NCBI GenBank assembly: GCA_965153285.1
Contig: OZ229115.1
Direction: 5' to 3' (one strand)
Origin: Podarcis tiliguerta
Taxonomy: Eukaryota
Length of the DNA stretch: 64,000 bases
Shown here: positions 1-64,000 of the stretch, in pieces
Layout of the letters: every line of letters begins with the position of its first letter
Numbering within the stretch: position 1 is the stretch's first letter
The notes under the pieces: generated by a model
Database searches by the model: none
Told to the model about the DNA's origin: nothing
What the model saw: only the letters and a program-made list of their open reading frames with translations
Program-made: the position numbers and the translations under genes

Positions 1-555
1 ACTGCTTTTGTATGCTCAGCCTCCACACTTAGCCCCTTGCTCTCCTCCCTGGCTCTGTTTACTCACAGAGCCACATGCAGCCAAAAGGAATGAATGGAGG
101 GTTGAGGAGGGGGAAGGGTGCCAGGATGATTCACTGGTTGAGCCAGCCTACTTGGGCGCTCCTTTGTGTGAGGGAGCTGCACACCTAATCACAAAGGAAT
201 GCCTTTGTTAGGCTAGGCTTACTTGCTTGGGGAAATCGTTGGCAACCTAGCAACACACAGCTCAGGGTCAGGGTGACTTCACACATGGCAGATTCCTTCA
301 CCAGGTATTCCATGTGCAAATCCCGCATGTTGCTTGTCACACGCAGGTCTGTTTACAGCAGCACACACACATGCAGGAAGAGCTCCCAGCTGCTTGGTGC
401 CTATGACCTGCCTCTGTGTGTGAACGCATGCAGAGGATAAAAGTTTAGGGTCCCAGGATCCAGTTCTGCATGTCATATATACAGCTGTACTGTGTGTGAG
501 TCTGAAGGAATCAAAAGGTCTTTGCTTTCCTAAACTCTCCCCCTCACAATCCATA

Positions 556-1108
556 AAGAATCTTGTGTTACCTTAAAGACTGACAGATTTATTAAGGCAT
601 ACACTTTCATGGGAACTTCATCAGATGCAGGATGTATTACTCTGAATTGGCATGCATGGTTGCGGGTAAGGTGGTTGAGAATGCAGACAGTAAAGTCAGA
701 AGGCAATGAAATACAAAAAGTACCGAGGCAGTGATCATTACATGATTAACAGTGGCCATTGACAATGCACTTGATGTTAGCACAGACACCCTACCACTGG
801 CAAGTCAATAGTGTGATAAAAATCCATTGTCCTGATTCAGTCCATGACTGCTAACATTGAACTTCTTGATGAACTGTAATCCAGCAGTTTCACATTGCAG
901 TCTCCCTCTGAAGTTCCTTTGTTCAAATATAGACACACTAAGGTCAATTGAAAAGTGTCCTGGGTTGTTGAAAACTTCCCCCACTAATTTTTTTTTTGTT
1001 TTTTTGCAGTTTCTGGTGTTAGATTTGTATCCATTAATTTTAGAGAGATTGGACTGTTAGTCCTGTGTAGAATGCAGAAGGCCATCACAGGCTAGATGAT
1101 GGCATATG
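556..1108 (-). mobile_element. Penelope-like retroelement 3' fragment (decayed GIY-YIG endonuclease plus terminal repeat)
   Basis: The minus strand reads YAII..PSAFYTGLTVQSL (frameshifted) and VGEVFNNPGHFSIDLSVSIFEQRNFRGRLQCETAGLQFIKKFNVSSHGLNQDNGFLSHY*. This is followed by CTGATGA..GAAA and aataaa..gtctttaagg. Confidence 0.8.
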
Positions 1109-1807
1109 CCAGGGGTGGAAGGACATCTGGCCTGTGTGCTAAACTTGGCTTGCTGGGGGTTCAGAGTTGACCCACAAGGCCCTTTACCCCAAACCACACC
1201 ATATGTAGGTTCAGGGGTAGGGCAGATAGAGACGTGGCTGCCAGCACACACTTGGGAACCTTGATTGTTCATTCACATGAGAAAACAGGCCTTGCTTAGC
1301 TCTACTGCCCATCCGCTGATGTGTGGTAGAGCTGAAGCCTTCTGGATTGGGTGTGTGTGGTGGCACCTGATGTCATTGTGGTGTCAGGTGAATGACAGAT
1401 AGGCAACCCCACCCACTTGCCAAATTCAGCCTGCAAGGCTAGATCCCGATAAGGAACTGGCCTGCCGAGCCAAAAACATATCCTCCAAAATGTTGGGTAT
1501 CAAAACTGGGATGTGCATCTTCCCATCTGTGCATGAGATCACAGAGCCTAAAAGTTGTGCTGGGGGGTGGGGCTGTGCACTGGGAAAAAAATATGTTTGT
1601 GCTGCTGTACTTCTGTGGGGGGAAACTGGATGTCTGGTTTTTCTGGGACACCATGCAAAAAGGTTCTCCACCCATGGCCTATAGATTCTGCCCACACAGG
1701 AATTATATTTGTTGCCTTCCCATCAATCACCTGAGTTCTGTCTACTGCCGTGTCTTGAGATGCTGGATCCTGGGTACAGGGGCTCACCATTCTCTTCTGT
1801 TTGGCAG

Positions 1808-1923
1808 GTTTGCCACTAAGGAACGGGATGGGCTGCTCCTCTACAACGGGCGCTTCAATGAGCGACATGATTTCGTCGCCCTGGAGATTGTACAGGAGCA
1901 AGTTCAGCTGACTTTCTCAGCAG
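1808..1923 (+). CDS. CELSR2: CELSR2 exon (LamG1)
   Basis: ag|G..G|gtacgg; [38 protein letters not shown]; 116 nt. Confidence 0.95.
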
Positions 1924-4900
1924 GTACGGTTTCCTTCCAACCCCCTTGGCTTTTCCACTTCTGCTCATCCCACCTTACGTCCCAGCAGTGTTGAAATTCC
2001 TTGTTTTCCTAACCCATCAGCCTCTGCCTCTTACCCCATTATCTCCCAGCCTTCCTATCTCTTCCCCACCTCTGCTGCAGGATTTTATCTGCCCCAGTGC
2101 TGCCACTGTTAGCTTAGGTGCTCCTCCTTCAGAGCCCTTATGGGAAATGGTGGCAAGGAGAGGCATTCTCTTCTCAAGAGTCTTTCCTCCCTCTCTGAGT
2201 TGTGTTTCATCTCTCCCTTAGGAGAGTCAACAAGCACAGTAGCCCCGTTCATCCCTGGGGGCGTGAGCGATGGGCAGTGGCACACCGTCCACCTGCACTA
2301 CTACAACAAGGTAAGTCTCACATGATAGCTCAGTCGGTAGAGCATGAGACTCTTCATCTCAGGGTTGTGGGTTCAAGTGCCACATTGGGCAAAAGATTCC
2401 TGCATTTGCGAGGGGGTTGAACTAGAGGACCCTCGTAGTTCCTTGCCACTCTACAATTCTATGATTCGAAAACTCTTTCATCCTGAACAGGCCTGCTGGT
2501 GCTGTGCCCAGCTCATCTCCCCCCTCACTTTTAATTCAGGGTCATCTGCATACATGGCACTTTACAGAAAAGAGGGTTGACAGGTCCCTGCCCCAAGGCA
2601 CTTACAACTAAACATGGGTGCACTGGAGGAAGCATGTGGCAGGCAGGCAGTGGAATCATGAGCAGGCAGAGAGGAATATGTGATTATTTCAAGCTCATGT
2701 ACTTTGACTATTACAATAAGGTGCAGGGACCAGGCCAAGAATGGGGAGCCTTGGGCCCTCCAGATGTTGCCAAACTGCAATGCTCATCAGCCCTAGCAAG
2801 CGTAGCCAATGGCCAGGAATGATGGGAGCTACATCTGGAGGGCCAAAGGGTCTCCATGCCTGGACTAGGGAAATGATCCAACGGCTTCCCGAAAAACGGT
2901 GAGGTTTGAGGAGGGAGATGGTTTCATGGAGGCATTCCAAGAAGGAGTTCCAGGGACAACAAGGGGAAATGGACAGAGTCATTTTAAGGTTCAGGGACCT
3001 TTGGATGGTGAGGGTGGTGGAGCTGAAGGGATGTGCTGGGAAATAAGCACAGAGAGAGGATGGAGGGGCAGCGTCTCTGGGTACCAGAAGCTTGTGAGGG
3101 ATCTGAGAGTAGGCAGGAAGCCAAGGTAGGGATTTAAAGATGGAAGTCACATGGTCAGAGCAGCAACAGAGGTGAATATTTTTGGCAGCAGAGGTCTGGA
3201 TGCATGCGAATGGGAGAATGTGAGACAATGGAACACCAGTGAGATGATTCCTAGTGTTGTGCCAAAAATGTATTCTGCTTCTTTTTACTGTTTTTCAGCA
3301 ATGAATCAGAAAATAAGTTGCATTTGAAAAGTATCACAGGGGAGGGAAAATATCAGCAAAATATGCAGGGTTGATTTTTTTTACACTTCTTGTTTTCAAG
3401 GTGGCCCGTGGATGTGTGTGAGTGTCCTTTTTTTTTCATTCTACAAATCATCTCTTTGATGGGCTGCCCTCTGCAGCCTTCTTGGGTACCTATGCTTCCT
3501 GAAACCCCCATAATATCCTCAGCTGGACTTTCTAGCAGCCACAGAAACACGGGGAAGCTGCCTGTTGATGACAGCTGTTCATCTTTTTCAAGTTTAAAGA
3601 AATTGGCATGGAAATGTTTTTAAAAGCTAACTGGAAGAACTTCCCTTAAAAACAAAACAAGCAAATATGCCAATCTCAGGCTCTTGGTGGTTAGCCTCCC
3701 CAGCTCAGGGGAAGAAGTGATATCCTTCAGGGCTTTTCCAGATCAGAAAGTGCAGGCAGCCCAAGAGGCTGGGAAATGCTGGAAAAATGTTTAATGGAGC
3801 TAAAACAGGTTTTCACTGAAGGGACAGACAGCTGGGTCTGTATTTTTGTAATATTGTATAGGGAGAAGTATGGGACGCGGGTGGCGCTGTGGGTTAAAGC
3901 CTCAGCGCCTAGGGCTTGCCGATCGAAAGGTCAGCGGTTCGAATCCCCGCGGCGGGGTGCGCTCCCGCTGTTCGGTCCCAGCGCCTGCCAACCTAGCAGT
4001 TCGAAAGCACCCCTGGGTGCAAGTAGATAAATAGGGACCGCTTACTAGCGGGAAGGTAAACGGCGTTTCCATGTGTGGCTCTGGCTCGCCAGAGCAGCGA
4101 TGTCATGCTGGCCACGTGACCCGGAAGTGTCTTCGGACAGCGCTGGCCCCCGGCCTCTTGAGTGAGATGGGCGCACAACCCTAGAGTCTGTCAAGACTGG
4201 CCCGTACGGGCAGGGGTACCTTTACCTTTTATAGGGAGAAGTGACATGCAGTGGAGGCTGGTCCATTACGTCAAGTAGGGCGCTTCAATAGTAACCTAAT
4301 TCTGGCTTCCGCCAGCCTGCTTTATATCTCACAGCCAGTCCAGAGTGTGGCACTGCCTGTCCCCTTCCTCCTCCTTAATCACACTATTGCTCTTTTAAAA
4401 CTCAGCAGCGGATAAAACCAGAATTAGCTGCCTCTGGCTCCCCCTACCGTTGGCCTCCTTGCCATCTGCCCTACCAGCCCCGACTGATGATGTGACTTAG
4501 CAATGGATTCAATTTGTCCTGAACAACAGGGCAGATGGTGACATTGTCAGCACCAGCCCATGACAGCCTGTAGAGGATTCCTGCCAGCTTTCCCCACTGG
4601 CACCCCATGTCTAGAGAGATGGGCAATTTCTGTTGTTCCCTGCAGTAAGAGACCTTCCCTGCTTTATAGGGTGAGGGTGGCTTCTGGGGCCATGAAATAT
4701 TCAAAGACCAGCAGGAGCTTTTGGTAACGGGGTTGCTGCCACCAATTCCTGGCTCCTTTGGGCTCGAGAAGATCCCCGCCATTAGCATTCATAGTGCCCT
4801 CAGCGCAGGGACTTTTGTGTGGGGTGAGGAGGAGGACGGAGGGTTGGTGGTCCCAGCATGATGAAGTCCCCAAAAGCTAGTCTCTAATGAGGAGGCTGCT

Positions 4901-7900
4901 GACAGGGGGCAGGAGGACGTGAGCAGCTGGCGCAATTGTCGCAAAGCAGCTGCTTGCTTCAGTTAATAAGCTTGGGGCAGCCCAGGGGACTGGAACGGCG
5001 CAGGGGTCAGGAGTTGCTGTCTCACCGATTTGGAGGTGGGGAACAAGGCAGTGGCCAGAAATTGCCATGCAGCCTCTCACGAGAAGCCCTTCCCTGCCGT
5101 GCCCAGTTGCTGTGCCCTTGTGTGCTTGCCTAGTCTTCCGTTCCCGGGGGGGGGGGGGATTATGGCTCATTTGGTTTCCCGTTCCATTTTCTTCCTCCCA
5201 AACTCTGAAGGAGCTTAGCCTGACAAAGAGCCCCCCGGCCTGGATCCACAGTCAGTCCTCTGAACAGCTAGCCTAGACCACCAGCAGCCCCACTTGATAT
5301 AAGGAATCACTTCATAGGCACCAATGTGCAGTACTGCTGGGTTTATCATTGTCTCCTGGGCAGAGAAACTTAACCAAAGTTGTACATAGATGGCGAACTG
5401 AGGCCCCACCTTTCTGGGACTCAAACAGGGCCCCAGTCTTCCAATCCTTCCCTGAGAACTCTGTCAGGCCAATCAGTGGGTCATCTGGCTACCACATGAT
5501 TAAAATTTTGGGTACTGTACTAGTGTCCTTCTTTGAGGTACGCAGTAATGACCACACAAGGCTGTGCTGCACAGGAACTGGATGTACACACAAGGGAATC
5601 AGATAACTAGAGCTTAACACATTTAGCACCAGCACTGTGTTACACTCAGAGGTGGGGAACCACAGGAATGAAAGCCAAATTTGGCCTGGCTCAGGTGCTT
5701 CTACTTACCACACCCACTGGCCCCACGCCTGACAACCTTGTGACAAAATGTAGAGCATGTAGAGATGCAGCTGGGTTGGCTTGTGAGGAACTTGATTATG
5801 CAGCTGATTTCCTCAGAAAGCCAGTTTGAAGTCACTTCCCAGCTGCTGAGGGATGGTGAGTTCAGGCCTGCTGGAATGGTGACACGGTTGAGTTGCCTAT
5901 CGAGAACCCTGTTGTGCAGCCAATCCCTGCAGAAATCAGCTTTACCAGCCTTGTCCTCAATGCTTTGCAGAGCACAGGACTGGCAAAGCCCCCCACACTA
6001 CAGTTCCCATGAGCTACAGTTCCCAAGCACTTGGCACCCAGGGCTTGGAAAGCACTGCGCTGGAGACTTTGACAGGTGGGCAGGACGACCCATCTGCCAA
6101 TCACTCACCGTGGGGTGAGGACAGATAAGGATCTGGCCCGCTGGGCCCAAAAGGTTCCCCACCCCTGTGTTAGACAGATGATAAATGTGAGGCTGCACAA
6201 TTAGTCTCCTGTTCCTTCAAGTTGCCAATTCCTTCCCCCCACTAATTAGAGGGAGTTAATGAGTGGGAGAGAGAGAGAGAGAGCCCTGTGCTGGGGGTGT
6301 GCATCCCTGAGCAGCCGGGCTAGAGCCCCCTGCAGGAGTCCAGGGGAGTCCAGCTGCTTGCTCCCGCTTGACAGCCCTTTAGGTGGGACAGGGTGTTGGC
6401 CCTCCCACTCCTGGGAATGTTCCTGGAGACTGGCGTCAGTACCGATGAGCTGGATTGCCTGCAGCAGCTTCACCCAGGCACTCTGCCTCTGTGCCAGCAG
6501 ACAATTCACCTCCTGCTGTCTCACGTGGCGGGGGGCCAGATTCCCGGTGCCTCCAGCCAGTGCTGCACATAGACAGCTCCTGACCCCAGAGCTCTTCATC
6601 CTGCTGCTTTCAATGGGGTAGGCGCCCCACAAGCAACCAAGGGACAAATGTGGGCATCAGGCCTCTCACATAGCTTGCACGTGCATAGAGTGCCAAGGAA
6701 GAATAAGTTAAACGCAACAGAATGGGAGGAAAGTGAGCTGAAATGCTGTGGCCGGTTTGGTGGCCTGGAGGGCAGAATCCTGAGCTGGAACTCCAGGGCA
6801 AGAAGGAAGATGTGGCACCACCATGCCACACACAGCACTGTGTTCCTCCAAGTTGCACCCACACTAGCCCTCACCTGAGTTCATTATTCCCACAGACTTT
6901 CTTTCCCTGCCGAACAGAGGCTATCCTGGTAATTAAGACTAGCTAAGTTTTACTCCAAATACACCCATTGAAGCTAATGGGCCTATTTATTTATTTAAAT
7001 TGTAGACCACCTTGCCTCTGAGGATCACAGGGCGCTTTACAATATGGTTCCGGCATGCGAGCTACAGCCCATCCACTCCTAGGTCAGGCAGGGATGGAGA
7101 GGAGGACAGGCGGAGGCAGTGTTGCTGCGCCTCTCCTCCGCTGGGCTGTGGCACACAAGGGCCTGAGTGTGCCCTTGAAGCAGTGGCTGGGCACCTCCCT
7201 GGGTTCCTCCCTGCACTGCCCATCCCCAGATGCTCCACTGCTGTTTATGCCCCTTTAGGTTCTAGGTAAGGCAAGCAGTCTCTGGGTTTCATTCCCTCTC
7301 TGTTGTTCATATTGGAGAAATGAGCGCAGCACATAAAAACCAATGTGAATCCCTGGCGAGGCATGTGAGGGCCTGCCTAGCCCCTGAGGGTGCCTTGCCT
7401 CCTCCGCTGAACTGCAGGAGCTGGGATGCCTGGGAAGTGAGGTCTTTCTTTCCACAAATGGGCTGCTTCTTCATGGAGGAAGAGCAGCGTGCTGCTTCCT
7501 CCAACTGTCCCCATTAAATGATGGTAGGGGAGCACATGGTTTGCCTGAGGCCAGCTCAGTTCCCTTGTTCCCACTTGGGGAATTTCCAGGTGTTCTAGCA
7601 CATCTCATTCCATGCAGCCAGTTGGATGGAATTGAGCACATGTACATGGCAGGTAAAAGTTGCAGAGGCCGCTGTGGTGGAAAGACACGGTGGGGTTGGG
7701 GGTGGTGAGCGGAAGCAGAACGATTCACATCCTGCCCTTCAAAAGCAGGATAGCCATGTGTAGAATAGTGGGTAGACATAGCAGACGACGCAGCGATTTC
7801 TCCAAAGCAGCTCTTTATTTGTAAGCTGGACAGAACTGAACAGCAAACAGCTCAGCTGGCCTGCTTTTATAGGCAGCCGGCTGTCAACATTGTAGCAACA

Positions 7901-10900
7901 ACAACCCAGGGTTTCCCACCTAAAGTAACTGATGTGGACCTGAGTGAAAACTACATACACGATACTCCTTTTGGCCAGGGTGAGAACTTCAATACATAAT
8001 GCCATGAGATTCACCAGGAACTGGCAAGGGGATTATTCAAGCTGGGGCTGCATTGTTGGAGTGAGAAACAGAAGGGCAGAGGCAGCCAAGCCCATTGGCT
8101 GCACTGTGGTCAGAAGTGCTGGCCAACACAGCGGCTAGTAATATTGGGCTTGAAATGGGGAAATCCAGGTCCAAATGTCCGCTCAGCTGTGAATTTCTCA
8201 ACCCAAAGGTTCATTCTCCCTCATTGATGCTAACCTGAGAGTACAGAGTTCCATGACAGGCATGTGCTTTGAGATGGGGTGTGGAGTCTCCCTGAGCAGG
8301 GCTGTGGCTAGGAGCCTGTGCAGTGTGGGATCTGTTTAGGCACTGGAAGGAGTTGCTGCAGCAGCCTGGACCGAGGGCACAGCGAAGGATGGCCCTGGTG
8401 AACAGGAGCATTTCTCTAAATTAAATGTGACTTAAATGCATTTAATGGGCATGGTGCTTTAAAATGCAAATAACCACAGCAGTAGGACTTGAATAGGATT
8501 AGGACTGTTGCAGGCAGGGAGGGAGAGTTTAGCTCTTTCTCCCCCCACTCCTGCCTTGATCCTGATGAAAATCGCCAGCTCTTCCAGTGCTGTTATTTTG
8601 CATTAGGTGGAAAACTCCACTTAGCTCTTCCCAAAGATGGAGAGCATTAATCAGGATCTAAGCATGTGGGGAAGGGTTAAGCTCCACATCGTCACCTTAT
8701 GCAAAATGCATAAGACAATGCAAAAAGCACATTTAAAGTCACATTTCATTTGGCCCTTAGCTGCCCAGTGGGAGTAGGGGAGATGAACTGATATTTGAAG
8801 CCAGTTTTTATCCCTGGCTAAAGTCCCACGCTATGCCCATTGATTCATCTTGAAGTTTGTCCTGTTTCACCCAACCCAACATGAGCTTTGTGCAGTCGTG
8901 GTTCACACAAACAAGGGCAAAACTGCCCTTCTGCAATCCTGGATCTTCGCCGTTAACTTTGTGTTGTTGAATTTTCTTGGGGTCTGAGCTGCGCTCAGGC
9001 TTCTTCCAGACTGGTGTTTCCGTGGGCTTGTTTTGTGGGTGTGGGTATACTCTGTAACATGTCATTGATGCAATAACAGTGCATTAGTGGGTGGTTTATA
9101 TTGGATCGTCCACACTTCATAAGTCATTCTACATTGCTTCTGCAATGTTGCCGCATTATTGCCAACCGGAAGGGCTCTGTTGCACTATAGCAATGAAAAT
9201 TTACAGGATTTTATGGGGCATGCCCCTATTGTGAGTGAAGCAGTATGACACCCCAAAAACTTTTGAATACTCAAGAGGTATTGAAGGCTTGATTGCATAT
9301 AACTTCCCTGGTTATATTATGGGAACAAATAACGATGAATGCTCAATAAAATGAATGCTCAATAAAAAGAAGAATAGTTTTGGAGGGATCCTAAGAGCAG
9401 CATTTCTCTGTCCTGCTTGGCTTCAAAGAAAAAAGAAAAAGGGTGTGTCTTGTGACTTCTTTGGTGGTGAGTTTACCTGAGGACATGTCACTCTGCTACG
9501 AAACTGGCTGTCTGGCTAGAAGGGGGAAGTTCATTTCCACGGCTTGTAAGTCCTTAGATTTCAGGCCATTTCTGGCAGAAACTTATTCCAGGCTTGTAAA
9601 TAACTGAGGATCAATGGGCTGGCTGCAAAATTGATGGAAAAAAGAAAAAGAAAAACGCACTTCAGAAGCCTTTCGACTTCCGAGGTGTGTTGGAAAACAA
9701 AAGCAATTACTTCTGGGTTTTCAGCATTCGGCTTCCAAATTGTCCAGCTTCCCGGACACTCAAAAACTGAGGTACCACAGTATTTTGCATGGTGCATGCA
9801 GTTTTTGTGCAAAAGAGAGACCTTAATCCTTTCTCAGGCCACCCTCGCCACTCACCCTGTACCAAGTTCCGTGCAGTAACATGAAAAGTATTCCAGCTCT
9901 GGGGAACTTTCCTGGCTGATCCTGGTGCTGAGGCAAGGGCTGTGTTTTGAGCTGTTTTCTCTCTCCCCCCCCCCCCATTTGTTTTACATGTTCTGAGAAA
10001 GGAGTGGCACAAAAGCTGAGGGAAGGCTTGGGCTGCCTGCCAGTCCCTTGGTGCTGTGCTGTGACCTGTTGCCATGGCCACACCCTCCCCTCCTTCTCCC
10101 CCAGCTGCATTTCCTTTTGTTTGGAGCTGTCATGTTTCCTTGCCACAGCCTTTGAATCGCTCTCGAGATTCTACGGTCCAGCCCCGCACGCCAAAAGAGA
10201 GAGTCACCAATGACCTGTGATTTTCTCCCGCCAGGCGTGGGGTTGGGGGGCTTAGGCTGAACGCCAGCCCAGTGGGCAAACACAAAAGAGGTCCAGGACA
10301 GAAGCTCACACTCTCTGTCACTTGCTGGCTAAAGTGACATGCAGTTATCTTCTTAGAGAGTTTCACAAAATTCACAGAGGTATATAATCACATTATTTCA
10401 AAAAGCTCCCCACAAATATAAATATTCCAACCACTGCCACCAGTGAAAAGCCAGTGGAACATAGACGTGCGTATTTAAATAAGCACTCATATACCTTTTG
10501 TGCCTGATGAAATGGAAAAGAAACAGCAGTAGGAAAATCACAAAAGGGAACAACATGTGGCCAAATGTGGGGTTAATTTTGGGATTATCCTTTAATAGGC
10601 ACCTGCACACAGATATAATCTCCAGTGGAACATATTTTTTCATCTGATTGTGCACACTCTTCACCAGTTCCCACCCCCCAAGAGAGACCCCTGTTAAGCT
10701 TTGATTGCTTTCTTGCCTGATTTTGCACATGCTTGCTTATTTCACACTAGCAGTCTCTTTCGTGATATGGCTTGGCATTTCTATGAAATGAAGAAATCAA
10801 TGCCGTTTTGAACTCTGCGGTTAAAACCAGTGCAGTTTTGAAAGGTTCAGTCTACCACTACCTTGCTTCAAAATGGTGTCCCGTTGTATCCCAAACATAG

Positions 10901-13900
10901 ACAGAAACCTGCTCCTTGATATTCGGGGACCATCATGCAAAAGTTGTTTACAATATCTTAAGAAGTGTCAAAACTCGTAGCCATCAGACAAACGACTTTC
11001 CAAAATTTATGGTAGATTCTCCTCCAGTTTTCCCCTTGCTCAATTTTTCTGTATAAAAGGGGAGAAGCTATTGACAGATATTTGCACTTTGTTCCTCACT
11101 TAGCAAAATACGTTAAGTCAATACGAATGAGCGTGTCATCTGTACAACGCGCTCTGCACATTGGCAGCTCTGTGGAAATCTGTAAAATCTAATGCTGTTC
11201 ATTGCTTTGGGGACTCTTTCCTGCAATGGTTGGGGAACCTGTGGCCCTCCAGATGCTGCTGGACTACAACTCCCTTCATCCCTGATCATTGGCTAGGCTG
11301 ACTAAGGACTAACAGGAGTGGGAGTCCAACAACGTCCATTGGGGCTCATGTTCCCCAACTCCTGCCTTACTATAACTTATATGATGTGGTGTATATTTTC
11401 TGCTGTATTTATTTCCTTAATCTCTTCAGTGGGGCTGGGAAATTATGAAAGTGTGAACTATGGTCAAACTATTCAGTAGGTCAATAAATTGATTTTTTTA
11501 AAAAGGAACCTGACTTTGGTTGCCTATGCATTTGGCATAAGTCAAAAAGATTAAAACATCAAGTGACCTCGTTCACATGGGAGAGTGAAGTAGGTGTGCA
11601 CTAAATGTGTGTTTGTGTGTGTGCGCACGCAAGCACGCACGCACAAACATTACATATATGCAAACTGCTTGGGAACAGTAAGAACAATATACAAGAAAAG
11701 AAAGTGTTGCATTTAAAATGCACTGGTACAGATAGAGGCACTGCCTAAGATCAAAGGTCCATCACACCTCTGTAGTCTTTTGCAAGATAATTCCTCTCCT
11801 TTGTGTTGTGATTACATGGTGCTTTTTAAAACAGGGATCTGTGTGTGTTTCTGTGTGTTCTGTGGCAGAATTAGGCATCACAAGAATCTCAGGTCTCCCT
11901 TTTTTTACAGTGAGCCTTTTCATCCTCCTTGCTGCTGAGAGATACTTATTGGAAGCAGCTGGGCATTGTCTGCTGCTAGATCAATATGGGACACTGTATT
12001 TGTGTCCTGGATCTGTACCTATAGATCAGATTGTTCAGCTCTCCTCAGGGGAGCATACACACAGAGAACCGTCTTTTATGGTCGATTCATTAATCTAGAG
12101 CAAATTCTGGCCCCCGGTTCTCTCCCTACAACTGTTAAATGCCGGGTGATAATAGGGTGGAATTTTGCCCTGTGAAGTTTTACGGCATGTTTACATGTGA
12201 AACAATGATTATAATATGCTATGTTAGAATCACTCCTTCACACATAAACATGAGGTGAAACTGCAAGGGGAAGAATTCCACTCGCTTGCTGAGCACGCAG
12301 CATCCCAGATGCGTGGAGGGCTTTGCAAGTGTCTGCCCCAGACATTCAGCTCCTTGAAGATCCTTCCAGAACTGCTGCCCACATGGCTGCTTTTCCATTG
12401 GCCTGCCTTGGTCTAAGGCAGCTTCCTCTCCTCCTACGTTTAGTTCAAGAGATACTGGGAGAGAGCTTTTACCTGCTCTGGCATCTCTTAGACTAGAGAT
12501 GGGGAACCTGTGGCCCTCCAGGTGTTGTTGGAGTCCAGTTCCCATCAGCCCCAGCCAGCACAGCCAATAGATGATGGGAGTTACAGTCCCACAACATGTG
12601 TCTAGACAATATCTTGCTCTTCCTGGCTTGCCCTTTGATTGTGCTGCCATGGCCATTACTTGGCTGCATCAGGATTCTGCTTTTTCTTCACAGCCCATCG
12701 TGGGGATGTCTGGAGTTCCTCAGGGGCCCTCTGACCAGAAGGTAGCTGTGGTGACAGTGGATGACTGTGACACTTCCGTGGCCTTGAAGTTTGGTTCCAT
12801 GCTGGGAAACTATTCTTGCTCAGCTCAAGGGACACAGTCAGGCACCAAGAAGTAAGAATTTTATGTGCGCTATAAACACAACTAATGAGCCTGGAGAAAT
12901 GAAGAACGAGCAGACATAGCTAGAGCCAGGCTGGCTCCACTGTGCTTATTGCTCACTGGGGAAATTCCTATTAGGATCATGCCCTGTGGGATAGCGTTCA
13001 CCTGTTCTAGCTTTCACAATCCACCTTCATCCTGCAGTTGGAGGTCTCAGTAGAGCAATTGGGGAAGTTTGACCTCTGCACTTAATGACCTTTCAGCTGA
13101 TGGAGTGGAGATTGAAGATTGGGGACTAGAAGTGAAGGGTGGGGAGACTAGCGAAGGCTAGTCAGCCATGTGATATTGACGGATCAGTGGTCCGGCCCAG
13201 CTTATACATTTGGCCCTAGAGGCTGATCTTGAGAAGGATTCTGGTCCTGGAGCGAAAAAGATTCACCACTCTGATCTCCAGGGTCAAAGAATTGCTGTAC
13301 AGTCGTACCTTGGAAGTCAAACGGAATCCATTCCAGAAGTCCATTCGACTTCCAAAATGTTTAGAAACCAAGGCGTGGTTTCCGATTGGCTGCAGGAAGG
13401 TCCCACGGAACCTGCATTGGATGTTCCGGTTCCAAAGAACGTTCACAAACCAGAGCATTCACTTCTGGGTTTGCGGTGTTTGGGAGCCAAAACGTTCAAC
13501 TTGCAAGGTGTTCGAGTTCCCAGGTACGACTGTTCGAGTTCCCAGTTTTCACCAGCTGCCTTCTGCTACTACAACTTTACACAGAGACAAGTCTAGGCTA
13601 AAAGCTTTGCTACCCCATTGTGGGACTCTTCAAAGCTCCTGGCATATCCAGGTACCTATAGCTCTGATGATGTCAATCGCTTGACCTGAAAGACCTCAAT
13701 GATGCCAGCCATGATTGGGTCAGAAGATGTATTTTAATCTGCCATTCCCTCTGTTGAGCTTGACCTCCTGAGTTACTCCTGTCTTGGCTTCCCAGGTCCC
13801 TGGATTTGACAGGTCCACTGTTGTTAGGTGGCGTTCCTGACCTGCCCGAGAGCTTCCCAGTACGGAACCGGCACTTTGTAGGCTGTATTCGGGACTTCCT

Positions 13901-15830
13901 GATTGATAACCGAGAGGTGGACATGGCTGACTTCATTGCCAACAATGGGACGGTGCCAGGTATGGCTTATGTTATATCTAGTGGATGGATCCAATTGATA
14001 CAAGGGATGCAAAACTGGCAAGAAAAGCACAGTACTGACTGTTTTAAAAATATTGCTGGGTGTGCCATTGTGCGCGCGCCTGTGTGTTGTGGTGTAGTGA
14101 TGGGTCTTTGTAAAAGGGCTTCAGTCCTGTCCCTGATTACTCTCATCAGTTGCCTCCTCTCTTGCCTGCCTTGACACTCCATTCCTAACCCCTGGAGCAT
14201 CTTCTGCTGCCTTTATCCTTTCTAATGCCGTCTCACATTTCTCCTCTAGGCTGTTCAGCCAAGAAGAACGTTTGTGACAGCAACACTTGCCACAACGGCG
14301 GCACGTGTGTCAACCAGTGGAACACCTTCAGCTGCGAATGTCCCCTGGGTTTTGGAGGCAAGGACTGCAAGCAAGGTAAAGAAGGGAGGCTATGGGAACA
14401 TGGTAGCTCTGATAGGGCAGTTTGAATGGTCCCTGGGAGATGGAAGGCCAAATTACATATATAATTGATCACGTATTTTGAGCGCACAATTTCCCCTTGC
14501 AGAAATAGTGAGTGGGGCTGGCCATGATCCAGATTGGGACCCCAGTGTAGGGGTGGGGCGGGCAGGGGGCTTCTCATTCTCCTCAGTGGTGGTCCCAATC
14601 CAGAGCCATCCCCATCTCCAGTGCCTGTAATTTGCATGGGGGGAAGTTTCTGAACCACTCCAACTGGGCTGCGCTCAAGAGTAAACCACATGATTCATGT
14701 TGCATATAGTTGGGCAGCAAGGATGTTGGGGCTTTTTGCTGCCTTTTTCTTCTGAGGATAAGGGGTGGAATGTTAACAGACTATCTCTGTCCAGTCTCAA
14801 TCCCTGTGTGTGGGGCTGGGGTAGCAGGGAGGACATAACGCCCATTTAAGTTAATGAGCTTCAGAAGATTTTGCTGCCGCTGTCAACATAATCCAACAGT
14901 AGTCCAGAAAATGTTGGATGCTGGGTTGTAGTGATAATAACTTCTGGGTGTCAGAGTGAGAGGTAGCTCACACGCTCCTGTTAAGGCCTGGGAGTGTAAG
15001 TAAACAGGAGCTGTTTACTCAGCTGCGTAGGACACAGTTGCCTCAAATGCCATTGTGCCGAAGGTGGTGTATAGTCCTTCAGTATAAGCAGGCAAAGATC
15101 AAGGGGGTGGTGTCTAGGCCAGTGATGGGGAACCTCTAACTCAGCCTTTCTCAACCTGTGGTTCCCCAGATGTTGTTGAACTACAACTCCCATCACCCCT
15201 ACCTAGCAAGGCCAGAGCTCAGGAATGATGGGAGTTGTAGTCCAACAACATCTGGGGACCCACAGGTTGAGAAGCACTTCACCTGTCAGATATTGTAGAG
15301 CTTCACCTCCCGACAGTTCCAGCCAGCCATCCAGGCCAATGGTCAGGGGTGAAGGGAGCAGAAGTCCAATAGCCTCTGCAGGGCCACAGGTTCCCCATGC
15401 CTGGGACAGGTCCTGCTTTAGGGATGGAGGCAAACCAGGCATAGGCAAACTCGGCCCTCCAGATGTTTTGGGACTACAACTCCCATCATCCCTAGCTAGC
15501 AGGACCAATGGTCAGGGATGATGGGAGTTGTAGTCCCAAAACATCTGGAGGGCCTAGTTTGCCTTTGCCTGTCCCAAACCCATAGAATGCCTGGCAATAA
15601 GATGGGGGGGGGGTTCAGACCCCACCTGCTAGCATTCCCCCTCATCTCCTCCCCTTCCTATACTGTTTATCCCACAGTGTTCCAAACAGGAAGGGTCAAG
15701 AGATGGATTAATACACCTCTAGTATGTTTGTCCTTACACTTGTGGCAGTCTAGTGACCGCTTCCACTGCTTCCAGCATTCACTAAGGGTTGAGCATATCA
15801 CCTTTTCTCTCATTCCCTCTCATTTACACA

Positions 15831-15863
<33 letters not shown>

Positions 15864-17914
15864 GATTAACAAAGGCCTTCTGCTGTACCCATAAGTTTCA
15901 TCCCTGCCTCAGATGCACTCATTTGACATGCATTTGACATGCCAGTCAGATGATGCACTGCTTAAGCTGTGTAGACATTGTTTACTCCTATGGCTACCTC
16001 CTTGGAAGGAAAAAAGCACTCTGTGTTTGGTGCCAATGCAGAGTTTCTCCTCCACATTGTCCCCCCCCCCCCCGGAATTTCTCCTCTGCTTCTGAATTGT
16101 CACCAGAACATTATTCTAGGCCCAGGAGGGGAGCAACAGCATAAATGCACATTTAGTACTCCGTTGTGCCCCGGAGAGAAAAGTAATAGGATCTTATAAC
16201 TTGCTGTCTTACTCCATGAGAATGATTTCAAAAGGCCGTAATAATATGTCTGCATCAAGAGGAAAGTTCACCCTGCAATGATTGTTCTGAGTTGCATAAA
16301 AAGAAAAGAAGGTTGTATGTATCAGCCTGCCATATTTCCAAGCCTTTCTGTAACCCTGAAGGCTAGAACCTTCTTTTATTACTGTTTTTTTTAAGCAAAA
16401 GTGGAGCTGGGAGTTCCAGAGTTGCACAAGTATGCCTCAGGAGGCGCATACAGCCTTTCAGACTTGTGCTGGCAGCCTTGTTGTAGGGTGTGACTGGAAA
16501 TCTGTGGCTTACATGCATGCAGGACCCATATTCCGGCGACTGCTCTGCTGTATAGCAATGCCTGCTTTTGCTGACTTGTGTCTCCCACCATGCAGAAATG
16601 GCAAACCCCCAGCGCTTCCTGGGCAACAGCATGGTCATCTGGAACAACTTGGCCTTGGTCATCACCCTTCCCTGGCACATTGGACTCATGTTCCGTACTC
16701 GGCAGAGCAACGGCATCCTCCTGCATGCGGCAGCCGGGCAGCATTCTACCATCACCTTGTGGGTAAGTCTCCACGCCAGGGCAGGAGCACCCTGTGGATC
16801 GGTGGCCTGGAGAAGACCGCCTTCACCTACAAGCAAGAAGTAGAGAGGTTGGAGGGGATGCGGGTTCTTTGCTCCACTGCTCTCAATAGTGAGAATGCCA
16901 GCTCACCCGCTTCTTACCTCTTTCCCAGCTGAGCGACGGGAACGTGCTGATGACTGTGTACCGTGCCAACAGCCGGGTCTCCGCCCTGCGGCTGCACCAG
17001 GTGAAGGTGAACGATGGGGACTGGCATCACATGCAACTGGAGTTGCGCAGCAGCAGGGACAACCCAGAAGCCCAGTGCTTAGCCACAATGGCCTTTGACT
17101 ACGGCTTGCATCAGGTATGGGGAGTGAGTTGACTTCACCCTCAGAAGTGCGCTCCGTTCTTTCTCGACAACAGCTGCCGGCTTTGTGACTTCTCTCCCAG
17201 GCTCTTCTATAACACTGGACTCGCTTTCCCATAAGCTCTGCTCATGTCCCTCCCTGCTCCGAATCAACCAGCATGCACTGTTGTTTTAGTTCCAGCCCCT
17301 TCCTACCTTCCAACGGCCTGCACCCCTGACCTCTACCCAATGCTGTTTTTCTAGAAAAAGAGGTGCTGCCACTCACCACTCCCTTGTTCTTTTAGAATAG
17401 CAATGGCACCCACTTGAGAGGTGCCTGAACCCACCTGAGAGGTGCTGGAACAGAATTCCCCTGAGTTCCTGCTGAAAAAAAGCCCTGCCTCTATTCCCTT
17501 TCCCCCCTCAAGTGTGTTGTGGCCTCTTCAAAATATTAGGGGAAAGCAATGCCAGATGGCTGCTTTGTCTCTTACCTGTCCTCCAGGTGGCAATCAACAT
17601 CAGCAGCGAGCTGCACGGACTCAAAATGCGGAACCTGAGCGTTGGCGGCATTCCTGGGGAGCAGGGTGAAGTGCAGCAAGGCTTCCGTGGCTGCATGCAG
17701 GTAAGCAGGGCGAGGAGCCAGCATCAGTGGCCCCATTCTGGGCTGTAGGTGATGCCCAGGCCCACGCTGAGCGAGGTGCAGGCACTGCCTCTTCTCCCAT
17801 TAACTTTTCTCCCAGGGCCATATTTCTCAGGGCTAATTAGCCCAAGCAGATTTTTGTGTGTCATGTGTTCTCTGTGTATCTGTGTGTCTGGTGGTGCATG
17901 CCTGTCTGTCTGGC

Positions 17915-17963
<49 letters not shown>

Positions 17964-20900
17964 GTGTGTGTGTGAGTGTGTGTGTGTGTGCACAAAGTTT
18001 GAAGCTGCCACATATCCCCACCTGGAAAATTGCAGTCAGGACAACCACCATTGCAGGGGGTTGGAATAGATGACCTGTTGGGTATCTTCCAGCTGTACAA
18101 TTCAATAATCATTTGATTATATGCTCTCACCCTCCAACCCTATGTGGTTGGAACTGTGTGGCTGAAGCAGTCCTGCTGATTGGTTGTAGATTGCATTTGT
18201 ATAATACATTTGTCACTCTCTTTTTGTTGTCAGGAGGAAAGGAAGGTGTAACTGACGGTCCCTTTTAAAATAAGATCACCAGCAATCTCAGAGCAGCACT
18301 ATTTTTTATTGCTCCCCACTTTTTCGGACGCCCACATTTGGTTTTGCCTGCCATGCAGATGGATACGGGTCGAGTGCGTGGTACCTCAGATAAGATGCAT
18401 GTTGGAACAAATCGAATCGCTATCAGATTTGTGCAACTCTCCCAAGTGCAAACTCTGACCTTACTCATTCTGTGCACCTTTATTGCAGGGAGCACAGCGC
18501 CATCTAGGGGCTGCAGTTCTCCAGTGGTTCATGCCTAACTTACTTATTTCTGGTGTGTGTTTTTTTGCTTCCAATAAGGGGGCCATTTAGGCTGCTTCCA
18601 GACAACCTGTTTATAATGAGCATTTGGACCGATTTGTCTGCAGAGAGATTAGGTGCCACCAACTATTTAATGAGTATTTGTAGACAATGTTGCACCAAGC
18701 CAATGTTATCCATTACTTTCCTGTTTGCAAAAAGTCTGACCTTTTGGAGAAGTCGATTTGCTTTGCAGGAGCTTATCCAACTCAGCTTTAATTGCACAGC
18801 CTGAATTTGCTGGGATGCGATTGAATCCCACTCAGAAATAGTGCCCTTGGTTCGCACACAACAGCCAGCAAATTCTGACCAGGAAATGCAAGTGTGCTGG
18901 TGTCTGCCCTTCTAAGAGCTGGATCTCTGTGGTGCTGCAGCCCAACACACAAACCCCGTGTTCTCTTTATTCCCAGGGTGTAAGGATGGGTGAGACGTCA
19001 GCCAGTGCCGTGGCTCTGAATGTGAACCAGGCTGAGAAGGTGAACGTGGAACGTGGCTGCAGTATCCCGGATCCCTGTGACTCCAACCCCTGCCCTGTCA
19101 ACAGTTACTGCAATGACGATTGGGACAGCTACTCCTGCAGCTGTGACCCAGGTCAGTTGGGGAGTGGGCAGAGAAGGGGCGACGGAAGAGCTGTTGCTGC
19201 TGCTCTTCCCCAAGAAGTACTGGAGAGATTCCACTCTGGCACCCTCCAAAGTTTAGCACTGTGTGATACAGGGTGAGCTAAGCCATTAGGGTTAACTAGG
19301 TACACAGGGTGACTGTACGAAACAAAACAAAATAAATCCTTCCAGTAGCACCTTAGAGACCAACTAAGTGAGCTTTTGTGTGCATGCACACTTCTTCAGA
19401 TACTGCAGAGATGGAGCCTTTGTTTTCATTGTATCAGAGCTAGTTGTAATTCTACCTGAACTTCTGAACAACAACACTCTGGCCATTGGCTCTACATGCT
19501 GGAGCTGATGGGAGTTGTACTTCAGGCATATCTGGAGGTCCACATGTTCCCCACCTCTAATGACCTCGGAGACCGTGCAATCCAGGCTTAGGGATGAATC
19601 CTAGCCTGCTTCCCCTCTTTCCAGCCATCCCTCTCATCTGCAGCTGTTATTCTTTGCTGCACCTTGAGGGGTGGTGTCAGGCATCAGGGAATCCGATCCC
19701 CCCCAAGGCAGGCTGCCAGGAACAGATAGACAAGGAAGCTCTTACCATTGTCTTTTGTTCAATATTCACACAGAGAGAGGCTTAGAAATGTTGCCTCTTG
19801 GAGTAATGGCATTCCTCTGAGTAATCTCCACCCCCTTTCTCTCCTCAATCATCACCACACCACCCACCTTATGGTGGCCGCTTAGGGCCATTTGCCTCCC
19901 AGCTCTTTGCTCTCCTACTTTCAATGCTTGTCGGGTTATGGGAGAAGGGGGCTCTGGAATGATTTCTAGTGATGATGGGTCAGCCAGCTGCTCCAGCTCT
20001 GCTTCCCCCTCCTCTTCTTCTCCCATTATTTCCCAACTTTGTCCCTTATCTACCTCTGAGCCGTGACCTTCTGCAAACCACTGTTGTAAATCTATACTGT
20101 CTTCCTCTTCTCTGGAAGGTTCAGGAGGAGGGGAGGAGGTTTCCACCATCCCTCCTCAGTCCAGTCCCTGACAGGTGGTTTCCTTCCTTCTGTGCCCAGC
20201 CGGAAACTCTTCTTTGGGGTGTCCTCCATTCACCCTTACGCTGCAGTTTCTGGCCAGAGTTACACTGGTGAGGATGACATAGGGCTCAAGGTTTTCCCCT
20301 TGCTGCTTCAGGCTACTACGGTGACAGCTGTGCCAATGTCTGCTCACTCAACCCTTGTGAGCATCAAGCCGTGTGCGCCCGCAAGCCCAGCTCCTCCCAT
20401 GGCTACACCTGCGAGTGTCCGGACAACTACTTTGGGCCATACTGCGAGAACAAGTGAGTTGCCTCCTGCTGCTCTGTGAAAGGGCATCTGATGGGTGTGA
20501 GTGGGTGAGTGTGCGATTGTTCTGATAGGTGTGTACTACTCCCAGTGTGCATGTAGAAATGGATCCTTGAAGAGCTGCAGGTGTGTGAGGGAGGATATTG
20601 ATATATGTCTCTGTACCTGAAAGTGCTGTGAATAAGCAGTTGTAGTGGGAGGGGGCATATTTCTAAATTAGTCTGTGCCAACGGGTTTCTCTGAAAGATC
20701 AACCCAATGGGGAGTCTTTTTAAAAGAACTGTTTTTGTTGAATTTTTGAGAAATCAACAAACACATTTAACAAAATGCAACTAGATGGTTGTTCCATTGA
20801 CAGGGAAAAGTCATAAAGCATAACAAATCAATGATTTCACTCTCGTTAAGTCTCTCCAAAGATTGTGATTGCAGTGGTCTTCGAGTTTGGTTGTCCTTAT

Positions 20901-23900
20901 GTATGTAAAAGATAAAAGGTTGCCAGGTTACAAAGAACGATAATGGGTCCAGTTTCCCTTTGGCACCATGAAGTTGACACGTCAATTTTTTCCACTAACC
21001 CATACACACATATACCAGAAGTCAAGTGTCAGCCCCACATCTAATTTTCAACATTTTGCTATTTCCATTGGTGCTGCTACCAGTAGAGAGTGCACCCACT
21101 GTTATTGTGTATATTTGCTTCTATGTTCTCAGTCTTGGAAGTTAGTCGATGCAGTAAGGGCTTTGTGGGTATGAAAGCAGGAGACAGTCTTGCCATGTGT
21201 TTAGGTGGTGAGTGCAGAAGGTACACATAGCTGACAGTGTGATTTGTGCATCTATGCAAGACAGGGAGGTTGCTTTGCATAGTATGATGCAACAACAAAA
21301 GACTCTATATAAGCAAATATGTTGAAATCCTACATACGTTGAGCCATAAACTCTTCATCAACGGCTTGAAAAGCACAACTGTCGTCATCCACATGGGAGC
21401 AGAAGATTTAAAGACCTGTGCCTGAAAGAGGCAACACCACACATTGTAACCCCCTGAAGTCTGTCCCTCAAAGCACAATTAGTTTCCAAGACTTTTCTCA
21501 AAGTAGGCTTTTCAGTATTGGATGCATATTCTTTTTTGTTGTTGTCAGCGCTCTCGCTCTCTCGCTCTCTTGTTTGTTCTCCCCCACATATATGGTGCTG
21601 CTGCCTGGACTTGTTCTTATTTTTGTTGTGTGATTGTAACAGGCCCTGTGCTCTCTCTGTGACAGGCTTGCTCAGCCCTGCCCACGGGGGTGGTGGGGGC
21701 ACCCTATATGCGGACCCTGCAATTGTGATGTCGGCAAAGGATTTGACCCTGACTGCAACAAAACCAACGGAGAGTGTCGCTGCAAGGTGGGCCTTGCTTA
21801 ATTTGATGGTCCCGGTTGGGGTTAGAGCTGCAAGCAGGGGTTTAAGAAGGACTGAAGAGGGATCTTAGCTGTTGGCAGGGCAGTTGTTCCATCCATGGGC
21901 AGATAATGACTATTTACTTAGGAGAGTGGCTTTTCAATATTCTTCCTTCAGAAATCTTTCCAAATAAACTTGTCTGCTGAGGAACTCCAGCATATTGCAC
22001 AAGATTCTGGCACATAGTATGTGGGCTTCAGGCAATGTTTATTGGGCCTCAGGTATTAGCATTCCTGAACTGAGAGAGTTTGACTTAGAAGACACCCAAC
22101 TTCCCCCTTCAATTGCACACTGTAGGACAGAGGGGATGAGGAACCTGTGGCTCTCCAGGTGTTGTTGAACTACAACTCCCTTCACCATTGGCCATACTGG
22201 TTGGAGCTGATGGAAGTTAGATTTCAGCAACATATGGAGACCACAGGTTCCCCATCTCTGCTGAAGGGGATGAGCAGTTGTGGTGACCCAGTTGTCTTGC
22301 ATGGATCATTGTCCAGCACGACTGGCAATTCTAACTGAGAAATCCTGATAATCTTCCAAGCTACTCTGGAGTTCCCTTGAATGTGGTATGAAAACCACTA
22401 AATTAAGAGACTGGGCACAGGCGCTGGTCCCTGCTTCAAGAAGCTCATTCTGTGGTCTTAAGTAAATCACCCCCCCTTTTTTTTCTCTCTCTCCCTGTCA
22501 GCCTAACATAGCTCACAGAATTGTTAGGAGGGTGAGTTAGATTAGAAATGACTGGTAGCAGTGCTTTTTTCCTTAAAAAAATGTTTAGGGGTACTCTCAT
22601 TTTGACTCAAGAAAATCACCATTTTATAGTTCAAATCGGGGGAAATAAATACAGTAAATGGACAAAAGTACAAAGATTCACAAAATGTTTAGGGGTATGC
22701 ATCCCCCTGCACCCCCCCCCCCAATAGTGCTGACTGGTAGTAACCATAACAGTACCTTGGGAATTTCCTTCCTTGGTGAGTGTATGTGAATTGTGTTAGT
22801 GAACTGTGTTTTAATGGGAAGCAACATTTATTGCAGGAAGTACTTGGAGAATAATTAACTTCAGCTTATATGTTTTCAAAAAAGAAGAAGTGGTTACCTC
22901 TGTTTTTAAAGTTTTATTGGGTTTATCTTCATTTGCTTTTTAATTGGTTTGTAGATTTTAGCTGTATTCTGTCTGCAGTTTTATTTGTACACTGCTTTGA
23001 TCCAGTGGTTTATAAATCTATTAAATAAAATAAAATAAACTGCTGTTGACTCTAAAGAGGTTTTGGGAGAGGGATTAGGTGCTGGGTTAGCCAGGAGATT
23101 TGTAGACTGCTCTTGAGCTACAGAGAATCTTCCAGCCTGCTCCTTGGGACTTACACGCCTTCCTGTTGTTCCGTAGGAGAACCACTATCGACCAGGGGAG
23201 AGTGGCATGTGCTTGCTCTGTGAATGCTACGCCACAGGCTCTCTCTCTCGCACTTGTGACGCTGAGACTGGGCAGTGCTCCTGCAAACCGGGCGTGATTG
23301 GGCGCCGATGTGACCGCTGCGACAACCCCTTTGCAGAAGTCTCCACCAATGGCTGTGAAGGTCAGCAGTAACTGCTTGGGCACGGGCTGAGGAGAGCGGA
23401 ATTCCATTGCTGAGCTGAAGCAGGGAAGAGGTTGCTAAGTCAAATCTCTGGCCATGTTGTGGGACTGGATAAGTGATGTTACTGACCAGTCTGCCTTCAA
23501 TGGAAGGTGTTCCCTGGCTGGTGTTCATTGAGTGACTGGGGCAATGAGGGGAAACCTGTGATCATCCACTCCTAAATGTTGTTGGACTCCGGCTTCCATC
23601 AGCCCCAGGCAGCACTGCCAGTGGTCAGCAATGGTGGAAGTTGCAATCCAAGAATACCTGGAGGGCTGCAGGTTAGCCACCCCTTGGACTAAGGGTTGCC
23701 TGGATGAAGCGAGGAGATGGTTTCAGTTCTAGTTCTACAAGGTCATTGTCCTTTTTCATTGCCTCCAGTTTTCATCATCATCATCACATTCTGCCCTAAT
23801 CTTCTCTTGATGCACTCAGGTTTAATACAAACAAACAATTAGCTCTAAACATGACAATTCATTAATACAGTAAGGAATCGCAGCACAATCAATTATCTCA

Positions 23901-26900
23901 GAAGCGGGTTGTTATTTCCTTGATGACCCAGGATTCCTCGTTGCTCATGCTTCTCTGCCCCAAACATATGAGCGCACCAAACATTTGCAGGAGTATGACG
24001 TCCAGACTATCTCCTACATGCTTCATTGAAGAGTTTGCATGGAAAGGAAATCCCTGCTCACAAATTATCGCTTTCCCCCTTTGCAGTGAATTATGATAGC
24101 TGCCCACGTGCCATCGAAGCAAACATTTGGTGGCCACGCACCCGCTTTGGCTTGCCTGCAGCTGCACCTTGCCCCAGAGGATCTGTCGGTAATGAAGCAC
24201 CTTTGATACGTATATTGTGTGGATGTGGGGTGGGCAGTTTGATTTCCGCATAAGCCTTGCATGAACCAAGCACCCTTCGGCACCAAGGATGTCTGTGTTG
24301 CTTCTGGTCAAGGGTTCCCTGTGTGCCACATGCTTAGCTTAAAAAAAGAAAGAAAGAATGAACCAGCCTGTCTGCTTAGATACAAAGGAGTGTTTGCAAA
24401 TTTCAGAGGTGTAGCTGCGTTCGTCTATAGTAACAAAGCAACAACAAAGAGTCCGATGGCCCCTTAGATGCAAACAAATGTATTGTGACATGTGGGCCAG
24501 AGTCCTCTGTGTCTGATGCGCACAACTCACCCTTCCCTCCTGCTGCCCCATAGGCACTGCTGTGCGCCACTGCGATGAACACAAGGGCTGGCTAGCACCC
24601 AACCTCTTCAACTGCACCTCGCTGACTTTTGCAGCTCTCAAGGGTTTTGTAAGTGCTCTTTTCTCACTCTACATTTTCTTTGCTCTCGCAACCACCAGAA
24701 TTGCATATGCTCTGCAGGCAAATGCACCCACCCACTCTCTAACCTGTACCAAGCTAACCCATATCTGAGGCCTGAGCAAATTAAGCAAGGTAACCCACTG
24801 TAACATGTTTTTCCACATTGCGAAAAGCTATAGCAAAATTTACAATGGGTATATGCTTACATCTTTGGCATAACTGATTGTAATTCTCTTCGATTTTGCA
24901 AAGGATTAGGACCTATGTAGAGCATTGATGCTCCACCTCCTGACCACAGCAAGCCCCTTCTAGCTTTGGAGGTTTAACCCTGCATCACCCTCTAATTTCC
25001 ATGCTTATCTTACAGCCAAAAGAGCTAAAATCTTGAAAGCACAGGTTTTTGGGATAATGAATGGTGTGACAAGCACTTCATTCAGTGCTTGGAGTGATAC
25101 AGTGTCAGCCCAGCCCAACCCACCCTGCAGGGTTATGGTTCTCACTATCTCTTGCAGTTAGGAGCTGAGATTGAAGTTGCCTGGGGACTGCATTTGGTCT
25201 GTGATCCGGTTTCTGAGTGCCTTTCTCTTCCTTGCTGAGTAGGCCGAGAGGTTGTGGCGGAACGAGTCTATCTTGGACACAGAGCAGTCTCAGCGGGTGG
25301 CTCTCCAACTTCGCAACGCCACGCAGAACACGGCCAGCTTCTTTGGCAGTGACATCAAGGTGGCCTATCAGCTCTCAGCTCAGCTCCTGAAGCATGAAAG
25401 CACCCAAGAAGGCTTTGGCTTGGCTGCAACACAGGACGTGCACTTCACAGAGGTAAGCCCAAAGGCTCAAGTTCCCACAAGGCTATAACTGTAAAAGTCA
25501 CGGCAAAGTGACACACAACACAAGATCAGAAAGGACAGGCAAAACACAGAATAGTTTTTTGTTGTAGTTGCTGCAGTGCCAGAAAGCTGCTGTGATGGTG
25601 CCTGCCTGGTCTATCAAGGGCATCTAGGCAGGATGGCTGTGCTCTGCCTTCATGGCTGGAGTCAGTGATGCTTCTAAGTACCAGTTTCACAATCAGCAGG
25701 AGGGAAAGTGCTTTTGTGCTCATGTCCTGCTCACAGGCTTCCCACAGGCCTCTGGGTAGCCACTGTGAGTGAATAGGGTGCTGGACTAGATGGGCCTGAT
25801 CCAGCAAGCTCTTCTTGAGAAGGGGCTTCCAGAGCAACTGGGTCAGCAGATAACGAGCATCCTGCTGCACCTTTGGGAGAACCAAGTTGCTCAGTGTTGC
25901 ACTTGGAAAATACTGGAGAAGGTCAGTTCAGCTTGGATGGAATGTGACTCTTTGCATCATTTGAGTTTAGAGCAACCTGCTCTTACCCAGGGCCCCAGGG
26001 CTTTCATATGTCATAATCAAGACCGAGAATTACACTGGCCTGGATCTCAGCTGGCAAGGGGTACAATATGGGGCAATCCCAAGCAGTTGCAAAGCCAGGT
26101 GAGCAGGGGAGGCTGATGCTTTAGGGCAATTGAGGTACCGTTCCACCAAACTCAATTTGCCCTCGCTAGCACCCACCTACCTACCTGCCTTCTTATTTTT
26201 TTACCAGTCCATGGGATGACACTGGCTGTCCTCCTCGGTCTTTGTGTTGCCTTTGTAGAACTCAGCAGGGCAAAGGATGAGGACAAAGCTGGAATCATTT
26301 GACTCTGCTTGCCATTGGCTCTGTCTGTCATTAGCTTTTGGCTTCACTGAGTGTTGACTTCCCTGTTTTATGCCCTACCAGTCCCAGTGGGCATCAGCCG
26401 CCACTGCAGGTGAAGATCACTTTCTTGGTTCCACTGGGCTCTCAAAGGCCACAGACATTGTGAGCACCAAGACAGCTGCTTGTCCCTTGGCATGAGAATC
26501 CCAGGAACGGGCAAGCTGTCCTGTGATGGTGCTCTTGCAAGTGCTTGACCGCAGCCAGTCCTCCGTTCTGCCCACGGAAGGAACTACACGCCACTTTTGC
26601 AGCTCTCATTGTGCTTTCCTTTGGCCCTGCAGAACCTGCTCAAGGTGGGCAGCACCCTGCTGGACAATGGCAACAAGCGCCACTGGGAGCTGATCCAGCA
26701 GTCAGAGGGTGGCACGGCACAGCTGCTCAAGAATTTTGAAGATTACGCCAGCACTCTGGCCCAGAACATGCGCAAGACGTACCTGAACCCCTTCACCATA
26801 ATCACACCCAACATCGGTGAGAGCATAATAGCCATTAGGGCTGTTTCCCAATGAAAGGAATCTTTGCGAATCGACTAATTGTATGCATTTCAGTTGATGA

Positions 26901-29900
26901 GGTCATCAGTTAAGTATGCATACATTTGCAGGTGAATAAGGAAGTGCTACTGAAGGAGAAATAATTGTACAGTACTTGTGATGATGTTTGCATGTGGCAG
27001 GCAGACTTTTAGAAGAGGCATTTCCCTCTGTGTGAGAGAGGGAATGCTTACTTTAAGACAGAGATGTGGCACCTGTGCCATCGACCAACAACTCCCACCA
27101 TCCCTAACCATTGGGAATGCTGTTTGGGGTGGATGGGTTGTTGCTGTCCATCACCAGCAGAAAGGCCACAAGCTCCCCATCTCTCTTGTAAGAAGATGCT
27201 TGCTTGTCACCATTTCTGTACATTCTTCTATTGAAAAAGCCGATCATTATTATTATTTTTAAAATGTTTCCTGGTGAATCAAGGATACCTTTTTTGTTTT
27301 TTTAATCAATTCACCTAATCAGTGAATCAACTAAATATTGCGACCCTAACAACAATGCAAATATGCAACAGACTTTGAGCCAAACAGGTTTTTGTAAACA
27401 TTAATTCAAAATGAGGTCACAGTAAGTAAAACAACGTAACTATAACAGCTCTAATCTCCACCTGTTCCAGCTGCCAGCTACACAGCTTGGCCTCCTAGCT
27501 CCCTTATACATTCATTTAACATGTGAGGTGGTTTCAGAGAGAGCCCTGTTGTTAACCACTGTTACTATGAACAGACACTCTGATTATGTGCTTTACTTCT
27601 TGTCTTATGGTTTGAAATCTTATGATTTTTTTGGGCCCAAAGTCTAGAGTCGGTACTCATGGGAAAATTTGTTGGGGCTCATGGGAAATGTTGGGAGTAA
27701 TAGGTCAGTAGTCATCAATTTAGGGTTGCACCTCCAGCCCAAGCTGCAAATTGACATTCGGCTGGCTTGCCTAATGATAAGAAGCTTTTGCAATTTTATT
27801 TTTTTGGCTAGTTATTTCTGTGGTGAGGTTGGAGAAAATGAACTTTGCTGGCGCCAAGCTGCCTCACTATGAGGCACTCCGAGGTGAGAAGCCTGCAGAC
27901 CTAGAGACTACTGTCATCCTGCCTGAAAGTGTCTTCAAAGCTCCAGAGAGCAAACGTAAGTCTTGGCTTTCTAGAAAGGGTTGGGGACAGTGGGCCATTT
28001 GTAGGGCTTTCTTTAACAGGACATCCCTTTTCGACAGGCGGTGGTGAGTCCTGTAAGTCCATGGAAGATTCCCCTCAAGATAACTAGAGCTCTGCTTTGG
28101 GTGATTTTGTGCAGAAAAGCAGTCTATAAATTCTGGAAATAAAATATAGAGGATCCAGCCTGACTTGGCCTGCTTCTGAGGCAAAGTAATATCTCACTCA
28201 ATGTCTCATGCTCACTTTCCAGAACCTTCTATGGCCAATGCCAAGCATCTCCCCGGTGAGGAAGAAGAACCTGCCCTGATGACAAGACAGAAAAGGCACC
28301 CGGATCTGAACGAGGGACAGGCCATTGCCAGTGTGATCATCTATCGCACACTGGCTGGTCTGCTTCCAGAGCAGTATGACACAGATAAACGGAGCCTGAG
28401 GTAACATATACCTGCCCCCACCCCAAATATACACACATACGCAGAAGCAGAGGGTATCTCAGATACCGGAGATTATACACAATGCCCATACTTAGGGGAG
28501 GCCAGTTCAGAGACCTCAAAAATCCATTGCAAAGGGGTCCGTTCATGTCATTCTCACCCCACCCTCCCATATGCTGGAGGATTTGGGCTCCATTCTCTGT
28601 TGTTAAAGCATCATCAACTTCTATATGGCTTCCTGGCCCCCTGCCAACTAAGCACGAAGGTGGGAAACCTCAGTCCCAGGGGTCAAATGTGGCCCTCCAG
28701 GCCTCTCTCTTGGGCCCTTGAGACACCTTCTCCTCAGCCATTCCCACTCTTGCTAGGCCAAACGCCCTCACTGGCCCTGCATCACACTCTCTTTGAGTGT
28801 TTTTGCCTGACTGGAATGTGTCACTGAACTCTGATAATGCCTCTTACTTGCATGGATGGAGGGTAGATGGATTTCTGTGATTTTTCTCTTTCTCCGGCCC
28901 CCAGAAGGTTGTCTGGATGAGAATGCAACCCTCAGTCTGACAAAGGTCTCCCACCTCTGACCAAGCAGATGATTTCCAGTGCCCCATGGTTTAAATAGGG
29001 AGCAGGGCTCTCACACTGTTTTTGTTGTTATTTTGTGGTGCTAGCAGTCAGGAAGCAGTGGGATGGGCCACTTCACAGGCCCATGTAGGAAATGGGGATG
29101 TGGTTCAATGTGTGCCATGTGTCCTCACAGAGTCCCCAAGCGGCCCATCATCAACACTCCAGTGGTGAGCATCAGCATCCATGACAATGATGCCCTGATG
29201 CAGCGGGCGCTTGAGAAGCCCATCACGGTGCAGTTCCGGCTGCTGGAAACTGAGGAGCGGACCAAACCTATCTGTGTCTTCTGGAACCACTCCATTCTGT
29301 GAGTCCCACTGCCCAGACAACAAGGCCTGGGTGCTGAAGGATGTTGGGCGGAGGGAGAGGCACTCAGTGACACCCTAAGGCTGGCAGCTTGACCTTGACT
29401 TTGCTGTTTTCCCAGGGTCAGTGGGACTGGTGGCTGGTCAGCCAAAGGCTGTGAGGTTGTCTTCAGGAACGAGACCCATGTCAGCTGCCAGTGTAACCAC
29501 ATGACCAGCTTTGCTGTGCTGATGGACATTTCTCGCAGAGAGGTGAGAGAGACAATCATGGGCTCATCTCCAGGAGATGACCTGAAGGGAGAGGGGTGGG
29601 ATTGTGGCGGGGATAAGGCTCCTGCCTCACAAGGGTGGTAGAACATCATCTCATTGCTAAATCATCTTTCTTATGTGTCCATTGCTACCCACTCCCTCTC
29701 TCTCTTCCCCCCAGAATGGTGAGATCCTGCCCCTGAAGACCATAACCTACGCCTCCATTGCTGTGACGTTGGGCAGCCTCTTGCTCACGTTCCTCTTCCT
29801 GGCTGGCCTGCGGTCCCTGCGATCCAACCAGCAAAGCATTCGCAAGAACCTTGTGGTGGCCCTGTTCCTCTCTGAGCTCATCTTCCTGCTGGGCATCAAT

Positions 29901-32900
29901 CAGGCTGACCTGCCAGTGAGCTTCTGGGGTGGGGTGGGAAGCTGTGGGGGCAAGAGGAAGCTCAGCTCAATAGGCCAGAGCCATGATTCCGGTCACTGCC
30001 ATAGGTGGAGGCACCAACATGATCTCCATCGTGGGTGGGGAGACCATTGCTAATGGCTGCTGGTGCCAATCTGGTGTCTCCTAACCGCTTCCCCTTCTCT
30101 CTTTCCTTGCCAGTTTGCCTGCACAGTCATTGCCATCCTTTTGCACTTCTTGTACATGTGCACCTTTGCCTGGGCGCTGCTGGAAGCGCTGCACATCTAC
30201 CGCATGCTGAGCGAGGTGCGCGATATCAACTATGGCCCCATGCGCTTCTACTACATGGTCGGATGGGGCGTGCCAGCATTCATCACAGGTGGGTCCAAAC
30301 CAGACACAACATCTCCTAGCTCAGGGCCATCCTGGCCACTCCGAGGCCTCAGCATCCCTTAGTGAAGCCTTAGTTTGGAAAGCAGGAGGTGGGGGCAAGG
30401 GGCTCTGCCCTGCCCGCTCTGCGGTGAGCACCTGAGGCCAGACCATAGCCAGAGAAGCCTGGCCTAAAACAGGGTTAGGGCTGAGATGGACTAGCTGCAT
30501 GCCTAGCTGTATTGGTGCATTGGTTCTAGTTCCTGCTATTTTGGCCGTGAGCTACTTATCTGACTGTGATTAAATGCTTCCTCTTACTCTTCTGATGGTT
30601 CTGCATGGCATCCTTGCTTAGGACTTGCTGTGGGCCTGGACCCTGAAGGCTATGGGAACCCAGACTTCTGCTGGCTCTCCATCTATGATACACTGATTTG
30701 GAGCTTCGCTGGACCCATTGTTTTTGCTGTTGCGGTGAGTAGAGATACAAGGGGCTGATGGAGGGGAAAGCAAATGTAAATATACAATCAAAGAGAAGTT
30801 GCCTAACCTTATGGAGGCAAGTATAAGACCATTTTGATGCTCTGGGGAAAGCACTAAATCACCGTTGCAGAACCTGTGGACCCTAACTAGGCTAATTAGG
30901 GAGGGTTGTAAATTGACCCACTTTTCCCAAGCCTCTCCCACACCTGATGTCAGATGGGGGCAGTTATAGACCTGGCTGCACAGGAATGGTTTTGGGTGTG
31001 TTCCTGGTTGCTCCTTGACCAGCTTGCATTTGGTGCCTTGTAAATGTGGGATTGAATGCAAGCCCCCACTGGGATTGGTTCCACTCGGGGGCTCCCAGCT
31101 GGAGTTCCACAATGGAGCTGATCCCTGCCCAAAGCGAAGTTTTGCAGGCACCTCCAATCAGCTGACCAGCAGTACCTGCTTCAAACTCTGTTTGGGAAGG
31201 GCACTTCCTTTGCTGTCTAGCTTCGTAACAGCAGGTGACTGACAAGTGGACGATGCTCAGCTGTCAGTGTCTGGCTTGCCAGCCACATACCGTTCCCCAC
31301 CCCTCCTGTAAATAGAGAAAAAGAGGAGCTGGAGGAGGTGGAACCCAGATCCTCCATTCTGTGCTTAGTTTTGCCCCAGCCATGGGCAGAGAGGCTGTCT
31401 AGTTCTATAATTCGCCTTTGGAGATGTCTGGGAGATGCTTGGGAAAGAAAAGCACCCCGTTGCACCACCTGCAGCAGTGGAACTGGAAAGAAGCACCTTC
31501 CTCAATCACAGCTCCCCCCTCCCCCTTGTGGCAGGGGCCTCCAGGTTCCCCCCACCCCACCCCCAGCACCATCATATAGGGAGAGAGCTAATCTTTGCAA
31601 AACGGGGAAGCCCAGAGCATTCTAAAGAAATGGGGCTGATCCTGACTCCAGTGGCATGGGAATAGTCCGGGTTTGAGGGAGGACCTTGGATTGGCTGGAA
31701 AGAGAGCTGGTCCTAACCTTTCCCCTCTCTCTCCTCACAGATGAGTGTCTTCCTCTATATCCTGGCCACCAAGGCCACTTGTGCTGCTCAGCAACAGGGT
31801 TTTGAGAAGAAGGGGACAGTGTGAGTCTTAGCATTGCTCTTGCTCCACCACAATAAAGGCACACCACCATCTTCCTGTGTGTCTCCTGCACTGTCTTGCC
31901 ACTTCCATTGCTTGGTCACTTCTGCTGCTTCTGCTGCCATGTGCTTTTCCCCCACTGCTGTGCCATGTCCGCTGCTGCCTTTACCACACTGCTTTCTCCC
32001 AGCTGCAAAATCCCGTTCCCCCTTCCTCATCCTCTGCTCTTTTCTGCGTACAGCACTTTGTGCTGCCCTTTCACTTCCTACAGAACTCTAGCCAAGTCAT
32101 TTCCCCCCTTGTTGATGGCCACCCACTGTCACACCCAACCCAGCCTTGATACTTCCAGCATTCTTGAGAGCACTACATAATCCCTCCCCATAAAGCCTAG
32201 AACTGATATGGCAAAGCCAAGAGTGCCCCACAGCTTTTGGCACATGGGATCCATGTGAAGAGCATTTTGCTGGGGACCAGGGGTGGCATGTGCCCATGGA
32301 CATAGTCCCATGGGGGCTGTGTGGGAGAGACCCCACTGACTGTGCTCCTTCTTCATTGCAGCTCTGGCCTGCGCTCAGGCTTTGTCTCCCTGCTGCTGAT
32401 CAGCATCACCTGGCTGCTGGCCCTGCTGTCTGTCAACAGCGATGCCATCCTTTTCCACTACCTCTTTGCTGGCTTCAACTGCCTCCAGGTATGGTGGGCA
32501 CCAGGCAGAGGCTCAGGGGGGTGGGGAGGAGCTGGTGGGAAATCTCCCAAGATCAGTCATGTTGGTCCAGTGGTGTTACTAGATTCCATGCACACACTGA
32601 GTTTGCAAATCACTTCTGTTGTGCTTAAGTCATGAGGAAGATGCTAGTTTGGAATATGATCTTTCCCCCAAAGGATTGATCTCTAGCTTTGCTTAAAGTA
32701 GAAAAAATATATATATTCCGCATTTCCCCCTCCAAGCTAACACATGAATTATATAAATTAGGTGCTATTTAAGAAAAAAAGCAATAATTATCTGTATAGA
32801 AATTGTTTACATCTGTATTGATTCATCCATATTGACCTAATGAAACCCCGACTGGATTTTGTGGAGTCCAGTGCAAACTTGGATATTGCGCTTTTGAGCA

Positions 32901-35900
32901 TGTTTTTGAAGGAAAGTGCTACTCTTTGTCTTTGTGAGTCAGAAGAAACAGGTGGGAAGAGAACAGTGATGCCATTTGGGATGGAAGGTGGGAATAAGTG
33001 ACGGGCTTCCCCTTGATGCTGTTGATGTCTGGCTGAATGTAGCCTGGGATATTCCAGGTTAAGACAGTCAAGACTTATGATCTGTTTGGTTTCTTCCACA
33101 GGGGCCCTTAATCTTCATCCTTTGTGTCCTCTTGTGCAAAGAAGTGAGGAAGGCTCTCAAATCTAGTTGTGGCAAGAAGCATGGCACAGACCCCACATTC
33201 ACCACCAAATCTACCTTGACAGCGGTGAGTGTTTGAGAAAGTGGCAACCCAGTAGCCGTTTAAGCAAGGAAGAGTGAAAATCAGTATGCATGACCAGGCA
33301 GTGTTCTATAGCATGCATTTGGACATCATAATAAACTGTGGTTTAGCTTGATGGGAGGAATCCTAGGCAAACCTCAGGCTTACACACTTATCCCCTCTTC
33401 TCCTCTAGGAGCAGATTTGAAGCTTTCATGTACAGTTTTAATTAATCATTGTCTAACCCTAAATTTTGACTAATCTTAGTTCGTGGTTTGTGGCTGATTT
33501 GTTTTAAACAAACCAAAGTTAAGATAGCCAGTTTGTTGGGTTTGGAAGAAGCCACAATCAGAAGTAAATACTTTGGCATTCCTCATTGTGGCTGTACTGA
33601 AGAAGGAGAGAGCAGAATGCATAGGCCCGGGGTGGGATGGTGGGAGGGCACTAGGCACTAGGCTTATTATTCCTACCATGATCAAACCACGGTTTATCAT
33701 ACCAGCCAAATGCAGCCATGCTAGTTGTGTGTTCTGTTATTAAAAGTCAAAGTGAATCAGATTCCAATTCTATGCCAAGAAAAGAAGCTGGATTTGGCAA
33801 CCTGCATGAATCAATGCAATTAAGCAAATGTGAAGGTATTTGCTTGCTTTGCCAGATTTATTCTGCTGTTCCTAACCGTGTAGAAGGAGCATGAGCATAG
33901 CTGTCAACTTTTCCCTTTTCTTGCAAGGAATCCTATTTGGAATAAGGGAGTTTCCCTTTTAAAAAGGGAAACATTGACAGCTATGAGCACGAGTGATATA
34001 CGGCACTGCCACTGGAAATTGTACGCAACCTCCAGTCCACAGACTTCTGAGGTTTTCAGCAGGCGTTACCTATACCCTTTCATCCCTGTCTTCACAGTTT
34101 TAAGGGTTGGCCCTTTTAAGAGCTGACACCTTAAGCAGAAATCCTCACATGGGCCTCTTCCCTTCCCTAGCAGCAAGCATGCTATTCAAAAGCAACAATG
34201 TGCTGGCCTTTCAGCTGCCTGCGGTGGCCACCTCACTCTGCCTAAAGATAGGGGCGGCACAGTTGGGGGAATAGACTCCCAGCTCTGGAATTCATTTGCT
34301 GAGAAGAAAGGAGATATATACAAGGGGAGGCAGCTCCTGCCTCTCTGCTGCTCTTAGGGTTTCCTCTCCTCTGATCACAGTGTTCTCTCACCAGGCTTAT
34401 AACTGCAACAACACCTATGTTGATGGGCAGCTGTACCACACGCCCTTTGGAGACTCCACTGGTTCCTTGCACAGCACTGTCCGTTCCGGCAAGAGTCAGC
34501 ACAGCTACATCCCTTTTGTGCTCAGGTAATTCCAGTTCCAGGGCCCTCCATTGCACAATAGACATGTGAAAATAGGGTGGGAAGAATTAATATTGGGCAG
34601 AGGCAGTAGGTAGTATGCCTGTTGCCATTTCAGAGCAACAGTTTGTGAGATCTTACCTTCTTAGAACTACTCACTAAACTGAATTCTTATGACCTCAAGG
34701 AGAGTTTCCGCTGAGGCTTGCCTCTTCTTTGGTCTTTTGAGGCTTGCCTCTCTGTCTCTCTTTTTGCTGTACTAAGGATTTTAGTTTGAGGCTGTTTCTT
34801 GATATTGATCACTCAGGGGAGAACAGAACAAATAGTGTTCCTTCTGGATTGCTGAAGTCAGAATAAGGGACAGCCACCTGAGAACTCCTTTTCTGAACTA
34901 CTTGTCACTGACATGAGCAAAGGCATGCCTCGAGGGTCTTTGGCTTTTTTATAATGTTGATGATGCAAGTCTTTCTTGCCCTCAAGGTGAATATGCTCAA
35001 CACTCACAGGAACATGGTGTACAGAGAATTTATAACAACTTTCCTGCCTGGCATAAGGCTTGCCCCTCTGCACTCTAGGAGCTCCGAGCAGCTATAATCT
35101 CTCCTGCATTATCCTTACAGGGAGGAATCTGGCTTGAACAACAGCCAGGTGCACATTGGGCCTCCAGATCCCAGTTCACTTTTCCTGGAAGCTAAGGATC
35201 CGAGCAACGGTAAGGAGATGAGAACTGGGCAACCTCTAAGCAAAACTTCAGAACTGTATGAATCTGTATTCAAAAATAGCCTTTAAAACTATGGCATGTG
35301 CTGTGATACAGTTCTTAATGTCACAGGAGATTTTCAAGATGAAGGGGAAGGGAGGGTGAGGGAGATGACTGGAATTGCTGTTGTGTCTCAGTGCTTTTTT
35401 CACAGTGTGGATATCTTGCTGAGGATCTGTGTCATTCACGGATAGACAAAGATTTTAAATGTCTTGTTTCCAATAAGGCTTTTAAACTAAAACTGACTGG
35501 GGAAGTTGGCTACTTAATAATGGGCAATTGGTAATAGTCACAGTACTCTGTAAATAGTGAAAAATGTAGGAATATAATTATATCTGTTATGTAAGAGGTG
35601 ATCATGCCATTTTCAGGAGGACTGAACACAATAGTGTTGTTTCCATAAATCACCATACTGGGCTGAGATAAAACAAATTTAATGAAAGGCAAATTGTGAT
35701 GGACAGAATTTGAGCAATGATAACATGATCAAAGACAAACAGGTACAAAACAGTGAGCTTCATTTCTCGTGCTTGGTGGTCCCTGGACTAAACAACATTG
35801 GACAATCCAAGATGCATGTGTTTAGACCCTTTACATCAAGTCACACATAACTTGGATGTCCAATATTGTTTAGTTTCTGTAGAAGTAATGTGGGGGCTGT

Positions 35901-38900
35901 TTTTACTTTTAAAACTGGCACAAGAAGCTCATGCTTTGATGATGATAGCAGTGTTGTGGAAGGGGGTGCTTAACCCTTTCTGCTCACACTGTTTCCCTGA
36001 TCTCTCCCCCCCCCCCACACTTTCTCCTGGATGCTGATGAGAACTTGGGGGAGGCGTGGCATAGGAGGGAGAGGTTAAAACCACCTCTCCTAGTTCTGCT
36101 GATATCAAATTTTGTGCCTGTTTGATGGTTTATTAAAAAGCCATGTGATCCATTTACAGATCTCCTGCATTGCATGTAGTTTGGACCCCCAAAACACAGA
36201 CACCACTAGAATTTGTTTTTGTTCCTATAAAATTATCCAAATATTTATCAGAGGTATTTCACACAATCAAACTGACAGAGACTGTGAGAGAGGAATAGAT
36301 TCTGAGCTAAGACGGGCACTTGCTGAAGCAGTTGTGTGATTGCCAAGAGGAATGCCACATACATGCACAGCTCGAAACTCCTCGTTTATGCTGTCACCAG
36401 AATGTCGCTTCGATGGAAGCGTAATAAATGTAGGTCACTGTGAACTGAGCCTTCAGGGAAGTGAATGCACAAAAGAATTGCTTCCACACATGTCGAAAAT
36501 CAGCTGATTTGGTTCGTAAGGACTGCTCCAATTCACCATCAGGACCCTTGCAAATTTGAGATTAAAACCAACTTGAGTTAGGGATACCAGGCGTTTGTGT
36601 GTGGCACCAGTTGGGAGAAGACTGGATGCAACAGGGATGATTCTTAGACTGAAAGCCCCCTCCACCTAGGTACAGTGATGAACACACTCTCTCTAACCAC
36701 CCTCCTCCTTTGGACACAGAGCGTGACACTGACTCAGACAGCGACCTCTCCCTGGAGGATGACCAGAGTGGCTCGTACGCTTCCACCCATTCCTCTGACA
36801 GTGAGGAGGATGAAGAATTTCCTAGGGAGCCCTGCTGGGAAAACTTGCTGTGCCCCAACAATGAGAAGCTGCCAGCACACAGCACTCCAAAGGGTAATGC
36901 TGGGGAAGGCTTATTATCATTATTTATTTATTTTATTCATTTATATAGACCCTGACCCACCTGCCAACCATAAGCTCTTTGGGTTCTCTACAACATAAAA
37001 ACAATAGGAACTATTGGAGGGGAAAGCAGATTTAAAACACAGCTTCTGGCAGCTCCAGGGATATCTGAGCCCTCCTACCTGTGGACTGGTGGGATGGGGT
37101 CAGAATTTGCAGACCTTGTGTTCAAACCTAGGTTTATTTTCTCTCTTTCCCCCAGTGGACAACCTCACTGGCCCTGGGAAACCTTACTGGCCAGGTGACT
37201 TTGTGACTACCGCTAGCGAGAGCGATGGGCATGTTGGCTCAGAGAAGCTGCGCGTGGAGCCCATGGGAAAGAACGACCGGCTGGGGCCCACAGAGGAGAT
37301 GCCCAGAGAGAATGGAGAGACACAGACCAGGGACGGCATCTTGGGCTCGCTGCCTCACCCCACAGCCCAGCCCCAGAAAGGTAAGGTTTGACTGTGGGAG
37401 ACCCCAACGCCCACTCACCTGCTCACCCATGAAATCTTAGAAGGGACCCCCTCCATCTGAGGTACCTTGCAGAATTGCGTCCTGGAATCCCAGTCCTATT
37501 CATCATATCAGTTTCAGAATTCAGTATTCTAAAGCCTCAGCCCAGAAACAGGATTCAAAGCAGTTAGTGAAATTTCATGGGGGTGAATATGATTTGTGGG
37601 GCTCAGGGTGTGGTCAGTACACTGCATAGCTCCTTGCCCCTTGGCGTGACTGGAAGCTGCTCACACACTTTTTCCTGATTGACATCATAAATGTGGGTGG
37701 CAGAAGCACTTTTTAATGTGGTGCAGAATAGGGATCCTGTGTCTGGAGTGCTGAGCATACTGAACCCTCATGCCAGGACTGTGGAACCTGTGGCCCTCCA
37801 GATATTGCTTGACAGCTAATGGTGCAGCAATAAAACTGCTAGCACATTTGCAAAGCTAAGCAGCGTCTGGTCTGGTTTCAAATTGGATGGGGGACCACGT
37901 GCTGAGATTCCTGCATTGCAGGGGGTTGGACTAGATGCCCCTTGGGATCCCTTCAATTCTGTGATTCTACAACTCCAACTTCCACCAGCCCCCGTTGATG
38001 TGGCCAATGGTCAGGAATGATGGGGAATGTTCTCCCGCAACATCGATTCCCCGCCCCTCCATTGCCCATATCCCAGAAAGCCAGGATTGGCCAATTCCCC
38101 GTTCCATATTGGCAACCTTGCTACCTGGTGAGGACATTTCCCTTGACCCCAGAACCTTGTGCCCTCCTCAGGCATCCTCAAGAAGAAGTGCTTGCCGCCC
38201 ATCAGTGAGAAGAACAGCATCCAGCGGATCCACAACAAGCTCTCCAGCTGCCGCTCAGGGATGGTGTCATCGCACGGCTCTTCGGGGAGCGACGGCAGCC
38301 GTGGGGGAGGGCCCCCGCGCCCCCGCCAGACGCTACAGGAGCAGCTCAATGGCCTTACGCCCATCACCATGAGCATAAAGACTGGCACAGTGGATGAGGA
38401 CTCTTCGGGCTCCGAGTGAGTATGGCTGAGCCTTCTCCCTGGGGGGCGATGCCCTCCACAGCCCACTCGCCTGAGCCCGCCGCCTCTGTGGAGCCCCCTC
38501 GCCCACACCATGCCTGGTGCATCGGATCCTCCGGGCTGCGACTCCGCTGTGTCTCACCTGTCCCCAGGCTGTGCCTCTCTCAAAACGTCTCCCTGTCTGC
38601 TGCCTTGTAGCTCCTTAGATCCTTCGTAGCTTTCGCTAAATGTTCTTGCCGTTTCACTGGACCTTATTTTCACATGGGCTTGCTAAGAATCTCTACTTCT
38701 ATTTCCTTTGCCTTTTCCACTCACGGGCTAGATCCTGACCTGGCACATGGCCAGGAGTGTACCTGTTTCTTCAGGAGCCACCCCATGCCCCACATCCCAA
38801 TTTGGAAAAGGTGTCAAGGCAGCCTTAAAAAACAGGCTGTGTCAGCCGTCCCTTTGCCGCCCCTTGTAGGCTGGGAGGGGGGAGATTTATTGGAATGTGT

Positions 38901-39304
38901 GGGGAGCATGGGAACCAGTTTGCCCAGTGGGATACTGGGAGAAGATAGCATCCCGGGGCTGAGGCTAGAAGCTATAGATGAGGCATCCTTTCCTCTGGGC
39001 AATGGGCTCTGATCCTCTCAAATGCCATGTCTTTTCCTGTGTTCTTGTAAGATGCTCAGGGACTGGGCACAAGCCTGCCTTGCAGATCCTGACCTGAGCA
39101 AGTGGGTTGGGCTAGGAGCCATCCTGACCCTGGGCAGGGCTGGGTGGATGTGGGGGGGGGGGGGAGACACGCTGTCCTATTCTAACTTCTTCCTCAGCTC
39201 TCTGGCACTAACCCAACCTCTCCTCCCTTCTCTGTCTTTCTCTCGTTCTCTCCCCTCTCGCTTCAATCTCGCCCAGATTTCTGTTTTTTAATTTCCTCCA
39301 TTAA
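1808..39304 (+). CDS. CELSR2: Cadherin EGF LAG seven-pass G-type receptor 2 (adhesion GPCR). 5'-partial gene span with 32 coding exons; the cadherin-repeat exons lie upstream of the window.
   Basis: The spliced translation matches recalled human CELSR2 from [18 protein letters not shown] to the CELSR2-type C-terminus [16 protein letters not shown]. All 31 introns are GT-AG and exon phases join without frameshift. Confidence 0.97.
2222..2310 (+). CDS. CELSR2: CELSR2 exon (LamG1)
   Basis: [29 protein letters not shown]|gtaagt; 89 nt. Confidence 0.95.
2326..2467 (+). mobile_element. tRNA-Lys(CTT)-derived SINE with CR1-type 3' tail
   Basis: tagctcagtcggtagagcatgagactcttcatctcagggttgtgggttcaag..cacattgggc is a mutated tRNA-Lys lacking the 5' acceptor strand. 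The tail is agggggttgaactagag..attctatgattc. Confidence 0.85.
3872..4229 (+). mobile_element. Full-length Sauria SINE
   Basis: GGGACGCGGGTGGCGCTGTGGG head, (ACCTTT)n tail, 13-bp TSD TATAGGGAGAAGT at 3857-3869 and 4230-4242. Confidence 0.92.
5647..6167. mobile_element. Old non-autonomous hAT (Charlie-like) element
   Basis: Terminal inverted repeats cagaggtggggaacc ... ggttccccacccctg. Confidence 0.55.
7759..8001 (-). mobile_element. Solo LTR (243 bp)
   Basis: 5-bp TSD CCATG (7754-7758, 8002-8006). On -, TATAAAA (7871-7865) is followed by AATAAA (7819-7814). One terminus is intact (CA on -); the other dinucleotide is mutated. Confidence 0.75.
12694..12851 (+). CDS. CELSR2: CELSR2 exon (LamG1)
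   Basis: [26 protein letters not shown]...GTQSGTK; 158 nt. Confidence 0.95.
13300..13532. mobile_element. Tc1/mariner (Tigger/pogo-like) MITE
   Basis: TA + CAGTCGTACC ... GGTACGACTG; same family as 51893-52123. Confidence 0.75.
13796..13959 (+). CDS. CELSR2: CELSR2 exon (end of LamG1)
   Basis: [22 protein letters not shown]...[13 protein letters not shown]; 164 nt. Confidence 0.95.
14250..14375 (+). CDS. CELSR2: CELSR2 exon (EGF)
   Basis: [41 protein letters not shown]; 126 nt. Confidence 0.95.
15120..15403. mobile_element. Nested palindromic hAT-type MITEs (younger copy at about 15142-15278 inside an older one)
   Basis: The outer gatggggaacct ... aggttccccatgcctg is split by an inner ttctcaacctgtgg..actacaactcccatca..tgatgggagttgtagt..cacaggttgagaa. 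Confidence 0.7.
15436..15571. mobile_element. Near-perfect palindromic MITE (136 bp)
   Basis: 58-bp inverted arms with 2 mismatches. Confidence 0.85.
15826..15863. repeat. (CA)n(GA)n microsatellite
   Basis: Direct inspection. Confidence 0.9.
16596..16762 (+). CDS. CELSR2: CELSR2 exon (LamG2)
   Basis: [15 protein letters not shown]...[12 protein letters not shown]...STITLW; 167 nt. Confidence 0.93.
16929..17114 (+). CDS. CELSR2: CELSR2 exon (LamG2)
   Basis: [10 protein letters not shown]...[11 protein letters not shown]...FDYGLHQ; 186 nt. Confidence 0.93.
17338..17487. mobile_element. hAT-type MITE
   Basis: caatgctgtttt...aaaaaaagccctg; degenerate 8-bp TSD cctctacc/cctctatt. Confidence 0.6.
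17587..17700 (+). CDS. CELSR2: CELSR2 exon (LamG2)
   Basis: [24 protein letters not shown]...GFRGCMQ; 114 nt. Confidence 0.93.
17919..17990. repeat. (CT)n(GT)n microsatellite
   Basis: Direct inspection; it is the source of the ERERER/LSLSLS ORFs. Confidence 0.9.
18977..19151 (+). CDS. CELSR2: CELSR2 exon (end of LamG2/EGF)
   Basis: GVRMGET...[32 protein letters not shown]; 175 nt. Confidence 0.95.
19338..19403 (-). mobile_element. Penelope terminal-repeat fragment with mutated minimal hammerhead
   Basis: On -: gtatCTGAAGAagtgtgcatgcacacAAAAgctca..ttggtctctaaggtgctac. Confidence 0.65.
19675..20173 (-). mobile_element. Solo LTR (499 bp)
   Basis: TGTCAGG...CCTGACA termini with a perfect 5-bp TSD GGTGG (19670-19674, 20174-20178). 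Orientation is inferred from the internal ORF. Confidence 0.8.
20312..20453 (+). CDS. CELSR2: CELSR2 exon (EGF)
   Basis: [46 protein letters not shown]; 142 nt. Confidence 0.95.
21666..21786 (+). CDS. CELSR2: CELSR2 exon (EGF)
   Basis: [40 protein letters not shown]; 121 nt. Confidence 0.95.
22559..22732. mobile_element. hAT-type MITE (174 bp)
   Basis: Perfect 8-bp TSD ACTGGTAG (22551-22558, 22733-22740); CAGTGCTTTTT left terminus. Confidence 0.8.
23177..23360 (+). CDS. CELSR2: CELSR2 exon (laminin EGF)
   Basis: [28 protein letters not shown]...[17 protein letters not shown]; 184 nt. Confidence 0.95.
24087..24188 (+). CDS. CELSR2: CELSR2 exon (hormone receptor motif)
   Basis: [33 protein letters not shown]; 102 nt. 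Confidence 0.95.
24400..24520 (-). mobile_element. Degenerate Penelope terminal-repeat fragment
   Basis: ttcagaggtgtagctgcgttcgtct..ggccccttagatgcaaacaaatgtatt..tgatgc resembles the copies at 556-630 and 19338-19403. Confidence 0.5.
24554..24648 (+). CDS. CELSR2: CELSR2 exon (hormone receptor motif)
   Basis: [31 protein letters not shown]; 95 nt. Confidence 0.95.
25243..25452 (+). CDS. CELSR2: CELSR2 exon (GAIN)
   Basis: AERLWRNES...[13 protein letters not shown]; 210 nt. Confidence 0.95.
25630..25817 (+). mobile_element. CR1 LINE 3' end fragment
   Basis: ..gccactgtgag..gctggactagatgggcctgatccagcaagctcttctt tail. Confidence 0.55.
26633..26816 (+). CDS. CELSR2: CELSR2 exon (GAIN)
   Basis: [11 protein letters not shown]...[15 protein letters not shown]...PFTIITPNI; 184 nt. 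Confidence 0.95.
26836..27348. mobile_element. Old hAT (Ac-like) non-autonomous element with a nested MITE at about 27059-27185
   Basis: TAGGGCTG...GCGACCCTA termini; subterminal aatcgactaa/aatcaactaa motifs. Confidence 0.45.
27812..27955 (+). CDS. CELSR2: CELSR2 exon (GAIN)
   Basis: [47 protein letters not shown]; 144 nt. Confidence 0.95.
28223..28400 (+). CDS. CELSR2: CELSR2 exon (GAIN)
   Basis: PSMANAK...[38 protein letters not shown]; 178 nt. Confidence 0.93.
29131..29298 (+). CDS. CELSR2: CELSR2 exon (GAIN/start of GPS)
   Basis: [18 protein letters not shown]...[16 protein letters not shown]; 168 nt. Confidence 0.96.
29416..29542 (+). CDS. CELSR2: CELSR2 exon (GPS and Stachel)
   Basis: [42 protein letters not shown]; 127 nt. 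Confidence 0.96.
29715..29915 (+). CDS. CELSR2: CELSR2 exon (TM1-2)
   Basis: [12 protein letters not shown]...[10 protein letters not shown]; 201 nt. Confidence 0.96.
30114..30288 (+). CDS. CELSR2: CELSR2 exon (TM3-4)
   Basis: [14 protein letters not shown]...[18 protein letters not shown]; 175 nt. Confidence 0.96.
30622..30734 (+). CDS. CELSR2: CELSR2 exon (ECL2/TM5)
   Basis: [37 protein letters not shown]; 113 nt. Confidence 0.96.
31741..31820 (+). CDS. CELSR2: CELSR2 exon (TM5/ICL3)
   Basis: [26 protein letters not shown]; 80 nt. Confidence 0.94.
32362..32488 (+). CDS. CELSR2: CELSR2 exon (TM6-7)
   Basis: [42 protein letters not shown]; 127 nt. Confidence 0.95.
33102..33224 (+). CDS. 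CELSR2: CELSR2 exon (TM7/helix 8)
   Basis: [41 protein letters not shown]; 123 nt; not in the ORF track. Confidence 0.94.
33896..33985. mobile_element. 90-bp palindromic hAT MITE
   Basis: CATAGCTGTCAA...TTGACAGCTATG; TSD agcatgag/agcacgag. Confidence 0.8.
34395..34525 (+). CDS. CELSR2: CELSR2 exon (C-tail)
   Basis: [43 protein letters not shown]; 131 nt. Confidence 0.94.
35121..35209 (+). CDS. CELSR2: CELSR2 exon (C-tail)
   Basis: [29 protein letters not shown]; 89 nt. Confidence 0.9.
36720..36893 (+). CDS. CELSR2: CELSR2 exon (acidic SE/D region)
   Basis: [33 protein letters not shown]...HSTPK; 174 nt. Confidence 0.94.
37156..37380 (+). CDS. CELSR2: CELSR2 exon (C-tail)
   Basis: [22 protein letters not shown]...AQPQK; 225 nt. 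Confidence 0.92.
37814..37968 (+). mobile_element. 5S-rRNA-derived SINE with CR1-type tail, inserted inside a MITE
   Basis: aagctaagcagcgtctggtctggtt..ttggatgggggacc matches the 5S internal control region. The tail is agattcctgcattgcagggggttggactagatg..gtgattct. Confidence 0.75.
38172..38415 (+). CDS. CELSR2: CELSR2 penultimate coding exon
   Basis: [13 protein letters not shown]...[27 protein letters not shown]; 244 nt. Confidence 0.95.
39277..39304 (+). CDS. CELSR2: CELSR2 terminal coding exon (human-type FLFFNFLH*)
   Basis: Long pyrimidine tract, then cag|A TTT CTG TTT TTT AAT TTC CTC CAT TAA. Confidence 0.92.
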
Positions 39305-39411
39305 CACGCGAGCCCCAGGGGGGGTGCTTTGCTCAAACCTGCTCACGACCATGCTCATGTGTTTGTTTCCCCCCGTCCCCCCGTCTCGCTTTGTGTTTGA
39401 TCACTGAGCAG

Positions 39412-39433
39412 GAGCGATGAAACCTCAATCTGA
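39412..39433 (+). CDS. CELSR2: Candidate alternative CELSR2 terminal coding segment (SDETSI*, PDZ-binding)
   Basis: Second pyrimidine tract at 39361-39398, then gagcag|G AGC GAT GAA ACC TCA ATC TGA, in frame with the phase-2 donor at 38415. Confidence 0.7.
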
Positions 39434-42400
39434 CGCCAACGCCTGCACCAGGCTCTGTTTCCCTTGTGCTTTGGCCAGTCCGGGAGCCAGGATTGCTCTC
39501 AAACCGCAGCGAGGAATGTTGTCTCCTTCAGCCCAGCCCGGCCCAGGGAGCCGGACCCACCATACCTAGTGCCAAATGAAAACCGAGCTGCCGCCCCGGC
39601 ACCTGGGGGGGAGGGGAACAGCAGGTCCCAGGAGGTGGACCTACTTGAACCGATGCACTTTGGATCATTGTGAAAACAGACAAACAAGAAACACAAACTC
39701 AACCACCTCCACGTCTTCAGGGATTTTCATGCTTTGTTGCCCAGTCTGGAACTGCTGTGTGTCTGGAATATTTTTCTCTCTTTCTTATCTATCAGAATTG
39801 GGCTGGGGGAGCCTCAGCAGTAACCACGTGCCCAGGCTTCTTGCAAATGCATTACCTGTGAAGATGCTTGCATATCTGACAATGGGGATGAGCTAGGAGC
39901 CTGTGCACTTGAAGATGGCTGCCGCCAGGGGGCACTGAAAACCGTAGGTTTTAGCATGCGAGGCAAATGTAGATGGCATCTTCCTCCTCAAATGGTAACT
40001 TGGAATTAAAGCCTGAGGGCGTGACAGACTTGGCCATGCGGGAGGGACCTGCGTGAGACCTATGCTACGTGCCGCTTGGAGAAAGTAGGCAGGCTGTGCA
40101 TAGAAGCTGACTCCTTCGGAGGCTCTAAGACCTCAGTTGCATATAAACAAAACCAGGAGAGAGCCCTCATCCCCCTGCTCTGCAGTGTGTGTGTATCATA
40201 ATCATGCTTTTTATGACCCAGTAGCATGGGCTTAAGCACACCTCCCAAGGTGCAACTAAGGCACGGTAAAACAATGCGCAGGTCAGTCTCTGGCTATTTG
40301 GCACATAGGAAAGTTTGGAGCCCGAGATCTTGGTTGTGCCGTGCCAATCAACCATAGAACTGAGAAGGAAAAGATCGTCCAAATAGCTTTCCCTGGACTC
40401 TGTAGACATACACTAGCGCTCCCTGCAGGTGCGCAGTACCACCTCGTCTCAAGGAAAATAAAAGGCTTTTCCTGCTCTTACAGTTTTAACAGAGTGGTTG
40501 GATTGTTACAGAAACCCAGAGCCATTGTCGCAGGACGCGAATTGCCATGATGCTACCTACAGCCGTGGTCTGGACAGATTTGCTGGGTCTGCTGTGGATC
40601 TAGCCCCTTCCCTGGGCCAGCCTCAGTGCCCCAGACTGCACAGTGGGACCAGGGGCTTAGGACCTCCCCAGTGGGCCACTGCTGGCATCCGTGGAAATGC
40701 TCCATCCTGGACCAGGGCTAACATCCTTTTTGGGTTGCGACAGCCACTCCTCTCCAAGCTCAGCCTGCCAATCCAGTGACTCGGCCCCGTGGGGATGCTC
40801 TGAGAGGCAGCCCACCAAGGTGCTGAGCGCCGTGGGTGTGGCCTGCTGAGCCGTCAGCCCATGCTGCAATTATTTTCGTAGACAATGACAAAAAAGAAAA
40901 AAGTCCCACCTCCCTGCTCCTCTCAGCCAATCAGCACCTGGTCCACGTGCTGCCAGGCCGGAGCCGGGATGCTGCCTTGATGTCTCTCAATAGCGCCTGG
41001 CTCTCATGCCAACAGGGTGCTGCCTTTCTGCCTCAGAAGCCTTCATTTTTCTACACTCAGCCAAGCCTGATGCCTGCTCATAATGGGGATTTTCATGCTG
41101 GGTCCTTTTGGAAAGTACTTTTTTATAACGTTCCTTGGGGTGGGGGTGGGTGGGAGAAGAGAGATTTTTCTGATAAGGGAGTTGGGGGAAGAGGGGGAGG
41201 GCGGCCGGGGGAAGAGGGGTGAAGGCACTGTTTATTTTGATGTTGTGGGTTTTTTTAAAAAAAATATTTGACCACTGCTGAAGGATGTTCTAATTTAAAA
41301 GAGATGGAAAGCCCCTTAGGGGGGCTACATCTTTAGATTCGTAGCAATGTTAAGTCTCATTAGCCGGGGCGCAAGATGCGATGCGCTTGAACTGACTTGG
41401 TCGAGGTTTGCACAATGAGGAGTTAATTGAGACTTGACCATTGCTATGATCTGGCTTGTCAAAGGATATGGTTCCCAAAAACACACCCCAAGGCTTCTGT
41501 GTTCGTTGCCTCTAGGAATCTTGGCCATTGCCGTCAGGCCTTTTTAGTGGCCTCTGTCCTTGCCAATTCCTATCCTTTTCTTGGAATGTTTTAACATGGA
41601 TGTGATTCTCATGAACCTGTGTAATGTCAGCCTGGCACTTTAGCAGCAGCCGCCCACAACGCTAAGCAGACAAGGGGGCTCAGCTCCAGCCTCTTTAATA
41701 CATGGATTATCCAGAGAGAGTCTTGCTTCCAACTAGTGTCCCCGGTAAGCCCATTTAAGTGAAAGGCGAAACTGGTGTTTCCCTCGCTTCTGTATCCAAA
41801 ACAATAGTATCTGACTAATTTCCACCTGCAAGTCTATGCTGTCAGTGACATCCAGCCCCACTTGGGACAACTTATTCTCATATCTAAAGCAAAGTGGAGA
41901 CCTATATTGAAATAAGGGTGGTCCAGACAGGCAAGGGCCCACAATTCCCCTTGTGTGATGCTGTCTGATGGGTATTCCAGCACTAAAGACAGATCAAGCA
42001 ATCTCTGGACTTCCTGTCTCCTCCCGTAGGTGACCGAGGCTTCTGAGCACAGGGAACTGGGTGCAGCCCTTGGTCCTTGCTGGTCTACCAAATCATCTAG
42101 AACAAAAGCTGCACGTGCTGATCAACTTTAGACACACGGAACAATCAGAACCAATTCAGAAATGGACTAGGAGAGGCAACAAGAGGAGCTTACCCTCTCA
42201 GACTTTGCATTGCTAACTCCAAGCGAGAGCAAGCAACGTCCCGGATCTCTAGACTCCAGTGAAGTATCTGCAGAAGTCGAGGAATACCTTCTGTGGTGCT
42301 GAATTATGGCTTGGAGGGAGGACCAACAGTTACTGTTGTTACCATGTCTTCCATAACACCGCCCCCTCCCACAGGAAAAGCTGGACGCATCTCTTCCTGC

Positions 42401-44163
42401 CAGCATTTGCCAAATATTTTCTCTTTCAAGGTTACACGACAAGCAGCTAGCTAGCAGGTGCAGCCATTCCTATTACTGAAGCTGCATGCTAGGAAAAGCT
42501 TCACCTGCTACCTTTTTCGCTTGCCATGAGACCAGGAAAGACACAGGAGTTGTACTAGGGGGGAGATTTCAACCTGCTCCCCACCCCACTCCCTACAGTA
42601 CCTCTAACCTAAGGTTTTAGTCTGCAACCCCCGTGCACAGAATAGTCTACCGTACCTTCCTATGCAAGCTCTTTCTCACGTGGAGAAAGCGCTAACTGAA
42701 CAGATCTGAAAAGCAGTATTGAGGAAAGAATTATTCAGCACAAGCTCTCTCGAAGCAGCTGTTAACTTCTAGAACAAACTGTCTTCTGCCCCATTACTCT
42801 GTCCAAGACGGGGCAGAATTGGAGCGGCGAGGGCATGTCCCTCCATTTGTGACCAAGTGTTAATGAAACCTTTAAAAGCACCAGAGATTGAGGAGGCAGC
42901 AGCTCCTAGACGAAGCACCATGCAAGAACTCAGCTTCTGCTCCATTACTGCAATTTGCAAAATCTTTTTGAGTCTTAAACCTGCCGTCCGCAGAGAACCT
43001 GTTTCGCCCATCTATAGAATTTATGTGTTTGGCGTGTCTGCATTTTAATTTATTTTTTTTACTGTTATCTTTTTGATGTGTATTCTTATATTTACTGGCA
43101 ACTATCTGCCTGCTGCTGTGCCATCCTAGGGGAAGGGCTGGGACAAATTAGAGTCAAGGGGGTGAGAGGGGGTGGAGAGAATACCACCACCTAGGTCCTT
43201 CGAACCAGAAGTGTTAAGTTAAAAGGTATGTGAAGTCGGGAAACGTCTAGGGAAGTGCATGGAGAAGCAGCCTACTGCTGGTTAATCATCTTAAGCTGCA
43301 TCCTATAGAAGGCACAGCCTGCCACATGGATCTTCCACCTGGGAGGTTAGGTAGATCGGCTGACCCTGTGGCACTCAGTCAGGGAGGGATGGGGAACCAG
43401 TGACTCTACAGATGCCACTGGACTCTGCCTCATCCCTTACCATTGGCCATACTGGCTGGGGCTGGTGGGAGCTGGAGCCCAGCAACATCCCTGTTCCTGC
43501 ACTAAATGGACCATATAATAGGAGTCGAGAGTCTGAATGAACTGGCACCTGCAGTGAAGTTGCATTTGCTGCAGACTTTGGCTCTGCTCCTTTGCACAGC
43601 TCACCACATCCTTCACTTCACAGCCACCACCGTCCCCACCTGAGCACATGTACTTGTGGACTCAGTGTGTCAATATTAGCTCCAAAGCAGCCGACTTGTC
43701 AATCCACCACCTTCCTCTGCAATAGCCAATGGGGTCATTTTCAGCAGAGCTCAACCAGAGCCAGATACAGTTGCCTCCTTTTGCTGGTAGGGCACCAGTG
43801 CCTTGGATTGCTGCACGACAGACAGCAATTCAACAGACTTCTTTTCTGTTATTGTATCTTCAGGCTGGAAGAAGGGAATGCTACACCTGCCTGCCAGGTA
43901 GCTATTGAAGGTGCTGAAGCGTTACCAGGAAAGAATGGCAACTCTACTTTCCCCTAAGAAGCCTAGCTCTTCTCCCTTTTAGCAAGCCAGGGTATAGGGG
44001 GGAGATCAGAGGGGGGAAATGTGGTGGTTTCACCTTTTGGAGGAACAAAATGTTTTACCGACTGCTGTGATGCTGGCTCTTCCCTGGAAACAAAATAGTT
44101 GAAGTGTACAGGTAGGGTTGTTAATGTAAATACTGTAGGGTTCATTCCCCTTACCTACTAAAC

Positions 44164-44169
44164 AATAAA
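44164..44169 (+). terminator. Probable CELSR2 polyadenylation signal (3' UTR about 4.9 kb)
   Basis: AATAAA preceded by TGTAAATA (44125-44132), at the end of a largely repeat-poor UTR-like tract. A more proximal AATAAA lies at 40457. Confidence 0.6.
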
Positions 44170-44716
44170 ACCATAGTTCTGTGCAGGTGACTTCATTTCA
44201 GTTCCACACCCACACCTTGTGCTAGAGACCAATAAGCAAGATTTGGCAGAGCTGAAGCTCTTGAGTTTTCTCACTGCTTGGGTGGATGGGAAGGAGGCAG
44301 ACCAATACTGGTCAAATCTTCCAGGAGGAAACGCTGCAACACACTTTAAATATTGGGAGGCCATTGCCAAGCTCTGATGCTAGCATGACCACTGGTAACT
44401 CACAAGAAATTCTTCAGCTCCTTGGCAACACAGCAGGTTCCTTAACTGAGCCAGTTTGTCCAGTAGGCTCCATCTGCAAAACCCACCACTTCCAGGAAAG
44501 GCTGTACGGAGGTTCATCCATACACTCACACCCAGAGGAAGGAGGCAGCTGTTGTTACCTAGACAACAATAATATACATTCTCACCTCCCAGCACATTGC
44601 TTGACTAAGGCGGTAATAGATTTTCTGTTCCATTACTTGTGTCTCAGATCCACACATTAGTCTGATAGCTATTCACATTACAGTATTCCATGTTCAGACT
44701 AGGTTTCCTCATTGGT

Positions 44717-44747
44717 TTTATTTTTAAAAAGCTTATTTTGTTTTATT
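44717..44747 (-). terminator. Probable PSRC1 polyadenylation signals
   Basis: Two TTTATT (AATAAA on -) at 44717-44722 and 44742-44747, about 300 nt past the predicted stop. Confidence 0.55.
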
Positions 44748-45041
44748 AGAAAAGTAGATATTTTAACAAACATAAGCACAGTACAGACAGACATACCTAA
44801 TCATATAGCAGAGGTTCTACAAGGCTGACCTGTAGTCCCTCCAGGTAATCGTTTTGACTCCCAATTCCCACCAGCCCTCAGCCAGTGATCATGGAGGTGT
44901 GGTTCTCTCTGTCAGCAAAGCCTTGGCCATGTCTCCCAGGCTGCAGCTCCTCCTTCACCATGCAAGTTTCGGCCATACGTTAACAGCACCCAGGAATGTC
45001 GTTAAAAGGGAGAGAGCAGGCAATGCTCCGTGGTTTCACAC

Positions 45042-45072
45042 TCATCCAGCCCCAGATCTGTTCACTGCAAGG
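45042..45072 (-). CDS. PSRC1: PSRC1 terminal coding segment
   Basis: T-rich acceptor tttcag|C CTT GCA GTG AAC AGA TCT GGG GCT GGA TGA. An alternative acceptor 8 nt downstream is possible. Confidence 0.55.
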
Positions 45073-48000
45073 CTGAAACATAACAAAAAACAAAAACATG
45101 AACCCAGGCCCTGGCAGTGATGGAGGAGATCTATGGTAGAAGCCCAGCAGGTATAAGCAGCCTTTGAAAAGAGCCTCACCTCGACTTGCCAGAGGTTGCC
45201 TTCTTGGGCAGTCGCAGCCTGCTGTTCTGAGAAGTGCCAGAAGGGACTGTCTGTTGAAATGCAGGCGCTTTAAGGGGGGAGAGAAATTCAAGAGATCGGC
45301 ATGTAGGAGGTCAGAACAACTGTGATGCTTTGAAAAAGGCCCATGTCCCAATAGTAGAACTACTGCATGCAAAAGGTCCCAGGTTGAATCTCCAGCATCT
45401 ACAGGTAGGACTGGGAAGGACCTCTGTCTGAAACTCATCCCCAGTGCAGGCGGTTCTGAGTTAAATGGGCCAATAGGCAGTTCCTAAAAGAAGTGGGACG
45501 CGGGTGGCGCTGTGGGTTAAACCACAGAGCCTAGGACTTGCCGATCAGAAGGTCGGCGGTTCAAATCCCCGTGACGGGATGAGCTCCCGTTGTTTGGTCC
45601 CTGCTCCTGCCAACCTACCAGTTCGAAAGCACGTCAAAGTGCAAGTAGATAAATAGGTACCGCTCTGGCGGGAAAGTAAATGGCGTTTCTGTGCACTGCT
45701 CTGGTTTGCCAGAAGCGGCTTAGTCATGCTGGCCACATGACCCGGAAGCTGTACGCCGGCTCCCTCGGCCAATAAAGCGAGATGAGCGCCGCAACCCCAG
45801 AGTCGGCCACAACTGGACCTAATGGTCAGGGGTCCCTTTACCTTTAGAAAGAAGTGTGCATTTGCCAGGACAATTTTAGTTCAGCCATTTCACTCTGTGT
45901 TTCCCGGCTTGGTTTGGGGGTTTGTTCATGGTTTCCAGGGATGGAAACGGCTTGGAACAAAGTTGGAAATTGCAGCTGAAGTTGTTTAGTTGAAAACTGA
46001 ATGATCTGAAGGTGTGTACACACTCACACACCAAGTGATGGCACCTTGAGAGCCAGTCGTAAATAAATATGCAAATAATGGGAGGAAGGGAACACAGTCC
46101 AGAGGCAGAGCAGTGTACTGATGCAGGTCATGCTAATGGACCTATATCCGATTGAGCACCAGCATTTGCTCCACAGGAGTCCAGCCATATCATTCACAGC
46201 TGAGGGACGCTTGGGTGTCCTGCCTTCCTAGAAGCACCTTTGCAAACAGGACCACTAGGAAAGGGCCACAGCAGAGCATCTACCTTACATGCAGGTTGCC
46301 CCAGGTTCAATCCCTGACACATCCAGGTAGCCTTGGGAAAGATGCCTGGAATCCTAGAGAGCTGCTTCCATTCACTCTAGGCTGTACTGAGCTAGAAGCA
46401 CCAGCAGTCTGACTACATAAGGCAGGTTCCTATGTTCCCACCAGCTTCCCTCAAAACCCTCTCAGTGTTTTCTTCCATTTCCTCCCAGAAGATCCTTCCT
46501 GCCAGATCCCACTCCCAAACCCAGTGACTTAAGCTGCCTGGGTCATTCTGGAACTGCATGCTTACTGTTAGAGTTTAACACTGGCAGTCTGCTTGCCAGC
46601 CCAGACTTGGCCGTGTTCCTGGTTCGAATCTCACGACAACTGCTGTGAGGCTTGTAGCTGGCCTGCAATTGTGGGGCGCTGCCACCCATACTTGTCACCT
46701 GACCTGCAGAGAAAAAGAGAAAGAAGGCATAAACAGATATGTTGATAAGGAGCGACCAGCAGAGGTTGGGCACTTAGCAGTTGTGGGAGAAGAGACAGAA
46801 GCTGTCTTACGGCACACATAGACTTTCTGAACAAGCATGAAACAAAAGTCAGACAGTTTTCACAGCAGGGGCAAACAAGCTATGGGAGCCCTCTAAGAAT
46901 CTGCACAGGGACCAAATCACACATTTCCAAATAAATAGTGTCTTCTGCTGCAGACACGAAGCCTTCAAGACCAGACATTTAAGTACTAAGCACCTGGTAA
47001 ATAATGGGTGTGCCAGGTTAAGAACTGAATTTTATAATTTCACCGCACGTTCCTATACATATATACTCAGAAGTCAGTCCTATTGGGCCTCATTCAAGTG
47101 ACGAAGTTCCACTAGGAGAAGCTAAAACAACAGGGTTCCCCCCCCCCCGTGCCTCCCAAAATTGGCTGGCAGCTTTGGGGAAACCCCAGAACAGCACATG
47201 ATGGGGGCGGACCATTCTGCCCAGCAAGCTGAAAAGCTTGCACTGGCAGAATTATTGCCATAGCACTACTTTGAATCGAATTCCTCCCAATGGGTTCAAT
47301 GGGACTTACTGCCAGGTAAGGGTGAATAGGATTGCAAGCTCAGTCTGCATCAGCAAGGCAACACTTACGCCCAATTCTGTGCTCTGGTGTCTTCATACTG
47401 GGCACTGACCTTTCATGGGAGTGGGAGGGAGAAGAAGACTAAATCCAAATGATGCACTGTCTACCACAACTTACTTGCATTTGCCTTTGGGAGATGCGCC
47501 ACCTTTTCTGGCGCAACAGAGGCCTTCTTCACAGGACCAGTCTTCAGCGGATCCAGCCTGGGGCCCAGCCTTGCTTTTGCATATGGTACTGGTTTTTTAC
47601 CTTTGCTAGGTGGATCCTGAAGGCCGAGCTAATGCAGCAAGATTTTTAAAAGAAGAGCAAGCTATGTCAAAAGCAGCCACCACTATGGTTATTTCTCCCT
47701 AGTCAAGTGGGGAGAATGCAAAAAAGCAACTATCTCTTGGAAATGGCTGCTTAACATTAACAGCAGTTGCACTGGAGTACATCAGGCCTGGCTGCAATGG
47801 CTGCATGTGTGTGGACAAACTGAGTTGCACAAGTAACATGCAGGAGTTCCATTTCCAGAATGTACATTCACATTAACAAAGGTAAACAGTGCTAGGCACG
47901 CCTGTAGACGTTAGTTTAGGGAACCTATAGTCTGCATACTGTTAAAGAACATAAGAACCCTCCTAGGTGAGGCCAATGGCCCACCTAGTCCAGCATCCTG

Positions 48001-51000
48001 CTCTCATCACAGCCAACTTGTGGGAAGACACAAAGCAGGACCTGAGCACAACAGCACCCTCCCTGCCTGCAATTCCCAACCACTGACATGCAGAGACCAG
48101 TGTTTGAAACTCCCATTGTTCCAGGCACATTTCGCGACAGGGAATTTAAATAGCATGAGCAGTTTCTGAGCTCTGGGTGCAGGACTGAGCCTAAGATTTC
48201 AGATTAAAACTGCAAAGTAGAAGGAAAGGAGGACCTTTTTCTACCTCCCCACTTCCAGGCACTCTCTGAAGACTGGAGAAGAGACCCTCTCAAGAATATT
48301 AGGGGGGTGGACAGGGGAAGGACTAGAGCATGTGAAAAATGAACTCTGGCTGCAGTTCATTCATTTTCAGCTTTGTATTCTTGTTATAAAAAAGCACGCC
48401 TAGACATTCCGTTGTTGCGCCCCTAACCTAGATTTAAGGAGCCATTTTGCTCCTAGCTTTCATATCTCGGTTTCATTGGAGGTGGAATCCTAGCCATTGT
48501 GGTTAGCAGCCATTCACAGTCCCACCCCTCCACTAATTTGTTAAAGACATCCAAGCAGGTGGTGATCACTACCTCGTGTGGGAGTGAATAGTTCAACTAT
48601 GCACAGTGTGAAGAAGTGCTCTGTCCTGAATATTTTTGCACTGAAAGATATGCCTAATTCTACCCTGCCTGCTGTGTGTGCCCCTCCTTGGTACCGCCCA
48701 TCAGAAATACCTGGGATCCCTCCGAAGAAGAGGCCTTGCCAGAAGATTTCTCTGTTTCCCTCCAAGGCCCCTGCCTGTTGGTTTGAAGGGGAGGCCTCAG
48801 ACTTGGCAGGGGCTTCTTATTTTGCGTGGGAAGGGTGGGTGGAGTTGCTCTTTCCTTCCTGCTGGACCTGGAAATTGTCTGCGACAAAAGACACAAGAAA
48901 CAGGCTGGAGCTTTGGAAAAGAAGTGGGAACAAGCTATACACCTCTGAGAAGGACAACTTGGAACCCTGGAGCCTTCTGCGTGAAGGTGCCCTGGGCCCA
49001 GGCTGTTTCTCAGCCCTGGGAAATTACTCAACAGAACGTGGGTTGGAGATCAGATTCAATAGAAGATCCCTCACCAAATGCAAGTGTAAACAGCATGATT
49101 CATAGGGCATTTGCAGCTACAGAAACTGACTGTGTGTCTTATTAGAAACAAGTCCCATTTAGTTCAGTAGGATTATGCCAAGCTAAGTGGGCACAGAGTT
49201 GCAGACTGAGTCACAGCTAAGAGTAATTGGCACATGCAAGCTCAGGAAGAGAATCGGGATCAAAGCCAGGGATTCCCTGAGCACACACTTTGTGCCCCAA
49301 ATGAAATTTGCATTGGCCCCGCTCCTGCCACCGTACCTTTTTAATGTCCAGAGATTTTGTTGCTGCCAGTGACTTGAGTGGCTGATTGGGCCGGGATTTC
49401 TTGGGGAGCTGGGTGTTGGGGGTGCAGGCATTTGATTTATTCTGGCGTCTTTTGGGAACAGGTGGGTCTGCAACACAGGATGTAGGACTTCCCATGTCTG
49501 GAAGCGGAGCTTTGGGGGAACCTACAGAACAGCAGCTTTCGGGTCCCACGGTTGGCAGCAGGGCTTGCAGAGGGCTGTTGCTCACATTGAATGTCCTTCG
49601 TCTGGGGGCCCTTGAGTCCTTCCGCACCGCATGCAAAGATTCAATGGAGGGCAAAGGCTCAAAATCTGGAACCATCTCAAGCCTCGTCTCAGAGCTGCCG
49701 TTCTCCTTCTCCAGCAGCTCACACCCCTCCATCAGCGCAGCCAGCCTGTTGGCTTCACTCATCATCTCCTCTAGCTTTTCGGGACTCAGAGGGCTCCACA
49801 ACAAGGCCTTGCCTTCACTCTCCCCCCCAAAAAAGTTCGTGTCAATTGACTGGGCCGCACACCTTTCGCTGGATTCTGTGAGGCAAATGCCAGAGACCTC
49901 CTCCTCCTCCTCTTGTCTGAAGCAAGAAAGTCAAAAATCAACAGGGAACCGCATTGGGCAAAATATACAAGCACTGTGCAAAAAGGAATGCAATGAAAGA
50001 GGCTTCCCATCCCACAGAAGAATTCAAAGCATCGGTTTTGGGATAAAATCTGAATAAAGCTTGTGAACGCTAGTGCTTTTTCTTTCTTTCTTTTTATCCA
50101 TTTTTATTAAATTTTCCACTTTAACAATCCAATCAAATCACATTAAATATTCCAGATTATACATATCAAATAATCTGAAAATTCTGCCAAATTACAAATT
50201 TTTAATAGGACTTCCCATGCTTCAAGTTCGGAGGGTTCTGATCATCTCATACTTCTGAACGCTAGTGCTTCAAATGACTAGTCTTTGATTTCTGATTAGA
50301 AATGTATTATTTTATTAACACAGCAATCTGCAGGGGGTTGGACTAGATGACCCTCGGGACCCTTCCAAATCTATGATTCTATGGCACTGGAAGGTTTGGA
50401 TGTGGCCGGGGTGTCCTTCTGCCTAGCCCCAGCCAGCTGGCCTCAGCCTCTGCTGCTGGGAGAAGCCCCATCCAAGTGGGGAAGAGAAGCTGCCACCAGC
50501 TGCACCCCCAAAGCCAGCACAAATCCCCAAAGCAGGGAGTTTCCGGAGCAGGACTGGGCTGGCACAGGGTCTGCTGGTACCTGTTGGCAATGGACCTGAT
50601 CCAGCCTCTTTGCTGAGTCAGCTGGCACAGCAAGAAGGCATTCTCTCCCCTCCCTTTCACCCTGGCTGGCGTTAGCAGCAGGGCTGTGGAAGTGGCAATG
50701 ACTGAGTCACTCCATGAAGCCCCACAGCTGTGGGCCAGGATCTTGGACTGGCCCCTTATTGAGAAACAAAACTTATAGACTGCCCTTCACTTCAAAGTAA
50801 TCACAGGGTGGTTTCCAACCAGGGTGGATAAAAATCAATGATTTTTTTTAAAAAAAAATAATCAAAATCTGATTTTTAAAATATTTAAATCGGATTTTTT
50901 AAAAAAATCTGATTTTAAAAATAAAATGCTTTTGGGCGAAAAATCTTTCTAAAGATAGTTTTCTATTTAAGTTACATTATAGTCCAAAGGCTATTCATCA

Positions 51001-53563
51001 GGAAATAAGGATTTGTTTTAAGTTTTTCATGTGTGGTAAAACTCAGTCTAAGTTTATATATATATATATAAAATGTTTAAACACATCAGTTAACAAACAT
51101 CGATACATATCCTATAATGTTATTGCTTTAGTTAAATAAATTGTTTAAATTGTTATTAAGGAAATGATTATTTTTCTCCTTCCAATAAAGTACAGCAAAA
51201 AAGTTGTCCAAATATAAACAGTTAACTTATTAAATCTCACAATAATTTCATAATTATCTGTCTATGTATTTCTAATAGTATAACCAAATCAGTAATTTAT
51301 GATATAACTGTAAAAACTACTCTGAAAATTTATCATTCCAAAAATGAAACCTTCCTCTTGTTGTAAATATTAAGATTATACCAGCAAGAATGAGTCTTTC
51401 TGTAAAAAAAAGAAAAAAAGATTTAAATCAAGTCTTAGTGACTAGTGATTTAAATCGATTTGATTTAAATCAAATCCACTCTGTTTCCAACATAGTGGGA
51501 AAGATTCAACGACATGCTATTCAAAGCTTCCCCACATTCCTCCCCATGATCTGGGGGTTCTCCCAATCTGGAGGAGTGGATTTGGGCGAGTTGTGGGGCC
51601 GTGGGGAGAAAGGCCTCACTGTGCTGGTGGGAGCCATTGGGGTGGCTTCTGCAAGCACTTTGGGTGGATCTGGCCCAGTAACTAAAATCATAATACCAAT
51701 AAAATAACCCATACTAAAATACCCTTATATTACAGATAAAACAGCAGCATAACAAACAGACTAAGACTTTAGGTACCAGCTAGTACCAGAGTGACTTAAG
51801 TATCTCTAAAACCTTGCAGGAATAAGTATCTTTCAACCAGGCATTGCAAGCTTCTCCAGGGAGAAGAGTGTTCTAAAGCAGGAAAGTGACTACAGTGATA
51901 CCATGGTTCCCAAACAGCTTGGCTCCTGAACAAATCAGCTCCTGAACGCCACAAACCCAGAAGTATTGTTCTGGCTTGCGAACGTTTTTGGGAAGCCAAA
52001 CATCTGTTTTGGCTATCAGGATTGTTTCCAGGGCCAATCAGAAGCAACACCTTGGTTTGCAAACGTTTTGGAAGTCGAACGGACTTCCAGAACGGATTGA
52101 GTTCGGGAACCAAGGTACCACTGCACAGCAAAAGGATGCTGCACATTACATTTGGACCTACAGAAATTGTTTCCATCAGAACCTGCTCACAGCTGTGACA
52201 CGTCATTCTGTTCCAGTGTCTCCCTACAAAAGGAAAGGGACAGGTCTTTCTACGCAGGCGATTGATCCATTGATACATACTAGCAGTGCAGACATACTTT
52301 AAGCAAGTACTGCAGCCTTGCTACAGATTCTGACAGACCTGCTTAATGAAGCCTTACAGTAGCTATTTACAGATTTGGGGGTGGGACAGGAGAAGTCGCC
52401 TGTGTACTGCCACATACCCCAATTTATATCACCAGGGATTAGATTTGTCAATGAACCTTACCCGTCAAAAGAAGAAGACTGACTAAAATCCAGTCTCTCA
52501 TCAATAATAAATTTTATATCTGGAGAAAAAGAATAAATCATTATTATTACAAGTACTCACTGAGCCCTGACTACCTACCTGCTCATATTACCAACTTTAT
52601 GCAGGAATCACCACAATTACCACCTCCACACAAGCTGGAGTCCTCCCAGTGAAAGGTAATTCCTGGCTTGCAGTAGAACTGAGATTTTCTCAGTTAAAAT
52701 GCTTGGGTATTAAAGATGCCATTCCCAAAACTGTGTGGGGAATATTTTGCAGAACAGGAAATTAAAACACGTGTATATTCTTGATCCACTTCCCATGAAT
52801 ATGTACTGAGAACGGTAGAAAGTCAGAATACCAATGCTAAGGGAAGCTGAACTTGTACAACTAACAGCCCGGCCCTATGCAGAATTAGATGCACCCAAGT
52901 TAACTGAAATCACTGGATTAGGTGCACCTAGTTCTATAGAAGATCTGGCAGCAAGATGTGCTCTAAATATCGCATGACATAAAAATAATAAAACTCCACT
53001 TCCTCAAAATATTTCAGTTTACATGCAGCCCCTGTGTGCATAATATATATATATGGGGTAGGGAGAAGATTGTTGATATAAAATTCAGAAATGAGTTGCT
53101 TTGGACCTAAGTAGTATACACTGAACTAGTCAGAAACCAAAATCAATGCATCCAGTTAGAAAGTTGTGAGTAGCAATTCACACACACAAACTAGGCCAAA
53201 CCATGACTTAGCATGAATGAGCAAACATGAGCTGTTCCTTCAGTTCTGCTGCTCTGGGCTAAACCATACTTTGGCTTAGCATTACATTCAAACCTTGAAC
53301 AAAAGTTATAGCTCATGCTTTGTCTGGAGTGATACAAACTATGAGCTTGGATTCATACCTAGTGTTAAGCCAAACCATAGCTTAGCCCTAAATTGGTGGC
53401 AGCAGCAGGACCAGGGAAGAGGTGAAGCAGCTGTGATCTTTGCTACAGGAACCCACACATTTGCTTGTTTGTAGTAAGTCATGGTTTGCCTTAATGTTAC
53501 ATATGAATCATGTCATAGAGTGCAACGGATATTCCAGTGCTCACCTTCGTTTGGCCACTCCAT
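45042..53563 (-). CDS. PSRC1: Proline/serine-rich coiled-coil 1 (DDA3; GTSE1-N family), about 407 aa, gene span
   Basis: The N-terminus MEWPNEDIKFIIDERLDF and the motif WSPLSPEKLEEMMSEANRLAA..RRRTFNVSNSPLQALLPTV resemble recalled human PSRC1 (DVRFIVDETLDF; LSPEKLEEILDEANRLAA; RRETFVLKDSP..LLPTV). Eight coding exons sum to 1224 nt. It lies tail-to-tail with CELSR2, as in human. Confidence 0.9.
45180..45267 (-). CDS. PSRC1: PSRC1 penultimate coding exon
   Basis: taaag|PAFQQTVPSGTSQNSRLRLPKKATSGKS|gtgagg; resembles the human C-terminus SNLQPPRKVAVPGPTR. Confidence 0.7.
45495..45846 (+). mobile_element. Full-length Sauria SINE (different subfamily from the 3872 copy), antisense in a PSRC1 intron
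   Basis: GGGACGCGGGTGGCGC head, cctttaccttta tail, TSD AAAGAAGT(G). Confidence 0.92.
46258..46438 (+). mobile_element. Old tRNA-derived SINE
   Basis: agagcatct..catgcag..ccaggttcaatccct B-box; tail ataaggcaggttcctatgttcc; a related copy lies at about 45345-45486. Confidence 0.55.
46566..46703 (-). CDS. PSRC1: PSRC1 exon containing SRLP (SxIP-type) motif
   Basis: Strong acceptor; QVTSMGG...AKSGLASRLPVLNSN|gtaagc; 138 nt. Confidence 0.78.
47475..47616 (-). CDS. PSRC1: PSRC1 exon
   Basis: DPPSKGKKPVPYAKARLGP...HLPKANA|gtaagt; 142 nt; the only open frame is the one the phase requires. Confidence 0.68.
47947..48632 (-). mobile_element. CR1 LINE 3' fragment interrupted by another insertion
   Basis: agaacataagaa..ggcccacctagtccagcatcctg and tagccattg..tgtgtgaagaagt are the reverse complement of a CR1 3' end. 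Confidence 0.5.
48711..48878 (-). CDS. PSRC1: PSRC1 exon
   Basis: Strong pyrimidine tract, cgcag|TISRSSRKERATPP...SSSEGSQ|gtattt; 168 nt, phase 0-0. Confidence 0.72.
49337..49916 (-). CDS. PSRC1: PSRC1 large exon (conserved N-terminal/coiled-coil region)
   Basis: QEEEEEVSG...LWSPLSPEKLEEMMSEANRLAA...KSLDIKK|gtacgg; 580 nt. Confidence 0.92.
50329..50383 (+). mobile_element. 5'-truncated CR1-type tail (same tail as the SINEs at 2326 and 37814)
   Basis: tgcagggggttggactagatgaccctcgggacccttccaaatctatgattctatg. Confidence 0.7.
50820..51483. mobile_element. AT-rich non-autonomous hAT transposon (664 bp)
   Basis: TIR CAGGGTGGAT/ATCCACTCTG, perfect 8-bp TSD TTTCCAAC (50812-50819, 51484-51491), subterminal GATTTAAATC repeats. 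Confidence 0.88.
51893..52123. mobile_element. Tc1/mariner (Tigger-like) MITE
   Basis: TA+CAGTGATACC ... GGTACCACTG; inverted relative to 13300-13532. Confidence 0.72.
52462..52519 (-). CDS. PSRC1: PSRC1 exon
   Basis: DIKFIIDERLDFSQSSSFDG; 58 nt; ag/gtaagg. Confidence 0.9.
53545..53563 (-). CDS. PSRC1: PSRC1 first coding segment (whole exon 53545-53580)
   Basis: tag|gatggttcctgaaaaacATG GAG TGG CCA AAC GAA G|gtgagc; strong Kozak context. Confidence 0.8.
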
Positions 53564-54899
53564 GTTTTTCAGGAACCATCCTACATGAAAATAGCATGAA
53601 TTTGGGTTTGGCTTGATAAGTTTTGGGTTTGATTTGGTTTGTGAAATTTATGCTGCGAATTGGTTACCAGAAAGTGTTGACAAACAGTGAAAGAAAGACA
53701 AATACAACATTTTGCTGTAGTTCATTACTAGAAACCTAATTTGGTACATTTTTTTAGTAGAAGCTGCAGATTTGTATTGTTCTCTCTGCATTTTCTCACC
53801 TGCTGTTCCTCTCCCTCCACTCCCCCTACTTCCCATATCCTATTTCCATTTGTAACCTACTTAGAAACAGCTTTCTGAATTGTAGCTAGGCTAGCCTGCT
53901 TAGCAGCAATAACGGTCTTTATGGGATATAAGGTAGCTGTACCTCCGATACGCCTCTCTCCTCCGTCTCGAATCACCAGTGGCTTTTCTGGTTTTAAAGG
54001 GAGAGCAATCACCGGGCGTTCACTCCAACATTAAGTATGCAAAAGCACCTCCCATTGCCGCTGCAAATAAAGCCTTTTCCGGTCCTCTCTCCCCGCGGGT
54101 TTGCTTTTTTGTGAGAAGTCTTAAAAAGATGAATACCAAAGCATGCTCACTGTATGGTGGCTTTGAAGCTAGTCGTAATTAAAGGTATCCTGGATCCTTC
54201 CCGCCCCAACTGAATAAAATGCAGATAGCAGTGTTGACATGAGGCCGGACGGGGTAACCAGCAATATCCGCTCATTTTTCCTTCTCCATTAATTCTGCAA
54301 TGCAGCCCGTGAGTCTAAGGTAGACGCCAGCATCCAGACTAACCAGACTTGTTTTAGAAGTGCATTCATCACTTATCTGCCCTAAGTTTGGTAGCGAGGG
54401 ATGTTTGGGGCTTCTCCCGCTCATTGCCATAATGTTTATAAACACTGGCAAATGCTTCTGTGTCGGGACCGATGTCTCTGATCTTCTCTCTTGCCTTAGT
54501 CAAACCACTGGCGGGAGTTTGCTTTCTCCAAGGCACGCTTCATGGAAAGGTGCAAGGCGCTGCTGGCATTGCGCCGATGACTAAAGATGTTTTTCTTTGC
54601 TCAGAGGATTTAGGAGCCTCTGCTATTTGAATACCCGGTTTTACTGCTTCGTGAATGTTAGCATGACATTTGGGTTGCTTTATTCTGTCGTGCACAGCAT
54701 TCCTATCGTTTTAAGTAAAGGAGTCGAACGTTTTCTCTAAATAAGCCCCTCTGCGTTCAGTGAGGACTTCAGTTCCCAGAGAAACGTGCACCGGATAGCA
54801 GCCCTAACTCCTGAGTAAAGTAAACATGCTTTTAGGACTGGGCTGTTAGGGGGGGGGGGGGAGAAAAAAGACGCAGCTGCTGATGGGCGTGTTAGTTTT

Positions 54900-55510
54900 G
54901 CCCGAAAGCAGTTACAGGCAAGAATTCCGAATTGCGAGTCCTCCCCCCCCCCACGCTCCGGCCCCAGGGAAATCCAGAACCCATTCACGTGCGGGCCCAG
55001 CCGCCATGCAACATGCAACCCCTTCCCGCCGGCGCGGGCATTTCCTCCCGCTCGCTCTCACCGCGAAGCTCCGGCGCTTTGGCAAGCGTACAGAAGAGGA
55101 GAAGCATAAACAAATTCGAATTTCCCCTCCCGCTTCGACGTCACAAAGACCCGCTTCGTTCCTGCGCGGTGATTGGCCCAAGGCTTGCAGGAACTTGTCC
55201 GCCGCGCCTCGGCCTTCGTTTCCCCTGGAGCGAGGGGGCGGCATACGCAGCTGCACCGGAAGTGTGCTCTGCCAGCTTGGTTCCCCCGGCGGGAAGGTGT
55301 GTACGGCGTGGGGGAAGCATGGCTGCGGTGCCCCCCGATACGTGGCAGCCGCCCACTGTTTCTTTGGAGACTACGTGAGTGAGGGAAGGGCCCGGCCCAG
55401 TGGTAAAGTAACGTCGCCCGGTAGGGCTGGGGAAGAGTCTGGGACCCCGGAAGGCCAGTTAGCACAGATGACGCTGAGTCGGAGGGACCAATGGTCTGAC
55501 CCGGAACGAG
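54900..55510. promoter_or_regulatory. CpG island / bidirectional promoter shared by PSRC1 (-) and PPIL1 (+)
   Basis: The main CpG-dense stretch of the window. It holds a candidate PSRC1 non-coding exon 1 donor at 55061, CHR-like TTCGAA 55115-55120, CRE-like CGACGTCA 55136-55143, CCAAT on - 55172-55176, ETS/GABP ACCGGAAGTG 55255-55264, and the PPIL1 ATG at 55319. Confidence 0.85.
55319..55374 (+). CDS. PPIL1: PPIL1 exon 1 (coding part)
   Basis: [18 protein letters not shown]|gtgagt. Confidence 0.95.
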
Positions 55511-58349
55511 GCAAGGCTGGTGTTTACATCAGCTGTCAAAAAGCTCATTTGCCTTCAGTTGATTTTTTTCCCCGGCCCGCCACTGAGAACTGATTTCCAC
55601 ATTGGCTAATTATATACTAGCTACCAAATTCTGTTTAATTTCTGCTTTCTCTCTCTCCAGAAACCTGTGTGTGTTTCAACAAAGGGAAAATAAATTACAA
55701 ATATGTATTTAAAAAGGGATGGCGGCAAAGCTGGGTGAACAGCCAGTTCTTGTGCTTGGAGAGATACAGAAACATATTGTTATGCTTCTCATTCCCCACA
55801 TATGTACAAATCTCATCATCTCTGATCACTGGCCAGGCAGCCATGGGGCCGATAGGAGTTGGAATCCAGTGTCTGGAGACTTATAGGCTTCCTATTCCTC
55901 CTTTTTATGCTCCTCTGCCTTTAGTATCTTTATGACGGGCAGAAGCTCAACATATGCAGATTTGCCTATTATGAAGATGCAGTAATATAATATGTTGTGA
56001 AACACACAAGGATGGAGGTGAGATGGGATAGGTAGGATGTCAGTTCACACAGAGGAGGAGGAACAGGACTACATGGATTGTTTCTGCCAGAGGGCCCTAC
56101 TGTCCCTATCAAAAGTGCAGTTCCTGTGTCATCTAGAGTGTGGCTGGTGGATACCAATAGTGGCAGCTGACCTGTATTTTTTTTTTTCCTGAATAGGGTG
56201 ATCTTAGTGCCCCCCTTGATATCATTTCAGTACTATGCAAAGACCTCCCACTTTCACAGTTTTTAAAAAACTAAGCTGTTTATTTTCATCAGGTTTTAAA
56301 GCTGCTATTCTTAATGTTTTGCATCTTGATTTGAAAACAAACCTGATAAAATTGATAGATTGTAATATGAAGATGCACTCTTGTGGTTTTTCACCTCGAT
56401 GTCACTGAATCAATGTGATGTAACAAATGTGTTTGGAATCCTCCTCTGCCTGTGTTTTGCAGAATGGGTGTCATTGTTGTGGAGCTATACTGGAAACATG
56501 CACCAAAAACTTGTAAAAATTTTGCTGAACTGGCCAGACGAGGTTACTACAATGGCACAAAGTTTCATCGGATAATCAAGGACTTCATGATTCAAGGGGG
56601 TGATCCAACAGGAACTGGTAAGAATATATTCAAAGTACCTGCTTCAGATACTGTGTTAATCAGTGCTGATGCAAACTAATGTGAATAGTAAAGGTGATGT
56701 TAGGATAGTAGATCTTGCAATCATCACCATCATCATCATCCCCCCAAATCCTGCATAGTGCTCTTGTTATGTTCTGCAAGAATGGGAGAACACATTTATC
56801 ACACTTGGTGAGGCCAAATGACCCCCTGCTGTAAGGTTACATAAAGATTTCTGACTTAACAGATGGCTGCTCTCCCTTTACTCAGAAGCATTATGATGAT
56901 ATCCATTGATAGTCAGCACTTCCTCTCTTACCAGTAAAATAAAAGGAAATCTTGGTGGTCTGGTACTGCACATTCACAAGGAACTTTCAGTATACCTTTG
57001 TCCCAACTGTGATTTTGCAAATTGATTTACCTAGTCTTGTTCTGTGACAGGAAGAGGAGGAGCATCCATTTATGGCAAGCAATTTGAAGATGAACTCCAT
57101 CCAGAACTAAAGTTTACAGGTAGGTAATCTTTTGAGAGGTGCTTCGAGTTCTTCAGGCCAAGTCTGTCACCACCTGAATATGGCAGTTTCCAAGCTTACA
57201 GATGTAAAGTTGCTTTCTGTGCAAGAGCTTCAGGGTCATGGTGGTTGGCAGAATGGATTCCCCTATTCTCTAGCCCCCTTCCTACACTCCCATAATCTGC
57301 TCTGGAAGATTGGGGGAGTGCAGGAGACTTGAGTGGGGAGGAGAGGAATAGAGAGTGCTCTTGTGCAAGCAGAAATCTACTTGCAGTGTTAGATATTGCC
57401 CTCTGGAGCCATAAGCCTGGCTTGAATCTTAAGTCAGTAAAACTTGGCATCTAAATTTGTTAACTGCTTATGCTATATAATCATGTATCATTAGGTTTCC
57501 ACTTTGCATATGAAAAATCATTTTTCAAAAAAATTCATTTAGTTATTGGTTAGTTTGCAGGAGCAGGAAGGGGATTAAACTGTCCTCATCACAGAGTATA
57601 GCTTACATTCTTTTCCCATATTGTTGTTGTAAGAAATGGGCTTCTATGTTCAAGTTTATACACCTTACACACACACCACATACATTTCCTAGCAGCCTTA
57701 GTTTAGAAGTGAAAACTTCATCCAAATGGATTTTCCAAAGAAAGTGAATAGGTGGACAGTGGTGTGTATGTTGGGGCAGGGGAGACAGGAACCATCTGAG
57801 CCAGCTGGGATGCATGAGCAGTCTTGCATTCACTATAGAGAAGTTCCATTGATCTCATAGAGTAGAGGTGGCTAACCTATGGCACTCCAGATGTTGTTGG
57901 ATCATCTTCCATTAGTCCTAGCCAGCATGGCCAGTGCTCAGGCATGCTAGAAGTTGCAGTACAGCAATACCTGGAGGTGTGGAGGTTAGGCACCTCTGTC
58001 ACAAAGTCCTGATCACTTCTAAGTACTGGTGTAGCATTTAAAAAACCAAGGTTTTCCCTTTTACTTTGTCTGTATTTAGGTACCTTTAGACTCCCAAGCC
58101 AATTTTAACATAAGATTTTCTTCTCTAGGTGCAGGAATTCTTGCTATGGCAAATGCAGGCCCTGACACCAACGGAAGCCAATTCTTTATCACGTTAGCAC
58201 CAACTCAATGGCTTGATGGGAAGCACACTATATTTGGACGTATTTGCCAAGGAATTGGCATAGTCAACAGAGTGGGCATGGTGGAAACCAATGCACAAGA
58301 TCGTCCAGTAGATGATGTCAAGCTCTTGAAGGTTTTCCCATCAGGCTAA
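55319..58349 (+). CDS. PPIL1: Peptidyl-prolyl cis-trans isomerase-like 1 (spliceosomal cyclophilin), 166 aa, gene span
   Basis: Exons 56+155+69+221 = 501 nt. [64 protein letters not shown] is near-identical to recalled human PPIL1. Confidence 0.97.
56463..56617 (+). CDS. PPIL1: PPIL1 exon 2
   Basis: [15 protein letters not shown]...GGDPTGT|gtaaga. Confidence 0.96.
57051..57119 (+). CDS. PPIL1: PPIL1 exon 3
   Basis: [22 protein letters not shown]|gtaggt. Confidence 0.96.
58129..58349 (+). CDS. PPIL1: PPIL1 exon 4 (coding part)
   Basis: [19 protein letters not shown]...KVFPSG*. Confidence 0.96.
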
Positions 58350-61300
58350 ACAAGATTTGAGAATTTTGTGTTGAATCTAATGGTGTTCCATTGTGTTTGG
58401 TCTCTTAAGATGATAATTGTTTTGTTCTGAAAGATACTTGCTAGTTTTTTAGGTGCGGGATACTCCTGTATTAAAATGTGTCTTCTAAAATTATCGTTAA
58501 CATTTCTTTAAAAATGTAAAGCTAAATTTATCAAGAAATGATTTGACAGGGCCTGTACCACCAAATTAGTGCTGTTGCTTTCTAAGCTTTATTCTGTCTT
58601 TCTCCGCGCCCCCCCCCCCCCCCGTCCACTTGGAGTGCAGCAAGCCATCTGTGTTGTAAACAAACCACCTTAAATGCACCAGAAATAAGACAATATCTAG
58701 TATTTTGTAAGTCATCAGAATTGCATATTGGGTCATGGGTGTCTGTGTGGGTCTCAAGGCAGCGCTGCCCTATACTTCCAAGTATACCTTTTACAAGTTG
58801 CATAATTGAAAATCTGTACCTAAACAAATAACCCCCCTCATCCGCATGACTATTAAAGTATAAGCACTCTAATCTTGAAAAGCCACCTTTTCCTATTATA
58901 GTGTTTGAACTTCATTAACTACAAATCCCAAAATTTGGGATCCCCTCCAAACCGGTGCCAAAGTTTTGCAGTCATTTTCATCACAAACCCCGTTTGTGGA
59001 AGCGCCTCCCAAACTGAGTAATTGATACATCAAACTGGGGTTCCTTGCAAAACAACTGCACCAGTTTGGAGGGAACCCAAAATTTCAGGGTTAGTGTTTG
59101 TTCTCAAGATAATACTGAGGGCAGAATCCAGCACTGCTTGTGTGGACTTTCACGGGTGTAGGTGGACTTCAGCTTTTCTTCCTGCCATGCAACCCCAAAA
59201 TCTGCTCTTTCCAGAGCCAAATTTGAGGGTGTAGGGAACTGCAGGGGGAGAAGAGTATGGTGGAGTCCTGCTGTATGAGTAGAAGTCTCTTCTATTTGTG
59301 CACGGACAACATTAGATACAACCTAACCAAATCTTTCAATTTATTCTGGCAAAAGGTAGCTCCAAGTAGTGCATTTTCTAGCATAGATTTGCGGCAGTGA
59401 AGTTCTGACTTCAAATCATACTTGGCACCGTCAGTTTCCACAGGCACAAAATTGTTTTTCCAAAGTTATAACAGCTATGTAGAGGGCAATGCTAACTGAT
59501 TCTAAAGTATTGCTCTATATAATGATGATACTTTAGGAAACCTTACTCCTTTCTCAGCACCTAGCAATTGTATGCAGCTCCCTGAATATGCTCTCAATTC
59601 CTCAAGAGCTCCACGGTTGGTGTCATCTCTCATTTCTGCAGAAAACTTTTATTTAGAAGCTTCACATAGGGAATCTTTCGCATGGGCCTGTTGATCCAGG
59701 AATTCTGTTCAGCATGGAAGAATCCCGGCTTGGGGGTGAGATTGATGGATGCGGCTCTCCCATATCCAGTCAGTTGCCAGGAGAGAAAACAGATACATTC
59801 CCTTTACATTCCGAATGAAGGCGATTTTTTCCCCTTCAGGCTAGGAAGATCAAAGTAATCCATGGAGCTCAGTTCCTCCCTGGAGCTGGATTAGCCCATG
59901 TCAGCACACAGTTTCTGTGGCACCCTGTTGCCTTCAAAGGCAGAAGGTTCTGGGTTACATCTGCCTGTGTTTCTTTAATGAGAGCTTGGGAGTATGATTT
60001 AGCATTTTATGATCTGCACACAAATTAACTCTGTTCAAGGGCAGCAACATGAACTTAGGGTAGGACAAAAGGATGCAAACAGCCTCACCAATATAACTTC
60101 CATGATTCCAGCTGCTCTGGCATTATGAGTAGGGCGCATTCCTTTGGCTGCTAGCAGCCCTTTTTCTGGAGCCCATGGCTTCCTACTTAATTGGCACTGT
60201 CAGAGCTGCTTTTGAACATAACCTTGTTTTCAGGCATTGGGTTTCTTTGGCCCAGTTCTAGGTGGCTAGATGCAGTTGTATGCCCTTGATCTTGGCATGT
60301 GAGCAATTTTCCCACAGTAGACAACATCAATCAACTTCAAGAGCCAGAGTCGCTATGTGATTGGAATAGTAGTGTAATGAGGCATATAGCTTACTTAGTT
60401 TTCTGAGAATGGGGCATAACAGAACATTTAACCCATGGCTGTTGCGGCTGCTCAGGGCACAAAGAGTCGGCTAGTGAGGGGGTGGGACTTTGTCTATGAA
60501 AGTCCCATAATATATTCAAGAATGCCATTCTAACCACTAGCACATGTTAGGCAACTGAGTTGCTGTTGTTCTGTTACATGGCCCCTCCCAAAATCATTTC
60601 AGCAGATCACATAACAATTATATACCCATGTTCAAAACACAGAAGGCTGTAAATGGTAATTCTTTTCCTAGTAATCAGATTCCCAGGAATCAGATTCACA
60701 TCATTGGCAATCATTTATTACATGTTTAAAAGGCTTGAAAAATGCCATAAAATTGTTTCTCAAAAAAGGCAAGATTTCATGCCTTCATGGAAAAGTCCAG
60801 TGGTTATGTTGCATCATTGATCTGGGAAGCAGACTTTCATGAGCAATATTAATGAACTGATTTATACTGCCATCAATGCATCTCTTGATCTAAAGAAGGT
60901 ATGCCTTGTTTAAATGTTTTGTGTCCTACACAATAAATTTGATCCCTGCCAGTTCTTTAGGGGCTGCTTCTGGCAACTTCAAGTGTTATTTGAATGCATT
61001 TTTATAACCAAATAAAATATTTTGTAAGTATTTATACATCCATCTCAGTTCTGTTTTTTTTATTATCATTATTTTAAAGTGCAATTGTTAATCTATATTT
61101 GAGTGGGGATTTGAACCCTGGTCTCCCAGGTCCTAGCCCAACTCTCTAACCACTACACCACACAGGCTCTCTGTAGCACCCCCTTTCCCAGAGGTTTCAT
61201 GCTCCCCAGCTCCCCATGTACCTTGGTTACATTTTCTAGAATTCTACTTCCTCTCCTCTCTCTGCATGTATATAATAAATGCTAATTATTAGTAATTGGT

Positions 61301-63006
61301 GGGACATTATGTATAATCTCTGCAGCTTTCTTCTCAATCATCTCCGGTATTCTTCTGAAGATTATGAGAATCTTCTTACAGCTTCTGCCTGAGAAGGCTA
61401 AACATTTCACGATGCTGGTTGAACTTTTCCCACCTGCCAGCAACATGAGCTTGGTGGCTCATGAACTTCACTGTCAGATTAAGCAGACCAGTTGGCACAA
61501 TTTCAGGCAAGCCAGCTTGGGTGCCCTGCACTCAGGTTCCAAGTCAGTATCAGAGTTAGGCTGTATTAAATTTGCTTGCTGCTGCTAGGTGCTGTTAACT
61601 TCCATGAGGTCCTGGGATTGATATCCTTCGATAGAGAAAATAATTGGGTTTCATGGTAGTGCCTGTGGTGGCAAGCAGCAGGGGTCAGGGGGAGCACTCT
61701 GGGCAAAGATCCCCTACCCCACATCAGGTTCCCAGAGAAAGAGGGGACCTTCCACCCCACTAAGCACTTTCAGCCGTTACTCAGCTACAATCTCTGCTTC
61801 GAAACACACATGCATTTGTTCACCTACCTTACATCACTTAAGTTGGGATAGGAGAAGTTACCATCAATGCTCTTCCAGCCTACCTATGAGATAATCTCTG
61901 TAGGGGAAACCTATTGCTGAAGAATGTTGCCTGTTGAGCAGATGGGTCAATTGGTTTGTATGATTCTTCCTCCTTGCTTATTGGCACATCCTCAAGGGTA
62001 TTGCATTCTCAGGGGCTTTTGGTTTGCTTTCATGTCTTGATTTGCTGTTTGTGCTTCAGGGATGAATGCTAGCAGGCTGTGGGAGGATCTGCTTTTGGGC
62101 TGGCTGAAAGCTGAGTGCTTGCCAGCAGTAGGACAGCAAGATTAATTAACTATACTAGCTCCGTCTGTTAGCTTAAGGTCACCTGGCAGGTGATGTACCA
62201 TCCCTCACACTACCGCAGCAATTGCTTCTAGAACAGGTGTGAGACATTTGGATACCAGGCCAGTCAGGACTAAGGGTCTAAGTACATAAATCTCTCTGAT
62301 GGATCTGACTTTTGAGCTTCAACATCAACCCAGACTAGGAGGGTGCTGTGTACTGGGCAGCCAGAGTCTGTTCTCATTCCCTGGAGCTCCTGATAACTCA
62401 AGGGGCAGGTATTTTATCTTGTTTATACAATGTTATTCTGCTTAAAGACAGCTTTTCATTCTGCGTTCAAGCCTGATACTTATAAAAGTACCAAACTTCT
62501 CTCCACTAGGGTTATTAATGCAGCAGAATCCAAAAGAACTATTGCATTTGCAAAACTATCTCCAACTATTTCCCAACCATTAGCTTCCATGAATGAAATG
62601 TATACCAATCTGGGCTATTAACAATCTTGCTTTAGAAGGGGCGGGTTGCCCAATAACTGCAACAGTCTTTTGTGCTTATTTTAACAATATGTTGTGTTTA
62701 GTTCCCATCGTTCTGCATTGATGATATGTAAAAAAGTGGGTGGGGAAGAAACTCCCCACCATACCTATCCTGGTGTTGCGACATCTTTAGCCGGCCCCTA
62801 GGCGGCAGTCTTATTCCACAGCTATTCTTCCAAATGGGCTGGCAAGATAATGCTGGATATTTTACTAGTGGCCGTCATGTGGAGCTAGAACTATGCAAGC
62901 AGGTGCTCAGGAAGGAGGAAATGCAAGCAGATTCACTGAATTGTTCAGGGCTGAAGTGGTTAAAGGTTTAAATCGGACTGCCTTGGCATTTCAAAATGTA
63001 TATAGG

Positions 63007-63194
63007 CAGGGCCGACCCAAGACATGGTGGCACTTGAGGTGAAGCACAAAATGGCACATGCCCTCCCCACCAGGGAAGGAGGAATGAGTGAAGATCTGCA
63101 TCAGGCATAAGATCTGCATTGGCATCTGATGCCCCTGTGGAATCGGCTGCCCAAGCTGGTTGCCTCACCTTGCCTCCTGGGTGAGCTCGCCCTG
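63007..63194. mobile_element. hAT-type MITE
   Basis: CAGGGCCG...CGCCCTG termini; degenerate TSD tatatagg/ggtatagg. Confidence 0.5.
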
Positions 63195-63489
63195 GGTATA
63201 GGCAGAACCTCTCCAGAATTTAATTTACAATCCCTTTTTTTAAAACTGATGTGAAGTGTATCAGCACTGCCTGGTACTCAAAGGCTTTTCACATTATGTT
63301 TTCACATTATGCACCTGAAAGTCTCCAATTACTCCCCCCCCCCCAAATAAATTAATCTCAGATTTAAAGGTTAAAATCTTCATAATTCATCACAGCATCT
63401 CTTTCAGGTCATTCCTGGGTTTCACATATGCATCAGTGGACTGATTCAAAACGCTCTGATTTCCCAGATCATGCACCTACACCCATGAC

Positions 63490-64000
63490 TAGGGATGACG
63501 GAGAAATTCCATTTTGTTTCCATTTTAATGAGAAACTATCTAATTCACGCTTCTTGAAAGAGTTTGCCAACCGAAACACAATTATCCTTAGGAATGTGTA
63601 CTTCTCCGAATTTTGTGATGCAGTTTTCCAACCAACCAGGGATCGTTCCATCAGGGAAAGGATCTTGGCTTGTCAGATGAAGACCCTCCCCTCTTTCCCC
63701 CACATTCTGTTCTGGAGGTTCCCCTGAGCCTCCATTGCAGAAGAGAAAATCCTTCTGAAGGGCTTCCGCTGACAGGACTCATTAGTTGGATCATACCCAA
63801 TGTGTGTGGAAATAATATATGAGGGGAAACGTGTGTACAAAAATGCACGTGTTAGTGGAAATATTAAAATCTGCATCATATTAGGAAGAAAAGCTTGCAA
63901 ATATTGGGAGAAATTTGCACTAAAATGATATTATTTTTTTAAAAAAAAGCTTCACAAAATGCAGAAAAACAAATGTGGAAAAATGAGAAATGGAAAGAAA
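63490..64000. mobile_element. DNA-transposon-like repeat running off the window, apparently with a nested insertion at about 63637-63797
   Basis: TAGGGATG start; AT-rich degenerate internal repeats (aaaatgca..tattagg); resembles a common lizard repeat from memory only. Confidence 0.4.

What the first reader, a model, noticed from the sequence alone, without database searches (positions are those of the whole stretch)
39361..39433. Hidden alternative CELSR2 C-terminus ending in a class I PDZ-binding motif (ETSI*)
Seen: 135 nt downstream of the FLFFNFLH acceptor lies a second pyrimidine tract and acceptor. Splicing from 38415 gives ..[14 protein letters not shown]. The acceptor is a GAG-CAG-GAG tandem, so all three AGs keep this frame. 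Known: E-T/S-x-I/V-COOH is the class I PDZ ligand, and CELSR1 is recalled to have alternative EKP and PDZ-type (..NETSI) tails, whereas reference CELSR2 ends in FLFFNFLH. Inference: a splice switch toggling PDZ-scaffold coupling of this planar-polarity receptor, possibly also present in mammalian CELSR2 3' UTRs.
Basis: partly seen in the sequence, partly recalled or inferred. Interest (0 to 1): 0.8.

Follow-up and report, generated by a model that had tools for sequence, protein, structure and literature searches.

The report
CELSR2 alternative PDZ-motif tail, already annotated
The predicted second ending of the CELSR2 planar-polarity receptor (…SDETSI, a PDZ-docking motif) is real, is spliced exactly as predicted and is conserved from sharks to mammals, but gene annotations in dozens of species already list it, so it is not a new discovery.

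Summary
The exon ends at 38415 and its donor GTGAGT starts at 38416. A proximal acceptor (exon start 39277) gives E-FLFFNFLH-stop. A distal gAG-cAG-gAG cluster (exon start 39412) gives E-SDETSI-stop.

RNA data from a roughly 98%-identical organism contain the exact GT..AG joint 38415→39412. It appears in assembled contigs from two studies and in one raw stranded read from a third. No 38415→39277 joint reached the listing threshold in those four runs.

In a sample of 156 CELSR2 protein models, 66 end in an ETSI-type tail and 56 in [16 protein letters not shown]. The ETSI group covers sharks, rays, sturgeon, bichir, gar, lungfish, salamanders, caecilians, turtles, crocodilians and mammals; a partial falcon model outside the sample ends the same way. 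Both tails are often listed for one species as isoforms X1 and X2. Both endings are therefore old and under constraint, and the PDZ-motif tail is already annotated rather than "hidden".

The mechanism is a choice between two acceptors within the terminal exon. The last intron is also heavily retained, which reads …SGSE-stop.

PDZ binding was not tested here. It is inferred from the class I consensus and from fly Flamingo/Stan.

Verdict: real, ordinary, already known; low interest.

The parts
38172..38415 (+). Penultimate coding exon of CELSR2 (..[16 protein letters not shown]...[11 protein letters not shown] plus GA). It is phase 1 at its 5' end and leaves 2 nt of the last codon at its 3' end.
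   Evidence: The upstream junction is supported by 5 (X23) and 8 (X24) reads whose loose ends read the previous exon (table 7). Homologues are all CELSR2.
38416..38421 (+). Donor GTGAGT. If the intron is retained, the frame reads GAG (38414-16) then TGA (38417-19), giving ..SGSE-stop.
   Evidence: All genomic read-through ORFs of other species end in SGSE. The intron is covered at about exon depth in stranded RNA reads (table 2).
39167..39276 (+). Long CU-rich pyrimidine tract (80% C+T, 77 nt without AG) and the proximal acceptor AG at 39275-76.
39277..39304 (+). Proximal tail: completes E, then FLFFNFLH and TAA (39302-04). This is the tail of the reference-type isoform.
   Evidence: Fifty-five of the 156 sampled models end in an identical peptide, from sharks to mammals, and one newt model ends EFLFFNFRH. 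No 38415->39277 joint reached the listing threshold in the four runs laid.
39319..39406 (+). AG-free zone containing the second pyrimidine tract (39361-39399). A candidate branch point CUCAC has its A at 39345.
   Evidence: The branch point is inference only. Organism A carries small insertions in the tract at 39365-39368 (table 4).
39407..39414 (+). Tandem acceptor cluster gAG-cAG-gAG. The AG actually used is 39410-11, the only one with a pyrimidine at -3.
   Evidence: The joint to 39412 appears in X1, X3 and X24 (table 5). No joint to 39409 or 39415 was listed.
39412..39433 (+). Distal tail: completes E, then SDETSI and TGA (39431-33). This is a class I PDZ-binding consensus at the free C-terminus.
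   Evidence: The ESDETSI tail is identical in Gavialis, Alligator, Crocodylus, Chrysemys X2, Trachemys X2, Falco, axolotl and caecilians.
39434..42500 (+). 3' UTR shared by both spliced forms. It is covered by + strand RNA to at least the end of the stretch laid.
   Evidence: tables 2 and 8. Every read pair has its first mate on the - strand, which in most stranded libraries means + strand RNA.

Best explanation
This is the 3' end of a sauropsid CELSR2 (ADGRC2) gene. Its last intron has one donor (38415|38416) and two competing acceptors inside the same terminal exon.

The proximal acceptor (exon start 39277) adds E-FLFFNFLH-stop. The rest of the exon, including the SDETSI codons, then becomes 3' UTR.

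The distal acceptor (the cAG of a gAG-cAG-gAG cluster, exon start 39412) skips those 135 nt and adds E-SDETSI-stop. That tail carries a class I PDZ-binding motif preceded by an acidic, serine-rich stretch.

A third outcome, retention of the intron, stops translation right at the donor (..SGSE-stop).

Shown here:
- The distal junction exists in RNA.
- Both tails are encoded by CELSR2 of jawed vertebrates from sharks to mammals. Many of those species have both tails annotated as separate isoforms.
- Retention is abundant.

Inferred, not shown:
- The ETSI tail docks PDZ proteins. Candidates by analogy are SNX27-retromer and Dishevelled, as for the PBM-bearing Stan-PA isoform of fly Flamingo.
- The acceptor choice is tissue-regulated. 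The long CU tract before the proximal acceptor would fit PTBP-type repression outside neurons.
For: - Sequence anatomy.
- Gene identity: 7tm_2 and Laminin_G exons lie on the + strand, and every hit to the tail exon is named CELSR2.
- RNA: the joint 38415->39412 (GT..AG) occurs in an X1 contig (depth 15.5), in an X3 59-nt contig spanning 38387-38415 plus 39412-39441 (depth 21.3), and in one X24 read with 72 nt on its shorter side. The raw reads are fully strand-specific.
- Independent transcripts elsewhere: P0011 is a 119-aa ORF from a Logan (SRA-run assembly) contig, spliced at both flanking introns and ending SGSESDETSI. P0040 is a 3023-aa ORF on an 11.4-kb Logan contig, also ending SDETSI.
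- Census of 156 CELSR2 models: 66 have ETSI-type tails and 56 have [16 protein letters not shown]. Both tails occur in the same species for Chrysemys, Trachemys, Sciurus, Cavia, Canis, Myotis and Sarcophilus.
- Retention: in X3, exon depth 70.2 is about equal to intron 45.8 plus junction 21.3. In the raw reads the intron is covered as deeply as the exon. The mouse Celsr2 table in PMC6667449 lists a terminal 'exon' spanning the last intron at 16% mean and up to 57% of transcripts.
- Fly precedent: Fmi/Stan has two alternatively spliced C-termini. The class I PBM form binds Snx27 and the DVL2 PDZ domain (PMC6370945, PMC9234668).
Against: - No PDZ binding was tested. PMC9234668 reports moderate binding of a human 'CELSR2' peptide to the DVL2 PDZ domain, but the text held does not say which tail was used.
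- Regulation is not shown. The tissues of the four runs are coded, and read depth at the junction is low (0 and 1 raw reads).
- The RNA comes from 'organism A', about 98% identical to the window. The best DNA holder is 'organism D'.
- Mouse isoform X2 ends DSDEPSI, with proline at -2, so the motif is not invariant.
- Many of the 66 models are Gnomon predictions. They prove coding potential and often RNA support, not protein.
Confidence: 0.85

Rival explanations
1. The SDETSI reading frame is a chance ORF in the 3' UTR. The junction is splicing noise with no protein-level role.
For: Junction support in raw reads is thin: 1 read in X24 and none in X23. A random tail ends in [ST]x[VIL] about 1% of the time.
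Against: The peptide, its stop and its frame are kept in 66 models across roughly 450 million years (a divergence time from general knowledge, not computed here), from rays to marsupials. The junction is the only splice of this intron assembled in two independent contig sets, at about 30-40% of exon depth. A full-length transcript assembly ends the same way (P0040).
Confidence: 0.03
2. There is no regulated toggle. The two acceptors, together with retention, simply compete. Every expressing cell makes a fixed mixture, or the ETSI form is the constitutive product and FLFFNFLH is a minor by-product in this lineage.
For: No 38415->39277 joint was listed in any of the four runs, while 38415->39412 was. 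Crocodilian models listed carry only ESDETSI.
Against: FLFFNFLH with its acceptor and stop is intact in the window and invariant from sharks to mammals (55 of the 156 sampled models; one newt model reads FLFFNFRH), which argues that it is used. In human data, RefSeq NM_001408.3 makes up 63-95% of CELSR2 in forebrain samples. An unannotated 34-exon variant makes up 77-100% in four gut tissues and 96% in cerebellum (PMC11039983 Table S5). Whether that variant is the ETSI form could not be verified.
Confidence: 0.2
3. The functionally important product of this intron is the retained-intron mRNA, which encodes a receptor ending ..SGSE and lacking both tails. Alternatively, the intron is nuclear-detained and controls dosage. 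On this view the two spliced tails are secondary.
For: Strand-specific RNA covers intron 38416-38834 at exon depth in X23 and X24. Contig depths in the intron are 65-75% of exon depth in X1 and X3, while upstream introns are spliced out. The same retention is frequent in mouse fat and islets. Because this is the last intron, retention would not trigger nonsense-mediated decay (established rule, not tested).
Against: Both tails are strongly conserved as peptides, which retention alone would not require. The library type (polyA or total RNA) is unknown, so the intron signal could come from nuclear pre-mRNA. Depth is low.
Confidence: 0.15

Closest known systems
Annotated CELSR2 'isoform X2'-type models (for example Chrysemys picta X2, Trachemys scripta X2, Alligator mississippiensis X1/X2, Gavialis XP_019369272.1, Falco XP_056217817.1, Ambystoma X2)
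   Same: They share the same penultimate exon end (..DEDSSGS) and an identical tail E-SDETSI-stop. In turtles the sister isoform X1 ends E-FLFFNFLH and is 2 residues longer, exactly as predicted from the window.
   Different: Nothing of substance differs. The window's own species annotation could not be inspected. Mammals, sharks and ray-finned outgroups have D instead of E at the junction (DSDETSI, DSSDETSI) because the tandem AGs sit differently.
Drosophila Flamingo/Starry night isoforms (Stan-PA with a class I PBM, and the other isoform without a working PBM)
   Same: Both are seven-pass cadherins of the core planar-polarity pathway with two alternatively spliced C-termini. In each, one terminus ends in a class I PDZ-binding motif. 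In the fly, that motif binds Snx27 for retromer recycling and binds the Dishevelled PDZ domain (PMC6370945, PMC9234668).
   Different: Homology of the tails and of the splice architecture between fly and vertebrates was not tested here. In flies, truncating the PBM alone gave no overt polarity phenotype (PMC9234668).
Latrophilin-3 (ADGRL3) C-terminal transcript variants with or without a PBM
   Same: It is another adhesion GPCR in which alternative 3' splicing decides whether the tail ends in a PDZ-binding motif, in that case a SHANK-binding one (PMC10592476).
   Different: In latrophilin-3 the alternative tails are long and affect G-protein coupling. In CELSR2 only the last 7-9 residues change.
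NAGNAG tandem acceptors
   Same: The cluster has AGs 3 nt apart. In mammals and sharks both neighbouring forms are annotated in the same species: DSDETSI with DDETSI, and DSSDETSI with DSDETSI.
   Different: In the runs laid on this window only the cAG (start 39412) was used. The two gAGs have a disfavoured G at -3.

Membership tests
CELSR2 / ADGRC2 orthologue | Secretin-type 7TM and laminin-G/EGF exons on the same strand upstream of the tail | tested here: met
   Pfam 7tm_2 (E 1.6e-9 and 9.6e-17) and Laminin_G_2 match + strand exons.
CELSR2 / ADGRC2 orthologue | The cytoplasmic tail exon is most similar to CELSR2 rather than to CELSR1 or CELSR3 | tested here: met
   All named hits are CELSR2, apart from two Alligator entries (P0156, P0157) whose NCBI name says receptor 3 and whose UniRef name says CELSR2. 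The best named hit is Gavialis, 65 of 80 identical.
CELSR2 / ADGRC2 orthologue | Synteny with PSRC1 downstream, and cadherin repeats in exon 1 | not tested
   PSRC1 is mentioned only in an earlier unchecked note. No cadherin exon was looked for in the window.
Class I PDZ-binding motif (X-S/T-X-hydrophobic-COOH) | S or T at -2, a hydrophobic residue at 0, and a stop codon immediately after | tested here: met
   The tail is ..D-E-T-S-I followed by TGA at 39431-33. T-S-I is kept in 65 of the 66 ETSI-type models; the exception is mouse X2 with P at -2.
Class I PDZ-binding motif (X-S/T-X-hydrophobic-COOH) | Physical binding to a PDZ domain | not testable with these tools
   The only literature hint is that a human 'CELSR2' peptide bound the DVL2 PDZ domain moderately. 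Which tail was used is not stated in the text held.
Alternative 3' splice site within a terminal exon | One donor joined to two acceptors in RNA, with a shared downstream UTR | tested here: inconclusive
   The distal joint was seen in 3 runs. The proximal joint was not listed in the 4 runs laid. Both products are annotated in related turtles and many other species.
NAGNAG tandem acceptor | More than one of the AGs spaced 3 nt apart is used | tested here: not met
   Only the joint to 39412 was listed. All sauropsid and amphibian ETSI-type models carry ESDETSI only, while mammals and sharks show pairs.
Flamingo/Stan-PA-like PBM isoform | Two alternatively spliced C-termini, one of which is a class I PBM | tested here: met
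   for CELSR2. PMC9234668 and PMC6370945 for the fly.
Flamingo/Stan-PA-like PBM isoform | The PBM engages SNX27-retromer and/or Dishevelled | not testable with these tools
   Analogy only.

The most novel reading that the evidence does not exclude
The last intron of CELSR2 may be a three-way decision kept since the ancestor of jawed vertebrates. The options are the proximal acceptor (invariant FLFFNFLH tail, partner unknown, possibly the forebrain form), the distal acceptor (PDZ-motif tail, the main spliced form elsewhere), and retention (..SGSE-stop, lacking both tails). If so, functional work done with the FLFFNFLH cDNA would miss the PDZ-coupled receptor made by most non-forebrain cells. 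The unannotated human variant reported as dominant in gut and cerebellum (PMC11039983) would then be this isoform.
Probability: 0.35. Interest if true: 0.5.

Novelty: already known. Interest (0 to 1): 0.25.

Why it matters
CELSR2 acts in planar polarity, ependymal cilia orientation and neurite growth, according to the literature read here. Its tail decides which cytoplasmic partners it can recruit. The PDZ-motif isoform is well annotated but hardly studied. None of the papers found discusses the two CELSR2 tails explicitly.

For the scan, the result is mainly a calibration point. A reader working from raw sequence correctly predicted a real, conserved splice junction to the base. What it predicted, however, is ordinary annotated biology.

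Tried and rejected
The DNA of the contigs behind P0011 and P0001 could therefore not be read, and no nucleotide alignment of the acceptor region across species was possible. Conservation rests on protein models.
- Literature searches for the peptide itself ('ETSI' with CELSR, 'DETSI') returned only unrelated words.
- The peptide table (Fig. 3A) of PMC9234668 is an image, and the supplement holds no sequences.
- Exon coordinates for the human variant NSTRG.3707.1 are not in the held supplements, so its identity with the ETSI form stays open.
- The mouse Celsr2 exon table shows one terminal acceptor plus intron retention in fat and islets. It does not say which tail that acceptor gives.
- The idea that all three AGs are used was rejected for this lineage.
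Exons were searched singly by reference. The tails were translated only inside a script, from the window file.

Full report
**What is in the sequence.** The + strand of the window carries the 3' two-thirds of an adhesion-GPCR gene. Laminin-G and EGF exons lie from about 13.7 kb, and 7TM exons at 29.4-32.6 kb match Pfam 7tm_2 (E 1.6e-9 and 9.6e-17; Laminin_G_2 also matches). Cytoplasmic-tail exons follow, up to 38415.

The penultimate coding exon is 38172-38415. It ends ..[11 protein letters not shown] plus the two bases GA. The donor is a consensus GTGAGT at 38416.

After a 77-nt AG-free tract that is 80% pyrimidine and CU-rich, the proximal acceptor AG at 39275-76 opens an exon at 39277. This reads GA|A = E, then FLFFNFLH and TAA at 39302-04.

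An 88-nt AG-free zone (39319-39406) follows, containing a second pyrimidine tract at 39361-39399. Then comes gAG-cAG-gAG at 39407-39414. Starting at 39412 gives GA|G = E, then SDETSI and TGA at 39431-33.

As a chance baseline, I spliced each of the 275 AGs between 38440 and 42500 to the same donor. Only 4 give a tail ending [ST]-x-[VIL]-stop, and 3 of those are this cluster.

**RNA evidence.** One search for sequencing runs and one read-laying run were allowed. I laid four runs on window:38100-42500, starting there to stay clear of the SINE noted at 37814-37968.
- X23 and X24 are raw stranded RNA-seq from one study.
- X1 (2017) and X3 (2025) are Logan (SRA-run assembly) contigs from two further studies.

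All four runs are labelled organism A. Its reads are mostly 95-99% identical to the window. The best DNA holder of the stretch (share 0.98) is labelled organism D. The RNA therefore comes from a very close relative or a divergent population, not certainly from the same individual.

The joint 38415->39412 (GT..AG, skipping 996 nt) is present in three places:
- an X1 contig at depth 15.5;
- a 59-nt X3 contig that covers 38387-38415 joined to 39412-39441, at depth 21.3;
- one X24 read with 72 nt on its shorter side.

No joint to 39277, 39409 or 39415 reached the listing threshold in any run. Every read pair has its first mate on the - strand. That fits + strand RNA and excludes genomic DNA as the source of the raw reads.

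**Retention of the last intron.** The upstream intron is spliced. Five reads in X23 and eight in X24 carry the end of the previous exon (..[10 protein letters not shown]) before 38170. The X1 and X3 contigs also run on for 0.8-1.7 kb upstream, and their loose ends carry that same previous-exon sequence.

The last intron behaves differently. Its first 420 nt are covered as deeply as the exon in X23 and X24. Intron contigs have depth 27.5 against exon 36.5 in X1, and 45.8 against 70.2 in X3. In X3, 45.8 plus 21.3 roughly accounts for the exon depth of 70.2.

A retained intron reads GAG TGA at the donor, so the protein would end ..SGSE.

The mouse Celsr2 exon table in PMC6667449 shows the same thing. 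A terminal 'exon' at 108390877-108393245 spans the last intron. It accounts for a mean of 16% of transcripts, and up to 36-57% in fat samples.

Caveats: read depth is low, the library selection (polyA or total RNA) is unknown, and the tissues are coded.

**Conservation and prior annotation.** A word search with the penultimate exon alone (window:38174-38413) returned short ORFs. Most are genomic read-throughs ending SGSE.

P0011, from a Logan assembly, is different. It is spliced at both flanking introns..PLPHPHK|GILKKK at the upstream one and ..SGSE|SDETSI-stop at the downstream one. Its bird-like neighbour P0019 reads through the upstream intron instead.

The cluster listing revealed NCBI XP_056217817.1, a partial Falco CELSR2-like model ending ..SGSESDETSI.

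A region search with the C-terminal 86 residues of a sturgeon CELSR2 (P0029), plus the members of ten clusters, gave 156 CELSR2 models. Their tails are:
- 55 EFLFFNFLH and 1 EFLFFNFRH;
- 27 DSDETSI, 15 DSSDETSI, 13 ESDETSI and 7 DDETSI;
- single cases of DSSNETAI, DSSGETSI, DSDGTSI and DSDEPSI;
- teleost tails ending TSM, TCM or ESV;
- several read-through 'E' or 'ES' ends.

The ETSI group covers sharks, rays, sturgeon, bichir, gar, lungfish, axolotl, caecilians, turtles, crocodilians, marsupials, bats, dog, squirrel, guinea pig and mole; the partial falcon model noted above, found outside this sample, ends the same way. It also includes a full-length newt-like transcript ORF (P0040, 3023 aa on an 11.4-kb Logan contig).

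Both tails are annotated within single species. In Chrysemys and Trachemys, X1 is FLFFNFLH (2999 aa) and X2 is ESDETSI (2997 aa). The same holds for Sciurus, Cavia, Canis, Myotis and Sarcophilus.

Pairs that differ by one residue occur in one species: DSDETSI with DDETSI in Sciurus, Myotis myotis, Monodelphis and Macrotis, and DSSDETSI with DSDETSI in Heterodontus. These document use of tandem acceptors in those lineages.

Both tails therefore go back to the common ancestor of jawed vertebrates, and public annotation already carries the PDZ-motif tail. It is not hidden.

**Mechanism.**
- Shown: one donor, and a distal acceptor used in RNA. Coding potential for both tails is conserved, and the last intron is abundantly retained.
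- Follows from the sequence: use of the proximal acceptor places the SDETSI codons in the 3' UTR. This is therefore a choice of 3' splice site within one terminal exon with a shared UTR, not two separate terminal exons.
- The cAG is the expected winner of the cluster, because the two flanking AGs have G at -3. That preference is established knowledge.
- Inferred: ..S-E-S-D-E-T-S-I-COOH is a class I PDZ ligand (T at -2, I at 0) with acidic and phosphorylatable residues upstream.

The nearest functional precedent is fly Flamingo/Stan. It also has two alternatively spliced C-termini. The class I PBM of Stan-PA binds Snx27 for retromer recycling (PMC6370945) and binds the DVL2 PDZ domain by NMR (PMC9234668). 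The same paper states that human CELSR1 and CELSR2 peptides bound moderately. Which CELSR2 tail was used is given only in a figure I could not read.

Regulation is a hypothesis. In human data (PMC11039983, Table S5) RefSeq NM_001408.3 makes up 63-95% of CELSR2 in forebrain samples. An unannotated 34-exon variant with the same 3' end makes up 96% in cerebellum and 77-100% in esophagus, stomach, small intestine and duodenum. The text says such new dominant variants differ in amino-acid sequence 'e.g. ADGRC2/CELSR2'. That fits a split between an FLFFNFLH forebrain form and an ETSI form elsewhere. I could not verify that the variant differs at this acceptor.

The CU-rich tract before the proximal acceptor (two UCUU, four UCUCU) would suit PTBP-type repression outside neurons. 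That is speculation.

**Comparison and novelty.** The feature belongs to the annotated CELSR2 isoform pair, typically labelled X1 and X2. It works like other adhesion-GPCR C-terminal splice variants that add or remove a PBM, for example latrophilin-3 (PMC10592476). It parallels the fly Stan isoforms.

I rate it as already known at the level of annotation. Dedicated functional literature on the two CELSR2 tails was not found in the library searched. The surveys of mouse and human aGPCR transcripts record 'variability in C terminus' for Celsr2 without discussing the motif.

**Limits.**
Exons were searched singly by reference.
- The large representative search and the third word search were not used.

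Noticed in passing
window 38416-39276 (last CELSR2 intron): The intron is strongly retained in strand-specific RNA, at about exon depth in X23 and X24 and at 65-75% of exon depth in the X1 and X3 contigs. Upstream introns are spliced. Retention gives ..SGSE-stop at 38417-19. The same retention is frequent in a published mouse Celsr2 transcript table.
   Followed up: partly
window 39277-39304: The FLFFNFLH tail is invariant from sharks to mammals in 55 of the 156 sampled models; one newt model has FLFFNFRH. It is not a canonical PDZ ligand and has no known partner in the papers read. No joint to it was listed in the four RNA runs.
   Followed up: partly
P0067 (Mus musculus CELSR2 isoform X2), compared with window 39412-39433: The mouse version of the tail reads DSDEPSI. 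Proline replaces the -2 threonine that defines a class I motif. Every other ETSI-type model keeps T-S-I or T-A-I. This matters when choosing a model organism.
   Followed up: no
window 38977-39078, 39162 and 39365-39368: Organism A differs from the window by a 100-nt stretch replaced by CCA (X3), by 7 nt missing in the poly-G run near 39162, and by small insertions inside the pyrimidine tract ahead of the distal acceptor (TGT in X3; G and TCCCC in X1). The acceptor and the SDETSI codons themselves show no listed difference.
   Followed up: no
window 38181 (run X1 loose end): One X1 contig joins the exon 10 nt inside its 5' end to unrelated sequence (ACCTGATGCCTCTCCTGACC...). That sequence is neither the window's intron nor the previous exon. 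It may be an alternative upstream junction or an assembly chimera.
   Followed up: no
P0091, P0103, P0114, P0125 (bat and squirrel CELSR2 models): A fourth annotated ending, ..SSGSEG-stop, occurs in several mammalian models. It suggests yet another acceptor in the terminal exon of mammals.
   Followed up: no
P0070, P0074, P0075, P0078, P0077, P0079 (teleost CELSR2 models): Teleost tails end ..STSM, ..FTSM, ..KTSM or ..NTCM, which keeps T at -2 with Met at 0. In poeciliids a longer tail ends ..AESV. Milkfish keeps FLFFNFLH.
   Followed up: no
window 39434-42500 and beyond: The CELSR2 3' UTR is covered by + strand RNA for at least 3.1 kb. One X1 contig continues about 1.7 kb past 42500. No poly(A) site was located.
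   Followed up: no
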